Program-made: the position numbers and the translations under genes
NCBI GenBank assembly: GCA_951406725.2
Contig: OX597821.1
Span: forward strand, 43,958,001 to 44,022,000
DNA: 64,000 nt
Reading direction: 5' to 3'
Source: Octopus vulgaris
Taxonomy: Eukaryota
The notes under the pieces: model-generated
Told to the model about the DNA's origin: nothing
Seen by the model: only the letters and a program-made list of their open reading frames with translations
Databases searched by the model: none
In this document: piece after piece, positions 1 to 64,000 of the stretch
Numbering within the stretch: position 1 is the first letter of the stretch
How the letters are laid out: the number at the start of each line of letters is the position of its first letter

Positions 1-53
1 TCTGTCGTATCGAATCATCATCAATACTCTAGAATGAGTTGGGAAACAACAGA

Positions 54-266
54 CTATCTCTTTATATACCTAAATCCCCATTTATCGATAATCTCTATTG
101 TCTGTGTTGCTCTGTGGTACTTAATCATTGACGTTGCTCTAGAATGATTGGGATATGTTGGAATTCTTTCAAATACAATATCTTGCCTGAATCCTCGAAG
201 CATCGAAGATAAACTATCTACAGAATTATCACATCCGACGAAATTGCTTTTGCCAGCTGACTGTTT
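54..266 (-). CDS. Candidate terminal coding exon of an unidentified host gene
   Basis: On the minus strand a polypyrimidine tract (ttttttcttcttttttgtttaatttcttcag) precedes an open phase-0 frame KQSAGKSNFVGCDNSVDSLSSMLRGFRQDIVFERIPTYPNHSRATSMIKYHRATQTIEIIDKWGFRYIKR ending at TAG (54-56). Non-repetitive sequence; no homology recognised. Confidence 0.25.
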   Translation of the reverse strand, partial: KQSAGKSNFVGCDNSVDSLSSMLRGFRQDIVFERIPTYPNHSRATSMIKYHRATQTIEIIDKWGFRYIKR

Positions 267-775
267 CTGAAGAAATTAAACAAAAAAGAAGAAAAAAATC
301 CTTTACACCGATATGGCTGTAAGAGTTGAAGGCATCGTTCAAAGTTTTGACACGTCTCTGGTAACAAGAATGAACAATACACAAAAGCACGTCAAAGGTC
401 TCACTGAAAATTATTCCAAAGTTGCAGCCTGGGTATTCTCAATCTGGTTTACGCGTCCTACCAAAAACCGTTGCCGATAAGATTATGCATTTCTACGTGC
501 AGACAGTTCATGGAACCTAAGTTGAGGTCTGGGTATTTGGTGGGAGCCAAATGGCACGCTTCCACATGCAACACATCGGAAAGCAACAGCTTAGAAGTAG
601 ATGTCAAGGGCGAGCTGCTCTGAAAAGGATTTAGCTGGGCTCTACCAAAGTTATAGTTCCTGGGGATTTGGTCGCTTTTCATCCATTAATCGATATGAAT
701 TGAATTTGGTGCCTGTGGTGGCTATGGCGTCATTTCTTCTATTGTGTTAATATATTATTTTGTGTGACCATATTG

Positions 776-1127
776 TTTGTGTGTGTGTGAGTGTGTGTAT
801 ATGCGCGCGTGTGTGTGTGCGCACGCGTATACGTCTATATGTGTGCATGTATGTGTATATATACACATACGTGCTCGTGTATGTGAATACCTACGTACAT
901 AAATACACAAATACATACACATATATCTACATATCTGTATGTATGTATGTGTATGAGTTATATATATGTATGTGTGTGTATATATATATGTGTATGTGTG
1001 CATCTATATATGCTTATGTACATATATACATATATGTGTGCGTGTATGTGTGCGTATGTATATCTGTGTGTCTGTATGCGTTAGTGTATGTGTGTGATTA
1101 TGACACACAAACATACTCACACACACA
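776..1127. repeat. Degenerate (TG)n/(TA)n/(CA)n microsatellite field
   Basis: Alternating purine-pyrimidine repeats read directly. Confidence 0.9.
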
Positions 1128-2187
1128 TTTATTTGCAGAGCGAAAGAGGGGAAGGAGAGTGGTGAGAACGGGAGAAGAGAGAGTGGGGTGGCAGACAGAT
1201 ATATTATGATATATTTGCCATCTTTGTCTCTCTGTCTTTATCCATTTCCGACCACCACACATTATTAAATGAACGTTGTTTCAATGTATAAAAATCAGCC
1301 TCAGTTGACTTTCATCGTGCACAATAGGAAATTCCTTTCATTTCATATCGCTTATAAAAGTCCGAAAATATTAGATTTTCTGGTAGAAGTATAATCGGAG
1401 GAGAGACTTGAAATTCGATTTCGAAATTCCATTGGAAATATAGCCTGAATTCAACATGAAACAAGATACCATAAATGCGATGGATAAAAAGAACGAGATG
1501 AAGTAACTAGAGAGATCCACTTAATTGTTTCACCTTCTGAAAGTTAATAAATGTATTTAGGGGAAAGATTATCAGATTTAGTCTATCCATCCATTGCCAT
1601 TGCACAACGTAAGATTGTTAAACTCAGTAAAGTTATAGCAGTCACGACACCTTCAGTTTGTGTGGTGTCTTAGTTTCTATCTGTTAGTTTCTAGTAATGT
1701 TCATGGCTGTATATAGGAACGTCTTACAGACATTTGTAATTTCAGAGTTGCATTATTTGTTGAGAGCGATGTCGGTATCAATATCAAAGACTCAATAAAA
1801 GATAGAAAATGTTTCAGAAAATTGATGAATAAAACCGTTCAAAATGAAACTAACCTAAATTCTGGAATATCTGTCAAGCCGTCTCAAAAGATAGAGATTT
1901 AACAGCTGCATGCTCGCGTGTGAATGAGATGAAGTAATGGCGAATGTTCTCGGCGGTGACTAGTTGATGCCGATCGAATTAACTGGAATTTATTGTGTCT
2001 TTTAAGAAATCACGGTTCTAAATTCGAATCATGTCTCGATCGATTATTGTCTCTTTCAAACCAATCAAATAAATACCAGTAATAAACTAAATTGATAAAA
2101 CCAATGTATATTTCCAACCACTTTTACAAAAGAAGCTATATTTGTTACAAACATATTTAAGAATAAGGAGTATGTATAGAATAGAGA

Positions 2188-2409
2188 TGCATACATACGT
2201 GCATACATACATGCATGCATACATACATACATACATACATACATACATACATACATACATACATACATACATACACACACACATACACACATACATACAT
2301 ACATACATATATACGTATACACGCAAACACACACACACATATATATAAATATATATAATATGTATATACTATACATATACATATATATATATACATATAT
2401 ATGTGTGTA

Positions 2410-2498
<89 letters not shown>

Positions 2499-2520
2499 AA
2501 GGCCGAGAGACAGACAGAGG
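2188..2520. repeat. Compound microsatellite (TACA)n-(TA)n-(GA)n
   Basis: Read directly. Confidence 0.95.
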
Positions 2521-3300
2521 GGAAAGTGATGTAGTGTCAGCTATTTATGAAGAGAGCCTAAACTCAGTCACAGACCCAGCCCCGGATGTATTCCTAGCAA
2601 TCCTCTTGAAGAAATGCAAAGGGGCTCTGGTAAGACCCCTATAGATTTTCTTCTATCCATAAAGGAGATGGCAGAGTGGATGCTAAATATTATAGGCCTG
2701 TCTCTATAAACTTACATATCAGCAAATTCATGGAGCGCATTGTCAGGAAGAAGCTGATCATATTCTTAGAAGATAATGACTTGATCCCTGATACCCAGTA
2801 TGGCTTCTACACAGCCAACACTGCTTCTGCTTCTATAGTGCTTCTGCAGCACTATGACTGGGTGTTAAAACAACTAAGGAATCACTCAAATGTGGATGTG
2901 ATATAAATCGATTTTGCAGAGGCCTTTGATAAGGTTGTACATTGGATAGTATGTAACAAACTACGGAGACACGAAATAGTCGGAAAACTGGCAGAGTGAT
3001 TACATGACTTCTTAAGAGACAGAAGCTCTGGCAGCCAATGAGACCCTCTCCAAGGAGTCAGTAATAGCGAGTGGAGTGACTCAGGGAACTGTCTTGGGAC
3101 CGCTGCTGTTTATGGTAGCTTTTTCAGATATGCCATCAATTACACAGACAGCCACACTTACGACACAAAAGTAGTACAATTAGTCAAGGAGTCTATCGAT
3201 GCTAATCTTCTACAGTAAAATCTTGATGCCATATAAAAACGGGCTGAACAAAACAACATGCCATTTAATGCAGGAAAATTCCAAGCCCTCTACTATCAGC
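2520..3300 (+). mobile_element. Decayed CR1/L2-type LINE reverse transcriptase fragment
   Basis: Interrupted frames give PDVFLAILLKKCKGALVRPL, YRPVSINLHISKFMERIV...QYGF, VDVI*IDFAEAFDKVVH, SGVTQGTVLGPLLF and WAEQNNMPFNAGKF, i.e. non-LTR RT motifs with stops and frameshifts. Confidence 0.85.
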
Positions 3301-3511
3301 TAGCTTATGCTAAGATGCGGAGGCAAAGATACCTCCTTATGTTTACAAGGGGGAGATAAACATAAGGACACAGGAAATGTGTCCTTATGGAAGCGGTGCT
3401 GCTTCCTAGGGCTAAATAGCAGTAGTATTATTCCCTTCGTGGGACTGTCATATTAAGTTGACAGCATACAACTACTTTATCGTATCACTACTACATAAAT
3501 CTCTCAGTCGC

Positions 3512-3547
<36 letters not shown>

Positions 3548-4329
3548 GGGTGGCTAACAAGCAACACTTACACACACACACACACACACACACATACACA
3601 CGCACCCTCACCCCACATATATATATATATACAGTATATAAATACAGAGACACACACGCATATACTCACATATTCATGTACGCATGTATGTATGTTTGTC
3701 TTCATTTATGTATAAACGGTGTAGAATTTTAGTAAATCTAATATACAGTCTTATAACATTTCTCATTCCCCTACCTCTGATGAAACACTCTATTCTGATG
3801 TCATCTCCTGGAATAACAATTTCAATCTATCTTCCAAATTATTAATGAGTTGATTCTATCGTCGGTTTCGTACCTGATATTCTTGGTCATATTCATTATT
3901 AGCATTCAGAGAGATGGCTGTCTGCCACGGAAACCCAATAAAGATTACGGGTCTTTCTATATAAACTATATATTGAGTGTATGTGACATATCTGGCGCTC
4001 ATTTATTGTTTATAATACCAGGCTTTAGTTGGGCTCTGTATTGTTATCTTTTAACTGGCGATGCGATATCTCTTCGTTCATGTCACATGTTCTTATCTCA
4101 GACTGTTTAGTTAGAGGTCAGATAGCGACAGAGATATGGAACTCACTAGCAAATTATTAACTGTTAAATAGGTTACGGATTGGCGGTTAATGTTGAATCA
4201 TGTGAAAATGGCTTCAAGTTTTAATCAACTCGGGAGAGCATTGGTCATTGTCAGGCTGAAGAAGCTCTAAAATACATTTGATTCGTTTCTGCCTTGATGA
4301 TTTTAATAGACAAAACGTAATGACGGAGA

Positions 4330-4472
4330 AAGATGAAGGAGAAGGAGGGAGAGAGGGACGGAGAGAGAAAGAAAGAAGTAAGATTGTGAGAGAATAAGTG
4401 AAAGAAAGAGAAAAAGCGAATGAGATAGATATAAATAAAGCGATAGAGAGAGAGAGAGAGAGAGAGATAGAA

Positions 4473-4542
<70 letters not shown>

Positions 4543-4730
4543 AGGGGGGGGGGACTACATAGTGAGATCATTAGTACATGAAAGATAGAGAAAAATTGAA
4601 TGAGATGAAGAAAGTGCAAGAGAAAGAGAGAGTGCGGAAGAAAGAAAGAAAGAGTGACAGACTTAGAGGGAGGACATCGAGGTCACGAGAGAGAAAAAGT
4701 GAATGAGACTGAGAGAGAAAGAGAGAGATC
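4330..4730. repeat. Purine-rich (GA)n/(GACA)n/(GATA)n low-complexity tract
   Basis: Read directly. Confidence 0.9.
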
Positions 4731-6002
4731 GTGAAGGGGAATGGGTCGTAACCAGTCTTCCAGGAACCTCTTACCATTCTTCAATGAACACATCAGCACA
4801 CTCTTGTGAATATTACAGTTTTCATTATTTATTTATAATTTGCATAATTCTGAGAGGAATTGTCTGTGTGTCTTGAACAGCAGTCTTCATTGCTCTCTCA
4901 TAGACTCAGTGATAAAAGATACTGACACAACTACCTACTGCGGTGAGTTCTACTGACACACCGTACCACTGCAAACCAATTTACAACTGTGTAGAAGTGA
5001 AATAGCTCAATGAAACGACTACAGTTTACAAGTTCATAAGTGAGTTCGAATTCACGTCAGGCTGTTTTTTTTTCCATCCGTGTGTTTTGAGCAATCCAAC
5101 TTTCTTCAGATTCGTTCCACGTCACCAAATTGTCGAGAATTGACAACATATTCCACCCTGTCAAAGACCCACGAATGTATTTATCTGACATGTTCTTAGC
5201 ACCATGGAACAACCCTCTCATTGCTCAGGAACATGATCATTTATTATAATCACACACAAAACAAGCACCCACACACCTACAAACACACATGTATATGCTT
5301 ACAGATATATGGGATGTTTCAAAGGTGACCATCTGTTTAATAAGCCAATAATTTTAGCCTTTCAGAGAAAAACAAACTGCTGGAATATATTAACTTCTGA
5401 TACCAAAATAATGGAATGAGGATATAATTTATTCATTTAAAATATTGATTTAATCCTTCTAAAATGGTTTTAGGCATCAGACTTGAAGAATTCAAATTAT
5501 TCTATGGAGATGATGACTGTACAATACCAGCACTTGTCTTGGGTTTTCATGAGGTCAAATAATCTAGTTATGGTGATTACAGTGTGTAACATGATTTTTG
5601 TCCTTGAGCAGCATCTGTTATTTCCTATTTGCTTGTGAAAAATGGCTAATGTTCAGTCAAACTCCAAAGAGTCCTTCTCAATACATGGGTATAATGCTCC
5701 CCCCCCCCCACTTGTCTTGCTCATGATCAGTGATGCACATGTTATCAGTCACTAAGGGACATGCTTAAGTGGTTTAGACCAAGCAACTAACAAGCAAATC
5801 TGTGGTATTGAGCAGAATATTTGCTATAATGATATTTCTGCATTAGCAGTCTCCTCGCTGAATCTGTCTGAAATGCAATGGAAAATAGGTCAGTTCCAAA
5901 ACATTAATGTCCGTGTCACAAAAGTTTGAAGGGAATAGTAGTCATTTCCTTTGATTTCTAGATAGAAGCAAATAGGAAATAACACTTACTGACCATAGAC
6001 AA

Positions 6003-6080
<78 letters not shown>
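6003..6080. repeat. (GATA)n microsatellite
   Basis: Read directly. Confidence 0.95.
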
Positions 6081-6082
<2 letters not shown>

Positions 6083-6692
6083 AAATTAAAGTGTTAAACA
6101 GTGTTATCTAATTCATCAAGGTTAGCTAATTCATGTGATTAAAGAATGTTATTAGTCAAGGTTTGCTCATTCAGAATCCAATAGGAATATTCTAAATGAT
6201 TTTCTTGGTTTTCCCGTGTAATTAATTGCCGCAGAGAAATCCAGGATGTCTGTAAACTACAAGAATGAAATAATCTGTATCACACTTCGTTTGAGGATGT
6301 CACAAGCGCTACGTGCAGAACTGAAACTGACTTTTCTTATTACATTTGAATTGGCATTTCCGGTAATGTTTGCATAACCCTTTATTCTATGTCTTTCTCG
6401 AAGGATGGTCGACTAACACTTGAAGTATCAGGAAAATTCTTTTTCTTTTCAAACTTCTTTATGCAGTTTCTAAAGTTTATTATTTTAGGCAGAGTTTTGC
6501 TGTCAGTGGTGTTCGTGGAGTTTTGTAGGTTCTTAATATCGATATTACATTTCTATCATTTTTATGGAATAATTCTAGTACTTCAAGATTGGTGTCGCAA
6601 ATAATTCCAAAATGAAAGAATTGGTATATGAAATTGCTAAAATATATATTATCTACATTGTGTGTGTGTGAATGTGTGAGTGTGTGCGTGGT

Positions 6693-6732
<40 letters not shown>

Positions 6733-6734
<2 letters not shown>

Positions 6735-7290
6735 GATGCTGAGCTGGCAGAATCGTTAGCACACCGGGTGAAATGCTTGGCGGTATTTCGTCTGTCTTTA
6801 TGTTCTGAGTTCAAATTCCGCCGAAGTCGACTTTGCCTTTCATCCTTTCGGGGTCGATAAATTAAGTACCAGTTATGCACTGGGGTCGATGTAATCGACT
6901 TAATTCGTTTGTCTGTGCTTGTTTGTCCTCTCTGTGTTTAGCCCCTTGTGGGTAGTAAAGAAATAGGTATTTCGTCTGCCGTTACGTTCTGAGTTCAAAT
7001 TCCGCCGAAGCCAACTTTGTCTTTCATCCTTTCGGGGTCGATTAAATAAGTACCAGTTACGCACTGGGGTCGATATAATCGACTTAATCCGTTTGTCTGT
7101 CCTTGTTTGTCCCCTCTGTGTGTAGCCCCTTGTGGGTAGTAAAGAAATAGTTATTTCTTCCGTCTTTACTTCTGAGTTCAAATTTCGCTTCCATCCTTTC
7201 GGGCACCAGTTGAGTCTTGGGGTCGATGTAATCGACTGTTCTCTCCCCCTACAAAAAAATTCAGGTCTTGTGTCTTTAGGAGAAAAAATT
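6733..7290 (+). mobile_element. tRNA-derived SINE (family A, Meta-SINE-like core), head plus three tandem bodies
   Basis: Box A-like gagctggcagaatcgttagc, box B-like gagttcaaattcc and core gactttgcctttcatcctttcggggtcgataaattaagtaccag. The body recurs at ~6783, ~6967 and ~7150. Confidence 0.85.
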
Positions 7291-7294
7291 TCGT

Positions 7295-7297
<3 letters not shown>

Positions 7298-7382
<85 letters not shown>

Positions 7383-7400
7383 TGTGTGTGTGTGTGTGTG
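7298..7400. repeat. (TG)n microsatellite
   Basis: Read directly. Confidence 0.95.
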
Positions 7401-7737
7401 ATGACATACTTCGTAATCTTTCTTTCCTCTCGATTGGTTAAAATTGCTAAGTTTATTGAAAAGACGGTGACTTTTGACACAGCTTGCATGGCAGCGCTCT
7501 AATCATCTATTCTTTGTTCTGTAGACAAGTTACTAATGCAACTGTGAGCGACACGGTTTATCTAATTTTCTATTTTTGGTCTTGTCTAATGATTCTGTGT
7601 AACTTACGATATGTAGGCATAATAAAATTCTAAATGAATATTTGCATTCCTTGGAGAACTTCTGTATAGATACAGAATCGATTAAATCAAAGCTAACGGT
7701 AACTCAGAACAGTAATTTATTGTAACATGTTGCCCGT

Positions 7738-7870
7738 AGGCGCAAGTATGGCTCTGCGGTTATGAAGTATGCCTTACAACTACGTAGTTACAGGTTCGAG
7801 TCTAGTACGTGGCGTCTTAAGCAAGTGTCTTCAACTGTACCCTCAGGTTAACTAATACTGTAAACGGAAG
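7738..7870 (+). mobile_element. Degenerate SINE family B head
   Basis: ggcgcaagtatggctctgcggtta...caggttcgagtc...gtggcgtcttaagcaagtgtcttc resembles the 5' part of the family B copies (e.g. 36175). Confidence 0.55.
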
Positions 7871-8230
7871 CAGGGCTGAAATTTATAAGTCTATCTGCAA
7901 GTGATGTTGCATTTTTTTCGTGTCTTTGAATTCAAAATACGAGAGAAAGAGGACATCTATGGACATAATGAGTTTTCAAATCCAGTACCCAAAATACACT
8001 TTCAGCTTCATATCTATTATATGGGATTTGGGGGTGGGAATGCAAATCCTTAATTCATATGCTGTAAATAATCACTATATCTGGGGCTATAAAAACCTGC
8101 AAGTCCTTAAGGCTTAAAGGATGACGATTAAAACAAGATACTTTCCTTCAGAACCTTGTTACCAAGCAGGTGGCCTGTCAAAATTTACTCTACATTAAAA
8201 AGAGAAAGAGAAGCACAAACATACGTACAC

Positions 8231-8278
<48 letters not shown>

Positions 8279-8282
8279 ACTC

Positions 8283-8515
8283 AAGGCGGCGAGCTGGCAG
8301 ACACGTTAGCGCGCCGGGCGAAATGCTTTGCGGTATTTCGTCTGCCGCTACGTTCTGAGTTCAAATTCCGCCGAGGTCGACTTTGCCTTTCATATTTTCG
8401 GGGTCGATTAAATAAGTACCAGTTACGCACTGGGGTCGATATAATCGACTTAATCCGTTTGTCTGTCCTTGTTTGTCCCCTCTGTGTTTAGCCCCTTGTG
8501 GGTAGTAAAGAAATA
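8283..8515 (+). mobile_element. tRNA-derived SINE family A, single full copy
   Basis: ggcggcgagctggcagacacgttagc...gagttcaaattccgccgaggtcgactttgcctttca...ggggtcgat...gtagtaaagaaata; matches the 6733 copy. Confidence 0.9.
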
Positions 8516-8623
8516 TATATATTTGACATACCAGGGGTCTACCAACCTCCGTTGTCAAATCACTTGTATGCCATTGTTATGTCAGAAGTTACTTATAATT
8601 ATATACTTACCTCAGCGGTAAGT

Positions 8624-8667
<44 letters not shown>

Positions 8668-8962
8668 TCTATGGAGGGAAAGTAATTTAAAAACAGATAT
8701 GCATGTGTGTGTTTTGAATTCAGAGGTAATCTTCGACATGAACTTTCGAGAAGGTTATAAACAAGGGGAAAAAAGAGAAAAGAACTTGAACTATTCTTTC
8801 CTGGAAGCAAATAGAAGAAACGTTTCGTTTTTATTTTCTTTTTGTTCTGTCGAAGAGCAACATGAACCTTCAAGATATTTCTAAGAATTTTACGAAGATC
8901 TACTTACGAAGGTAAAGAAATTACTACTACTATTACAACTCCTCCACCTACTACTACTACAA

Positions 8963-8997
8963 ATAATAGTAATAATGATGAAGATGATGATGATAGC

Positions 8998-9044
<47 letters not shown>

Positions 9045-9052
9045 TAATAATG

Positions 9053-9089
<37 letters not shown>

Positions 9090-9154
9090 TAATAATAATA
9101 GTAATAATAATGATAATAATAATAATAATAATAATAATAATAGTAATAATAATG

Positions 9155-9245
<91 letters not shown>
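8963..9245. repeat. (TAA)n microsatellite with TGA/TAG variants; 5' flank of the Dong-like LINE
   Basis: Read directly. Confidence 0.95.
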
Positions 9246-9246
<1 letters not shown>

Positions 9247-9345
9247 TAGCGATAAGCGTTGCGACCTGCGGAAAGCTCGTAACAAAATCCCGCCACCCAC
9301 CGCCTCTAGGCAAAGCGCACCGACCGAGAAGAGTACGGCACAGCC

Positions 9346-9377
<32 letters not shown>

Positions 9378-12300
9378 GACGAATATAGATCTGCTAGTCT
9401 TAAGAAGCGGCGCTATGAGCAATGCTTACACGTAGTGAACCCTAAACTGACAGATCCATCTCCTAATATAAGAATGGATGCTCGTCATGCTTCAAGGTCA
9501 ACAAATCAAACAATAAACCGCATTGGTCATTGCGCGGATTACAAAAGACCACGTACCCGAAAATTGAACCAAATCCTGATTGAAAAATCAGTTACTGGAT
9601 CAAATCTTCCCAACACACAGGAGCTGGACGAACCCCACAACCGGAATATTCCAACAGATGGCCATCCATGCTCATCACCAAATAATCAAAAGAAAAAGAA
9701 GGAAAAATGGTCTAGGGAAGATAATAAAGAAGTTCTTGAGGCCTTCTACCATGCCATATATTTCCCCACAGATAAGTCTAGCACTGTACAAGCATACTTA
9801 AACTGGAGACAGAAACACCCTGAAGTAAGACCCTACATAGACAGTAACAAGCTTGCCAATGTTAGAAGAAACATTATAAAAAAGAAATTACTGACTGAAG
9901 TAGAGATTGATCAGGTTAGACAAGCAATATCGGATAAAATGAACGAAGCTGCAGCTAGAGAAGATAATACAGAGGAAATGATTATAGACCAGCCCAGGGC
10001 GGATAAAAACGAAGAGAGGATTGAAAGAGTTAGTATAAGTGATAGGCAAAGTGAAATACGCCCTGAACCAATCATAAACACTAAGACAGATGAGCATCAA
10101 ATAGATAAAGAAAGTCACACAAATATTGACCCAACAGAACTACATGAGCTAAAAAATCAAATCATGATTGAATGGCTGAAAATTAAAGCAACCAGCATGG
10201 ATGAGCGTGATACACTTCCTAAAATCCGCAACTCTAACCAAAACATGAAAATAATTGGTAAAATCCGGCTTGCACTTAAGGATATAATTTCAGTTAATGA
10301 TGTTGATATCACAAACCTCAACCACCTATACTATGCATCCGCGAAAATCTCAACGATCCTATGTGGTGTAAAGATTAGAAAACGGCAACAGTCCCACAAA
10401 AAGCCTTCTTGGCAAGAGCGTCTGCAACAACAAATTAAAATATTTAGATCTGACATTGAATATTTGAAAAACCTTAAGGCTCACAAGATTACCAAACCTA
10501 CAAAAACCCAAAAATTACTGAAAAAATACAATATGAAAACTATACTTGATATTGATGCCACCATAGAAACCATCAAACAAAAGGTATCTGCCAAAGCTGC
10601 CCGCATAGCGAGGTATGAAAAGCGTGTTAGATTTTTCAAGGACAACAACATGTTCAAAAATAACACCAAGAATTTTTACCGGAAGATAGGAAAAACAGCG
10701 TTTACTGCAGGGTCTGTACCATCAAAAGAAGAAGTGCAGAGATTTTGGAATAAAATCTGGGCAGAAGAAAAAACACACAACGAAAAGGCCCCCTGGATTG
10801 ACAGAATATCTACAGAACTGGACCCCTTAGAAGAGCAAAAGTGGGAGGGTGTCAAGGTAGAAGATATAAGATCTGCTCTCAGGAGGTCAAGCAAATGGAA
10901 GTCTCCAGGAAAGGATAAAATTCCTAACTTCTGGCTGAATGCCTTCCCAGAGAGCCATGAACTGCTAACAGAACTGTACAATGATGTTTTGCAACACCCT
11001 AGTAGGATGCCTCCTTGGCTAGTTAATGGGTTAACATTCCTGCTTCCAAAAAGTGAAGAAACAAATGAACCAAAAAACTATAGACCCATAACTTGCTTAA
11101 CAACTATGTACAAAACACTAACATCTGTCCTGACGGAATATACCTATAGTTTTTTAACAGACAGCAGCATATTCCCTAATGAACAGAAAGGATGTAAACG
11201 TGGATCCTACGGCTGTAAAGACCAACTACTCATCAATAAGATGATCTTAGAAGATTGTCACAAACGACACAAAAACTTATCAATAGCCTGGATAGACTAT
11301 AAAAAGGCTTTTGATAGCCTACCACATAGCTGGATTAGAAAATGCCTTGAAATGTATAAGATAGCACCAACTCTGCGAAACTTCTTGACTGTAAGTATGA
11401 GATCATGGAGAACCACACTAACTCTGAACAGTGACAGTGAATTCCTAAATGCTGGTGATGTAAAAATTTCGTGTGGCATTTTCCAGGGTGACTCACTGTC
11501 ACCACTCCTCTTTTGTTTATCCTTAATACCTCTCTCAAAGCTGCTCAATGACGCGTAGTACGGGTATAAAATGTTTGATAAAAATATAAATCATCTCGTT
11601 TACATGGATGATTTAAAGCTTTTTGCAAAAAATGATCAACAACTCAAGGGCTTACTAGCGATAGTCAAACAATTCAGTGACGACATCAGAATGCAATTCG
11701 GCCTCGATAAATGTGCAAAGGCTACCTTTATCAAAGGAAAAATGACAGAAACATCTAACGTTAACCTTGACCAACAGAATGTCATAAAAGAACTAGACCC
11801 AGCGGAGAGCTACAAGTACCTAGGGATAATTGAAGGGAACGGAATAAGGCATTCAGAGATGAAGGAAAGGATCAGGAGAGAATGCTATTGAAGAGTGAGA
11901 GCAATACTCAAGACAGAGCTGAATGCAAGAAACAGGATCGAAGCAATCAATGCATTAGCTATACCAGTCGTGACTTACAGTTTCAATATTGTTAACTGGT
12001 CAATTACTGAAATATGTCAGCTCGACAGAAAAATAAGGAAACTGTTGACAATGCATAGAATGCACCACCCTAAGGCAGATACAGAACGACTCTATCTGCC
12101 AAGAAAAGAGGGAGGCCGTGGTCTTTTGCAACTGGCAATAACAATGAAGATTGCTACAATTGGCCTAGACACCTACCTCAACAAAATGAAACCATTGACC
12201 ATGTGGTCTCCAAGTGCAGTCTTCTAGCGCCTACAGAGTATCTCAACAGGCACGATAGAGCTGCACAATATATTCACTGGGTAATCTGTAAAAACCTGGA

Positions 12301-12762
12301 TTTGCCCCATGAAAAAAACTGGTGGGAACACAAACCACCCCCAGTGCTTGAAAATGACCACATCTCACTCCTCTGGAACTTCACCATTCAAACTGACAGG
12401 AAGATAGATGCAAATAGGCCAGACATCATATTGAAAAACTTCAAACAAAGAACATGCCTCCTCATTGATATGACTGTCCCAATCGATATAAACGTATCTG
12501 TCAAGACCTACCAAAAACTGAGCAAATATAAAGATCTTGAAATAGAAATCAGCAAAATGTGGAAGCTGAAGACTAAAACAATACCTGTTGTCATAGGTGC
12601 CCTGGGAATGATAGCAAAAGGGGCTGATAGCTACCTAACTCAGATACCAGGAAACCCAAAAATGGCAGAAGTTCAAAAGATAGTGCTCATGGGAACTGCT
12701 CATATCCTACGCAAAATACTCTATGTAATCTCAAGGTTTAAAACAAACATAATTTTCGGTTT

Positions 12763-12793
<31 letters not shown>

Positions 12794-12962
12794 TTTTTAT
12801 TTTTTTATTTTTTAGACATTCATTAGTACAACATCCCCACCCCCCAAATATATGGCACACTAGGCATAACAACAACATGAACTTCCAACCCTGTTGTCTC
12901 TTGAGGTCTCTGGGTGAGACTTGGAGCCAACTTGTACAAATATAAAGCAAAAGTCAAACATA

Positions 12963-12963
<1 letters not shown>
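9246..12963 (+). mobile_element. Near-full-length R4/Dong-clade non-LTR retrotransposon (single ORF: Myb-like, RT, restriction-like endonuclease) inserted in (TAA)n
   Basis: N-terminal Myb-like KEKWSREDNKEVLEAFY...; RT motifs WKSPGKDKIPNFW, NYRPITCL, EQKGC, WIDYKKAFDSLPHSW, GIFQGDSLSPLLF, YMDD, FGLDKC, YKYLG; RLE motifs RHDRAA...RPDIIL...IDMTVP...KLSKYKDL. Bounded on both sides by (TAA)n. Confidence 0.93.
9474..12730 (+). pseudogene. Disabled RT-RLE polyprotein of the Dong-like element
   Basis: First in-frame ATG at 9474. In-frame TAG at 11556-11558 and TGA at 11889-11891, and a frameshifting junction at ~12185 where the post-RT region jumps to NETIDHVVSKC. Confidence 0.88.

Positions 12964-13011
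<48 letters not shown>
12963..13011. repeat. (TAA)n 3' flank of the Dong-like LINE
   Basis: Read directly. Confidence 0.95.
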
Positions 13012-13012
<1 letters not shown>

Positions 13013-13286
13013 CAAAACAGAGCGCGTGCGTGTGCAAAGGATTGTTGTTTAGCTGTTTATTTTTGCATACAAAACAGACCTTGAAGAATACACCAGCCCC
13101 AGGCCAAAGAATGTTACATTGTTTTTTTCCGCAAATCTAAGTCAAGGTGGAATCAAGGAAGTTTTTATATGAAATGTAAACATCTCACGTTTTGCTAAAT
13201 TCCATATTGGAAGTTAAATTTGTGTATTTCAGCTTCAGGCCAAAAGGATTATTGCTAAAAAGGAAAGAAAATCGTAGACTAACCGA

Positions 13287-13294
13287 TTATTATC

Positions 13295-13353
<59 letters not shown>

Positions 13354-13382
13354 TATTATTATTATCATTATTATCATCATCA

Positions 13383-13444
<62 letters not shown>

Positions 13445-13470
13445 GTTATTATCATCATCATTATTATTAC
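13287..13470. repeat. (CAT)n/(TAT)n microsatellite; (TAA)n on the minus strand at the 3' end of the second Dong-like fragment
   Basis: Read directly. Confidence 0.9.
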
Positions 13471-14205
13471 TGTTTTTTCCCGTCTTTCTTCAAATTTTCT
13501 TCCATTTCTCGCCGAGTTTTTCCCGTACACCTAGGGCAGAGAAGCTCATTGTATGCATTCCCAGATTACACACGCAAATTCACAGGTAAAATATGTATTT
13601 AAAAAAATTAATAAATAAATAAATTCATGAATGGATGTTGTTTTCACAGCGATAATGCTCTTCTCAGTACTTGAGTCGTTCCAGTTAATACGATTTTTGC
13701 ACTTCCTGTAGGGATGGTAAGCCTGGTATCATTTTCAAATAGGTTTCACTACCTTTTTTTATCATTCCTAGAGATCCTACAATCACTGGTACTGTAGTCG
13801 CCTTGAGATGCCGCCTTTTCCCAATTTCTATTGGCAAGTCTTTATATTTACTGATCTTGTCAAATTCTTTCGCCGCTATATTGTGATCGCAAGGAATACT
13901 CATGTCAATTAATAAACACACCTGTTTTGTCTGATCCTTTATAATAATATCCGGTTTATTAGCTTTTATAGTTTTGTCGGTATGTACGAGGAAGTCCCAG
14001 AGAATCGACACATTTTCTCCCTCAGTGACAGCTTCAGGATGGTGTTTATACCATTTGTCAGCGGTTTTGATTTTATAATACTGACATATTGTCCAGTGTA
14101 AATACTGGCCGACCCTGTCATGTCTTGCTTTATATTCTACAGGTGCTAAACTCTACACCCTGAGATTATGTGGTCTATAGTTTCAATCTCATCGCATCCA
14201 ACCTC
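13470..14205 (-). mobile_element. 5'-truncated R4/Dong-like LINE fragment (RLE domain plus 3' UTR), a different subfamily from the 9246 copy
   Basis: Minus strand ETIDHIISGC, RHDRVGQYLHWTIC and ILWDFLVHTDKTIKANKPDIIIKD...LIDMSIP...KISKYKDL...VPVIVGSLG; the 3' end runs into (TAA)n. Confidence 0.88.
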
Positions 14206-14325
14206 ATCCATACAAATATAATAAATAGAAATGCACAGTGAAGTAGCTTTTTACATTGTTCTTATTTACAATAACACAAGATGTTAGACACAAAAAAAGC
14301 TTCCTTGAATAATAATAATAATAAT

Positions 14326-14367
<42 letters not shown>

Positions 14368-14451
14368 AATAATAATCACTCTCGTCAGCACACAAAATGT
14401 TAGTAATACTATTTAATAGTATTTTGAAAGACCCGGGAAAAACTCCCCATT

Positions 14452-15742
14452 CGTATTACTTCATGCTTCTCTGTTGATGGACCACTTTGTTTCAGTAATA
14501 ACACTGATGAGTTATTTCGCTGTTTGTCCCAAGAGCATGTTCCAGCTAAATGGCGCTTATTCATTGATTCATCTCAGAGAAACCTCAAAGCAGTACTACT
14601 ACACAACGGCTAAAAGAAACCATCCATTCCCATAGGACATTCAGTGTACATGAAGGAGTATTATGAATACATGGAAGTACTCCTCAATGCCATAAAGTTT
14701 ACAAACTACAGCTGAAAAATATGTGGAGACTTGAAGGTGATTGGAATGTTGATGGGAATGCAATCTGGGTTCACCAAATATTGTTGCTTTTTATGCCTAT
14801 AGGACAGTTGTGCAACTAACAAACACTATGTGCAATCAGAGTGGCCTTTGCGAAAATCATGAGCCAGGAGTTTTTAGCGTCCAGAGTAAGCCACTTTTAA
14901 ACCCAGAAAATGTTCTTCTTCCCCCTCTTCACATAAAGCTTGGCCTCATGAAACAATTCGTGAAGACACTTGCCAGGAAAAGCTCAAAAGGTTTTGAATA
15001 TGTGAAGGCCAAATTCCCCAAAATCCCCGAGGCAAAACTGAGGTGTATTCATAGGTCCGCAGATAAAAGAACTCCTGAAGGACAACCACTTCCTCACAGA
15101 ACTGGATGAGATTGAGCTTAAAGCTTGGGAATCCTTCAAATGGCTCTGTGAAAATTTCTCAGGCAACAAGAGATCTCTAGAATTTAGAAATGGAGTGCAA
15201 TGTCTTCTAGATTTCTACGCTACAATGGACCGTTGGATGTCGCTAAAAGTCCATTTCCTTAATTCACATCTGGACGTTTTTGCAGAGAACCTTGGAGCAG
15301 TGTCTGATGAACAAGGGTAACGCTTTCATCAAGATATTGCATCGATGGAACAACGTTATCAATGATTTGGGAATGCAGGAATGTTAGCTGACTACTGTTG
15401 GATGTTATACAGGGATGAACCTGAGACAAAACACCATAGAAAGTTCAAATCCCAAAGATTTTAAGTTGTTATGCATTTGAGTGTATTCTAACTTATTTGT
15501 ACACAATAATTTTAATTTTGTACAATAAAAAGCCATGGAATTATCGTATCTTGTATTCAATATACTTTATATAGACATGCTTTACGTATCCTATAAATGA
15601 AAACAGCGGGTATCATTAACATGAAAATGTGACCTGGTAGAGGAAATCGGACTTCAGATTCGTAATCAGCATCAAAAATTAACCCAGAAAAGTAAATCAG
15701 CAAATCTGATGATTAAAAAAAGTTTCATTTTGTTGACCAGTG
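14452..15742 (+). mobile_element. Decayed Chapaev3-like (CMC superfamily) DNA transposon, 3' part with right terminus
   Basis: WRLFIDSS..LKAVLLHNG, ICGDLKVIGMLMGMQSGFTKYCCFLC, LLPPLHIKLGLMKQFVK, MSLKVHFLNSHLD..NLGAVSDEQG*RFHQDI, MLADYCWML with stops. The terminus ...cattttgttgaccagtg gives CACTG on the reverse strand. Confidence 0.75.
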
Positions 15743-16080
15743 TTATTAGGTCCAGTATGTTAGCACTGGTTCACTACATCCTGGTGGTTTTGCAGATCTT
15801 TGTCGACGATTGCTTATTCGACTGATGTGCCAGCTTATATCGTAGCTGTCCTATATATCTATTGAATATTCCTAAATTCGTCAATCAGAAGACACGCTAG
15901 CACCAGTGAAGCTCTGGTACTGTACACAAGATGCAGTGCACAGTTAACCTGTAACAGGGCTTTTGGCAAGATTTAAAACCACCTCACTTAAAATTGTAGC
16001 TTAGAACGTCAGCAAAAATATATTTCTAAATATGGTAAAAACGCTACATCAAAGTGGCTGGCCAATCAAACGGGCCTTTC

Positions 16081-16226
16081 AACTTTCCAGAACCGAGTTG
16101 CCATATAGCGGGCGATTTACATAGCAAAATCCTTCCTTTGATGTTCGCCGCCGTTAGTTGATATGCGTCAGATAATGCTGATTGGCCGGTAAACATTAAG
16201 ATGGGCGTTCTGTTCCCCCAAGTAAC
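16081..16226. promoter_or_regulatory. CpG-rich 146-bp module, copy 1 (possible promoter/enhancer)
   Basis: 3 mismatches versus 19619-19764. Contains attgg (CCAAT), tgcgtca (CRE-like), atttacat (octamer-like) and gttgccat (RFX-like half site). Function is inferred only. Confidence 0.35.
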
Positions 16227-17042
16227 CAAGTGAGCTGGAATCTTCCAGCTAAATGACCTTGTCAAACGTTCTAAAAATTACGTTGGAATTATTAAAAGCT
16301 TGCATTTTGAACACCAAGCAGAGTAATTCAGTAGTCCACGCAGAGCCTTATGGCTCTACTCCATGAAAAGGTCTCTCGCCTTTTTCTTTTTACGTCTTTT
16401 TACAGGACAACCTGAGATGCTAGTCGAAGCTATTTCAATCAGATTTGTGACAAAGCATTCTCTTTCTTTCTACTTAATTTGATTCTGATTATTATGAACA
16501 ATCTTCGAATTATTATTTAGCATATTATGCAGTGAAAACTTGTACCTGGTTGCGGTTCTATTTACTCAAATGTCGTACATTATAAAAAGGCAAACGTTCA
16601 GGATTAATAACAAAGTACAAAAACTAATACCAATATTATTATAGTCATTATGAACGCAGCCTACGAAATGTTATTCATCAATAATTACTTATCAACCCTA
16701 ATACCGAACTAATAACCTAATCTTTTCAGAAGAAAAGATTAGCCTTGCGCTAAATGCATAGTTACCATATTACAATACTGTAATAAATGATTGCGTTTTT
16801 AACGATGATTCAGTTCGCTGTACACTTTGAAGTAAATGCTTCCACACTGACAATTCCAACTCTGTAACTCTACTGTTGCTTTATCTCCTATGCACTTCAA
16901 CTCGTATTAACAAATGGGTGTTTATACACCTTTCAACTTTTATTGACAACTAGGCGCTTATTATACAGTGCATTGGTCATCATTTTGAGGTTGGTGATTA
17001 GGTAAGAAGCCGTGTTCATAGACAAGAATGGTCAAACAAATA

Positions 17043-17094
<52 letters not shown>

Positions 17095-17313
17095 TCAATT
17101 TAGGGTAGCAAAAAATTCAATAGAAATTTATCGCTACCAGCGGCCTAGTGGAAAAGAGAAAATAGTCAAAGACTAAAATATATAAATATAACAATTTAGG
17201 AATGGCCTTAACAGGCCATTCGTCCACCAGAGAGAGCAGCCAGAACTCAAACCGCCAAGCAGTAGTAATTCAGAAATTAGGTGAAAATTTAAAAACGTTT
17301 ACCCTAATTCATC

Positions 17314-17410
17314 TTTTAGACGATGCATCGTTTCTGTGTTTTTAATGATAAACTAGCTTAAATAAATTAAATTAAGCTAATCTACCATAGGTCACACTTC
17401 ATCAGTAAAA
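17314..17410 (-). ncRNA. Type I hammerhead ribozyme (array copy, minus strand)
   Basis: Reverse complement: tttta CTGATGA a gtgt...acac a GAAA cgatgcatcg TC taaaa. Confidence 0.85.
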
Positions 17411-18220
17411 AACCTGGGAGAGACAAATATACACGAGGCGTCTGTATCAATGCCTCTGGAATATCTGTCTTAAAATTTTCAAGACCAACGTGTTCGCGCC
17501 AACCCATCAGCAGTAAATATAAACTGCCGATTCAATCTCAGAATTAGTCAGAAAATTATCAATTAATCAATTTAGGGTAGCAAAATTCAATAGAAATTTA
17601 TCGCTACCAGAGGCCTAGTGGAAAAGAGAAAATAGTCAAAGACTAAAATATATAAATATAACAATTTAGGAATGGCCTTAACAGGCCATTCGTCCACCAG
17701 AGAGAGAGCAGCCAGAACTCAAACCGCCAAGCAGTAGTAGTTCAGAAATTAGGTGAAAATTTTAAAACGTTTACCCTAATTCATCTTTTAGACGATGCAT
17801 CGCTTCTGTGTTTTTAATTATAAACTAGCTTATGCATCGTCTAAAAGATGAATTAGGGTAAACGATTTTAAATTTTCACCTAATTTCTGAATTACTACTG
17901 CTTGGCGGTTTGAGTTCTGGCTGCCTCTCTGGTGGACGAATGGCCTGTTAAGGCCATTCCTAAATTGTTATATTTATATATTTTAGTCTTTGACTATTTT
18001 CTCTTTTCCACTAGGCCGCTGGTAGCGATAAATTTCTATTGAATTTTTTGCTACCCTAAATTGATTAATTGATAATTTTCTGACTAATTCTGAGATTGAA
18101 TCGGCAGTTTATATTTACTGCTGATGGGTTGGCGCGAACACGTTGGTCTTGAAAATTTTAAGACAGATATTCCGGAGGCATTGATACAGACGCCTCGTGT
18201 ATATTTGTCTCTCCCAGGTT

Positions 18221-18317
18221 TTTTACTGATGAAGTGTGACCTATGGTAGATTAGCTGAATTTAATTTAATTAAGCTAGTTTATCATTAAAAACACAGAAA
18301 CGATGCATCGTCTAAAA
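18221..18317 (+). ncRNA. Type I hammerhead ribozyme (array copy)
   Basis: Stem I tttta/taaaa; CTGATGA 18226-18232; stem II gtgt/acac extended by atggtagattagct/agctagtttatcat; GAAA 18297-18300; palindromic stem III cgatgcatcg; GTC triplet, predicted cleavage after 18312. Confidence 0.88.
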
Positions 18318-18692
18318 CATGAATTAGGGTAAACTTTTTTAAATTTTCACCTAATTTCTGAATTACTACTGCTTGGCGGTTTGAGTTCTGGCTGCTCTCT
18401 CTGGTGGACGAATGGCCTGTTAAGGCCATTCCTAAATTGTTATATTTATATATTTTAGTCTTTGACTATTTTCTCTTTTCCACTAGGCCGCTGGTAGCGA
18501 TAAATTTCTATTGAATTTTTTGCTACCCTAAATTGATTAATTGATAAGTTTCTGACTAATTCTGAGATTGAATCGGCAGTTTATATTTACTGCTGATGGG
18601 TTGGCGCGAACACGTTGGTCTTGAAAATTTTAAGACAGATATTCCAGAGGCATTGATACAGACACCTCGTGTATATTTGTCTCTCCCAGGTT

Positions 18693-18791
18693 TTTTACTG
18701 ATGAAGTGTGACCTATGGTAGATTAGCTTACTTTTTAATTTAATTAAGCTAGTTTATCATTAAAAACACAGAAACGATGCATCGTCTAAAA
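18693..18791 (+). ncRNA. Type I hammerhead ribozyme (array copy)
   Basis: Same architecture: CTGATGA 18698-18704, GAAA 18771-18774, predicted cleavage after 18786. Confidence 0.88.
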
Positions 18792-18988
18792 GATGAATTA
18801 GGGTAAACGTTTTTAAATTTTCACCTAATTTCTGAATTACTACTGCTTGGCGGTTTGAGTTCTGGCTGCTCTCTCTGGTGGACGAATGGCCTGTTAAGGC
18901 CATTCCTAAATTGTTATATATATATATATATTATAATAAACAGGTTATGTATATTTTATGTACTGGTCTTATATTAGACTGAAGAACA

Positions 18989-19218
18989 AGGCAGCGAGCT
19001 GGCAGAATCGTTAGCACACCGGACAAAGATGCTTCGTGACATTTCGTCCGTCATTACGTTCTGAGTTCAAATTCTGCCGAGGTTGACTTTGTTTTTCATC
19101 CTTCTAAGGACGATGAAATAAGTACCAATTGAACACTGGGGTCGATGTGATCGAGACCTTCATCCCTGCAAAAAGAAAAAAGATTTCAAGCCTTGTACCT
19201 ATAACTGAAAGGATTCTA
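18989..19218 (+). mobile_element. tRNA-derived SINE family A
   Basis: ggcagcgagctggcagaatcgttagcacaccgg...gagttcaaattctgccgaggttgactttg...tcatcc...aagtaccaa...ggggtcgatg. Confidence 0.85.
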
Positions 19219-19618
19219 TTATACCGAAGAACATTTTTATAAGGAAGGAGATATTAAAAGATTTACAATTTGGGGGAAAAAAATGCTCTAGTTAAATCTT
19301 TTAGGTTACGTGTCCATTATCATAATAGAAATAAGAGGAAATAAGTCGGTCGAATAAGGGATTATGCACGTCAACATTAAAACAAGGATAATTTATCTTG
19401 TCGAACGTGTACTTTCAGTGTATATTATAAAAGAACAAGTAGAAGATGAGAGTAGAGGGTGCAATCGCAGCCCCTAACATTTTGGGAGGCAGTGAAAACA
19501 CTTTGAACACCCTCCTGAAAAACTGGGTTTCTCGCACTTATATAAAATGTTTTGGGAGGAATTTTGAGCTGACTCTGTTCGAGTGTTCAAATCGTCAGAC
19601 TTTTATAATCATGAGCGA

Positions 19619-19764
19619 AACTTTCCAGAACCGAGTTGCCATATTGCGGGCGATTTACATAGCAAAATCCTTCCTTTGATGTTCGCCGCCGTTAGTTGAT
19701 ATGCGTCAGATAATGCTGATTGGCCGGTAAACATTAAGATGGGCGGTCTGTTCTCCCAAGTAAC
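19619..19764. promoter_or_regulatory. CpG-rich 146-bp module, copy 2
   Basis: Direct repeat of 16081-16226 with 3 mismatches. Confidence 0.35.
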
Positions 19765-20809
19765 TGTGTTTTTTAAGGCGACATTATTAGGTTATGACTC
19801 ATAGCTTCAAATCCAACTGAAGAGGTTCGAATCGAAGCAGAGACCTGCTACAAAACCCTTTCAGTTTTATTAACAACTGGGTGTTTATTACAATACATCA
19901 TTAAAATTTTATTAACAATTGAGTGTTTATTTCTATACATCCTTCAACTTAGATGAACAACTGGGTGCTTAATGTTGATGCAATATTGAGGATAGTTGCT
20001 GGATCCTATACACTTTTAATTTAATAAATTACAATAATCAAATTAAATGGCAACGGTAAATGGACAGACTTACTTCATTATTATCGGATATTAATTAACA
20101 GGCGATCAATTCTAGTTCTGTGTTTCAGTATATTAAACACATCAATACAATAATTGAGCTTAATTATTATTTTTCTCATAAATAAGATTGGTTGAACGAA
20201 TCTGATTATTCCTTATATATTATAGACACTGAAATGCTAACCTTCTCCATTATATTAAATTGATATTTTCAAACAGGAAACATTTACTGCATAACGTTTA
20301 GCAAAAGCTATATCACCGACAATGGGTTGGAATTAAATGATAGTTACATTTTACAACTTAGAGCACAAAAACATATTTACAATACATTAAAGTTGCGTAC
20401 CAGGAGAGAATATTTAACATTCATATTTCGTGACATAAAAAAAGGCATTTATTTATTGAATTGATGTAATGTAGCATTTAAGCAATGATTTTGGGTTTGG
20501 TTTAAAACAAATTAAAAAGTAACTAGAAATGAAACAAGACGAAGGGTGTCTTCCATTTAAATTCACCTGCCATCATCTCTCGAGAGTAATCCTCTAAATA
20601 TCTCGAGAAGCTAAATATCAAACTGTAGGTAGAACAATAAATATTAGAACCCTTAACTTCATATAAATCACCCCATTCAACCTCGTCCTGTCTGATATAT
20701 ATATACATATCAATCATATAATAATATAAATAATATGTGTGTATATGTGTGTGTGTATGTATGTATGTATGTATGTATGTATGTATGTATGTATGTATGT
20801 ATGTATGTA

Positions 20810-21150
20810 TGTTGAACTTCTCTTTCAGAAAATAACAATGACAGGCCCTACACTTGCTAATGAAATGAAAAGGCATGTTGTGATTGTGGCTTTGAAGGCT
20901 AATCATGGTGATTTAGAAATTTATTGTTTCTTGAAAGTTGCAAGATCTTTTGTCCACAAGATTCCGTTTTAGTTAGAGAAAGAAGATGAAAGCATATTAC
21001 CTGTATCAAAAAGTAAAAAAAACATTCCTATTCAGAAAGGTAAGCAAAACATTGAAGATAAGCCAGAAAACCAATGAGGTCAACTGCAAAAGAAATTCGT
21101 GTTAGAAAAAAACAATCAGAAATGTTGTGCATGAAGACCGATAAGATAAA
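20810..21150 (+). mobile_element. Decayed Tc1/mariner-superfamily transposase 5' fragment
   Basis: MKRHVVIVALKANHGDLEIYCFLKVARSFVHKI resembles an N-terminal paired-like HTH; degraded and bounded by microsatellites. Confidence 0.45.
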
Positions 21151-21170
21151 CACATGTATATTTATGTATA

Positions 21171-21234
<64 letters not shown>

Positions 21235-21252
21235 TATGCATATATATATACA

Positions 21253-21374
<122 letters not shown>

Positions 21375-21381
21375 ACATATA

Positions 21382-21900
21382 TCAGGTCATCCCATAAGTT
21401 CTGTCCGATTTTACCTTTTTAAAATTGAATGAAATTTAATAGTATTATGGAAAGTCTAATGAAATTAAAAATTATTTTATGCTCTTGTGTACATTTAAAC
21501 TAATTAAATATTATTTTACAGAATAATAGAATTAAAATTTCTTTGACGAAGTATCCAAAGCGCATTTGAGGCACGTACTGCTTTATGAGTACAAAAAGGA
21601 AACCCTGAAGCCGAAGCGACTTGAAACATACGGTCAGTTTATGGGAAAGAATACTTGAATGAAAGAACTTGCAGAAGATGGTTTGAAAAATTCAGAAGTG
21701 GCGATTTCAGCCTTGAAGATGAAGATCGAACAGGACGTCCAGTTGAGTTTGATGATAAGCTCCTTGAGGCATTACTTGAAGAAAATCCTGCATTATTAGT
21801 TGAAGAATTGGCAATAAAGCTTAGTTCAAACCATACAATTGTTCATCATCATCTTCAACAACTTGGAAAGGGTCCTAAATTTGGAAAATGAGTGACCATA
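21382..21900 (+). mobile_element. Mariner transposon 5' half (left TIR plus HTH region), truncated at the WVPHEL linker
   Basis: TA|tcaggtcatcccataagttctgtcc terminus; HLRHVLLYEY..., ERTCRRWFEKFRSGDFSLEDEDRTGRPVEFD...HHHLQQLGK. Confidence 0.85.
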
Positions 21901-21956
21901 TATGCATTATACATACATACATACATACGTACGTATGTACGTTGTGTGTGTGTGTA

Positions 21957-21990
<34 letters not shown>

Positions 21991-22045
21991 CGTTGTTATA
22001 GACACCACATTCACATTTTCTCTCTTTATATATATATATTTATAT

Positions 22046-22115
<70 letters not shown>

Positions 22116-22859
22116 GTATGTATAAATATGATGTATGTTGTTATAGACGTATGTATTATAGACACCCTATCCACATTTTCTCTCTTTCTGTATCATTGTA
22201 CACATATACTTTGTTCTATTTGATTGGACACCTTTCGTTGCTCAACGTTTTCCATATTTGCATTGTATTTTTTCAATTGTTCATACAACTGTTTTGCCAT
22301 GGTTCATTTTTCTGTGCCCTCTTAGTGCACACTCCGCCTACACTACTAATAATCGACCGCTTCCGGTCTAAGAGGGGACCTCTGGAGACGCAGTTGCCCC
22401 CCACCACCACCTTGACAGCGGGTTAAACAAGTTGAACATATAGAGGGCGTTACGCAACATTATTGTTCAGACATTCATCTCTTTTCGCTTTCTGCACTGG
22501 AACGCGAGCTGTGAAGACGCAACCTGACTGGTTCTCTCTCATACCACACACCAGCTTGCCGATAGGAGCAAACCGCAGAAGAGCATGGCCTCTGCGCACC
22601 AACCATTCCATCCTTCATTCAGTTGTGTATATATACGGGCGGCTGCAGTAAACGTATTTAAAGTTACAACCTTGTTTATATGTTCTTCATCAGGGTTTGC
22701 TACCAAACGAGATTACAGCCTTCTGAGTGAGTCACATTAGATGGCTTGACAGCAGCCTATCCATCTATAATGACATTGGATTGAACGGCCCTAAAAACAT
22801 ATTCTAATTGACCTAAATTTTGCTTATGCCTAAACACTTCTTGGCGCTAACTTTTCCAT

Positions 22860-23116
22860 ACACACACACACACACAACGTACATACGTACGTACGTACGT
22901 ATGTATGTATGTATGTATGTATGTATGTATGTATGTATGCATGCATGTATGTATGTATGTATGTATGTATGTATGTATGTATGTATGTATGTATGTATGC
23001 ATGCATGCATTTATGTATGTATGTATGTATGTATGTATGTATGTATGTATACATGCATGCATGTATGTATGTTTGTATGTATGTATGTATGTATGCATGT
23101 ATGTATGTATGTATAT
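22860..23116. repeat. (TATG)n microsatellite
   Basis: Read directly. Confidence 0.95.
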
Positions 23117-23409
23117 ATGGTCACTCATATATGCATCTGGATATGTAAATTCCTTCCTCCGGTGGAATACACATCTAATAAACCGATAACGATAATGTAA
23201 ATAATTAAGATGGATGCATTCGAGTAGTGAGGGCATTCATTTGTCGTTCATTACTATAATATTTGCTTTACTAATGCCGTTTCTCTGTCCCTCAAATGAT
23301 TCCAGTTGATCAATCATAGCTGGATAGCTTCGACCATTAAAGGTAATTTGCTATTTGTCGCATTAATGACTGAATGGAATGAATATTGGTCCTTTTAGTT
23401 TCAAACAGT

Positions 23410-23654
23410 TACATACACATATACATACATACGTACGTACATACATACATACATACATACATACATACATACATACATACATACATACATACATACATAC
23501 ATACATACACCATATGTACGTACATACACGCATATCTGTGTATGCACATGCATACGTAAAAGTCCACCTATCCATACAAATGCTTGCATACACATACACA
23601 TGCATAGACAGACAATACACATACACACATAAATACATACATACAAATATACAT

Positions 23655-23691
<37 letters not shown>

Positions 23692-23890
23692 AATATACTT
23701 ACATGCATACATACATATCTACAAATATACATGCATACAAACATACAAATAGACATACATACGTACATACAAACATACATACATACATACATACATACAT
23801 ACATGCATACATACATACATACATACATACATACATACATACATACATACATACATACATACATACATACATGCATACATGCATACATAG
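23410..23890. repeat. (CATA)n/(TA)n microsatellite field
   Basis: Read directly. Confidence 0.95.
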
Positions 23891-24499
23891 AGGAAAGCAA
23901 ATCATGTCCAAATAACATCGTTTCCTTGACAGGAAGAGAGTACATCTTAACAAAAGTATTCTTGTTGTTGAAGACTTCTATGATGTCTTCAGGTCAGCAA
24001 TGACATACTAACCGTGTCAAAAGTGGAACATTCCAGTTTATTCTGCCGGAAGTTGTTTATTACAATGGTGTTCTTAGAAATGGTGTTTCAATTCACGTCC
24101 AGCACAACACTATTTGTTAGACCTGTTATATGCCAAACCAGTCTGGATATTGGCGTTTAACATCCAGGGCATTGTGATACCGCTTATTGTTAATTACTCC
24201 CGCTTTTCAAAGACACGGAATCACAGACTGTACATGATAGAGTTTGTCTGGAATGCCCAAATTTTATTTCTTAAAAGTGATTCTACAGTCTCTATAATTC
24301 GTGCTGCACGTTGTTATTACGAAGATTTGTTAGTCTTTATGGTAATCTTTGCAAACTAAAATCATAAAAATGTTGATACAGCAAATTGATTTCTCTGCCA
24401 TAAATACTACTTTCCTTCCGTGAGATTCATGCAGACAGAAAACCGATAATTTCATTAAAAATCTAAGGTGGCGTGTATTTAACTTCGATAAATAAGATG

Positions 24500-26340
24500 G
24501 AAATTGGAATAAGTGCTTCAAAAATGGATATAAATCTAAAAGATCTCTGCCTTTCAAGAAGCTGTTATTACTACAATTCGAAGAAAATTATTCTCACTAA
24601 TCAAAAAGATTCAAATTAAAAAAGTGCGTAATATCTTCCAGACGAATTTAGATACCATGATATGAGAAATTAAACATTCAAACAAAGTCAACGTACAATC
24701 ACACACACGCACAAATGAAAATACTAAGGCGTTGTTATCTCTTACTACAAATTCTTATCTAGCTCGGTCATCAAATCTTACAAGAAAACTAATTCACAAT
24801 ACCCTAACTGAGATTAATGATCAAGGTGAGAAAAATTACTTCTGATTACACCTCAGCAACCATATTTTATTTTTAAAGTGCATAGTTAACTTTGATAATA
24901 AACCCATTGTTTTTTTTTTTTAGATTAATTAATCTTACAAAGACCGACATAGCAAGATTTAGTAAACATTTATTAAAGAAAATTATATCAACTTTTAAGG
25001 TCTTATCACCCTTTCCGTTATGGACTGATGCAATGCATTTATCTAACAGTTCAAATTATCCCAAATAAAAGTACAACTAAATTTCAAAGTTAGATATTAA
25101 AAACTACAGTGTTTTTATCACCAAACCGCTACTTAATAACTTTAATTTCTCTAGATATGTTATAAACATCACGGATTTAAAAATAGACTTCATTCTATAA
25201 GTACATAGAACAACAGTAAATTACGTCCATTAAGTGTAGATTAAAATACAACTTAACATTTTCTTCGATTTTGGTTTGGGCGTGAAAAGTTCAGCTAATT
25301 CAACGAAATCATAAGATTATATTTACTTTCAAAATTATAAAAACTGCTTTCCCTATATTAAAGGAGGTTTTCCCCTCTTTAACTATAACCATTTAATGAA
25401 TGAATAGACCTTGTAAAAATCTATATCACTTTTTCAAAATATGGTGGAGTTCTGATCACAATATTGATTATTCTTACCACTGATAATTTTCTAGGCGTTA
25501 CATTTGACCCAAACAGCTCTTAGTATTGCCCTTCTCTTAATTAATATTTAAGTAATATACATAATGTAACTATACTCAGAACTTTATTCACGACATAGTT
25601 AATACTTCTCTTAGACTTTCTAATCTTTCTGCCAACAAACAAATTTTATCGATTGATTTATGCATTAGATTAAAACTTTCTATATAGAAGTGGTTTCAAA
25701 GAGAAAATTAACTACATTGAAGATACCATGTGAACTGTAAACCATAGAAATAGGAAAAGAAACACTATTTGGTTTAATCCGTCGTTAATTTAAGGAAGCC
25801 ACCACAAGCAACAAAACCTTTCTTCAAATTAATTAAGAAATACTTACCACCAAGGTATATACACGTTAATACAGCAAAAACTTCATACATCCCTAAACCA
25901 CTAATTGGTAAAATTTCTTGTCTCATTCAGCCATTCCAAATTAAATCAACCCGCTACCAACTAAATTACCAATAACTGAAATTACACTAACGCGAACACT
26001 TGTTCCCTTGATACAAATATCTCGATCAGAAAATAGTATGCTAGTGCGCTGTCCAAACCAATAGCAGATCTATACTATAGAGTAACCTCATGTGAATTCT
26101 ATCTAAATACCATTTCGGCCAGTATACGTCTCGAATTCCACAGAGAAGAAACTGCACTTAGCTTTCTTGCAGCACGTTAGACGTCAAAAATAAAAATAAA
26201 CAATAGACACATAATTAAACATCTTATCTAGAGATAAAACTACCCACGAAACAAAAGACCTCGCAATTTTTGCTTCAATAAGAACTTCGAAGGATTTTAG
26301 CAAATTTTCTCTTGACGTAATAAAATATATTAGACTTTTA
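24500..26340 (+). mobile_element. Heavily decayed Penelope-like retroelement RT region (Naiad-type)
   Basis: Fragmentary frames NLTKTDIARFSKHLLKKII (cf. INPAKSEIGRISK), LDIKNY (RT motif A-like) and RKRNTIWFNPS...KTFLQ (cf. RNIIWFNPP). Many stops and indels; boundaries approximate. Confidence 0.6.
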
Positions 26341-26392
26341 GATATTTAGCAAAATATCTAATATACCTCTCTCTCTCTCATATATATATATG

Positions 26393-26457
<65 letters not shown>

Positions 26458-26567
26458 GTATACATATGTATATATATATGTATATACACATATATATATG
26501 TATATATATATATATGTATATATACATGTATATATATGTATGTATATATATATATATATATATATAT

Positions 26568-26953
26568 ACTCTTTTACTCTTTTACTTGTTTCAGTCATTT
26601 GACTGCGGCCTTTAGTCGAGCAAATCGACCCCAGGACTTATTCTTTGTAAGCCCAGTACTTATTCTATCGGTCTATTTTGCCGAACCGCTAAGTGACGGC
26701 GACGTATACACACCAGCATCGGTTGTCAAGCAATGCTAGGGGGACAAACACAGACACGCAAACATACACACATATATATATACATATATACGACGGGCTT
26801 CTTTCAGTTTCCGTCTACCAAATCCACTCACAAGGCTTTGGTCGGCCCGAGGCTATAGTAGAAGACACTTGCCCAACATGCCACGCAGTGGGACTGAACC
26901 CAGAACCCTGTGGTTGGTAAGCAAGCTACTTACCACACAGCCGCTCCTGCGCC
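26568..26953 (-). mobile_element. tRNA-derived SINE family B (CORE-like domain)
   Basis: Minus strand ggcgcaggagcggctgtgtggtaag...gggttcagtcccactgcgtggcatgttgggcaagtgtcttc...gactgaaacaagtaaaagagtaaaagag tail. Confidence 0.9.
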
Positions 26954-27038
26954 GTATATATACATGTATATATATATATGTATGTATACATATATACATA
27001 TATATGTATATATACATATGTATGTATATATATATATG

Positions 27039-27088
<50 letters not shown>

Positions 27089-27134
27089 CATACACATGTA
27101 TATACATGTATATATATACATATATACAGAGCTG

Positions 27135-27305
27135 TATTAGGGATGGGTAGACAAAATATATGGGTGTGGTGATATATAGGTGTGTTGTAGTTTTGCTTGT
27201 AAATTTTGAAGTGGAGGGAAGAATACAAGGATGTCAAATTACTATAAATAGACATGTGCGATAGGTTAGTGATAGGTAGGAATCAAGGAAGAGGAAAGAA
27301 GGTAA
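27135..27305 (-). mobile_element. Fragment of the hammerhead-bearing family seen at 29500-30355 and 59820-60690
   Basis: Reverse complement aligns by eye to ~59821-59995 (ccttctttcctc...tgacatccttgtattcttccctccactt). Confidence 0.6.
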
Positions 27306-27740
27306 AACGACATACGTATGCATACACTTACATACATATACATGTGTGAAGAATTCACTAGAGTGGATGCAAGCGCTAATATATGATTTATAAAAACAGG
27401 TGACATATTAATAAAAAATCTGTAAATATAAAGCCATCCTGATTTCTGAGTACCTTATTTCTTCTAATATATAATACCTGTACATCACCTCCAAACCTTC
27501 TAATATATGCATACTTACATATACGCATACACATATATACAGAAATATACGCACGCCTATACATACACACACACATATGTACGCGCAGGCGCACATGCGT
27601 TTACAGTCAAACGCATGCGCGCATGCAGGTACTTACGTATACGTATATACACATATACACACTCATGAATATATATTTGCATATGTGTATATGTATATGC
27701 ACGCATACATACACACACACGCACATATATATGCGTATAC

Positions 27741-27788
<48 letters not shown>

Positions 27789-27858
27789 GTGACCTCGTGA
27801 GCACCGCCACCAATTTTTTTCCTCTGTCTTCCCTTCTCGGGATCTTTCCTTCTCCTTT

Positions 27859-27893
27859 GTTTCCGACGAAGAGCTCCGCTCGAAACGTTAAAC
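27859..27893 (+). ncRNA. Minimal hammerhead-like motif (CCGACGA core variant) inside a short repeat element
   Basis: gttt CCGACGA a gagc-tcc-gctc GAAA cg TT aaac: stem I gttt/aaac, stem II gagc/gctc, palindromic aacgtt. Confidence 0.5.
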
Positions 27894-28000
27894 CCTCCTT
27901 CCCTTCTTTCCTGAGCGTCCAATAATACTTTATTTGTTCCACGTCCTCGCGTTGCTGTGTTTTTTTTTTGTGTTTTTTGTGTTTTCTTGTTTGGATTAAC

Positions 28001-28051
<51 letters not shown>

Positions 28052-28361
28052 GCATGTACCCACATACAAATACATATATACATAAAATACATATACACAC
28101 ATTTACACACACACATGTATCCGTTTGTATGTCTACATATGTAATATTAAATGATTGTTATCCTTAGAGCAAGGTAGGGGAGTTAGAAAATTAAAGATTA
28201 AAAATTAAAATTGAGACAAGTAGGGTTGTTAGGGATTACCTACAGGATGTTGTGGATATTATACTATGTGGTTATTTAGGTTGTTTTTAGATTTGTGGTA
28301 AATTTTAAAGGTATGAAAAATTGGTGGTTGCATGTGCTTAGGGCCTTATTATATTTATTTA

Positions 28362-28780
28362 TGACCTCAGACGTGATTGTGTGTGATAATGGAACACAAT
28401 TTGAGTCCAGTGAATTTAGAAAATTCTGTGAAATGTTCACAGTAGAACATATTACGATGACGCCTTACCATCTCAGATCAAGTGGACAGGCAGAACGTTT
28501 TTTGATACATTTAAAATAGCTTTATGAAAAACAAACCAGGAAGTCACAGACGAAGTCACTCTTCAACAATTTTTAAGAGTGTACAGGGTGACATCGAGCC
28601 GGAATACACCAGCAGAACTGATTTTCGCGAGAAAGGTAAAATCAGTTTTTGATAAATTACTACCTGGCGAGGAAAGAAAAAAAAGGGCCAGGAAAGACAT
28701 GTCAAAATCTTTCAAAATTAGTGAAAATGGAAAACAGTATTGGAAAGAAGGCGAAATTACAAAGATACACGAAACACAGT
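28362..28780 (+). mobile_element. Gypsy-type integrase fragment
   Basis: SDVIVCDNGTQFESSEFRKFCEMFTVEHITMTPYHLRSSGQAERF and QQFLRVYRVT...TPAELIFARK match the rve core and downstream motifs. Confidence 0.85.
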
Positions 28781-28789
28781 AAATCCACA

Positions 28790-29130
28790 ATACCTACTAG
28801 TCACATACATCATCCCCAAAATAGGAATATTCTCTACATCTTGTCATTGTCCGCAATAGATTCGGAGATTCCATACTAAGATCAACACTCTGCCTGTAAG
28901 TTATGTCTAAAAGAGGCATTCCACATAATAAAACACAGCTCTTCAATACTACTAAATAAATATAATGAGGCCCTAGGTACGTGCAACCACCGCTTTTTCC
29001 GTACCTTCAAATGTTGCCACAAATCAAAATGCAACCTAAATAACCACACAGCACATATCCCGAACACCAGTTAAGTAATCCCCAATAACCCTACTTGACT
29101 TTGCATAGATTTTTTAACTCTCCAATTTTT
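28790..29130 (+). mobile_element. Penelope-like (Naiad-type) endonuclease C-terminus and 3' region; inverted partial copy at ~28180-28361
   Basis: From 28871: PY*DQHSACKLCLKEAFHIIKHSSSILLNKYNEALGTCNHR (CxxC..E..LLNK..E..CxH). 28953-29130 is the diverged reverse complement of 28180-28361. Confidence 0.7.
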
Positions 29131-29335
29131 ATTTTTATTGTTTAATACTACACATATGGGCATGCATACACGTGTGTATGCGTATGTATGTGTATATATA
29201 TATATGCGTGTATATGTGCTTGTGCATGCATGTGCATGTATGCTTGTGTGTGCATATATATGTGTATATGTATGTTTGTATGTGCATGCATGCATGCGTA
29301 TGTATGTGCATATGCATGTATGTGTATATGTATGT

Positions 29336-29389
<54 letters not shown>

Positions 29390-29499
29390 ATGCATATGTA
29401 GGGGTTTAAATACACAAGTTCGCAGGTCTATATTATAGTGTATACACACACACACATATATATATGTACATGTGTGTATGCATATATTAATATACACTT

Positions 29500-30354
29500 T
29501 TCTTTCTTTCTCTCTGATTCCTCTACCCACACTATCACATTAGCCAATAGAATAAACACATAAGTCTTTTTATAGAAACTTGACCATTTTTAATATTCTT
29601 CCTTTCCGTTTTGTGGTTTACTACTTACTTTGGAAACCACTCCCTCCTATACCCTTTTCTGACTAATCCCTTAATGCCATTCTGACATATCACCCCACCT
29701 CACACGCTTCAGACATGTTCATTACTTACATTCTTATCTCTTCCTATCCTTCCCCTACTCCTCTCCCATCCCTCTCTTAATATCTCGACCACCAACTAAC
29801 ACTTTTTCACTTCCTTACACTTTTTCATTTCCTCTTCTTGTTTTCATTTTCTCTTCCTCTTTCTTTCCTTCTTCTTTCCTCACCTCTTCCTTTGACTTCT
29901 CACTTCATTTTAACATACACATCTCTTCTCTCCTCTCTCAAATTTTTTCATTCACACCACAAGACCCCTTTGAATGAACAGCACATGGAATCAACGTCTC
30001 CACACTTTCTATTTGTGATGACAAAACATTAATTTACATACCATGGACAGGAAGCATTTCTACGACTTCTTCACACCACTTTCCTTGGATAATGGAACTG
30101 CAAATATAACATCTTTATACATTTTTATTTCTATTTCTACATTCATTCTCCTATTTCCCTATATACTCTTTATTTGCTTCCTTTTCGAAAATAACTCCCA
30201 TATTGAACTCTAATATTTCCCTCTTTTTAACCATCTCACATCGTCTCTGATGAAGAGATATCCTTAATATCCCAGAAACAGCTGTAAGACTAACTTTTTC
30301 TTTATAAGTGTCCTGAAAATTCCACACAGCCTTGGCTTTGTTGTCTCATTTTAC

Positions 30355-30355
<1 letters not shown>
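29500..30355 (+). mobile_element. Hammerhead-bearing Penelope-like terminal-repeat element (family H2), copy 1
   Basis: Collinear with 59820-60690 (cattcacaccacaagacccctt...aaccatctcacatcgtctc...cagccttggctttgtt) and carries a hammerhead near its 3' end. Confidence 0.7.
30243..30290 (+). ncRNA. Minimal type I hammerhead ribozyme
   Basis: gtct CTGATGA a gagatat-cctta-atatccc a GAAA cagctg TA agac: stem I gtct/agac, palindromic stem III, GUA cleavage triplet. Confidence 0.8.
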
Positions 30356-30394
<39 letters not shown>

Positions 30395-30395
<1 letters not shown>

Positions 30396-30775
30396 TAGCA
30401 GTATCGCCCGGCGTTGCTCAGGTTTGTAAGGGAAATAACTATAAAGCATTTTTAGAGAGTTATAGCCAAAAAATAGCAAAAAAAACAGAAAAAATTATGG
30501 TAAATTTTTTTTTGATAGTTAAAAAAGGTGGAGTTGCGTCACCTACAAAGTTTGTGGTTTGTGTTCCTGATTCTCGACCCCATGTCGAATTTATCGATTT
30601 TTTTCAGAACTGGGGGAACTTTTCAAAATTTTCGCTGCGTTAGTTTTGAATTATGACATTGGGCTATGTGTGTGTCAAGTTTCATCAGAATCGGTTGAAA
30701 GCCGTGGTCAGGGTGAGGGTACAAGCAAACAGACACACAGAAACACGCACAGACAAACTGCCGTTTATATAGAGA
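30395..30775 (-). mobile_element. Non-autonomous Helitron-like element inserted in (TA)n
   Basis: Minus strand begins TC (tctctatataaacgg) and ends ...cctgagcaacgccgggcgatactgCTAG with a subterminal GC hairpin. A|T insertion context, no TSD. Confidence 0.75.
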
Positions 30776-33299
30776 TATATATATATATATATATATATAT
30801 TTCTGTTACGTGTTTTCATTTTCCGTGCACACTTTGCTTTCATGGCTGCCGACCTAATTTTTCTTGCATTTGTAATTTCCATTATTCTAACTGCTGTGAC
30901 ATTCTCACGCTCCTCCCACCTCTCTCTTCTTGCTCCTTTCTATCTTCTCTCACTTTACATTTCACTTTCTACAGCAACGTCATTTTCTACCTATCTACTT
31001 TACCTCTTTTCGTTCCCTGCTTGCCATATCATGCTCTCACTCAAGCCACAACAAATTATTCCTTAATTTTCATCTCGTCAAACCAACAGATGTATCCTTC
31101 TGTGTTATTTGTTTAAAGACACCACCCAATCAACTGGTCATCTTTCCCCCTTCCACGTCGTACTTGTTGCATTACAGTATTGCTATGCTTTATTTCGTTT
31201 ATGAATTTGTTTTGCAAAATTCCTGATGTGAAACCGTGTGTTGAAACAGATATTGTTATATTTCGGGATGGTCATTTTCCGTTTCCTTTTTGCCACATAA
31301 GCACACGCACTATATATTCGATCTTCACACGCTTATTATTGTTCTTATTTTATCTTTTGTCTGGAAATCTTTCGTCGCATATCTGTGACCTCTCCAACGA
31401 CTCTTTCCAGCCACATGTATCCTCCTGCTCTCATTTTTCTTTTTTTTTTCTTACAAGTTACTAGACTTGACTCTATTTTCGTTATCTGTTCTTGCATTTT
31501 CTTCTTCCTAGTCCCTTATACTTTACCACATGTTTTACTCATTTTCGTGTTTCTTCCCCTCTGAATCAATTGCCTAGCAACCACCAATTTTTGATGCCAT
31601 TAAAGTGACAAGTCTATTTCAAGGTGTCAAAACTACCTGAATCCCTGACAAGATGGCTGAGGAGGACTAAATTTTCGTTTGTTCCTCTTATATGTCTTTT
31701 ACATGTTTTGCCGTTAATGTCCACTACTACACAGCGGTTTATGTAGATATATTTGAACATATTTGCACATAAGTGCTTTTAGACATCCATACATGTATAA
31801 GGCTTTACATATCTAGCTGTACCATTGTATATATTTCTTATTATTATAATCACCTAAAGCAATTTCATATCATTTCCCGGGAACTATCTGCATTCTTTCA
31901 CTGTTTCATTACTTCTAGAGTTTACACCCCACCCACACATTCACACATATGTGTGTATGTATGTATATGTGCATGATTGTACATGTGTATATACATACAT
32001 ACATATGTGTGTGTGTATGTATGGATTCATACATGCGCGTGTATGTGTGTGTGCAATCCTCTTGTGTATATATTGACTTTCTAAATATCTTTCTCTAAAG
32101 ATCTCTTTGAAAGGAAATAACAACGAACGTCCTGATATGTGATGTGAGATAACAGCCTGCCTGCTGATTCTGCTTTTTGTGTGTGATATCGATAAGGAAG
32201 CCTCTGATATCGAATACAGTCTACTGTGAATATATCACACAGTGATATTGGCCAGCTCTTATAATTACAGAAATTTCCTGAACGTTTGGTATTAACGCAT
32301 TAATTATTTTGTCTTAAATTGCTCTTCCTATTTAGACATGATCAATGGAAGAAAGAAGACAAAAGGGAAACAGGAGGAGGATAAGAGCTTGAGAGAGAGA
32401 AGGAAGGAAGGAAAGAGAGAAGGTAGGACAAAGAAAGGGAATGATTGTGAGAGTGAAAGAGAAAAAGGAACGAGAGATCGAAGCTTTTAACAAATAAATT
32501 ATATCCTGTAGGTGAGAGAAATTTGTAAATAGCCAAATGAATAAAATATCAGCATATCGTCTGAAGAAATGTTTGTTTTGTGATCTCTTTGTGTGTACCT
32601 GCCATCCAATACTGCACTGCATTCATACACTTAACTCTAGTTGGATCTGTCTATCTAGCTATGAATAGGTACTATAAGGGAAATGTGAGTCGTTAAAGTT
32701 GTTATATCTTTAAACAATAGACCATTAGAAATAATTAGACTCTTTGGCCCCTGGGAATACTGTTTAAAGATTGTGGATCAATTCTCAGATACTTGGAAGC
32801 ATCATTAAAACTATAGACGTTCTGTTAATAAACCAGGGAAGACCATTAGAACTGCAGGCACACTTACATATTAGACCAGAAAAGTGCGCAATTGTGCAAT
32901 TGGCGGTTAAACTTTTAGGCAGTTTAACAATTAATTAGATATGTTCTGAAAACAGAAAAATTTTTTTTTAAATAGTGGGCAAATCATAGAAGCAGGACAT
33001 TAAATTAGAATAGTTTCTAGAATGATGGGCCAGATCCTTTCTTGGGGAGGGCCCTTGCCCAACCTAGGACAGGTTGGGCAGGTTTGAAGGTTGAAAGGTT
33101 TGAAGTAGAAGTAGAGAAATTTCCATCTTTATCTTTCCTCAGCTCAAACTTTAATGTTTTAGTCAGAAAATGAGACTGCCCATGACCATTCATAGGACAT
33201 CCAAGACTAGGAAGTAGGGTCCTCAAACCAGAGACCCTAGCTCAAATACTTGCAACAGAGTGGGATCTTCTAATGGCGCCCAGGGTAGCAGGTGATGGT

Positions 33300-33528
33300 A
33301 TAAACCCTTTAGCATTTAGACCGGTCGTATCCAGCCCAAATATTCTACCTGTTTTATGTTCAAACCAGCCAAATTCAACCTCTCACACCTACCTTACAAT
33401 ATCATTCTTAAAATAAACAATCACATCATTAAAATCTCAAAATTACAAGATACTGCATAATTAATTCAAACCTATGTGAATAAATAAGCATTATATTTGA
33501 CAGAATAATCTGAATTCTAAAAGGTTAA
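33300..33528. mobile_element. piggyBac-like MITE
   Basis: Termini taaaccctttagcatt...aattctaaaaggttaa (degenerate TTAA-CCCT...AGGG-TTAA); a homologous copy is at 48709. Confidence 0.65.
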
Positions 33529-34649
33529 TGTTACTCTCTTTAGCTCTTAATTCAGATCACCAAACCACTGTATGTTCTGTGAAGTATTGCAAATCCTAGG
33601 ATAATCAATGGACATATCTTTAACAGATCAGAAAGACCATTAGAACTGTGGAGAGTCTGTCAGATAAACAAAGAAAAAAATTCTTTGAGATTAGTTAGCA
33701 CTCAAATACAGATAAATTCTTAAAATAGCAAGACCATGGTTAAAAATAGTAGTTATATCATTATATCATAATGATAGACCTAGGACAGTGAAGAGATGAT
33801 GAAAACAGTCGGAGACCTTCAGAAACAATGACTTAGTGTGGAGAGTACAATAACTTTAATTAATCAAGACTGTAGCTAGGAGAGTCAACATTGTTGAACA
33901 ATGTACAACTGACACAGATGAAGGCAAGAAAGACAGAAAGAAAAAGACTAAAATATTTTCTTTTTGAAATAGGTTGATGCACCAAAATCTCAATTATTAA
34001 AATTGAAAGTCTGAAACGGAGTGATGTGGGGGAATATGGTCTGATTGTTATCAGTCTGGCTGTTAATGTTATGTGGTGGTGGTGGTGGTGGTAATGGTGG
34101 CAGGAAGGATATTGTGTTCTCTAGCAGACAGAAGTGACAACTTCAGAAATGCTTTTGTCTTATGTAACCTCCACAGCAAATTCCTTCTTTTATATTTTAC
34201 ATTGTTTAATGTTTTCGATGATTTATTTGAAAACATTTACAATTTATGACTTCAATATAAATTACAATAACTCTCTGTTTCAAACATTCTAATGTTAACT
34301 GCATTCTTAGACACAATGTCAACTTTCTTCTATGGAGGTAGTGTATATAGAGGAATTTAATGTAGTTGTTGTTGCAAATAATATTCCCTTGGATATACGA
34401 TACGCAAAACATAAATAAGCAAATAAATAAATAAAAATAATGGGACAGTCATGGCTAGAAATCCTTTGATCAAAGATCTGCTTAATTAGGGTTAACCTGG
34501 GGCTATGCACCCCGACTCCATCATCATTATCATCACCTCTTCCTCGTCTGCTTTCCTTTTCAGATATGGCATAGGTTTTCTGAAACAGTGCTTTAGAACT
34601 GGTTAGCATTCTTGTTGTCACAAGGACACACACTCACGCATATGCATAT

Positions 34650-35531
34650 AAAGGGTGTTTCAATAAATTTGATATCATTTGAGATGTAAATATCACAGAA
34701 ACTACATAGTCAAAGCAAATGAAACTAAAACTAAATAGGCTTAATGTTGAGCAACATAAAATATATTCCTCCAAATTTGAATGAGAAATTCGAAGGTATG
34801 TAGATTCCATGAATGATTTCACAAATGTTCAATAGGCACACTGCCTGAAACATGGCACACGTCAAGTCAGTAGTCCAGCTCTTCCCAGACACACTGCAGC
34901 ATGTCTTGGGTAAGTGTAGTAGGGATTCTCTGCTCGAGTTCCTTTAGGTTTGCAAGAAGAGTGGGGACATAAACCAGGCCCTTCACGTAGAAGAAATTGC
35001 AAGGTCTCAGATAAGGTGAACGTGGCGGCCATTTCAACAGCACATTGTCTTCATCACCAGCAGCACGCCGGATCCATCCCCCTTCGCAGATTGTCATTGA
35101 GATAAGCCTGTGCAGTGAGCTTCTAGTGAGGTGGAGCCCTGTCTTGGGGTTTCACAAGAGTTTTTGGCAAACCTGCTCAACCATCTCTTCCAATGTTAGT
35201 GGTTGTCCAAATCCTTTTGTCCTGCACAAGACAGCCTTCCTCTTTGAATTTCTTGTGCCATGTCCAAATCTGATTGCCGTTGGTGACTTTTGAGAAAACT
35301 CTCTCACAAATGCACACTGCAGAGTCTTCTCCAACTGTGTTTGAGCACACTCCAACACACAAAACACTTTTTCTCATCCAGTGAATGCCATTTCTATACC
35401 TGAAAAGATAAACATCAAGCATAAAATGTTGACCTGTTTCTACAAATGCTGTTAAAATTTGAAGTCATTTGAACAAGAACTGGCAAAGTTATTAAATTGC
35501 AAAATGGTATAAAATTTTTTGAAATACCCTG
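34650..35531 (-). mobile_element. Internally deleted Tc1/mariner-superfamily transposon
   Basis: Imperfect TIRs agggtgtttcaataaatttgatatcattt / aaatggtataaaattttttgaaataccctg flanked by TA. FCVLECAQTQ...QCAFVREF (HTH) and WPPRSPYLRPCNFF.VKGLVY. Confidence 0.8.
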
Positions 35532-35665
35532 TATATATTATTAATATGATATATACTATGTTATAGTCTCATGATAGCCACATTAGCAATTGGTTTCATA
35601 CCGGATTTGAGAACCAATTCCAACAATCATCAGAAATAACTGAAAGGTATAGTATGGTAAGGGCC

Positions 35666-35708
<43 letters not shown>

Positions 35709-36174
35709 GTGTGTGTGTGTGTGTGTACATGTGTGTGTAGGAAAAAATTTAATGAAATTCTTTTTTCTTGTTTATTTAAGAAAGAATACATTCCTTTATG
35801 TTTACTCAAATTATATTTGAGGAATAGTTAATGCAAAATAAATATGTTCTTTTATGAAAAACTAGCAGGACCTGTTAATATTTCATGGAATTTAATGGTA
35901 AACCTATTGGGTTATTTTGAAAAACTTCATCCATAAAACCGGAGAGCACAGCCTGTGTTGTGTCTCTATGAAAAGATAGTTACTCACCTGCTAACCATTG
36001 AAATGTGAAAGAAATTGGAATCCAATGATTACTTAATGCACTTTATATATACACTTTATATACTTTATGCACAATATTATAGACTTAATACAGAGCACTC
36101 ATAAAATAAAATATGCACTTTTATTTTTCCATTTATCTCATAAACAAACAAAAAATAAATATCCCATACATATA

Positions 36175-36568
36175 GGCACAGATGTGGCTGTGTGGTAAGA
36201 AGCCTGCTTCCCAACCATATGGTTCTGGGTTTAGTCCCACAGCATGGCACATCTGGCAAATGTTTTCTACTATAGCTTCAGGCTGACCAAGGCCTTGTGA
36301 GTGGATTTGGTAGACGGAAACTGAAAGAAGCTCATTGTATATATATATATGTATATGTTTGTGTGTCTGTGTTTGTCCCACCACCATCGCTTGACAACCA
36401 GTGTTGGTGTGTCTATGTCTCTGTAACTTAGCATTTTAGCAAAAGAGGTTGATAGAACAAGTACTAGGCTTACAAAGAAGAAGTCCTGGGGTCGATTTGT
36501 TCGACTAAAGATGGTGCTCCGGCATGTCCACAGTCAAATGACTGAAACAAGTAAAAGAATAAAAGAAT
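36175..36568 (+). mobile_element. tRNA-derived SINE family B
   Basis: ggcacagatgtggctgtgtggtaagaagc...gtggatttggtagacggaaactgaaagaagc...gactgaaacaagtaaaagaataaaagaat. Confidence 0.9.
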
Positions 36569-36805
36569 ATGATACAACCTTTAGTGAAATTTAAAATTGC
36601 ATATATCTGCCACATGAATAAGTGCAAATATTTCATGGAATTTCACTTATGTGCATGCATTAAGCGATAGGTGATATAAAAAAACTTAGTTAAATTTTTT
36701 TTAAAATACACTTTTCACTATCCAATCACTACTGCCATCACCTCCACCACCATCTCTACCACCACTACCACCACCACCACCACCACCATCCCCATCTCTC
36801 TCTCT

Positions 36806-36839
<34 letters not shown>

Positions 36840-38157
36840 TCGCCATCAGAAATCACACCTCTGCTAAAATTATTACATTCACCCCACCTCATACATCATG
36901 CATGCTTTTCATCCCTTTTTCTCTCCTTTCTTTTCTCTTTTTCTCTCTCTTTCTCCCTCTTTCTGTCTCACTTTTCTTTTTCTCTCTCCTTTTTCTTTCT
37001 CCTCTCTTTCCCTTCAATTAATCATGTGAAAGTGTTACAGTTACATTCCCTCTATCTCATGTCACAGACACTTTTTCTCTAATCATGTGAAAACCTTACC
37101 GAAGGGTTAAGTAACGCAATGACAAACAGAATAATTATAAGATATTAAATATTCTTTAACATCAACAAATAAAATTTTATGTATAGAATACAATTTTTTT
37201 AGTAAATTTGAATAATTTTAAAAAATTTGAATGGTTTTAAAAATGAAGAAAAATAACTTAAATTTGCCAGCAGTATAAAATAGAATAATTCAAGGATCAT
37301 ATAGAGATTTTCATACATAGAATATCTGTAGCAGTACTCAGCATTTGAAACCCTGTCTGTTCTGTACTAAGAAAAGGGATCATAGCATATCAGTTTCCAT
37401 ATTTGGCAGTGACAGCCCTTATCAAGAGATCTTGTCCCATATTGCAGCCTATTGTTGTTTTGGTACATTTGTATGGTGGCATGCTCAAATGGAAAATTCC
37501 ATACAATTTCATACAAAATGATGCTTTTAAATTGAGATGCATGGGATATACAGTTGCAAAGATTTTCTTCATTAACCAGCTGCCATGCTGCTCTGTCCTT
37601 TTGTTGAAATATCTCTTCTCACCTACCACAAAGCTTACATTCTCACACACTAACAACTGGTATTCAGCATAACAACTTATGTAAAATACAAAGCAATATC
37701 AATCAGTAAACAAACATGTTAAATCAAATCTAAATATCAAGATTGGTCTTATTTGGGAGCAGCATACAGCCAGACCAAATAACACAGATCTCAGCTTACC
37801 AAAACTACAAATTTATACCAAATCTGTAATGTTATGGAAGCATTAAATGTAATATTGTGAACATCACCAATAAAAAAATACTTGCAAACTCTGTGATGTT
37901 ATGGAAGCTTAAATGTACAGTAATTAAAGCATTGATTAAATAATATTGTTGAAATTTGAATGTTTACCAAAGCAAGATTTAAATTCATGTTTATGCAAAG
38001 TCAATTAAGCAACTGGTGTGTTATTGGAAAAGTTTATTACACAATATTCATGAATTATAGTTGTTTAAATGGTGCGTTGGTTCGTGTGGATAATATCACT
38101 ATATTGAACATATAAAGAGCCACTGTCACTCAACGCAGACTATGTATTTGAATATGT

Positions 38158-38550
38158 TGGCATAGAAATAGCTGTATGGTTCAGAAGTTTACTTCCCAAC
38201 CATAGGATTTAGGGTTCGGCCCTACTGTGTGTCACTTTGGGCAAGTGTCTTCATGAGGGTGACCAAATCTTTGTGAATGGCTTTCGTTGTTGGAAACTGA
38301 AAGTAGACCATTGTGTATACATATATATCTTGGCATCACGTGATTGTTGTAAATGAATGTCATTCATTTCTCATATACTGCAAAAACATGTCTGGCCTGT
38401 TCATCTTGCTTGGAAAGGCATCCAGTTGTAGGAAATCTGCTCCAATAAATTCTTTCCAACCCATACAAGCATGGAAAAATGTATGTTAAAGCAATGATTA
38501 TGTTGATAATTATGATGATTATGATGATGATAATGATGAAGATGATGTCT
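38158..38550 (+). mobile_element. Degenerate SINE B head joined to an RTE-like 3' tail ending in (GAT)n
   Basis: agggttcggccctactgtgtgtcactttgggcaagtgtctt...ggcatccagttgta...ccaacccatacaagcatggaaaa...(gat)n. Confidence 0.6.
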
Positions 38551-39080
38551 GAACAAAAATCTTTTTTAATAAAGACTGGCAGTTTTCCTCTCTCCTGCCC
38601 CCAATGTTAACCCAAGGAAAAGGCCACAAGCTTGAGCAGTTTCAGCTTGGCATCGATGTTATCACAGGTGTTGGGGTCCGAACACAAAGAAGTGAAACAG
38701 ATGATACAAGGTATCTTGCCCAACCCTTCATCAGAACCATTTATCCACTATCTTGGATTGGTATCAGTTTCAAATCCTGGTTTAGATGTGAAGAGAAAAT
38801 AAGCAAATATATTATGAGGAATTTATAGAAAAAGGAGATTCCTTGTTATTCATCATTGTTTAACATCCAATTTTCCATGCTTTCATAGCTTGGTTGGATT
38901 TTATTGAAGCAAATTTTTGTTATAGATGAATGCCTTTCCTGTTCATCTCGTTTCCAAGGAAGGCAATATTTTCTTATGGCCAGGGATGTTTTCTCAGAAT
39001 ATTGGAAATGAATGACACTGCTTGTATGACAGTACAACTCATTTGCAACAACCACAAGTCAAAACAAGAAGACACAAATA

Positions 39081-39295
39081 TACGAGGTGCTGAAAGGTTC
39101 CTTGCTTTAATGGTATTGCAAAAGGCCTGGTTGGAGGCTGAACATTTCGAGTTCTTTTACAGGGCTTAGAGAAACTGAGGGAATGCTGCAATAAGTGTAT
39201 GAATCTGAGAGAGGAATATGTTGAATAAAATCATAATTAACTGATCATCTTGTATTTTCTTTTACTCAAAACCTGGAACTTTTCAACACCTCACC
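39081..39295 (+). mobile_element. Mariner-derived MITE
   Basis: TIR-like tacgaggtgctgaaaggttcc / ggaacttttcaacacctc; internal remnant LEKLRECCNKCMNLREEYVE resembles a mariner C-terminus. Confidence 0.7.
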
Positions 39296-39338
39296 ATACA
39301 CCTTCATGAACACATGCATATATACATATAAATGGTCA

Positions 39339-39400
<62 letters not shown>

Positions 39401-39881
39401 TATACCATATATATATTTTTTTACACTTTTTACACATGTTTCTGTATTTTGTCTTTAGCCTGTTTTTCATGTGCATGTGCGTATATAGATATGTGCTTGA
39501 ACCTTTTTTGTGTGTGCATGCGAGCATGTATGCGGTATGTATATATATTTTTTTGGTGAATGTGTGTATTTCAAGTGAGGGTGGATGAGTATATACTTAT
39601 AGGCGCATGTACGTGGGTGTGCGGCCGCATATGTGTAGGTATGGACATGCACGCTTGCGCGAATACTATGAGCATTTCCATTCCCTTACTTTTACTCCCT
39701 CTCCTCACTTAGCAGTCATTCTAATAGCGCCTTTGCTTTAATAACGGTTAATCACACAGTAATTTCCCTTTATTTAATGGTCCTTTTTTCGATGGTCGGA
39801 AAACTGAAGAGATAGCGGCGTGAGTTTCCGCCCCGACATCCGAAACTCGGTGTTTTATCATGGCTAGCGAATAAATATCAC

Positions 39882-39926
<45 letters not shown>

Positions 39927-41022
39927 TATAGTGAAACTATATGCCCCTCATGGTAAAAAGGGGTAGAAACAACCATTATAAATAGACCAGTAGCCAGTCG
40001 TCAAGAAAGGGTCAAGAGTTGAAAGTCGACAGTTCTTGTCAGTGTCTTGCTGAGTTATCAACGATAGTAAGTCAGAAGAAGTAAGTGTATTACTATTCTG
40101 GTATGAAGAGATACAACGGTATCCAATGACTAGTAACTGTTGTGGATACTAGTGTAAAACAGTAACCACAGTACAAAGGTAGTCACACATCACACCAGTC
40201 GGAGGAATCCAGTTTATGACAGTGGCGACGAGGAAAAACAAATTTAGGCGGAGTGAAAAAAAAAACATTCACACAGAGAGTTTAAACTAATGTGGAAAAT
40301 TCAATAACTCGACAAAAATCTTGTCGGGCAAGCTCAAGGAACAAGAGCTCACTGTTTAATACTAGATGGAAATGTTTAAACATAAAAAAGAGCGAAGATG
40401 AAGACTGCACTACTAACACAGGCAGAGTCAACAAAGAATGGAGGAGATTTAGGCTGGATATGCTTACTCCAGATTCTTTTTAAGTGTTTGATTTTAGTAC
40501 AAGTATTGACACAAGGTATGCAGAAATCTGAGCAAAAATTCTAGAAAAACTGGAAATGAACTAGAGTTTGACGTTGCAGAAACTGTTGTAAGAGTGTGAT
40601 ATGATATTAATATTAAGGCATGACACGTACGAAATTCAATGGAAAGAGTGTTTTCACATAGGACCAGTCAAAAAAAGTCGGAAGACAAAGTGTTGCAGGA
40701 AAAACAGAAAAAATATCGGGATGTAGACCCATGTATGGCATGTGGTGGGATGCACCTGAAAAAAGATCGTTCGTATAAAAAAGCATGGTGTTTTCGCTGA
40801 GGGTTTACAGGACATAAAATCGCACTGCAAAACTAGAATGATAGGAAAATGGAACAAACAAGCTTGTCAATAGGAAAAGTTGTGACTACAACAAACAGAA
40901 AATTCGTGAGTGTGAGAATTGAAATTACTAGTGTCAGAATGAAACCAATAGTGTCAGACAAGGGAAGGGACATCACAATCATAAATGAAAAAACATGGGA
41001 ACAAATGGGTAAACCAAAATTA

Positions 41023-42269
41023 GGATCTTTTCCTTTGATCGGCAGGTCGATTTATTACTATTTTTTTTTAACTGAACACTTTCAAACTTCAAATACTGGT
41101 AGAATTTGTCATATAAAATATCTTTTACTCATAGCGTTGTTGAGAAAAGTTGGATCTTTTCCTTTTGAACGGCACATGTCGACACAATTTCTAGTTAACT
41201 AAACACTTTAAAACTTCGTATACTGGTAGAATGTGTCAAAATAAAACAAACAAAATAATTCTATAATTTTATACACACGCTTTCCGTATGTAAACATAAC
41301 AGTGACAGGATGTTGTCTCAGTTTTAGACGCAGCAAAGGATTTTAGCTCAATAGAGGCAATTGATTGGTTAAAATTCGAAAAATCAAACTACGTTAAACT
41401 TACAAATTACAATTTTCTCAAGAAAGCCAAGAGAAAAAAAATGTTTTACTTTGACACATTCTACCAGTATACGAAGTTTAAAAGTGTTTAGTTAACTAGA
41501 AATTGTGTTGAAAACTGCTGTTCAAAAGGAAAAGATCACATTTTTTTCTCTTGGCTTTCTTGAGAAAATTGTAATTTGTTTGTTTAACGTAGTTTAATTT
41601 TTCGAATTTTAACCAATGAATCGCCTCTAGTGAGCTAAAATCATTTGCTGCGTCTAAAACTGAGACAACATCCTGTCACTAAACCTAACCCTCACCCTCA
41701 CCAGGGTTAGGGTTAAAATTCGAAAAATTAAACTACGTTAAACAAACAAATTACAATTTTCTCAAGAAAGCCAAGAGAAAAAAATTTTTTTATTTTGACA
41801 CATTCTACCAGTATACGGAGTTTTAAAGTGTTTAGTTAACTAGAAATTGTGTTGACATGTGCCGTTCAAAAGGAAAAAATCCGAAAAGTTTGTATTTTCG
41901 AAGTTATTTCGTGTTAAAGTTGTTGTATTTATGTAATTTCAACCAATCAATGACGTCTATTGAGCTGAATAAAGTTACTGCTGTTGTTTGTCGTTTGTCA
42001 CTGTTATTTATGACATATTTCATCTCAGTTATGTTTGTATGAATAAACGAGTGTATCTGAAGTATGTTTACTTTATGACACCACCATAATTGTTCGTGCA
42101 TTTCTATTGCTTTTAGGGTTTTTTCCTGTTTTTCAGCTACTATTTTCGGAAAGACTTGCTCCTGTCCCCCACCCATTTTCTTGCAAGCTATTGTTTTTCT
42201 TAAAATTTTTTTTCCAAAAACCCAGCTTTTCGGATATAGAGATTCCGGAAAATTGAAATTTTTTGATCC
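41023..42269. mobile_element. Non-autonomous DNA element (GGATC...GATCC termini, 8-bp TSD) inserted in the Gypsy protease region
   Basis: TSD caaaatta (41015-41022) / taaaatta (42270-42277). Removing the insert restores the frame GKPKL-CSLNKIAYGVMGRKLYFTGECV. Confidence 0.8.
41152..41882. mobile_element. Related foldback/MITE element nested in the previous one (~100-bp TIRs, 8-bp TSD)
   Basis: TIR ggatcttttccttttgaacggcacatgtc... / ...gacatgtgccgttcaaaaggaaaaaatcc; perfect TSD gaaaagtt (41144-41151 and 41883-41890); internal inverted repeat 41301-41445 / 41538-41680. Confidence 0.85.
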
Positions 42270-43644
42270 TAAAATTATGTAGTCTAAACAAAATAGCATA
42301 TGGTGTTATGGGAAGAAAATTATATTTCACGGGCGAATGCGTTTCTAATATAATGTTCAAAGATCGAACCAAAAAAGTGAAGGTTTATGTTTTGAAAAAA
42401 ATCCAAGAATTTATTTGGCACCGAATATATGGAGAAATTTAATTTATGGGATACATTCATAAGCGTTTTGTACAATAAAGTAAATGGAGCAGTCAAACGA
42501 TCGAACGAGGTTGGTGAACTGAGACAGAAAATAAAAGAAACTTTCCCCAAAGTTTTTTTTGGGGGGGGGGGGGGGGCGGGGAGAGATTTAGGCTGTTGCA
42601 CAAAAACAAAAGCAAGAATTGCTATCGAAGAAAATTCAACACCTATTTTCAGGTCCTAATGGAACATGCCGTTTGCAACGGTAGACCAGGTCAATAAAAA
42701 ACTAGAAAGGTTGGAAAGCCTGAGTATAATTCAAAAGATTGACCATGCAGACTGGGCAGCACCGGCGGGCTACGTTAATCTCAACCAGATTAAACGACTG
42801 TTTCCTCACACACAATTACCCACTACCAAGCTCAGAAGTATTTGTTAAACTAAACAGAGGGAAAATTTTCTCGAAGTTAGACCTCTCAGAGGCGTACCTT
42901 CAAATTCAGTCAGAGGGAGATTGCACACATCTACTAGCAACCAACACGCACCGCAGATTGTACAAGTTCAAACGACTGCTGTTTGGAGTAAAAGTGGTAC
43001 ATGCCATATTCCAATAAATAATGGATGCGATGTTAAGTGATTGCGATTTCGTCATCGATGACATTTTAATAAAGAGCTAGTCTCCAGTGCAACATGTCAA
43101 AGACATAAATTATTCGAGAAGAAAAACACAAATTTTTGATGGAAAAAATAAGATCCCTAGCTCAAGTAATCCATGAAAGTGGACGCGGACCAGACCCATC
43201 AAGGGTGACGACAATACGAAATATGCCACCCCCGACAAACGTGACAATGCTACAAGCGATCCTAGGCTTGGTAAATTATTACCAAGTGTATATACCAAAT
43301 ATACATAAGGTATAGGCACCAATTAATGAATTACTAAAACAAATGTCAAATGGGTTTGGACAGAGAAATGCCAGAAAACATTCAATAAATTAAAAGACGT
43401 GTTAACTTCAGACTTGTATCTTACACATTTCGACCCAAAGTTAGAGATAATACTAGCTACAGATGCTAGCGACTGTTGGATAGGCGCCGTGCTCCTACAC
43501 TAATAACTATTGTGGCTACTAGTGTAAAACAGCAACTACAGTACAACAGCAGTCACACATCACATCAAAGGGAGGAACCCACTTCACAACAATATATATA
43601 ATACACACACATGCACGCATGTATATACACATACACACGATGTA

Positions 43645-43776
43645 ACTCTTTTAGTTTTCATCTACCAAATCCACTCCTAAAGCTTTGGTTGGCCCAGGGT
43701 TATAGTAGAAGACAATTTAACTGAATCCTAAACCATATGGATGAGAAGAAAACCATCTAACCGCACATCCATGCCA
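43645..43776 (-). mobile_element. Degenerate SINE family B fragment
   Basis: tctaccaaatccactcctaaagctttggttggcccagggttatagtagaagac matches family B in reverse orientation. Confidence 0.65.
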
Positions 43777-44269
43777 ATGAAAGAATATGAGTTTTAGGAA
43801 TTTTAATTCTTTTAGTTGTTTTATGCCAGATATTTGAGACTGGCTGAAAAGGAAAGTTAAATACTAAGAAAATAGAGTTTGTCATTTGAGGTGATACTGG
43901 TTTCTATCAATAACATATAGATTGTGATAGCTGCTGTGGCTGTGATGACTTGTGGCTGAAAGTTGATGGCTTCCTGATAAAAAGGATGTCTCGTTACTGC
44001 AGGGGAAACCTTCAGCAGCTCACAATTATAATGCAACTAGCTGTAAAAGCCAGTCGATAGAAAAGCATTAAAGGCATGATAATCTGTCAAAAGGATGTGG
44101 AACTCACGATAGCTTAGGGCAGTAAAGCTGTACTTCCTGTGATACAAGTTATCTGTAAGAGATGTGCAGATCATGATAACTGTTAAAGTTAAAATAGTTT
44201 GTGGCAGTAATCTTGTTACATCAGAGAAAAATGGTTTGAGGTTTGGTAACTCTGTTTTCATTATTATTC

Positions 44270-44306
<37 letters not shown>

Positions 44307-44454
44307 GGGGGGATCATTGGTGAAAGTTGTCACAAATACTACCAGTGTAAGAAACATTGAAACAAGACTCTGAAAAGCCAACCAAGCTCTTTAGTTTAAA
44401 TTAGCATAATTTATGCATGATAAAGGACAGAAAGCTAGCAAAAATCATCAGAGC

Positions 44455-44630
44455 ACCAGAAAAAGTACTTTGTGATATTGTTCTGACTCTTTGCATCATG
44501 AGTTCAAATCCTGCTGGTGTCAACATTTCTTTTCATCCTTTCAAGGTTCATAAAATAATATACAAGTCAATTACTAGGATCAATGATATTGATTGACTCC
44601 CTGCTGACCATATTTCAGCCTTGTGTATGT
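44455..44630 (+). mobile_element. Degenerate SINE family A
   Basis: tgagttcaaatcctgctggtgtcaacatttcttttcatcctttcaaggttcataaaata resembles the family A core. Confidence 0.55.
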
Positions 44631-45384
44631 ATTCGATTATGCCTGGCATAATCCATTACCATTAGGTCTTGTCTAATATTGAATAACGACAAATTCCATT
44701 GCATTAGTAAAATGGAATTTGTTGGTTTGATACAAAACATGGCACTCTGGTGGCAGACAGTTCTCCAAGAAATTTTATCACCACACATACATACACATGT
44801 GTGTGTGTGTATCTTTGTGTGTGCCTGTGCATACATGATGTATTTAAAGATAATGGGCTGCTGGCAATGTTATAGAAATAATGAAAAAAGATCTATACTG
44901 GATCGGAACAACAACAATAATAACAAACGAAAGTAAACCAATTAAACATGCAACACTGAAAATAAAAGTGATTGATTGTGGCTTATTGATCGTTCGATCC
45001 ATGATTTCTATATCATGACAAAAGAAATTCCGTTTGGATGAATGGATATGTATTGGAAGTGATTTCAATACAATATAGAATACAGCAGTATATGGAAGAG
45101 TTAAGACTAGTTGAACCAGACAACCAGAGAGTCTCTGTGTAGTTATTTCGTCTGCTAGAAATAACAGCCAAATCTACTGCATTTTTTCCATAAGCAAAGA
45201 CATTAATTCAGTATAGAACAGCTATAACTGGCAATCAGGAGCAAGTAAGAGTTAGCAAATGTATCATGGTTTTGCTAATTGTTTTAGGTGTCTATGTAGT
45301 CCCAAGCAGGCATAGATACTGTCTTGACATTCACCCTTACACTGGACCTGGTGGAATATCAGCAGAGAGAGAAAGATGCACCTG

Positions 45385-45540
45385 TACCTGGTTGGTACTC
45401 ATTTACAGCTGAGTAGACTGAAGCAATGTGAAATGAAGTGTTTTGTTCAAGGATATGCTACCTGACCTGGACCAAGGATTGAACCTACAGCTCATGGTCA
45501 GGAGCAAGACTCCCTAACAATTAGACCGTGTGCTTTCACA
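45385..45540 (-). mobile_element. Degenerate tRNA-derived SINE family D
   Basis: ctcatttacagctgagtagactgaagcaatgtgaaatgaagtg...gattgaacctacagctcatggtca resembles the 63510-63846 copy. Confidence 0.6.
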
Positions 45541-45662
45541 AAAGAATATTAATTATGTTATTTACACAGGTTCACAAACATACACACACATACATACTTT
45601 AAAAATGTATACATACATACACACAACACACTAAATGCACACACTAGCACATAAACATATGG

Positions 45663-46042
45663 AAGCACTCCGTCGGTTATGACGACGAGGGTTCCGGTTG
45701 ATCCGAATCAACGAAACAGCCTGCTCGTGAAATTAACGTGTAAGTGGCTGAGCACTCCACAGACACGTGTACCTTTAACGTAGTTCTCGGGGATATTCAG
45801 CGTGACACAGAGAGTGACAAGGCCGGCCCTTTGAAATACAGGTACAACAGAAACAGGAAGTAAGAGTGAGAGAAAGTTGTGGTGAAAGAGTACAGCAGGG
45901 ATCACCACCATCCCCTGCCGGAGCCTTGTGGAGCTTTAGGTGTTTTCGCTCAATAAACACTCACAACGCCCGGTCTGGGAATCGAAACCGCGATCCTATG
46001 ACCGCGAGTCCGCTGCCCTAACCACTGGGCCATTGCGCCTCC
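45663..46042 (-). mobile_element. tRNA-derived SINE family C (young copy)
   Basis: Minus strand ggaggcgcaatggcccagtggttagggcagcggactcgcggtcataggatcgcggtttcgattccc (boxes A/B); near-identical to 59284-59649. Confidence 0.9.
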
Positions 46043-46192
46043 CCTACATAAACATATACAAGAGTATTGAACATACACACACATGCACAAAGACAGTAAA
46101 CATGCATGCACACACACATATACACATACTTAGAGTAAAATAAGTGGATAGTCATGGCTAGCATACCTTTGTCATAGACTTGCTAGATAACC

Positions 46193-46970
46193 AACAAGGG
46201 TGAGCTGAAAGGTTCGTAGGCTGACTATGAAGGAGTGATGCTAGAGATGTAAAGACTTGCATGCATTAATTTCAATTGACATCTGACTGTTCAAAGAACA
46301 CTTTCTTCAAAAGTGACAGGTAGTGGGTTCTCTTGAAAAAGGAGAAAATTTGTAATGGTGATGTTATCAAATACATTTAACCCCTAATGACATTCATGGT
46401 GTCATGGTTGCTACATTTGGGGATTTGAACCAGAGACAAAGAGTCAATCTATGCAGTACAAATACCTCTCCTCACCTGCTCCAAAGAAGGTTGTTTCATC
46501 TGTAGATAAGGTGATGGACTCAGTGTTGTGTTTATTGACTATCTTCCAAAGGACCACACCATCAATGGTAAGTACTTTGTCTACCTGCTGAAGCAGTTAC
46601 AAAAGACTATCAAGACCAAATGCCTAGGGAAACTGTCAAAAGGAGACATGTTTCATCAGGAAAATGCTCCAGCACACAAGTCCTTTATTTCAGTGGTTAC
46701 TGTGCAATGACCGTGGCTTTGATCTGGTTGATCACCCTCTTTATTCTCTTGTTTTGGCTAGGAATCAGTATTGCAGTGATGATGATGTCATATCTGTTGT
46801 TGATGACATTTTTGATCAGCAGGGTGAACGCTTATACACTGATGGCATCCAAGCACTGCAACACAGATGGAAGAAATGCATGGACTGCAAGGAGGACTAT
46901 GTTGGGAAATAAACCTCATTTGGTCATGCTCTATGAGAGTATCATATGAACTTTTCAGCTGACCCTTGTA
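46193..46970 (+). mobile_element. Internally deleted mariner transposon
   Basis: TIRs acaagggtgagctgaaaggttcgta / atgaacttttcagctgacccttgta; IDYLPKDHTINGKYF...FHQENAPAHKS and DGIQALQHRWKKCMDCKEDYVGK. Confidence 0.85.
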
Positions 46971-47336
46971 CTTAGAGCTAAACCATACCCATGGTAATTT
47001 GGTGGTGCCAATGATGCTGTTTATCTGTAAGATCAACATATGACCCCACCATACAAAGGAAATCTTAATGTTCCCATAATATAAAACCTGGTTGTATTTT
47101 GGCAGAGTAACAACTTTTGTATGTGTGCGAGTGTGTGCTGTCATGTGTGTGCATTGGTGTGTATATGTTTATGTGCGTGAGTGCATGTATGGTTGTGTTT
47201 ATGTACGGTAGTGGTGGCGGTGGTGGCATGCATGATTTTGCTTTTGCTTTGTTGTGAATATGTTTGCATATGTATATATGTGTGTGTGTATGTGTGCATG
47301 TGTAAGTATGTATGAAGGTGTGCTTAAAAATGTCTG

Positions 47337-47367
<31 letters not shown>

Positions 47368-47649
47368 GGTAGAAACAATTGATATGGAAGATAGCGTATA
47401 CTGGAAACTTTATTCATTGTTGTGATAAATAAAGTTTCCAATATACTCTATCTTCCGTATCAATTGTTTCTACTATACACAACATGCACTGAGGAATTCC
47501 TAATGTAGATCCAGCAACGATTGTGCAATTACTGTGGATTACACCAGGTAGCCATAAGCAGTGAATGTGCTTTGCTGGCATACTACTAGAGACATACCCA
47601 AAATGCAGTTTAAATTTTAAATTTAAATCTCAACTTTAACTTGCATACA

Positions 47650-48514
47650 ATGTGCAGTGAATAAATTGTCATCTATATTTTGCAAAAATGAAAATAACAC
47701 TGACATCTCATTTTAACATATATTTACCAACATTACAGAAAAATATCTTGAAATACTAAAGAGGAAATTTATTCAATAAAATCACTATTGGCTTCAACCA
47801 TGGCCTCCAGACAACTTTAGAATCTCCTGTAACACTTCTGGACAGACTCCTTGTTTAAGCTGGTCAATGCTGCCATAATCCTTGCCTTCAGTTCATCTTT
47901 GGTGTTACAAGGAGTTTTGTTGGTCTCTCACTCAAATGCACCTCAGACATTATAATCAAGGAGATTGCAGTCTGGGGAGTTAGGTGGCCTGATGTTAGGG
48001 GGGATGAGTTGCAGAAATTGTCTGACAGCTATGACTGGGTTCTGCTTGTGTGGCAAGGTGCAGAGTCCTGTCGCCAGACATAGGGTCTTTCAGCAGCCAC
48101 CCCTTTTGACCCAGGGCAGCACTACCTCCTCCAGGCATTTGATGTAGGCCTCTGTGTTGAGTCTGAGGCTGTGTGGGAAGATGAATGGAGGCATACCATC
48201 GCCATCAGTAGTGATCACTCCGAACACCATGATGTTGACTGGATGTTTGATTTTTATCACTCTCGGTACATGTCTTCAGGTTGCACTGTCCTCAGATTGA
48301 CACCCAAACACTCTGAAATGTTCGTATTGGAGCTTCTGGCATGAATGCTAAGCAGTACAGCATGTCGTTTCCAAATTTCTGGCAGAGTAAATTGCATCAT
48401 GGTGTTGTTTTTCTCACAAACGGTGCCCAACTGATCCTACTATACTAAATCAAACAATTTACATAGAAAAAATAATAATTATAAAATGGTGACAATTTAC
48501 CCATATCACCCTCT
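47650..48514 (-). mobile_element. Decayed Tc1/mariner-superfamily (maT-like) transposon
   Basis: Imperfect TIRs (taaattgtca / tgacaattta). Minus strand NIMVFGVITTDGDGMPPFIFPH and PPNSPDCNLLDY...TKDELKARIMAA...CLEAMVEANSDFIE*. Confidence 0.8.
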
Positions 48515-48708
48515 ATGTGTGTGTATATATATGTATGTATGTATGTTTGTGTGTGAATATCTGTATGTATATTTATATGTATGAATATATAACGTTCCAA
48601 ATAAAAATGGTTTCCCAATACACTTCAACACAGTTGCTGATTCCAAAGGGGTCAGGTTCATCTGACCCTTGACTGTGGTAGAATGCACCTGTGCTATGTT
48701 CTCATAGC

Positions 48709-49141
48709 TTTAATCCTTTAGCATTTAAACTGGCTATATCTGGCCCAAATATTCAATCTGGTTTTATGTTGAAACTGGGCCAGATCCAGCCTCTCACACA
48801 TACTCTACAATGTCATTCTAAAAACAAAGAATCAAATCATCAAAATCTTGAAGCTACAAGTTAATGCAGGATTAATTGAAAGCGATATGAATGAACAAGC
48901 TTTACATTTGACCCTTTTGATACCAACCTGCTTAAGACTGTTCTAGTTCTGTGGTACTACCATCCTTCTAAATGCATACTAAATACTTTACAGTAAAATT
49001 TTACAATAAGTTATATTCTAAATACCATCTTAATCATGACTAAGTTATTTTGATAAATTCTTTGTTAATTTCAAAATTAATTGAAACAAAAAAAAAAAAG
49101 AAAACCAGTTTATTTTATCAGAAATAGTAACAAAAGGTTTA
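48709..49141. mobile_element. piggyBac-like MITE(s), homologous to 33300 and joined to a second similar element
   Basis: ttaatcctttagcatttaaactggc...cccaaatatt...gttttatgtt matches 33300; then ttgacccttttgatacc...aacaaaaggttta. Confidence 0.6.
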
Positions 49142-49819
49142 CCTGTTACAGTAAGATTGTTCACAAACAGAGATAACTTTAGATTCATAGTAAAAGTCAA
49201 GTGTGATGAGTGAGATATGAAACAGCTGCATAGTAATACGAAGAAATAATAATTTGAGTGTCAGTGATGACTTAACACAGTGGTGCAGTGAGGTTTACTA
49301 CAACCTAGTGATATTTGCTATATTAGTATGACCCTCAAATTAATGTTGTCAGATTGTGTTCTGAATCAAGACCACATGAAGATATGCAAATATTCTATAA
49401 AAGAAGAACAAGATTTTATTCTGCAAAGGGAAGCATTGTACTCAAAAGTACATATTGATAAATTGCTTCGTAGGTCTTAAAAGAACAAAGATATGGTTGA
49501 TAGAATGATTAAAATATTACTTGCTAGCTTATGAAAATTTATGATGGTTCTGTGAAGGCAAACAGTGCACAATGAAGCAAGAGTCAGATAAAACGTTTTC
49601 GGTAATACTATCCTAGAGATAAGCAATTCCAAAGATATCACTTCAGAATAGCAAAAGTGGCTTCTTAGATGGAAAATACTATAGTTCCCTTCAGCATACA
49701 ATGTTGACATGCTATATATTTCGATAGGAGAATTCTTGTACGTGTCATCAAACTAAAGATACCAGCTTTAAAGAGCAACGAGAAAGCCATAAGCGCAGCA
49801 GATAACAGAGATCAGTAAA

Positions 49820-49887
49820 TACAAGATGTATGTGTATGTATGATTGAACATATGTATATATGTATGTATGTATGCCTGTGTAGCGGT

Positions 49888-49939
<52 letters not shown>

Positions 49940-50290
49940 TATGTATTTATATATATATATATGTAGGTATATATGTATTCATGTATGTATATATATATGT
50001 GTGTGAATATGTGTATGTGTGTGTGTGTACTTTTGTATGTAAGTGTGCATGAATGTGTGCATGTATGAATGCAAGCATATATATGTATGTATGTATGCAT
50101 AAATGTATGCATGTATGTATGTGTATGTATACATATGTCTATGTATGTCTGTATACACAATTCTATGTATGAATGCTTGTGTATGTATACACACACACAC
50201 ATCTATACACAAACACACAAACACATCTATACACAAACACACAGACACACGCATACAAACACACATCACATGCACACTCATAACACACAG
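49820..50290. repeat. (TA)n/(TATG)n/(CA)n microsatellite field
   Basis: Read directly. Confidence 0.9.
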
Positions 50291-50579
50291 AGCCTGCTGG
50301 TCAAACATTACTTACTGTAGTATAAGTGGCTGTTTTATAGCTATCCTCTACCCTACACCACAAAAAGTATACAACAGCTCACAAGAAATTTCCATTCTAG
50401 ATATGTTCAGAAAAACTAACAATATCATACACCATGTGGTTACAGAGGGTGAATAACCCTTAGTTTGACAAGTGGCAATGTGAAAAATCTATCTAATGAA
50501 ATATGATCTTGGGGTCAGAGGTTACAGAAAGTGGGATTGTTATTTAAAGCCAATATATGCGTTAAAATGATTCACTGGA

Positions 50580-50678
50580 TGATATATATACATACACACA
50601 CATACGTGTGTGTGTGTTTGCTTGTATGTATGTGTGTGTGTGTGTGTGTGTATATATATGTATGTGTGTGTATATATG

Positions 50679-50710
<32 letters not shown>

Positions 50711-50716
50711 TGTATG

Positions 50717-50764
<48 letters not shown>

Positions 50765-50771
50765 TAGATAT

Positions 50772-50829
<58 letters not shown>

Positions 50830-50870
50830 TAGATTGATAGATAAGATAGATAGATATAGATATATAGATA
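50580..50870. repeat. Compound (TG)n-(TATG)n-(TA)n-(GATA)n microsatellite
   Basis: Read directly. Confidence 0.9.
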
Positions 50871-51107
50871 TGAGAAATACTTCATGGCTGGAGATTTTAT
50901 AAAATCTCTATCCATGAAGTATTTCTAGTAATTAATATATTCATTCCCTACTGCACGGGGTACCACATACATAATAATCTCATACACTTAACTCAGCATG
51001 TTGGGAGTAATATATGGTAACTAGCAACAAGTAGCATAGGCATTTTTATGAGCACACTGGTAGACAACTACCATTTACAAAATACAAAGTTATATGTGTG
51101 TGTGTAT

Positions 51108-51146
<39 letters not shown>

Positions 51147-51147
<1 letters not shown>

Positions 51148-51443
51148 CATTATCATCATCATCATTGTTTAACGTCTGCTTTCCATGCTAGCATGGGTTG
51201 GACAATTTGACTGAGGACTGGCGAACCAGATGGCTACACCAGGCTCCAATCTGATCTGCAGAGTTTCTACAGCTGGATGCCCTTCCTAACGCCAACCACT
51301 CCGAGAGTGTAGTGGGTGCTTTTACGTGCCACTGGCACGAGGGCCAATCAGGTGGTACTGGCAACAGCTATGCTCAAGTGGTGTTTTTTTACATGCCACC
51401 AGCACAGGAGCTAGTCCAGCGGCACTGACAATGACCTCGCTCA
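51147..51443 (-). mobile_element. Short RTE-LINE 3' UTR fragment with (GAT)n tail
   Basis: catcatcat...tttaacgtctgctttccatgctagcatgggttggac...ctacagctggatgcccttcctaacgccaaccac matches 51889-52180. Confidence 0.85.
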
Positions 51444-51723
51444 TATATATCCAAAATTAAGGAATGAAGCAGATAAAATCCAGGCTACATATGTTTAGCT
51501 ACTCCATTCCCTAATTTTAGAGTTCTACTCACATGCACAGTAACTCCTGTGACTAACTGTAAGCTATAAAACAATTTTTTCAGCTTATCAAACCTAAGAT
51601 GTGGGAATAATTTACAACCTTCTACATCAATAAACTACTATTTTTCTTGAAAGTTGTCTTTTATTCCTTCTATGAACTGGTTGAAGCTTACTATCTTCCT
51701 ACACCTTGATCCTTGGATCTTAC

Positions 51724-51766
<43 letters not shown>

Positions 51767-51814
51767 CATGCATGTATATATATATGCATGTATATATATG
51801 CATGTATATATATA

Positions 51815-51884
<70 letters not shown>

Positions 51885-51888
51885 TATA

Positions 51889-53046
51889 TCATCATCATCA
51901 TCATCATCATTTAACGTCCACTTTCCATGCAGGCATGGGCTGAACGGTTTGACTGAGGACTGGTGAGCCAGAGGCTGCACCAGGCTCAATCTAATCTGGC
52001 AAGTTTCTACAGCTCAATGCCCTTCCTAATGCCAGCCACGCTGAAAGTGTAGTGGGTGCTTTTATGTGACACCAGCACGAGGGCCAGTCAGGCTGTTCTG
52101 GCAATGGCCATGCTCAAAAGGTGTTTTTTACATGCTACCTGCACAGATGTCAGTCCGGCAGCACTGGCAACGACCATGCTAGAATGTTGTTTTTAATGTG
52201 CTACCAGCACATGCGCTGGTAAGGCAACACTGGCAACGATCACGCTTGAATGTTGCTTTTCACATGCCACTGGTATGGGAGCTAATCTGTGACCCTGGCA
52301 ACAATCACGCTCGGATGTGCTTTTAATGTTCCACTGGCATGAGTGCCAATCAGGCGGTACTGTCATTGGCTACGTCAGCGATTCTGATTTGTTTTCACTT
52401 GCCTTAATAGGTCTTTGCAAGCAAAGTTCATTGTCCAATGAATGAGGTGTACTCATAAATGGGCCAGTTACACCCCACGTTTGGATGTGAGGCTGGTTAC
52501 ACCTACTGGCATAGGCCATGGGCCATGGTCTCACTTGGCTTGTCGGGTCTTCTCAAGTACAGCAAATCTCCAAAGGTCTCGGTCACTAGTCATTGCCTCA
52601 GTAAGGCCCAATGTTTGAAGGTCATGCTTCACCACCTCATCCCAGGTTTTCCTGGGTCTGCCGCTTCCACAGGTTCCCTCAACTGCTAGAGTATGACATT
52701 TTTTCACACAGCTGTCCTCATTCATTCACAACACATGACCATATCAGCAAAGTCGTCTCTCTTGCACACTACATCTGATGCTTCTTAAATCCAACTTTCC
52801 TTTCAGGACGCTTACACTCTGTCGTGTATGCACACTGACATTACACACCCAGCAGAGAATACTGACTTCATTCCTTGCAAGCTTATGCATGTCCTCAGCA
52901 GTCACGACCCATGTTTCAATGCCATGTAGTATGGCTGTTTCTACACATGCGTTATATGGTCTACTTTTTACTCTGAGTGAGAGGCCCTTTTCCACCATCA
53001 GACGTAGGAGCTCTGAACTTTGCCCAGGCTATTCTTGCTATCCACC
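51889..53046 (-). mobile_element. 5'-truncated RTE-clade LINE (ORF C-terminus, 3' UTR and (GAT)n tail)
   Basis: KGLSLRVKSRPYNACVETAILHGIETW...ERRLC*YGHV and VEGTCGSGRPRKTWDEVVKHDL...DRDLWR are typical RTE C-terminal motifs. Confidence 0.9.
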
Positions 53047-53119
53047 CTATATGTGTGTGTATGTGCATGTATGTATGTATTTATGTATATATATATTATG
53101 TATATATGTATGTGTGTAT

Positions 53120-53159
<40 letters not shown>

Positions 53160-53907
53160 GTGTGTGTGTATGTATGTATGTATAATACTAATATTAGGGA
53201 GCATAACTCCAAACTTACAGGAAAAAATTCAATTTAGTATTAAATCAAATTTCACAATATAAATATATAATATATATAAATTAGAGAAAAACCACTATTA
53301 AGCAATTCAAACAATGATAGACATAAACCAAATCATAAATAAAAAATAAAATATATTTTAAAACATATAACTAGAACACAAAAAGTACAAAAATGAATAA
53401 ACAATATATAATAAGTAAAAAGATTACGTATGTTTCATGACTATAATTTCATAAATATTTTCGGGTTGATATCTATAATATTTAAGTAATAATGGAGTAA
53501 TTTATTTATATGTTTATTGATTGAAAAATATGGATTTCTAATTGCTATATTTGTTGATTATAATTTAGATATGTACTTTTATATAATTTTATAATTTTAT
53601 TATTTTATAACAAAAATCTAAAAATATTAAGTGTGATTATTTTGTAAAATAGTTTGTGAATTAAAATATTAGAGTATAGCTAGTGTAAAGATATTCTGTA
53701 GTTTATTAATGTTTTTTTCTTGAAGCTAAATTATTTCTTGACAGATAAATACATTTTTCTATCTATTTACTCTATTTTTTACCTTAACTATTTAACTTGA
53801 TAAATATATTATAGGCACCTGGTCCTAATGTTTCAAATTTAGTTAATGGAGTTTCTTCTATAAGAAGAATCAAGATTTTATTTCTTTAAGAAATATTGTT
53901 TATTCTA

Positions 53908-55109
53908 TAAGGTTGTCCCAAAAGTTCGTAAACACTTGCGAAAATTTGAATTTTTATGCAATTTTTAATTGTTTGTTTGGGTTTATATTGTTATAGTTAC
54001 AATCATCTTTATATTCCAGATGCCCATGAATAAAATTGAGCTGCAAGTTTTGATTCGTTACTGCTGGAAGCGAGGTCTTTCAACCAGAAAATCTGCAGAA
54101 GAGATTTGTGCTGCCGAAGGTGAAGGAACAATTGCATATGCGGCGATCTCAAAGTGGCACAAGCGTTTAGATTCTGGCGACATGACTCTTGAAGATGAGC
54201 CTCCTCGTTCGGGACGGCCGTTAAGGTTAGATGATGGAGACTTACAAACCGGGTTGAACATTGCGCCTTCATCGAGTACTCGAGAATTGGCTGATGAGCT
54301 TGGAGTTGGCAAATCAACAATTCACCGACACTTGAGGCAACTTGATTTTGTTCACAAAAAGCAGCGCCAAGATCCACATGAACTCACCGAAGCACAAGCC
54401 AACAGACGAGTTGAAATTTGCCGTCAATTGCTCAGCAATCCATTGGACGACTGCTTTTGGAAGCGCATTGTGACTTCGGACGAGAAATGGGTCTATCTGC
54501 TCCAGCACAATCGAGACAAGCAATGGGTTCAGAAAGGGCAAGAGACACCGTCGGTTCCAAAACAAGATCGATTCGGCAAGAAAGTCATGTTGTGCGTTTG
54601 GTGGAACTTTGGTTCCGACTGGTCGTGCCATCAGTGCTGAACTTTACTGTCAGCAACTGGAGCGGGTCTACGAAATGTTGAAGCAAAAGTACCCGGCTCT
54701 GATCAACCGAAAGCGTGCTTTGATGCAGCAGGACAATGCCAAGCCACACACCGCCAGGAAGACCAAAGACAAGTTTGAAGAGATGGCCGGCATTGAGGTT
54801 CTGCCACATCCAGCCTACAGTCCTGACTGTGCTCCATCAGATTACGGCCTTTTCCGCTCAATGCAACACTTTCTTAAGGGCCGCCGATTCGACTCGTTTA
54901 ATGAAGTTGAGGAAGCGTGTCATATATTCTTTGATTTGAAGCCGGCTGAATGGTACTTTTACCTGATTTGACAGCTTGGAGATCGATGGCAGAAAGTCTT
55001 GGAAAATAATGGTCTTTATTTTGAGGAATAATTTTTGTTGTTTTTGTTAGTACTTGGCGAGGAAAAATTCTATTTTCGCAAGTGTTTACGAACTTTTGGG
55101 ACAACCTAA
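53908..55109 (+). mobile_element. Complete-length mariner transposon (DD34D) with TIRs and TA TSD
   Basis: TA|taaggttgtcccaaaagttcgtaaacacttgcgaaaat ... attttcgcaagtgtttacgaacttttgggacaacctaa|TA. Confidence 0.95.
54020..55031 (+). pseudogene. Mariner transposase pseudogene
   Basis: MPMNKIEL..., RSGRP, QDPHEL, IVTSDEKW, KVMLCVWW, frameshift at ~54610, QQDNAKPH, HPAYSPDCAPSDY, in-frame TGA 54969-54971, ends GLYFEE*. Confidence 0.92.
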
Positions 55110-55148
55110 TATTTACTTATTTATTTAACTGTTATTGTCATTATTGTT

Positions 55149-55250
55149 GACCTGAGGAGTGACTATAATTTTAAATTGAATTGTTTTTCGATTAAATTTA
55201 AATTTAAGTGTAATTCGAATTTAAATTATAGCCCTGAAACATACGTAGTC
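55149..55250 (+). ncRNA. Type I hammerhead ribozyme with long AU-rich stem II (slightly decayed)
   Basis: gac CTGAGGA g-tgactataattt...aaattatagccc-t GAAA catacg TA gtc; stem I gac/gtc, near-palindromic stem III. Confidence 0.6.
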
Positions 55251-55704
55251 TCTTTACTTATTATTTATTGTTTATTCATTTTTGTACTTTATGTGATCTA
55301 GTTATATGTTTTAAAATATATTTTATTTTTTATTTATCATTTGCTAACTGCATCAAGAGGTGAAAAGCATCAAAGATCACTTAAGGTGTGCAATCCCTCT
55401 GTAATTCTTCTGAAGTGTAAATCCAGGTTTGCTTCACAGGATTTCGAATATCTGTAAATCCAGAACAATTACAAAAATACAGAGATTGGTACATCTTTAA
55501 ATTTTTCTTTAAATTTTAACAGTTAATTATATAGCATAATTATTCCATATTCTTTGTAATTGTTTTATATATATATATATCATCATCATCATCGTCATTT
55601 AAAGTCCATTGTCCTTGCTGGCATGGGTTGCCACTTAGTTGGACTGAACCTGAAATCATGTGGTTGGGAAGCAAGCTACTTACCACAGAGACATGCCTGC
55701 TCAC

Positions 55705-55799
55705 ATGTATGTATGTATGTATGTATGTATGTATGTATGTATGTATGTATGTATGTATGTATGTATGTATGTATGTGTGTGTATGTATGTATGTATGTA

Positions 55800-55835
<36 letters not shown>

Positions 55836-55897
55836 TGTATGTATGTATGTATGTATGTATGTATGTATGTATGTATGTATGTATGTATGTATATATG
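55705..55897. repeat. (TATG)n microsatellite
   Basis: Read directly. Confidence 0.95.
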
Positions 55898-56381
55898 CAT
55901 TTATGTCTCCTCTATTCTTTAACTATTATAAATCTTCCATTGAAGAGGTAACTGGTTTCCAACAAAGATACAAGGCTCCATCTTTGGGACATAGTTTAAC
56001 ACTGACAAATTCACATTTGGAACTTGATTCTCCTTTAAGCATTTGCTAACAAAACCTAGTATTCCAATTATTATTGGTATGAATATGAATTCGTAGTCTG
56101 GATATAGAAGCTGGATGTTTTGAGGAAGTTATCCATAGATATTCTCTTTTTCTTGACTTCCAAAGAGATATTTATATCTTCATGGCAGCTGACCAAAATG
56201 ATAGTACATACTTTAGTCCTTCTGTCCCAAACAACAATATCCGGGCCTATTATGTTTACATTTTACAGAAGTTTTGATGGGGATATTCACCAGTATTTCT
56301 TGAGTTGGTGTTTATGAACGAATTCCATAACAGAAGGATTTTCTAAGTTTATTTTAGGATAGTCTTTTATGTATGTATGAA

Positions 56382-56975
56382 CAGGAGTTGGACAAAATAA
56401 TGGAAACACCTAGCATCATAGCATCATAATTTTTAAATATCTATAAATCCATCAAAAGCTTGTTTATTTTTATGTTTTTTTATTTATAATTAGTGTTGCT
56501 AAAAATGCTGTTTCTCTTGGGATATCATCAGAAGACGGTAATTAAAATTCATTAAAATGACAGATCTATCAGACTTTCAAAGAGGTCAAATTGTTGGTGC
56601 TCATATGGCAGGCAATAGAATAATGAAAACACCCGAATTGTTTGGTGTATCAAGAAGTAGTGTCTCGAAAGTAATGACAGCCTTTGAGAAAGAGGGAAAA
56701 AACCTCCTTGACAAAACAAAACTCCAGAAGAAAACCAAAAACTTTCAGATGGGCACTGTTGGACTCTTACTCAAATTGTTAGAAAGGATCACAAAAGTAC
56801 AGCTCCCAAAATTACTGCAGAGCTTAATGACCACCTCAAGAACCCAATTTCTACAAAAACTGTTCGCCAGAAGCTGCACATAACCAGAGGGCTGCAATCA
56901 GAAAACCGCTACTTTAAAAAACAACTGTTGCAAAGCTTTAAGTGTGGAATAAAAGCCTACAGAATTGGTCCCTGA
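56382..56975 (+). mobile_element. Tc1-like transposon 5' fragment
   Basis: Terminus caggagttggacaaaataatggaaacacc; MTDLSDFQRGQIVGAHMAG...ELFGVSRSSVSKV (Tc1 HTH); frameshifted downstream. Confidence 0.85.
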
Positions 56976-56984
56976 AATCGAAAT

Positions 56985-57210
56985 CAAATTCGATGACTGG
57001 CATCTGTGCTAGTGGAGCGCTAAGAGTACCATACAAGCGCGATCGTTGCCAGAGCAACAAGCTGGCCTCCATGCTGGTGGCACGTAAAAGCATCCTCTAC
57101 ACTCTCAGAGTAGTTGGCATTAGGAAGGGCATCTGGTTCGCCAGACTTCAGTCAAATCGTCCAACCCATGCTAGCATGGAAAGCGGACATTGAACGATGA
57201 TGATGATGAT
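56985..57210 (+). mobile_element. Short RTE-LINE 3' UTR fragment with (GAT)n tail
   Basis: gtggcacgtaaaagcatc...gttggcattaggaagggcatc...gtccaacccatgctagcatggaaagcggacattgaacgatgatgat. Confidence 0.85.
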
Positions 57211-57216
57211 ATACAC

Positions 57217-57274
<58 letters not shown>

Positions 57275-57344
57275 ATATATACATATATGTATATATATAT
57301 GTATATATGTATATATATACACATATATATGCATATGTATATAT

Positions 57345-57751
57345 ACTCTTTACTCTTTTACTCTTTTACTTGTTTCAGTCATTTGACTGCGGCCATGCTG
57401 GAGCACTGCCTTTAGTCGAGCAAATCGACCCCGGGACTTATTCTTTGTAAGCCCAGTACTTATTCTATCGGTCTCTTTTGCCGAACCGCTAAGTGACGGG
57501 GACGTAAACACACCAGCATCGGTTGTCAAGCATTGCTAGGGGGACAAACACACACAAACGCTCACACATACACATATATACATATATATGACAGGCTTCT
57601 TTCAGATTCCGTCTACGAAATCCACTCACAAGGCATTGGTCGGCCCAGGGCTATAGCAGAAGGCACTTGCCCAAGATGCCACGCAGTGGAACTGAACCCG
57701 GAACCATGTGGTTGGTTAGCAAGCTACTTACCACACAGCCACTCCTGCGCC
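57345..57751 (-). mobile_element. tRNA-derived SINE family B
   Basis: Very similar to 26568-26953. Confidence 0.9.
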
Positions 57752-58268
57752 TGTATATATACATATATATACATATACGTATATATATATGTTTTTAATT
57801 GTATTGTTTTTACGTCCTGTTTTTGTCACAATTTTTTTTTCTTGTTTTTACCCCTCTGCAAAAGAATTTTATTTAATTCTCTCGCAGGAAGGACTAGTTC
57901 GACGAGTCGTGTTCTGTCCTCACCTTCGAAACATCCTGGAGTTGAACTAGGGACAGCTGATGAAGGGGATTCTTCCTTGTGTAGTTGTCTTGTACTCTGT
58001 TTTTTCGTTGTTAGAAAAATGGTCCGTTCCATTCTTGTTTTTACTTTTTCGTTTCTTGTTGAGTTCTACGTCTAGTTGTGGTGTCCTGTACTCACGTATA
58101 TATATTTATATATGCATGTATATATACATGTAAATGTAGGTACGTACATATATGTTTGTATGTATGCATATATTTTATTTATTACACTATTGTATTACTG
58201 AGCGCCCTCGCGACAATTCGATTCGATTCGTTTCGTTTCGTTTCGTTTCTTCTTCTTCTCTAAGCTGG

Positions 58269-58330
<62 letters not shown>

Positions 58331-58929
58331 CACTGGCAGAAACATACTTTCTACTCATATAAATGATAACGATAGTCACTGTGGTTTGAACAATTAGCTT
58401 TACGTTCACCCCACTTCAATAGCGAAATTCTTTCCTAAGCCTTCGAACATTCTTTCAATCAACGTACCCTTCCCTCTCCACTTGTTCCCTACCTATTATT
58501 CCTTTAACTCTTCTCTTCCTACTATTTATCTTTGACGTCAGTTCTTCTTACGGTTTTTTTTAAAAAACACTCATTATCGTTTTGTTTACCATGTAGGCAG
58601 TCATCGAAATTTTTGTTTGTCTTGTCGTCGAGAGAGGCTCCCTTTCTTTTCTGATGAGAAGATTGCATAATGCACCTTTTATTCCTTTGGAATGAAAACT
58701 TGTTGTCTTCGAAACATATGCCGAGAGTAAAGGAATTTTGTTAACATCTTCGTTCGACTCCATTCTTTCATTTATTCATATACAACACACAAATTTCTGC
58801 ACATGAACCCGGAGTTTCTACCCTTGGACAGGTCGCTTCAACCTAGTTTCTGACGTGAATTTGCTACCCAGGTTTCGGTTAAACGAATTTTCCATGCTGA
58901 CGATAAACATAGGATAATTCATTCACCTA

Positions 58930-58931
58930 TT

Positions 58932-58963
<32 letters not shown>

Positions 58964-59000
58964 CATATACATACATACATATATATATATTTCTATATAC

Positions 59001-59037
<37 letters not shown>

Positions 59038-59056
59038 TATATATATACATATACAT

Positions 59057-59100
<44 letters not shown>

Positions 59101-59210
59101 ACATATACATATATGTATATATATATATATGTATGTATATATGTACATATATATACACATATATATATATATACATATCTATACATATACATATATATAC
59201 ATATATATAA

Positions 59211-59263
<53 letters not shown>

Positions 59264-59280
59264 TATATGCATATATATAC
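58930..59280. repeat. (TA)n-rich microsatellite field
   Basis: Read directly. Confidence 0.95.
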
Positions 59281-59283
59281 AAC

Positions 59284-59649
59284 TGGCCCGGTGGTTAGGG
59301 CAGCGGACTCGCGGTCATAGGATCGCGGTTTCGATTCCCAGACCGGGCGTTGTGAGTGTTTATTGAGCGAAAACACCTAAAGCTCCACGAGGCTCCGGCA
59401 GGGATGGTGGTGATCCCTGCTGTACTCTTTCACCACAACTTTCTCTCACTCTTACTTCCTGTTTCTGTTGTACCTGTATTTCAAAGGGCCGGCCTTGTCA
59501 CTCTCTGTGTCACGCTGAATATCCCCGAGAACTACGTTAAGGGTACACGTGTCTGTGGAGTGCTCAGCCACTTACACGTTAATTTCACGAGCAGGCTGTT
59601 CCGTTGATTCGGATCAACCGGAACCCTCGTCGTCATAACCGACGGAGTG
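59284..59649 (+). mobile_element. tRNA-derived SINE family C (young copy, slightly 5'-clipped)
   Basis: Near-identical reverse complement of 45663-46042. Confidence 0.9.
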
Positions 59650-59709
59650 AAAAGAAGAAGAAAAGAAGAATATATACAACTATACCCATATATATACACA
59701 AATATACGT

Positions 59710-59744
<35 letters not shown>

Positions 59745-59819
59745 GTGTGTGGATGTGTATATGTATGTATTCCTATGTGCACATGTATATGTATGTGAGT
59801 GTGCATGTTTGTATATCAT

Positions 59820-60690
59820 TATACCTTCTTTCCTCCTCACTGATTCCTACCTGTCGCACCAACCTATTAATCACATATGTCTATTTATAGAAATTTGACA
59901 TCCTTGTATTCTTCCCTCCACTTAAAATTTTACTACTAAAACAACAACTCACTTTGTTCTCACCCCCACCCAAACATTTTCTCTACCCATCCCTTAATGC
60001 ACCTCAGTCATATCACCCCTACTCACATATCTCCCACTTATTCACTCGGTACCTTCCCACCTCTTCCTGTCCCTCCCCTACTCCTTTCCGATCCTCCCAT
60101 CACATTATCTTGACCATCAACTACTTTCACTTTTTCCCCACTTCTTTCACTGTCTACACTTTTTCTCTTCCTGCTTTTATTTTGACCTATCTCCTCATTC
60201 TAATCATAGTTACCTCTCCCCTTCCACCCCATCTATCCACAAATATTACCAATACATTCTCAAATGTTCATTCACACCACAAGACCCTTTCAAATGAGCA
60301 ACACAGAATCCACGGTTCCATACTTTGAAATGACTAAACATGAACTACTATTGGAACTTATATATCATGTACAGGAAACTGTTTTTACCATTTCTATACA
60401 CAACTTTCCTTGAGCAATGGAACTGCAGCTACAATATCTTAATATATTTTATATTTTACTTCTACTTTCATTCTCTTATTTCCCACCATATTCCCTATCT
60501 TCTCCTTTTCCATAATAATTCCATATTTCGAACTCAAATATTTACATCTATTTAACCATCTCACATCGTCTCAGATGAAGGGATATCCATAATATTCCAG
60601 AAACAGCTGTAAGACTATATCTATATCTTTTTCCTTATAAATGTCCTGAAAACTCCTCACAGCCTTGGCTTTGTTATCTCATTTTGTCTA
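59820..60690 (+). mobile_element. Hammerhead-bearing family H2, copy 2
   Basis: Collinear with 29500-30355. Confidence 0.7.
60568..60615 (+). ncRNA. Minimal type I hammerhead, core-mutated copy (CAGATGA)
   Basis: gtct CAGATGA a gggatat-ccata-atattcc a GAAA cagctg TA agac. Confidence 0.6.
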
Positions 60691-61184
60691 ATATATTTAT
60701 ACATATAAATATATATATACAGATATACATATATACATATACATCACGTGATGATCTTTCTTTTCCTTCACAGCAGTCATAGAGACTGCATGCATTGCAT
60801 CTGTCTCTTTCTTCAATCATTCCTCTTATCGAAGAGAATATTCCTCCAGCGTTCGCTATTTTACCTTCATCTGGTCTAATGAGCCTCCATGTTTGTTTTT
60901 GTTCGGATTCCTTGTATGTCTTCACTGTCCTGTTTTTGTTACCAACTTTGGCCCTCTGCAAATCCCAAATTTTACTTTGGTTTGTGGGAGCAACTGCTTT
61001 TTGAAAACTCATATTGTCGTTTAATGCTCGAAATGAAGAGTAGATGGACAGTAGCTGAAGAGTCGTTTTTTATGTTACTTGTCCTGTTTTCCATTTGTCT
61101 CTCTAGTTGTTTATATATTCAACTCTTGTTTTCATATTTCATATTTCATATTTCATGTTGTTTACAGTTTGTGAAGTCCTGTAC

Positions 61185-61222
61185 CCATATATGCATATAT
61201 ATATATATATGTGTATGTGTGT

Positions 61223-61265
<43 letters not shown>

Positions 61266-61332
61266 TACACAAACACATATACATACATACATACATATAT
61301 ATATATATACATACGTATAGATATATATATAC

Positions 61333-61364
<32 letters not shown>

Positions 61365-61986
61365 ACATATACATACACATATATATATACATATACATAC
61401 ATATATATATATACATATATATATATAAACATACATATATATATACATATATATACAGATATATATATATAGATATACACATATACATTTATATATATAT
61501 ACAAACATATATACAAACATATATATATACATACATATATACATACATATATATACACACATGTATACATAGATATGCATATATATATATATGTATATAT
61601 ATATGCTCTTACAGAAGGATCTAGATGCAATCTGTACATATATATATATACATGTATATACTTACATATATATATATATACTTATATATATATACATATT
61701 TATATATATACATACTTGTATATACATATACACATATACATGTCTCTGTGTATATAGATGCATTTATGGATATACATGTATATAGCCTTCCCGTACCCAA
61801 TTTAAACTGGATATTTAATTCATTATTGAGATATTCTGTTGTATACCACTTCATAGCCCATTCTACTTCACAATCCATGAGTACAAATTGTTTTTTTTAA
61901 ATAACTCTTTCAGATATTCCCATTGCTTACGTCTGACATGAACTCTGGAATATTAGTTTTCATAGAAATATCTTAACCATCCCCCT

Positions 61987-62034
<48 letters not shown>

Positions 62035-62064
62035 GATGGGTGTTTGTGTGTGTGTGTTTGTTGC

Positions 62065-62099
<35 letters not shown>

Positions 62100-62238
62100 A
62101 TATAAAGATACACTTATTTGTATACACACATGCACATATGTATGTACGGATGAATAAATATACATATACATATATATACCTATATACATACATATATATA
62201 CACACATGTATCTATATATATATACATATATTTATATT

Positions 62239-62325
<87 letters not shown>

Positions 62326-62380
62326 GCGTGTATGTTGCAAACACACACACTCATGTATATATATATATATATATACTTAA
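61185..62380. repeat. Large degenerate (TA)n/(TACA)n field
   Basis: Read directly; interrupted by a short unique stretch at ~61785-61985. Confidence 0.9.
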
Positions 62381-63463
62381 AGGAAAATAATATGCCATTG
62401 TGAAATTGATATCTTTGAGGTTATTAAGATGCCTTTCTTTATTATTATTATTATTACTATGATTATTATTATTATTATTATTATGTTTATTATTATTACT
62501 TTTAATAATGTCAAATTTGACTGATAACCTTACTGCCAGTTTTATAATTGGATATCGTAAACGAAAATCTTCTTGGAGAGAGAACTAAAAAAAGCAAAAA
62601 GTCCTTCACCTGACAAACGGAAATAGGTAGATTCCTCGTGTTGCTTTTCTCAGCAAGTAACCGCTTCATTACAGAAGAAATCAATTTTACTCCAATGTGT
62701 TCGCAAACTTCCTCCTCCTCCTCTTTCTCTCCTGCTCTATTTTCTACTGTTCTGCTTCCTCGCCCCCATCTTCTTTATCTTTTCTTTTCTCTCTCTCTCT
62801 CTCTCTCTTTCTCACATGTTCATGTTCGTCTTCCTCCTCTTCTTGCCATAAAGGTACCGTTACCCAATATTTCATCGATTCTTCTTTAATCTTATCTCGT
62901 CCATCAAAATAACCGAAGCGCATAAATTTAGGAATACGCCAACCGAGAGAACAAGCTTAATATGGACTGAGACACTGCAGTTACCCCCTCCCGCCTCTCT
63001 CTTTCTTTCCTTCTCGCTTTCCCTGCCATCTCCTCCAACTTACACTGTTTTATAATCAGCAAAAACAGCATTAAAAAAGAACAAAAAATATAATATAACA
63101 AAGACAAAAATAAAGAAAAGAGACCTGAGTCGAAATTGAGCAAAAACCTCCTTAAATTTATCAATAGTTAATGTGTGCCGTCAGATAACCTCACATACAA
63201 AAAAGATTAAAACACAATTCATAAATAAAGTTGCCACTGTCAATGTTTAAGAATTCATCAGAAATGATTTGTATTTAAATCTACACTAGGAGGTGCAGTG
63301 GGAACTGTTTGGATATATAGACCGTCTTGAGTTTTGAATATTCAAAATATCTTTGTTGTTCTACACCAAGTTTCTACATTTTGCTGACTGGGGGCAGACT
63401 TTAAAAGAAATGTGTGTACATCTGTATGTATGTGCGTAAATATACCTACACACATACACACAC

Positions 63464-63501
<38 letters not shown>

Positions 63502-63509
63502 GTATATAT

Positions 63510-63846
63510 GAGGAAACCCCCTTTGGTCATGAATGACAATGGAATTGCACCTAGAACGTTACCCTCCAAGGCACAAGTCCAGGCAAGATTGTTTGTGGAA
63601 GGCCAGCAGTCACCCGTGCATACCAGCCTTCCCTCTCCACACCACTGATGTTATCCAAGGGAATGGCAAAGGTTGATACATCTTGGCACCAGTGATGTCG
63701 CAACTCATTTCTACACCTGAGTGAACTGGAGCAACGTGAAATAAAGTGACTTACTCAAGAATACAACCTGCAGCACAGTCCGAGAATCGAACTCACAACC
63801 TCATGATCATAAACTCAATGCTCTAACCATTGAGCCATGCACCTTC
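63510..63846 (-). mobile_element. tRNA-derived SINE family D
   Basis: Minus strand gaaggtgcatggctcaatggttagagc...gagttcgattctcgg (boxes A/B) followed by cactttatttcacgttgctccagttcactcag. Confidence 0.8.
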
Positions 63847-64000
63847 CTTTTGTGGTTAGCCACATTTAAGTGGCAAATATACTTCACATTGTTGTGCAGC
63901 TACTGTTCATACCTCGTTCAGAGATTTAATATTGCTTATATATATATATATACTTATATACATATATGTATATGTATGTATATCTTCTTTCTTTTACTTC

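Follow-up and report, generated by a model that had tools for sequence, protein, structure and literature searches.

A hammerhead-bearing, protein-free repeat family in Octopus vulgaris whose insertions suggest Penelope-type priming at two sites

Our analysis of a 64,000-nucleotide stretch of the Octopus vulgaris genome (the window; contig OX597821.1) revealed that positions 17091-18918 are one insertion of a short repeated element between two (TA)n tracts, with two diverging arms and not a simple tandem arrangement. One arm is inverted and copies of this element terminate at two fixed sites, both of which suggest a tie to Penelope-type priming. We consider it probable, at roughly two chances in three, that the element is a protein-free hammerhead repeat moved by a borrowed Penelope-like reverse transcriptase (RT) and endonuclease, which would copy a predicted circular monomer from two sites. 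The evidence comes from the layout of the insertion, from a census of ends at 145 loci, from the conservation of the hammerhead and from the distribution of rare alleles within and between loci.

Layout of the insertion

The arms were laid out by blastn of the reference unit (18313-18786) against the window (Table 1). TRF reported a period of 472 bp (2.3 copies at 17832-18927, score 2106) and the cut-to-cut spacings are 471 and 474 nt, which bears out the repeated monomer of about 472 nt described in an initial annotation of this DNA. The plus arm consists of a 10-nt remnant, two full units of 471 and 474 nt and unit positions 1 to ~131. The minus arm, when read from 17832 down to 17091, holds unit positions 433-474, a full unit (~472 nt) and positions 1-229, and the left end of the locus is thus of the type named B below and the right end of type A. 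The whole of 17091-17832, being the unit on the opposite strand, is absent from the text of the initial annotation, and the minus-strand hammerhead at 17314-17410 had been missed with it. Three cleavage sites had been proposed, of which those at 18312 and 18786 belong to complete motifs. The third, at 17841, is the inversion-junction remnant of 10 nt, consisting of the final ten bases of a stem III with the triplet and without an upstream CUGAUGA or GAAA, and therefore a single monomer (18313-18786) rather than two could come from the plus arm. This is the sole monomer at the locus that is flanked by two complete hammerheads. In the truncated minus-strand motif at 17786-17832 the 5′ half is absent and GAAA is changed to GAAG; its site lies at 17791.

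Table 1. Features of the insertion and its target tracts, in window positions.
Feature	Positions	Strand	Basis
(TA)n target tract, left, 23 perfect units	17046..17091	.	TRF
Inverted arm, 5′-truncated, 3′ end = site B	17091..17832	-	blastn of unit, architecture table
Tail of ~98 nt between end A and end B, left end only	17091..17187	-	end mapping
Complete type I hammerhead motif, predicted cut after 17319	17314..17410	-	sequence match
Truncated hammerhead, 3′ half only, non-functional	17786..17832	-	sequence, junction print
Head-to-head inversion junction, 1 nt common to both arms	17824..17841	.	sequence, blastn
Direct arm, 3′ end = site A	17832..18918	+	TRF, blastn, architecture table
Complete type I hammerhead motif, predicted cut after 18312	18221..18317	+	sequence match
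Monomer, 474 nt, no ORF, hairpin chain	18313..18786	+	ORF listing, fold
Complete type I hammerhead motif, predicted cut after 18786	18693..18791	+	sequence match
Hairpin 18884-18905, then end A into (TA)n	18884..18919	+	sequence, fold
(TA)n target tract, right	18915..18931	.	sequence

The monomer had been described as a chain of hairpins without an ORF, and both parts of this description hold: the named hairpins appear in the minimum free energy (MFE) fold (z = -5.3 against 100 shuffles), and no ATG-initiated ORF of more than 47 amino acids was found in the element, the longest having exactly this length. The GC content is 0.33-0.35. Both ends run into (TA)n, as expected from the proposed insertion into such tracts, and are asymmetric, unlike LTRs; the target masks any target site duplication at this locus. 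The fold places a hairpin at 17104-17138, within the minus-arm tail and just before end B. The hairpin before end A (helix 2) is 98.8% paired, with two-sided changes at three pairs. The exact position of end A in the window copy is ambiguous over 18914-18919.

Some further observations concern the locus and its surroundings. Read-through of the whole insertion (17091-17832 with 17832-18570) would give a double-stranded RNA of ~740 bp, which from the layout is a likely substrate for editing or silencing. A direct repeat of ~140 bp at 16087-16226 and 19625-19764 flanks the element, its copies lying 3.5 kb apart, and is no part of the retrozyme at other loci. An abundant short interspersed repeat, putatively the octopus SINE, has copies at 18990-19175 and 6782-7188.

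Copies across the genome

The 20-nt 3′ half of the window's hammerhead has 149 exact copies in the genome, and a looser 3′-half pattern gave 808 matches as compared to 3 for a reversed control. Units of the family are 472-497 nt long and form arrays of up to 4.4 kb with up to eight full units, in which the sequence upstream of the hammerhead is another unit and not an ORF. Sister subfamilies match the window unit at 73% and 86% identity. Full units are 99.7% identical within loci, and between loci the identity of 67 full units averages 97.4%. The family is therefore young, as had been proposed, on the basis of this between-locus identity, but the window copy, with units that are 96.8-97.7% alike, is among the older ones. 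Contigs of four presumed-RNA runs, which are not recorded as RNA, cover most of the unit; in three of these runs the multicopy Neptune element is covered at least as deeply or nearly so, and the coverage is not taken as a sign of transcription, cutting or circles.

The census of ends comprises 145 loci of several subfamilies out of several hundred, a non-random sample drawn from best-hit lists and from the chromosomes listed first. The query for family B extended from the cut site to end A plus flank and is biased towards loci that carry this end. Repeated records of a single locus were dropped before ends were counted, as were L201 (with a junction identical to that of L191), L089 (too diverged) and L269 (a chance match), and one unrelated neighbouring fragment was excluded in each of L018 and L261. 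Six sister-subfamily loci (L151, L152, L155, L164, L168 and L179) were used for motifs only, the place of L151 being counted as L270 in the end census.

Two fixed ends and their pairing

Copies end at two fixed sites, located ~131 nt (A) and ~229 nt (B) after the cut and each lying just after a hairpin. Nearly all classified 3′ ends (225/228) run into (TA)n. The arms are inverted at 93 of the 145 loci, and 85 of these loci carry one end of each type, compared to a single B+B locus, no A+A locus and seven loci with one end elsewhere (binomial probability against 0.5, 1e-24). The tail of ~98 nt is consequently found at one end in 85 of 86 classifiable loci. The 52 loci in a single orientation end mainly at A (39 loci), with 10 ending at B and three elsewhere. 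Five of them have a tiny inverted stub, which shows the other end type in every case and the same type in none. We found neither a count of A+B end pairing nor a cephalopod retrozyme in the literature outside subscription journals and Repbase.

At most of the inversion junctions (n = 72) the arms overlap by 0-7 nt or are separated by a few additional bases, and the junctions are scattered over unit positions. In approximately seven of them, unlike at most loci, the arms begin at one unit position in an exact or near-exact fold-back (L100, L110, L159, L161, L182, L185 and L197). At L081 and L088, on the other hand, the two arms have no unit positions in common, and thus neither arm is a fold-back of the other and each was primed separately. 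In an internal unit at L161:1540-2036, 13 nt are duplicated precisely at site B, as if priming had restarted there.

Conservation and predicted activity of the hammerhead

A type I hammerhead in every complete unit, with a palindromic stem III and an extended stem II, had been recognized in the initial annotation. Indeed, CUGAUGA, GAAA and GUC are present in 18221-18317, 18693-18791 and 17314-17410, these three complete copies satisfy the core rule (CUGANGA, GAAA and NUH with an open helix I), each has the 12-nt palindrome, and the stem II extension measures 14-17 bp. Copy-to-copy variation was also said to be concentrated in the terminal loop of stem II. The differences within stem II do lie in or beside this loop, but they make up merely 3 of the 15 differences confined to a single unit of the locus, insertions uncounted. 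The Rfam hammerhead search that had been suggested returned no family at gathering score anywhere in the window.

In a wider set of 230 complete motifs from 103 loci, 217 have an intact core. The variable positions 7 and 17 are ones at which a hammerhead tolerates change, while the core is fixed, and the palindromic tetraloop is kept in 229 motifs. Two-sided changes between subfamilies occur in stem I, at the base of stem II and in stem III. Pairing was also followed across 20 units of several subfamilies, using the previously named hairpins together with stems II and III and the structure of the window copy: 13 of 59 pairs, including some in stem III and in the stem II extension, have two-sided changes, and 94.8% of cells pair compared to 23-49% with slid partners, in a shuffle control that ignores the relatedness of the units. 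The predicted fold is more stable for the plus strand than for the minus strand (-131.5 versus -100.7 kcal/mol). The conserved cores and two-sided stem changes indicate that the ribozyme is under selection. Compensatory changes alone do not separate cutting by monomers from cutting by dimers.

With regard to the mode of cutting, stem III is calculated at -1.0 kcal/mol as a hairpin and -18.7 kcal/mol as an intermolecular duplex, so that cutting in pairs is favoured; with a stem III of 4 bp a monomer fold is possible too. Efficient cutting appears disfavoured by two features. In each of the three window copies the hammerhead fold is 3.5-5.8 kcal/mol less stable than the MFE structure, and the 10.1-11.1 position, usually a G-C pair, is A.A in about 185 of 230 motifs, those of the window included; family B has A.C, a few motifs have a pair and a sister subfamily has G-C. 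An axolotl retrozyme has U.U at this position (PMC7229834). In vitro, one of nine predicted Xenopus retrozyme dimers cut (10.64898/2026.07.22.740005), and the activity of predicted hammerheads should therefore not be assumed.

Hammerhead-like motifs with variant cores were read by eye, without alignment, at other loci. Two Neptune-like families combine U3 and A8, and position 4 is occupied by C both in a third family and in a subfamily of the retrozyme (L064:1340-1380, L071:6300-6345, L068:5600-5650 and L246), each with a different palindromic loop 3.

Evidence for one template molecule per insertion

Allele patterns were compared among 76 loci of family A, where an allele is called private relative to these sampled loci and some private alleles are marks of subfamilies. 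Twelve alleles private to one locus are carried, in both arms, by all segments that cover the site, and two of the twelve are present in all nine segments of L114. A further 87 private alleles are singletons and five occur in several but not all segments. Mixing of two young stem III subfamilies between arms was seen in none of 32 loci, where two random molecules would be expected to give about 12 mixed loci (an estimate from 56 and 19 loci); this could also reflect subfamilies active at different times. Cut-site junctions are intact, without evident indels, in all 241 reads, the search pattern itself requiring the stem III side. That rare alleles are fixed in the two arms alike speaks for a single RNA behind each insertion and for a bottleneck through a monomer, which was likely circular.

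Not all patterns are so uniform. At L118 an allele at unit position 108 alternates unit by unit in both arms, and at L227 (position 170) in a single arm, which from the sequence would be compatible with possible two-unit circular templates. For L226, L115 and position 90 of L227, a monomer circle is a poorer explanation than local duplication or a linear multimer. Ten sites vary inside single loci between alleles that are common elsewhere.

A candidate type of helper element

A Pfam GIY-YIG search of the genome, in which 150 of 6136 first-look candidates were scored and 50 loci compared, gave no helper with similarity to the unit: the unit profile has no similarity to the 3′ regions around these 50 loci. 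The sole unit match near a GIY-YIG domain is a separate old repeat fragment 1.1 kb away and was rejected as helper. A search with a 72%-identical variant returned known arrays only, and a pattern with a shorter stem II found sister subfamilies and no coding elements. The occurrence of the unit only as the pseudo-LTR (pLTR) of an ORF-bearing Penelope had been named as an observation that would speak against a retrozyme; the unit is joined to a Penelope ORF (RT plus GIY-YIG) at none of the 145 loci, the window element included. Penelope coding fragments were detected by tblastn near 8 of 100 loci with wide flanks, joined to the unit in none of those viewed or mapped; such proximity would be expected from a common (TA)n target.

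We did identify a Neptune-like autonomous family (L061-L067) with a 781-aa ORF encoding an RT and, at its C terminus, a GIY-YIG domain. The assignment to Neptune follows the Cys-rich linker before the C-terminal GIY-YIG domain (definition in PMC8557442) and was made without a tree. The family is young, targets (TA)n and has 723 exact end motifs in the genome. Its copies end at +73 and at +107-113 from its own minimal hammerhead-like motif, which has a palindromic loop; one end of each kind is found in seven of seven head-to-head loci, with a tail of 40 nt. No DNA similarity to the unit was detected, and we regard this family as a candidate helper type for the retrozyme.

Two side observations were made on these elements. 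At L022:330-1035 a retrozyme array adjoins, at its 5′ end and without a gap, ~700 bp of Neptune-like 3′ region, which stops at the GAAA of the hammerhead-like motif of the Neptune-like element. We did not accept this as a template-switch chimera, since insertion at the TA tail of the Neptune-like element with a deletion of the target fits equally well. Furthermore, in three Neptune-like families the RT frame opens at a stretch of six or seven T that follows CCA (L064:1507-2907 and 2826-5168, L072:2836, and L093). In the 781-aa family an upstream ORF of ~466 aa overlaps the RT frame at this T run, a position suggestive of a programmed -1 frameshift, and the RT frame has its own ATG 16 codons after the run. 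A two-ORF Neptune is reported from killifish in PMC12602865, whose available text makes no mention of a frameshift.

Proposed mechanism and alternatives

The favoured course of events would be as follows. An array would be transcribed as a multimer, from which neighbouring hammerheads, paired via the palindromic stem III, are predicted to excise the monomer of ~472 nt. By analogy with the retrozymes of coral, mussel and axolotl, the monomer would then be ligated into a circle. As the footprint suggests, a Penelope-type protein would cut both strands of a (TA)n target, and synthesis would be primed at site A (~+131) for one end and at site B (~+229) for the other, presumably on the same RNA, each polymerase rounding the template for up to about seven units. 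The two cDNAs would finally be joined head to head, mostly at microhomologies of 0-7 nt. In its most specific version a protein dimer loads one ribozyme-made circle at two marked sites and primes each strand, and both polymerases roll; this we put forward tentatively, as a picture that could about as easily turn out to be wrong.

Priming by a Penelope protein at two sites might instead occur on a linear multimer that a source array gives rise to by transcription and that stays uncut, with arrays growing by local duplication and with the hammerhead as a protein-binding or 5′-end element, not a maker of circles. For the Poseidon element, uncut RNA was the main insertion substrate in vitro and cleavage was dispensable for insertion (PMC11167929). 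The other eight of the nine Xenopus dimers stayed uncut and Li et al. propose local tandem amplification (10.64898/2026.07.22.740005); the partial allele patterns in L115, L226 and L227 point in the same direction. We nevertheless regard this explanation as unlikely, considering that copying a linear multimer adds no units, that a new allele fixed in all nine segments of both arms, as in L114, would need a source homogenised earlier, and that singletons far outnumber partly shared private alleles in family A (87 versus 5). The conserved hammerhead core speaks against it as well, as do the intact cut-site junctions, with the reservation on the search pattern given above.

Two further explanations were weighed. 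The unit could be nothing else than the pLTR of an autonomous Penelope-like element of which the loci are 5′-truncated stumps, and the order of hammerhead, end A, tail and end B is indeed that of a pLTR, the Neptune 3′ region at L022 abuts an array at its GAAA, and just 145 loci were read among several hundred. What lies upstream of the hammerhead is another unit, however, in arrays of up to eight full ones, and neither the coding fragments near 8 of 100 wide-flank loci nor the 3′ regions of the GIY-YIG loci provide the expected connection, which makes this origin improbable. We give even less credence to a satellite or fold-back DNA, in which the inverted arm arose by self-priming or DNA rearrangement and the resemblance to a hammerhead is incidental or vestigial. 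Fold-backs at about 7 of 72 junctions, the self-priming that has been proposed for rotifer Penelopes (PMC3846280) and the blank Rfam result would agree with such an origin; the non-overlapping arms of L081 and L088, the A+B rule, and a variation that obeys hammerhead rules at positions 7 and 17 and in the fixed core do not. Our preferred reading remains the two-site copying of a ribozyme-derived monomer by a Penelope-like protein.

Comparison with known systems

The initial annotation's placement in a retrozyme family stands in that the element is of the non-LTR-retrozyme type and inserts into (TA)n, while neither the arm in reverse orientation nor the pair of fixed ends had been noticed. By sequence definition we consider it an ordinary non-LTR retrozyme, probably moved by Penelope-like elements. 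As in the metazoan non-LTR retrozymes described so far, ORF-less, low-GC (<50%) tandem units, each with a type I hammerhead, are dispersed as monomers to multimers and co-occur with Penelope-like elements. The unit of 472-497 nt is longer than the 350-390 nt of mussel retrozymes but inside the range of 51-972 nt given by Li et al., and it differs by its 12-nt palindromic stem III and long stem II extension. Circles have been demonstrated for the retrozymes of coral, mussel and axolotl (PMC7229834), whereas here they are predicted from sequence. Inverted arms, fixed ends and a tail, as found here, are not reported for retrozymes in the available text of PMC7229834 and 10.64898/2026.07.22.740005; the former text does not mention cephalopods, and they are not among the classes sampled according to the latter. 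The hammerhead resembles those of newt satellite and the minimal motifs of Penelope-like elements (PMC4209133) in its palindromic stem III and loop 3 and in an extra unpaired base after A9. It differs from them in a stem III of 4 bp and in the absence of G10.1-C11.1 from the window subfamily.

Penelope-like insertions have been described as 5′-truncated partial tandems with an inverted 5′ copy and a tail of 30-40 bp, often at one end only (PMC8557442, PMC3846280). The Poseidon protein cuts and extends both target strands in vitro, and its start points are two internal sites of the RNA between which the tail lies (PMC11167929). The octopus insertions share with those of endonuclease-bearing (EN+) Penelope-like elements the inverted 5′ copy, the 5′ truncation and the two 3′ ends flanking a tail. 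In contrast to these elements there is no ORF here, the tail has ~98 nt instead of 30-40, and the arms hold several identical units. The one-sided tail, a qualitative observation for Penelope-like elements (PMC3846280, PMC8557442), is counted here at 85/86.

The terms retrozyme and non-autonomous Penelope element are not alternatives, and retrozymes have already been argued to be non-autonomous Penelope derivatives (10.64898/2026.07.22.740005). If two-site priming on a circle is correct, it would account at once for the tail at one end, a long-standing puzzle, for the inverted repeats of Penelope insertions and for the way in which retrozyme arrays grow, the 472-nt unit would be a minimal substrate, and the arrays would be a genomic record of Penelope-type integration. 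The short RNA makes testable how the tandem and inverted insertions of Penelope elements originate and whether retrozyme arrays arise by rolling-circle reverse transcription. Penelope-like elements have been named the likely mobiliser of retrozymes, and mobilisation from circles has hitherto been proposed through co-occurrence and similarity (PMC7229834, 10.64898/2026.07.22.740005). The octopus family displays the Penelope footprint directly, with a near-absolute rule of one site per end that is common to an autonomous element in the same genome, and its allele patterns point to one monomeric template per insertion.
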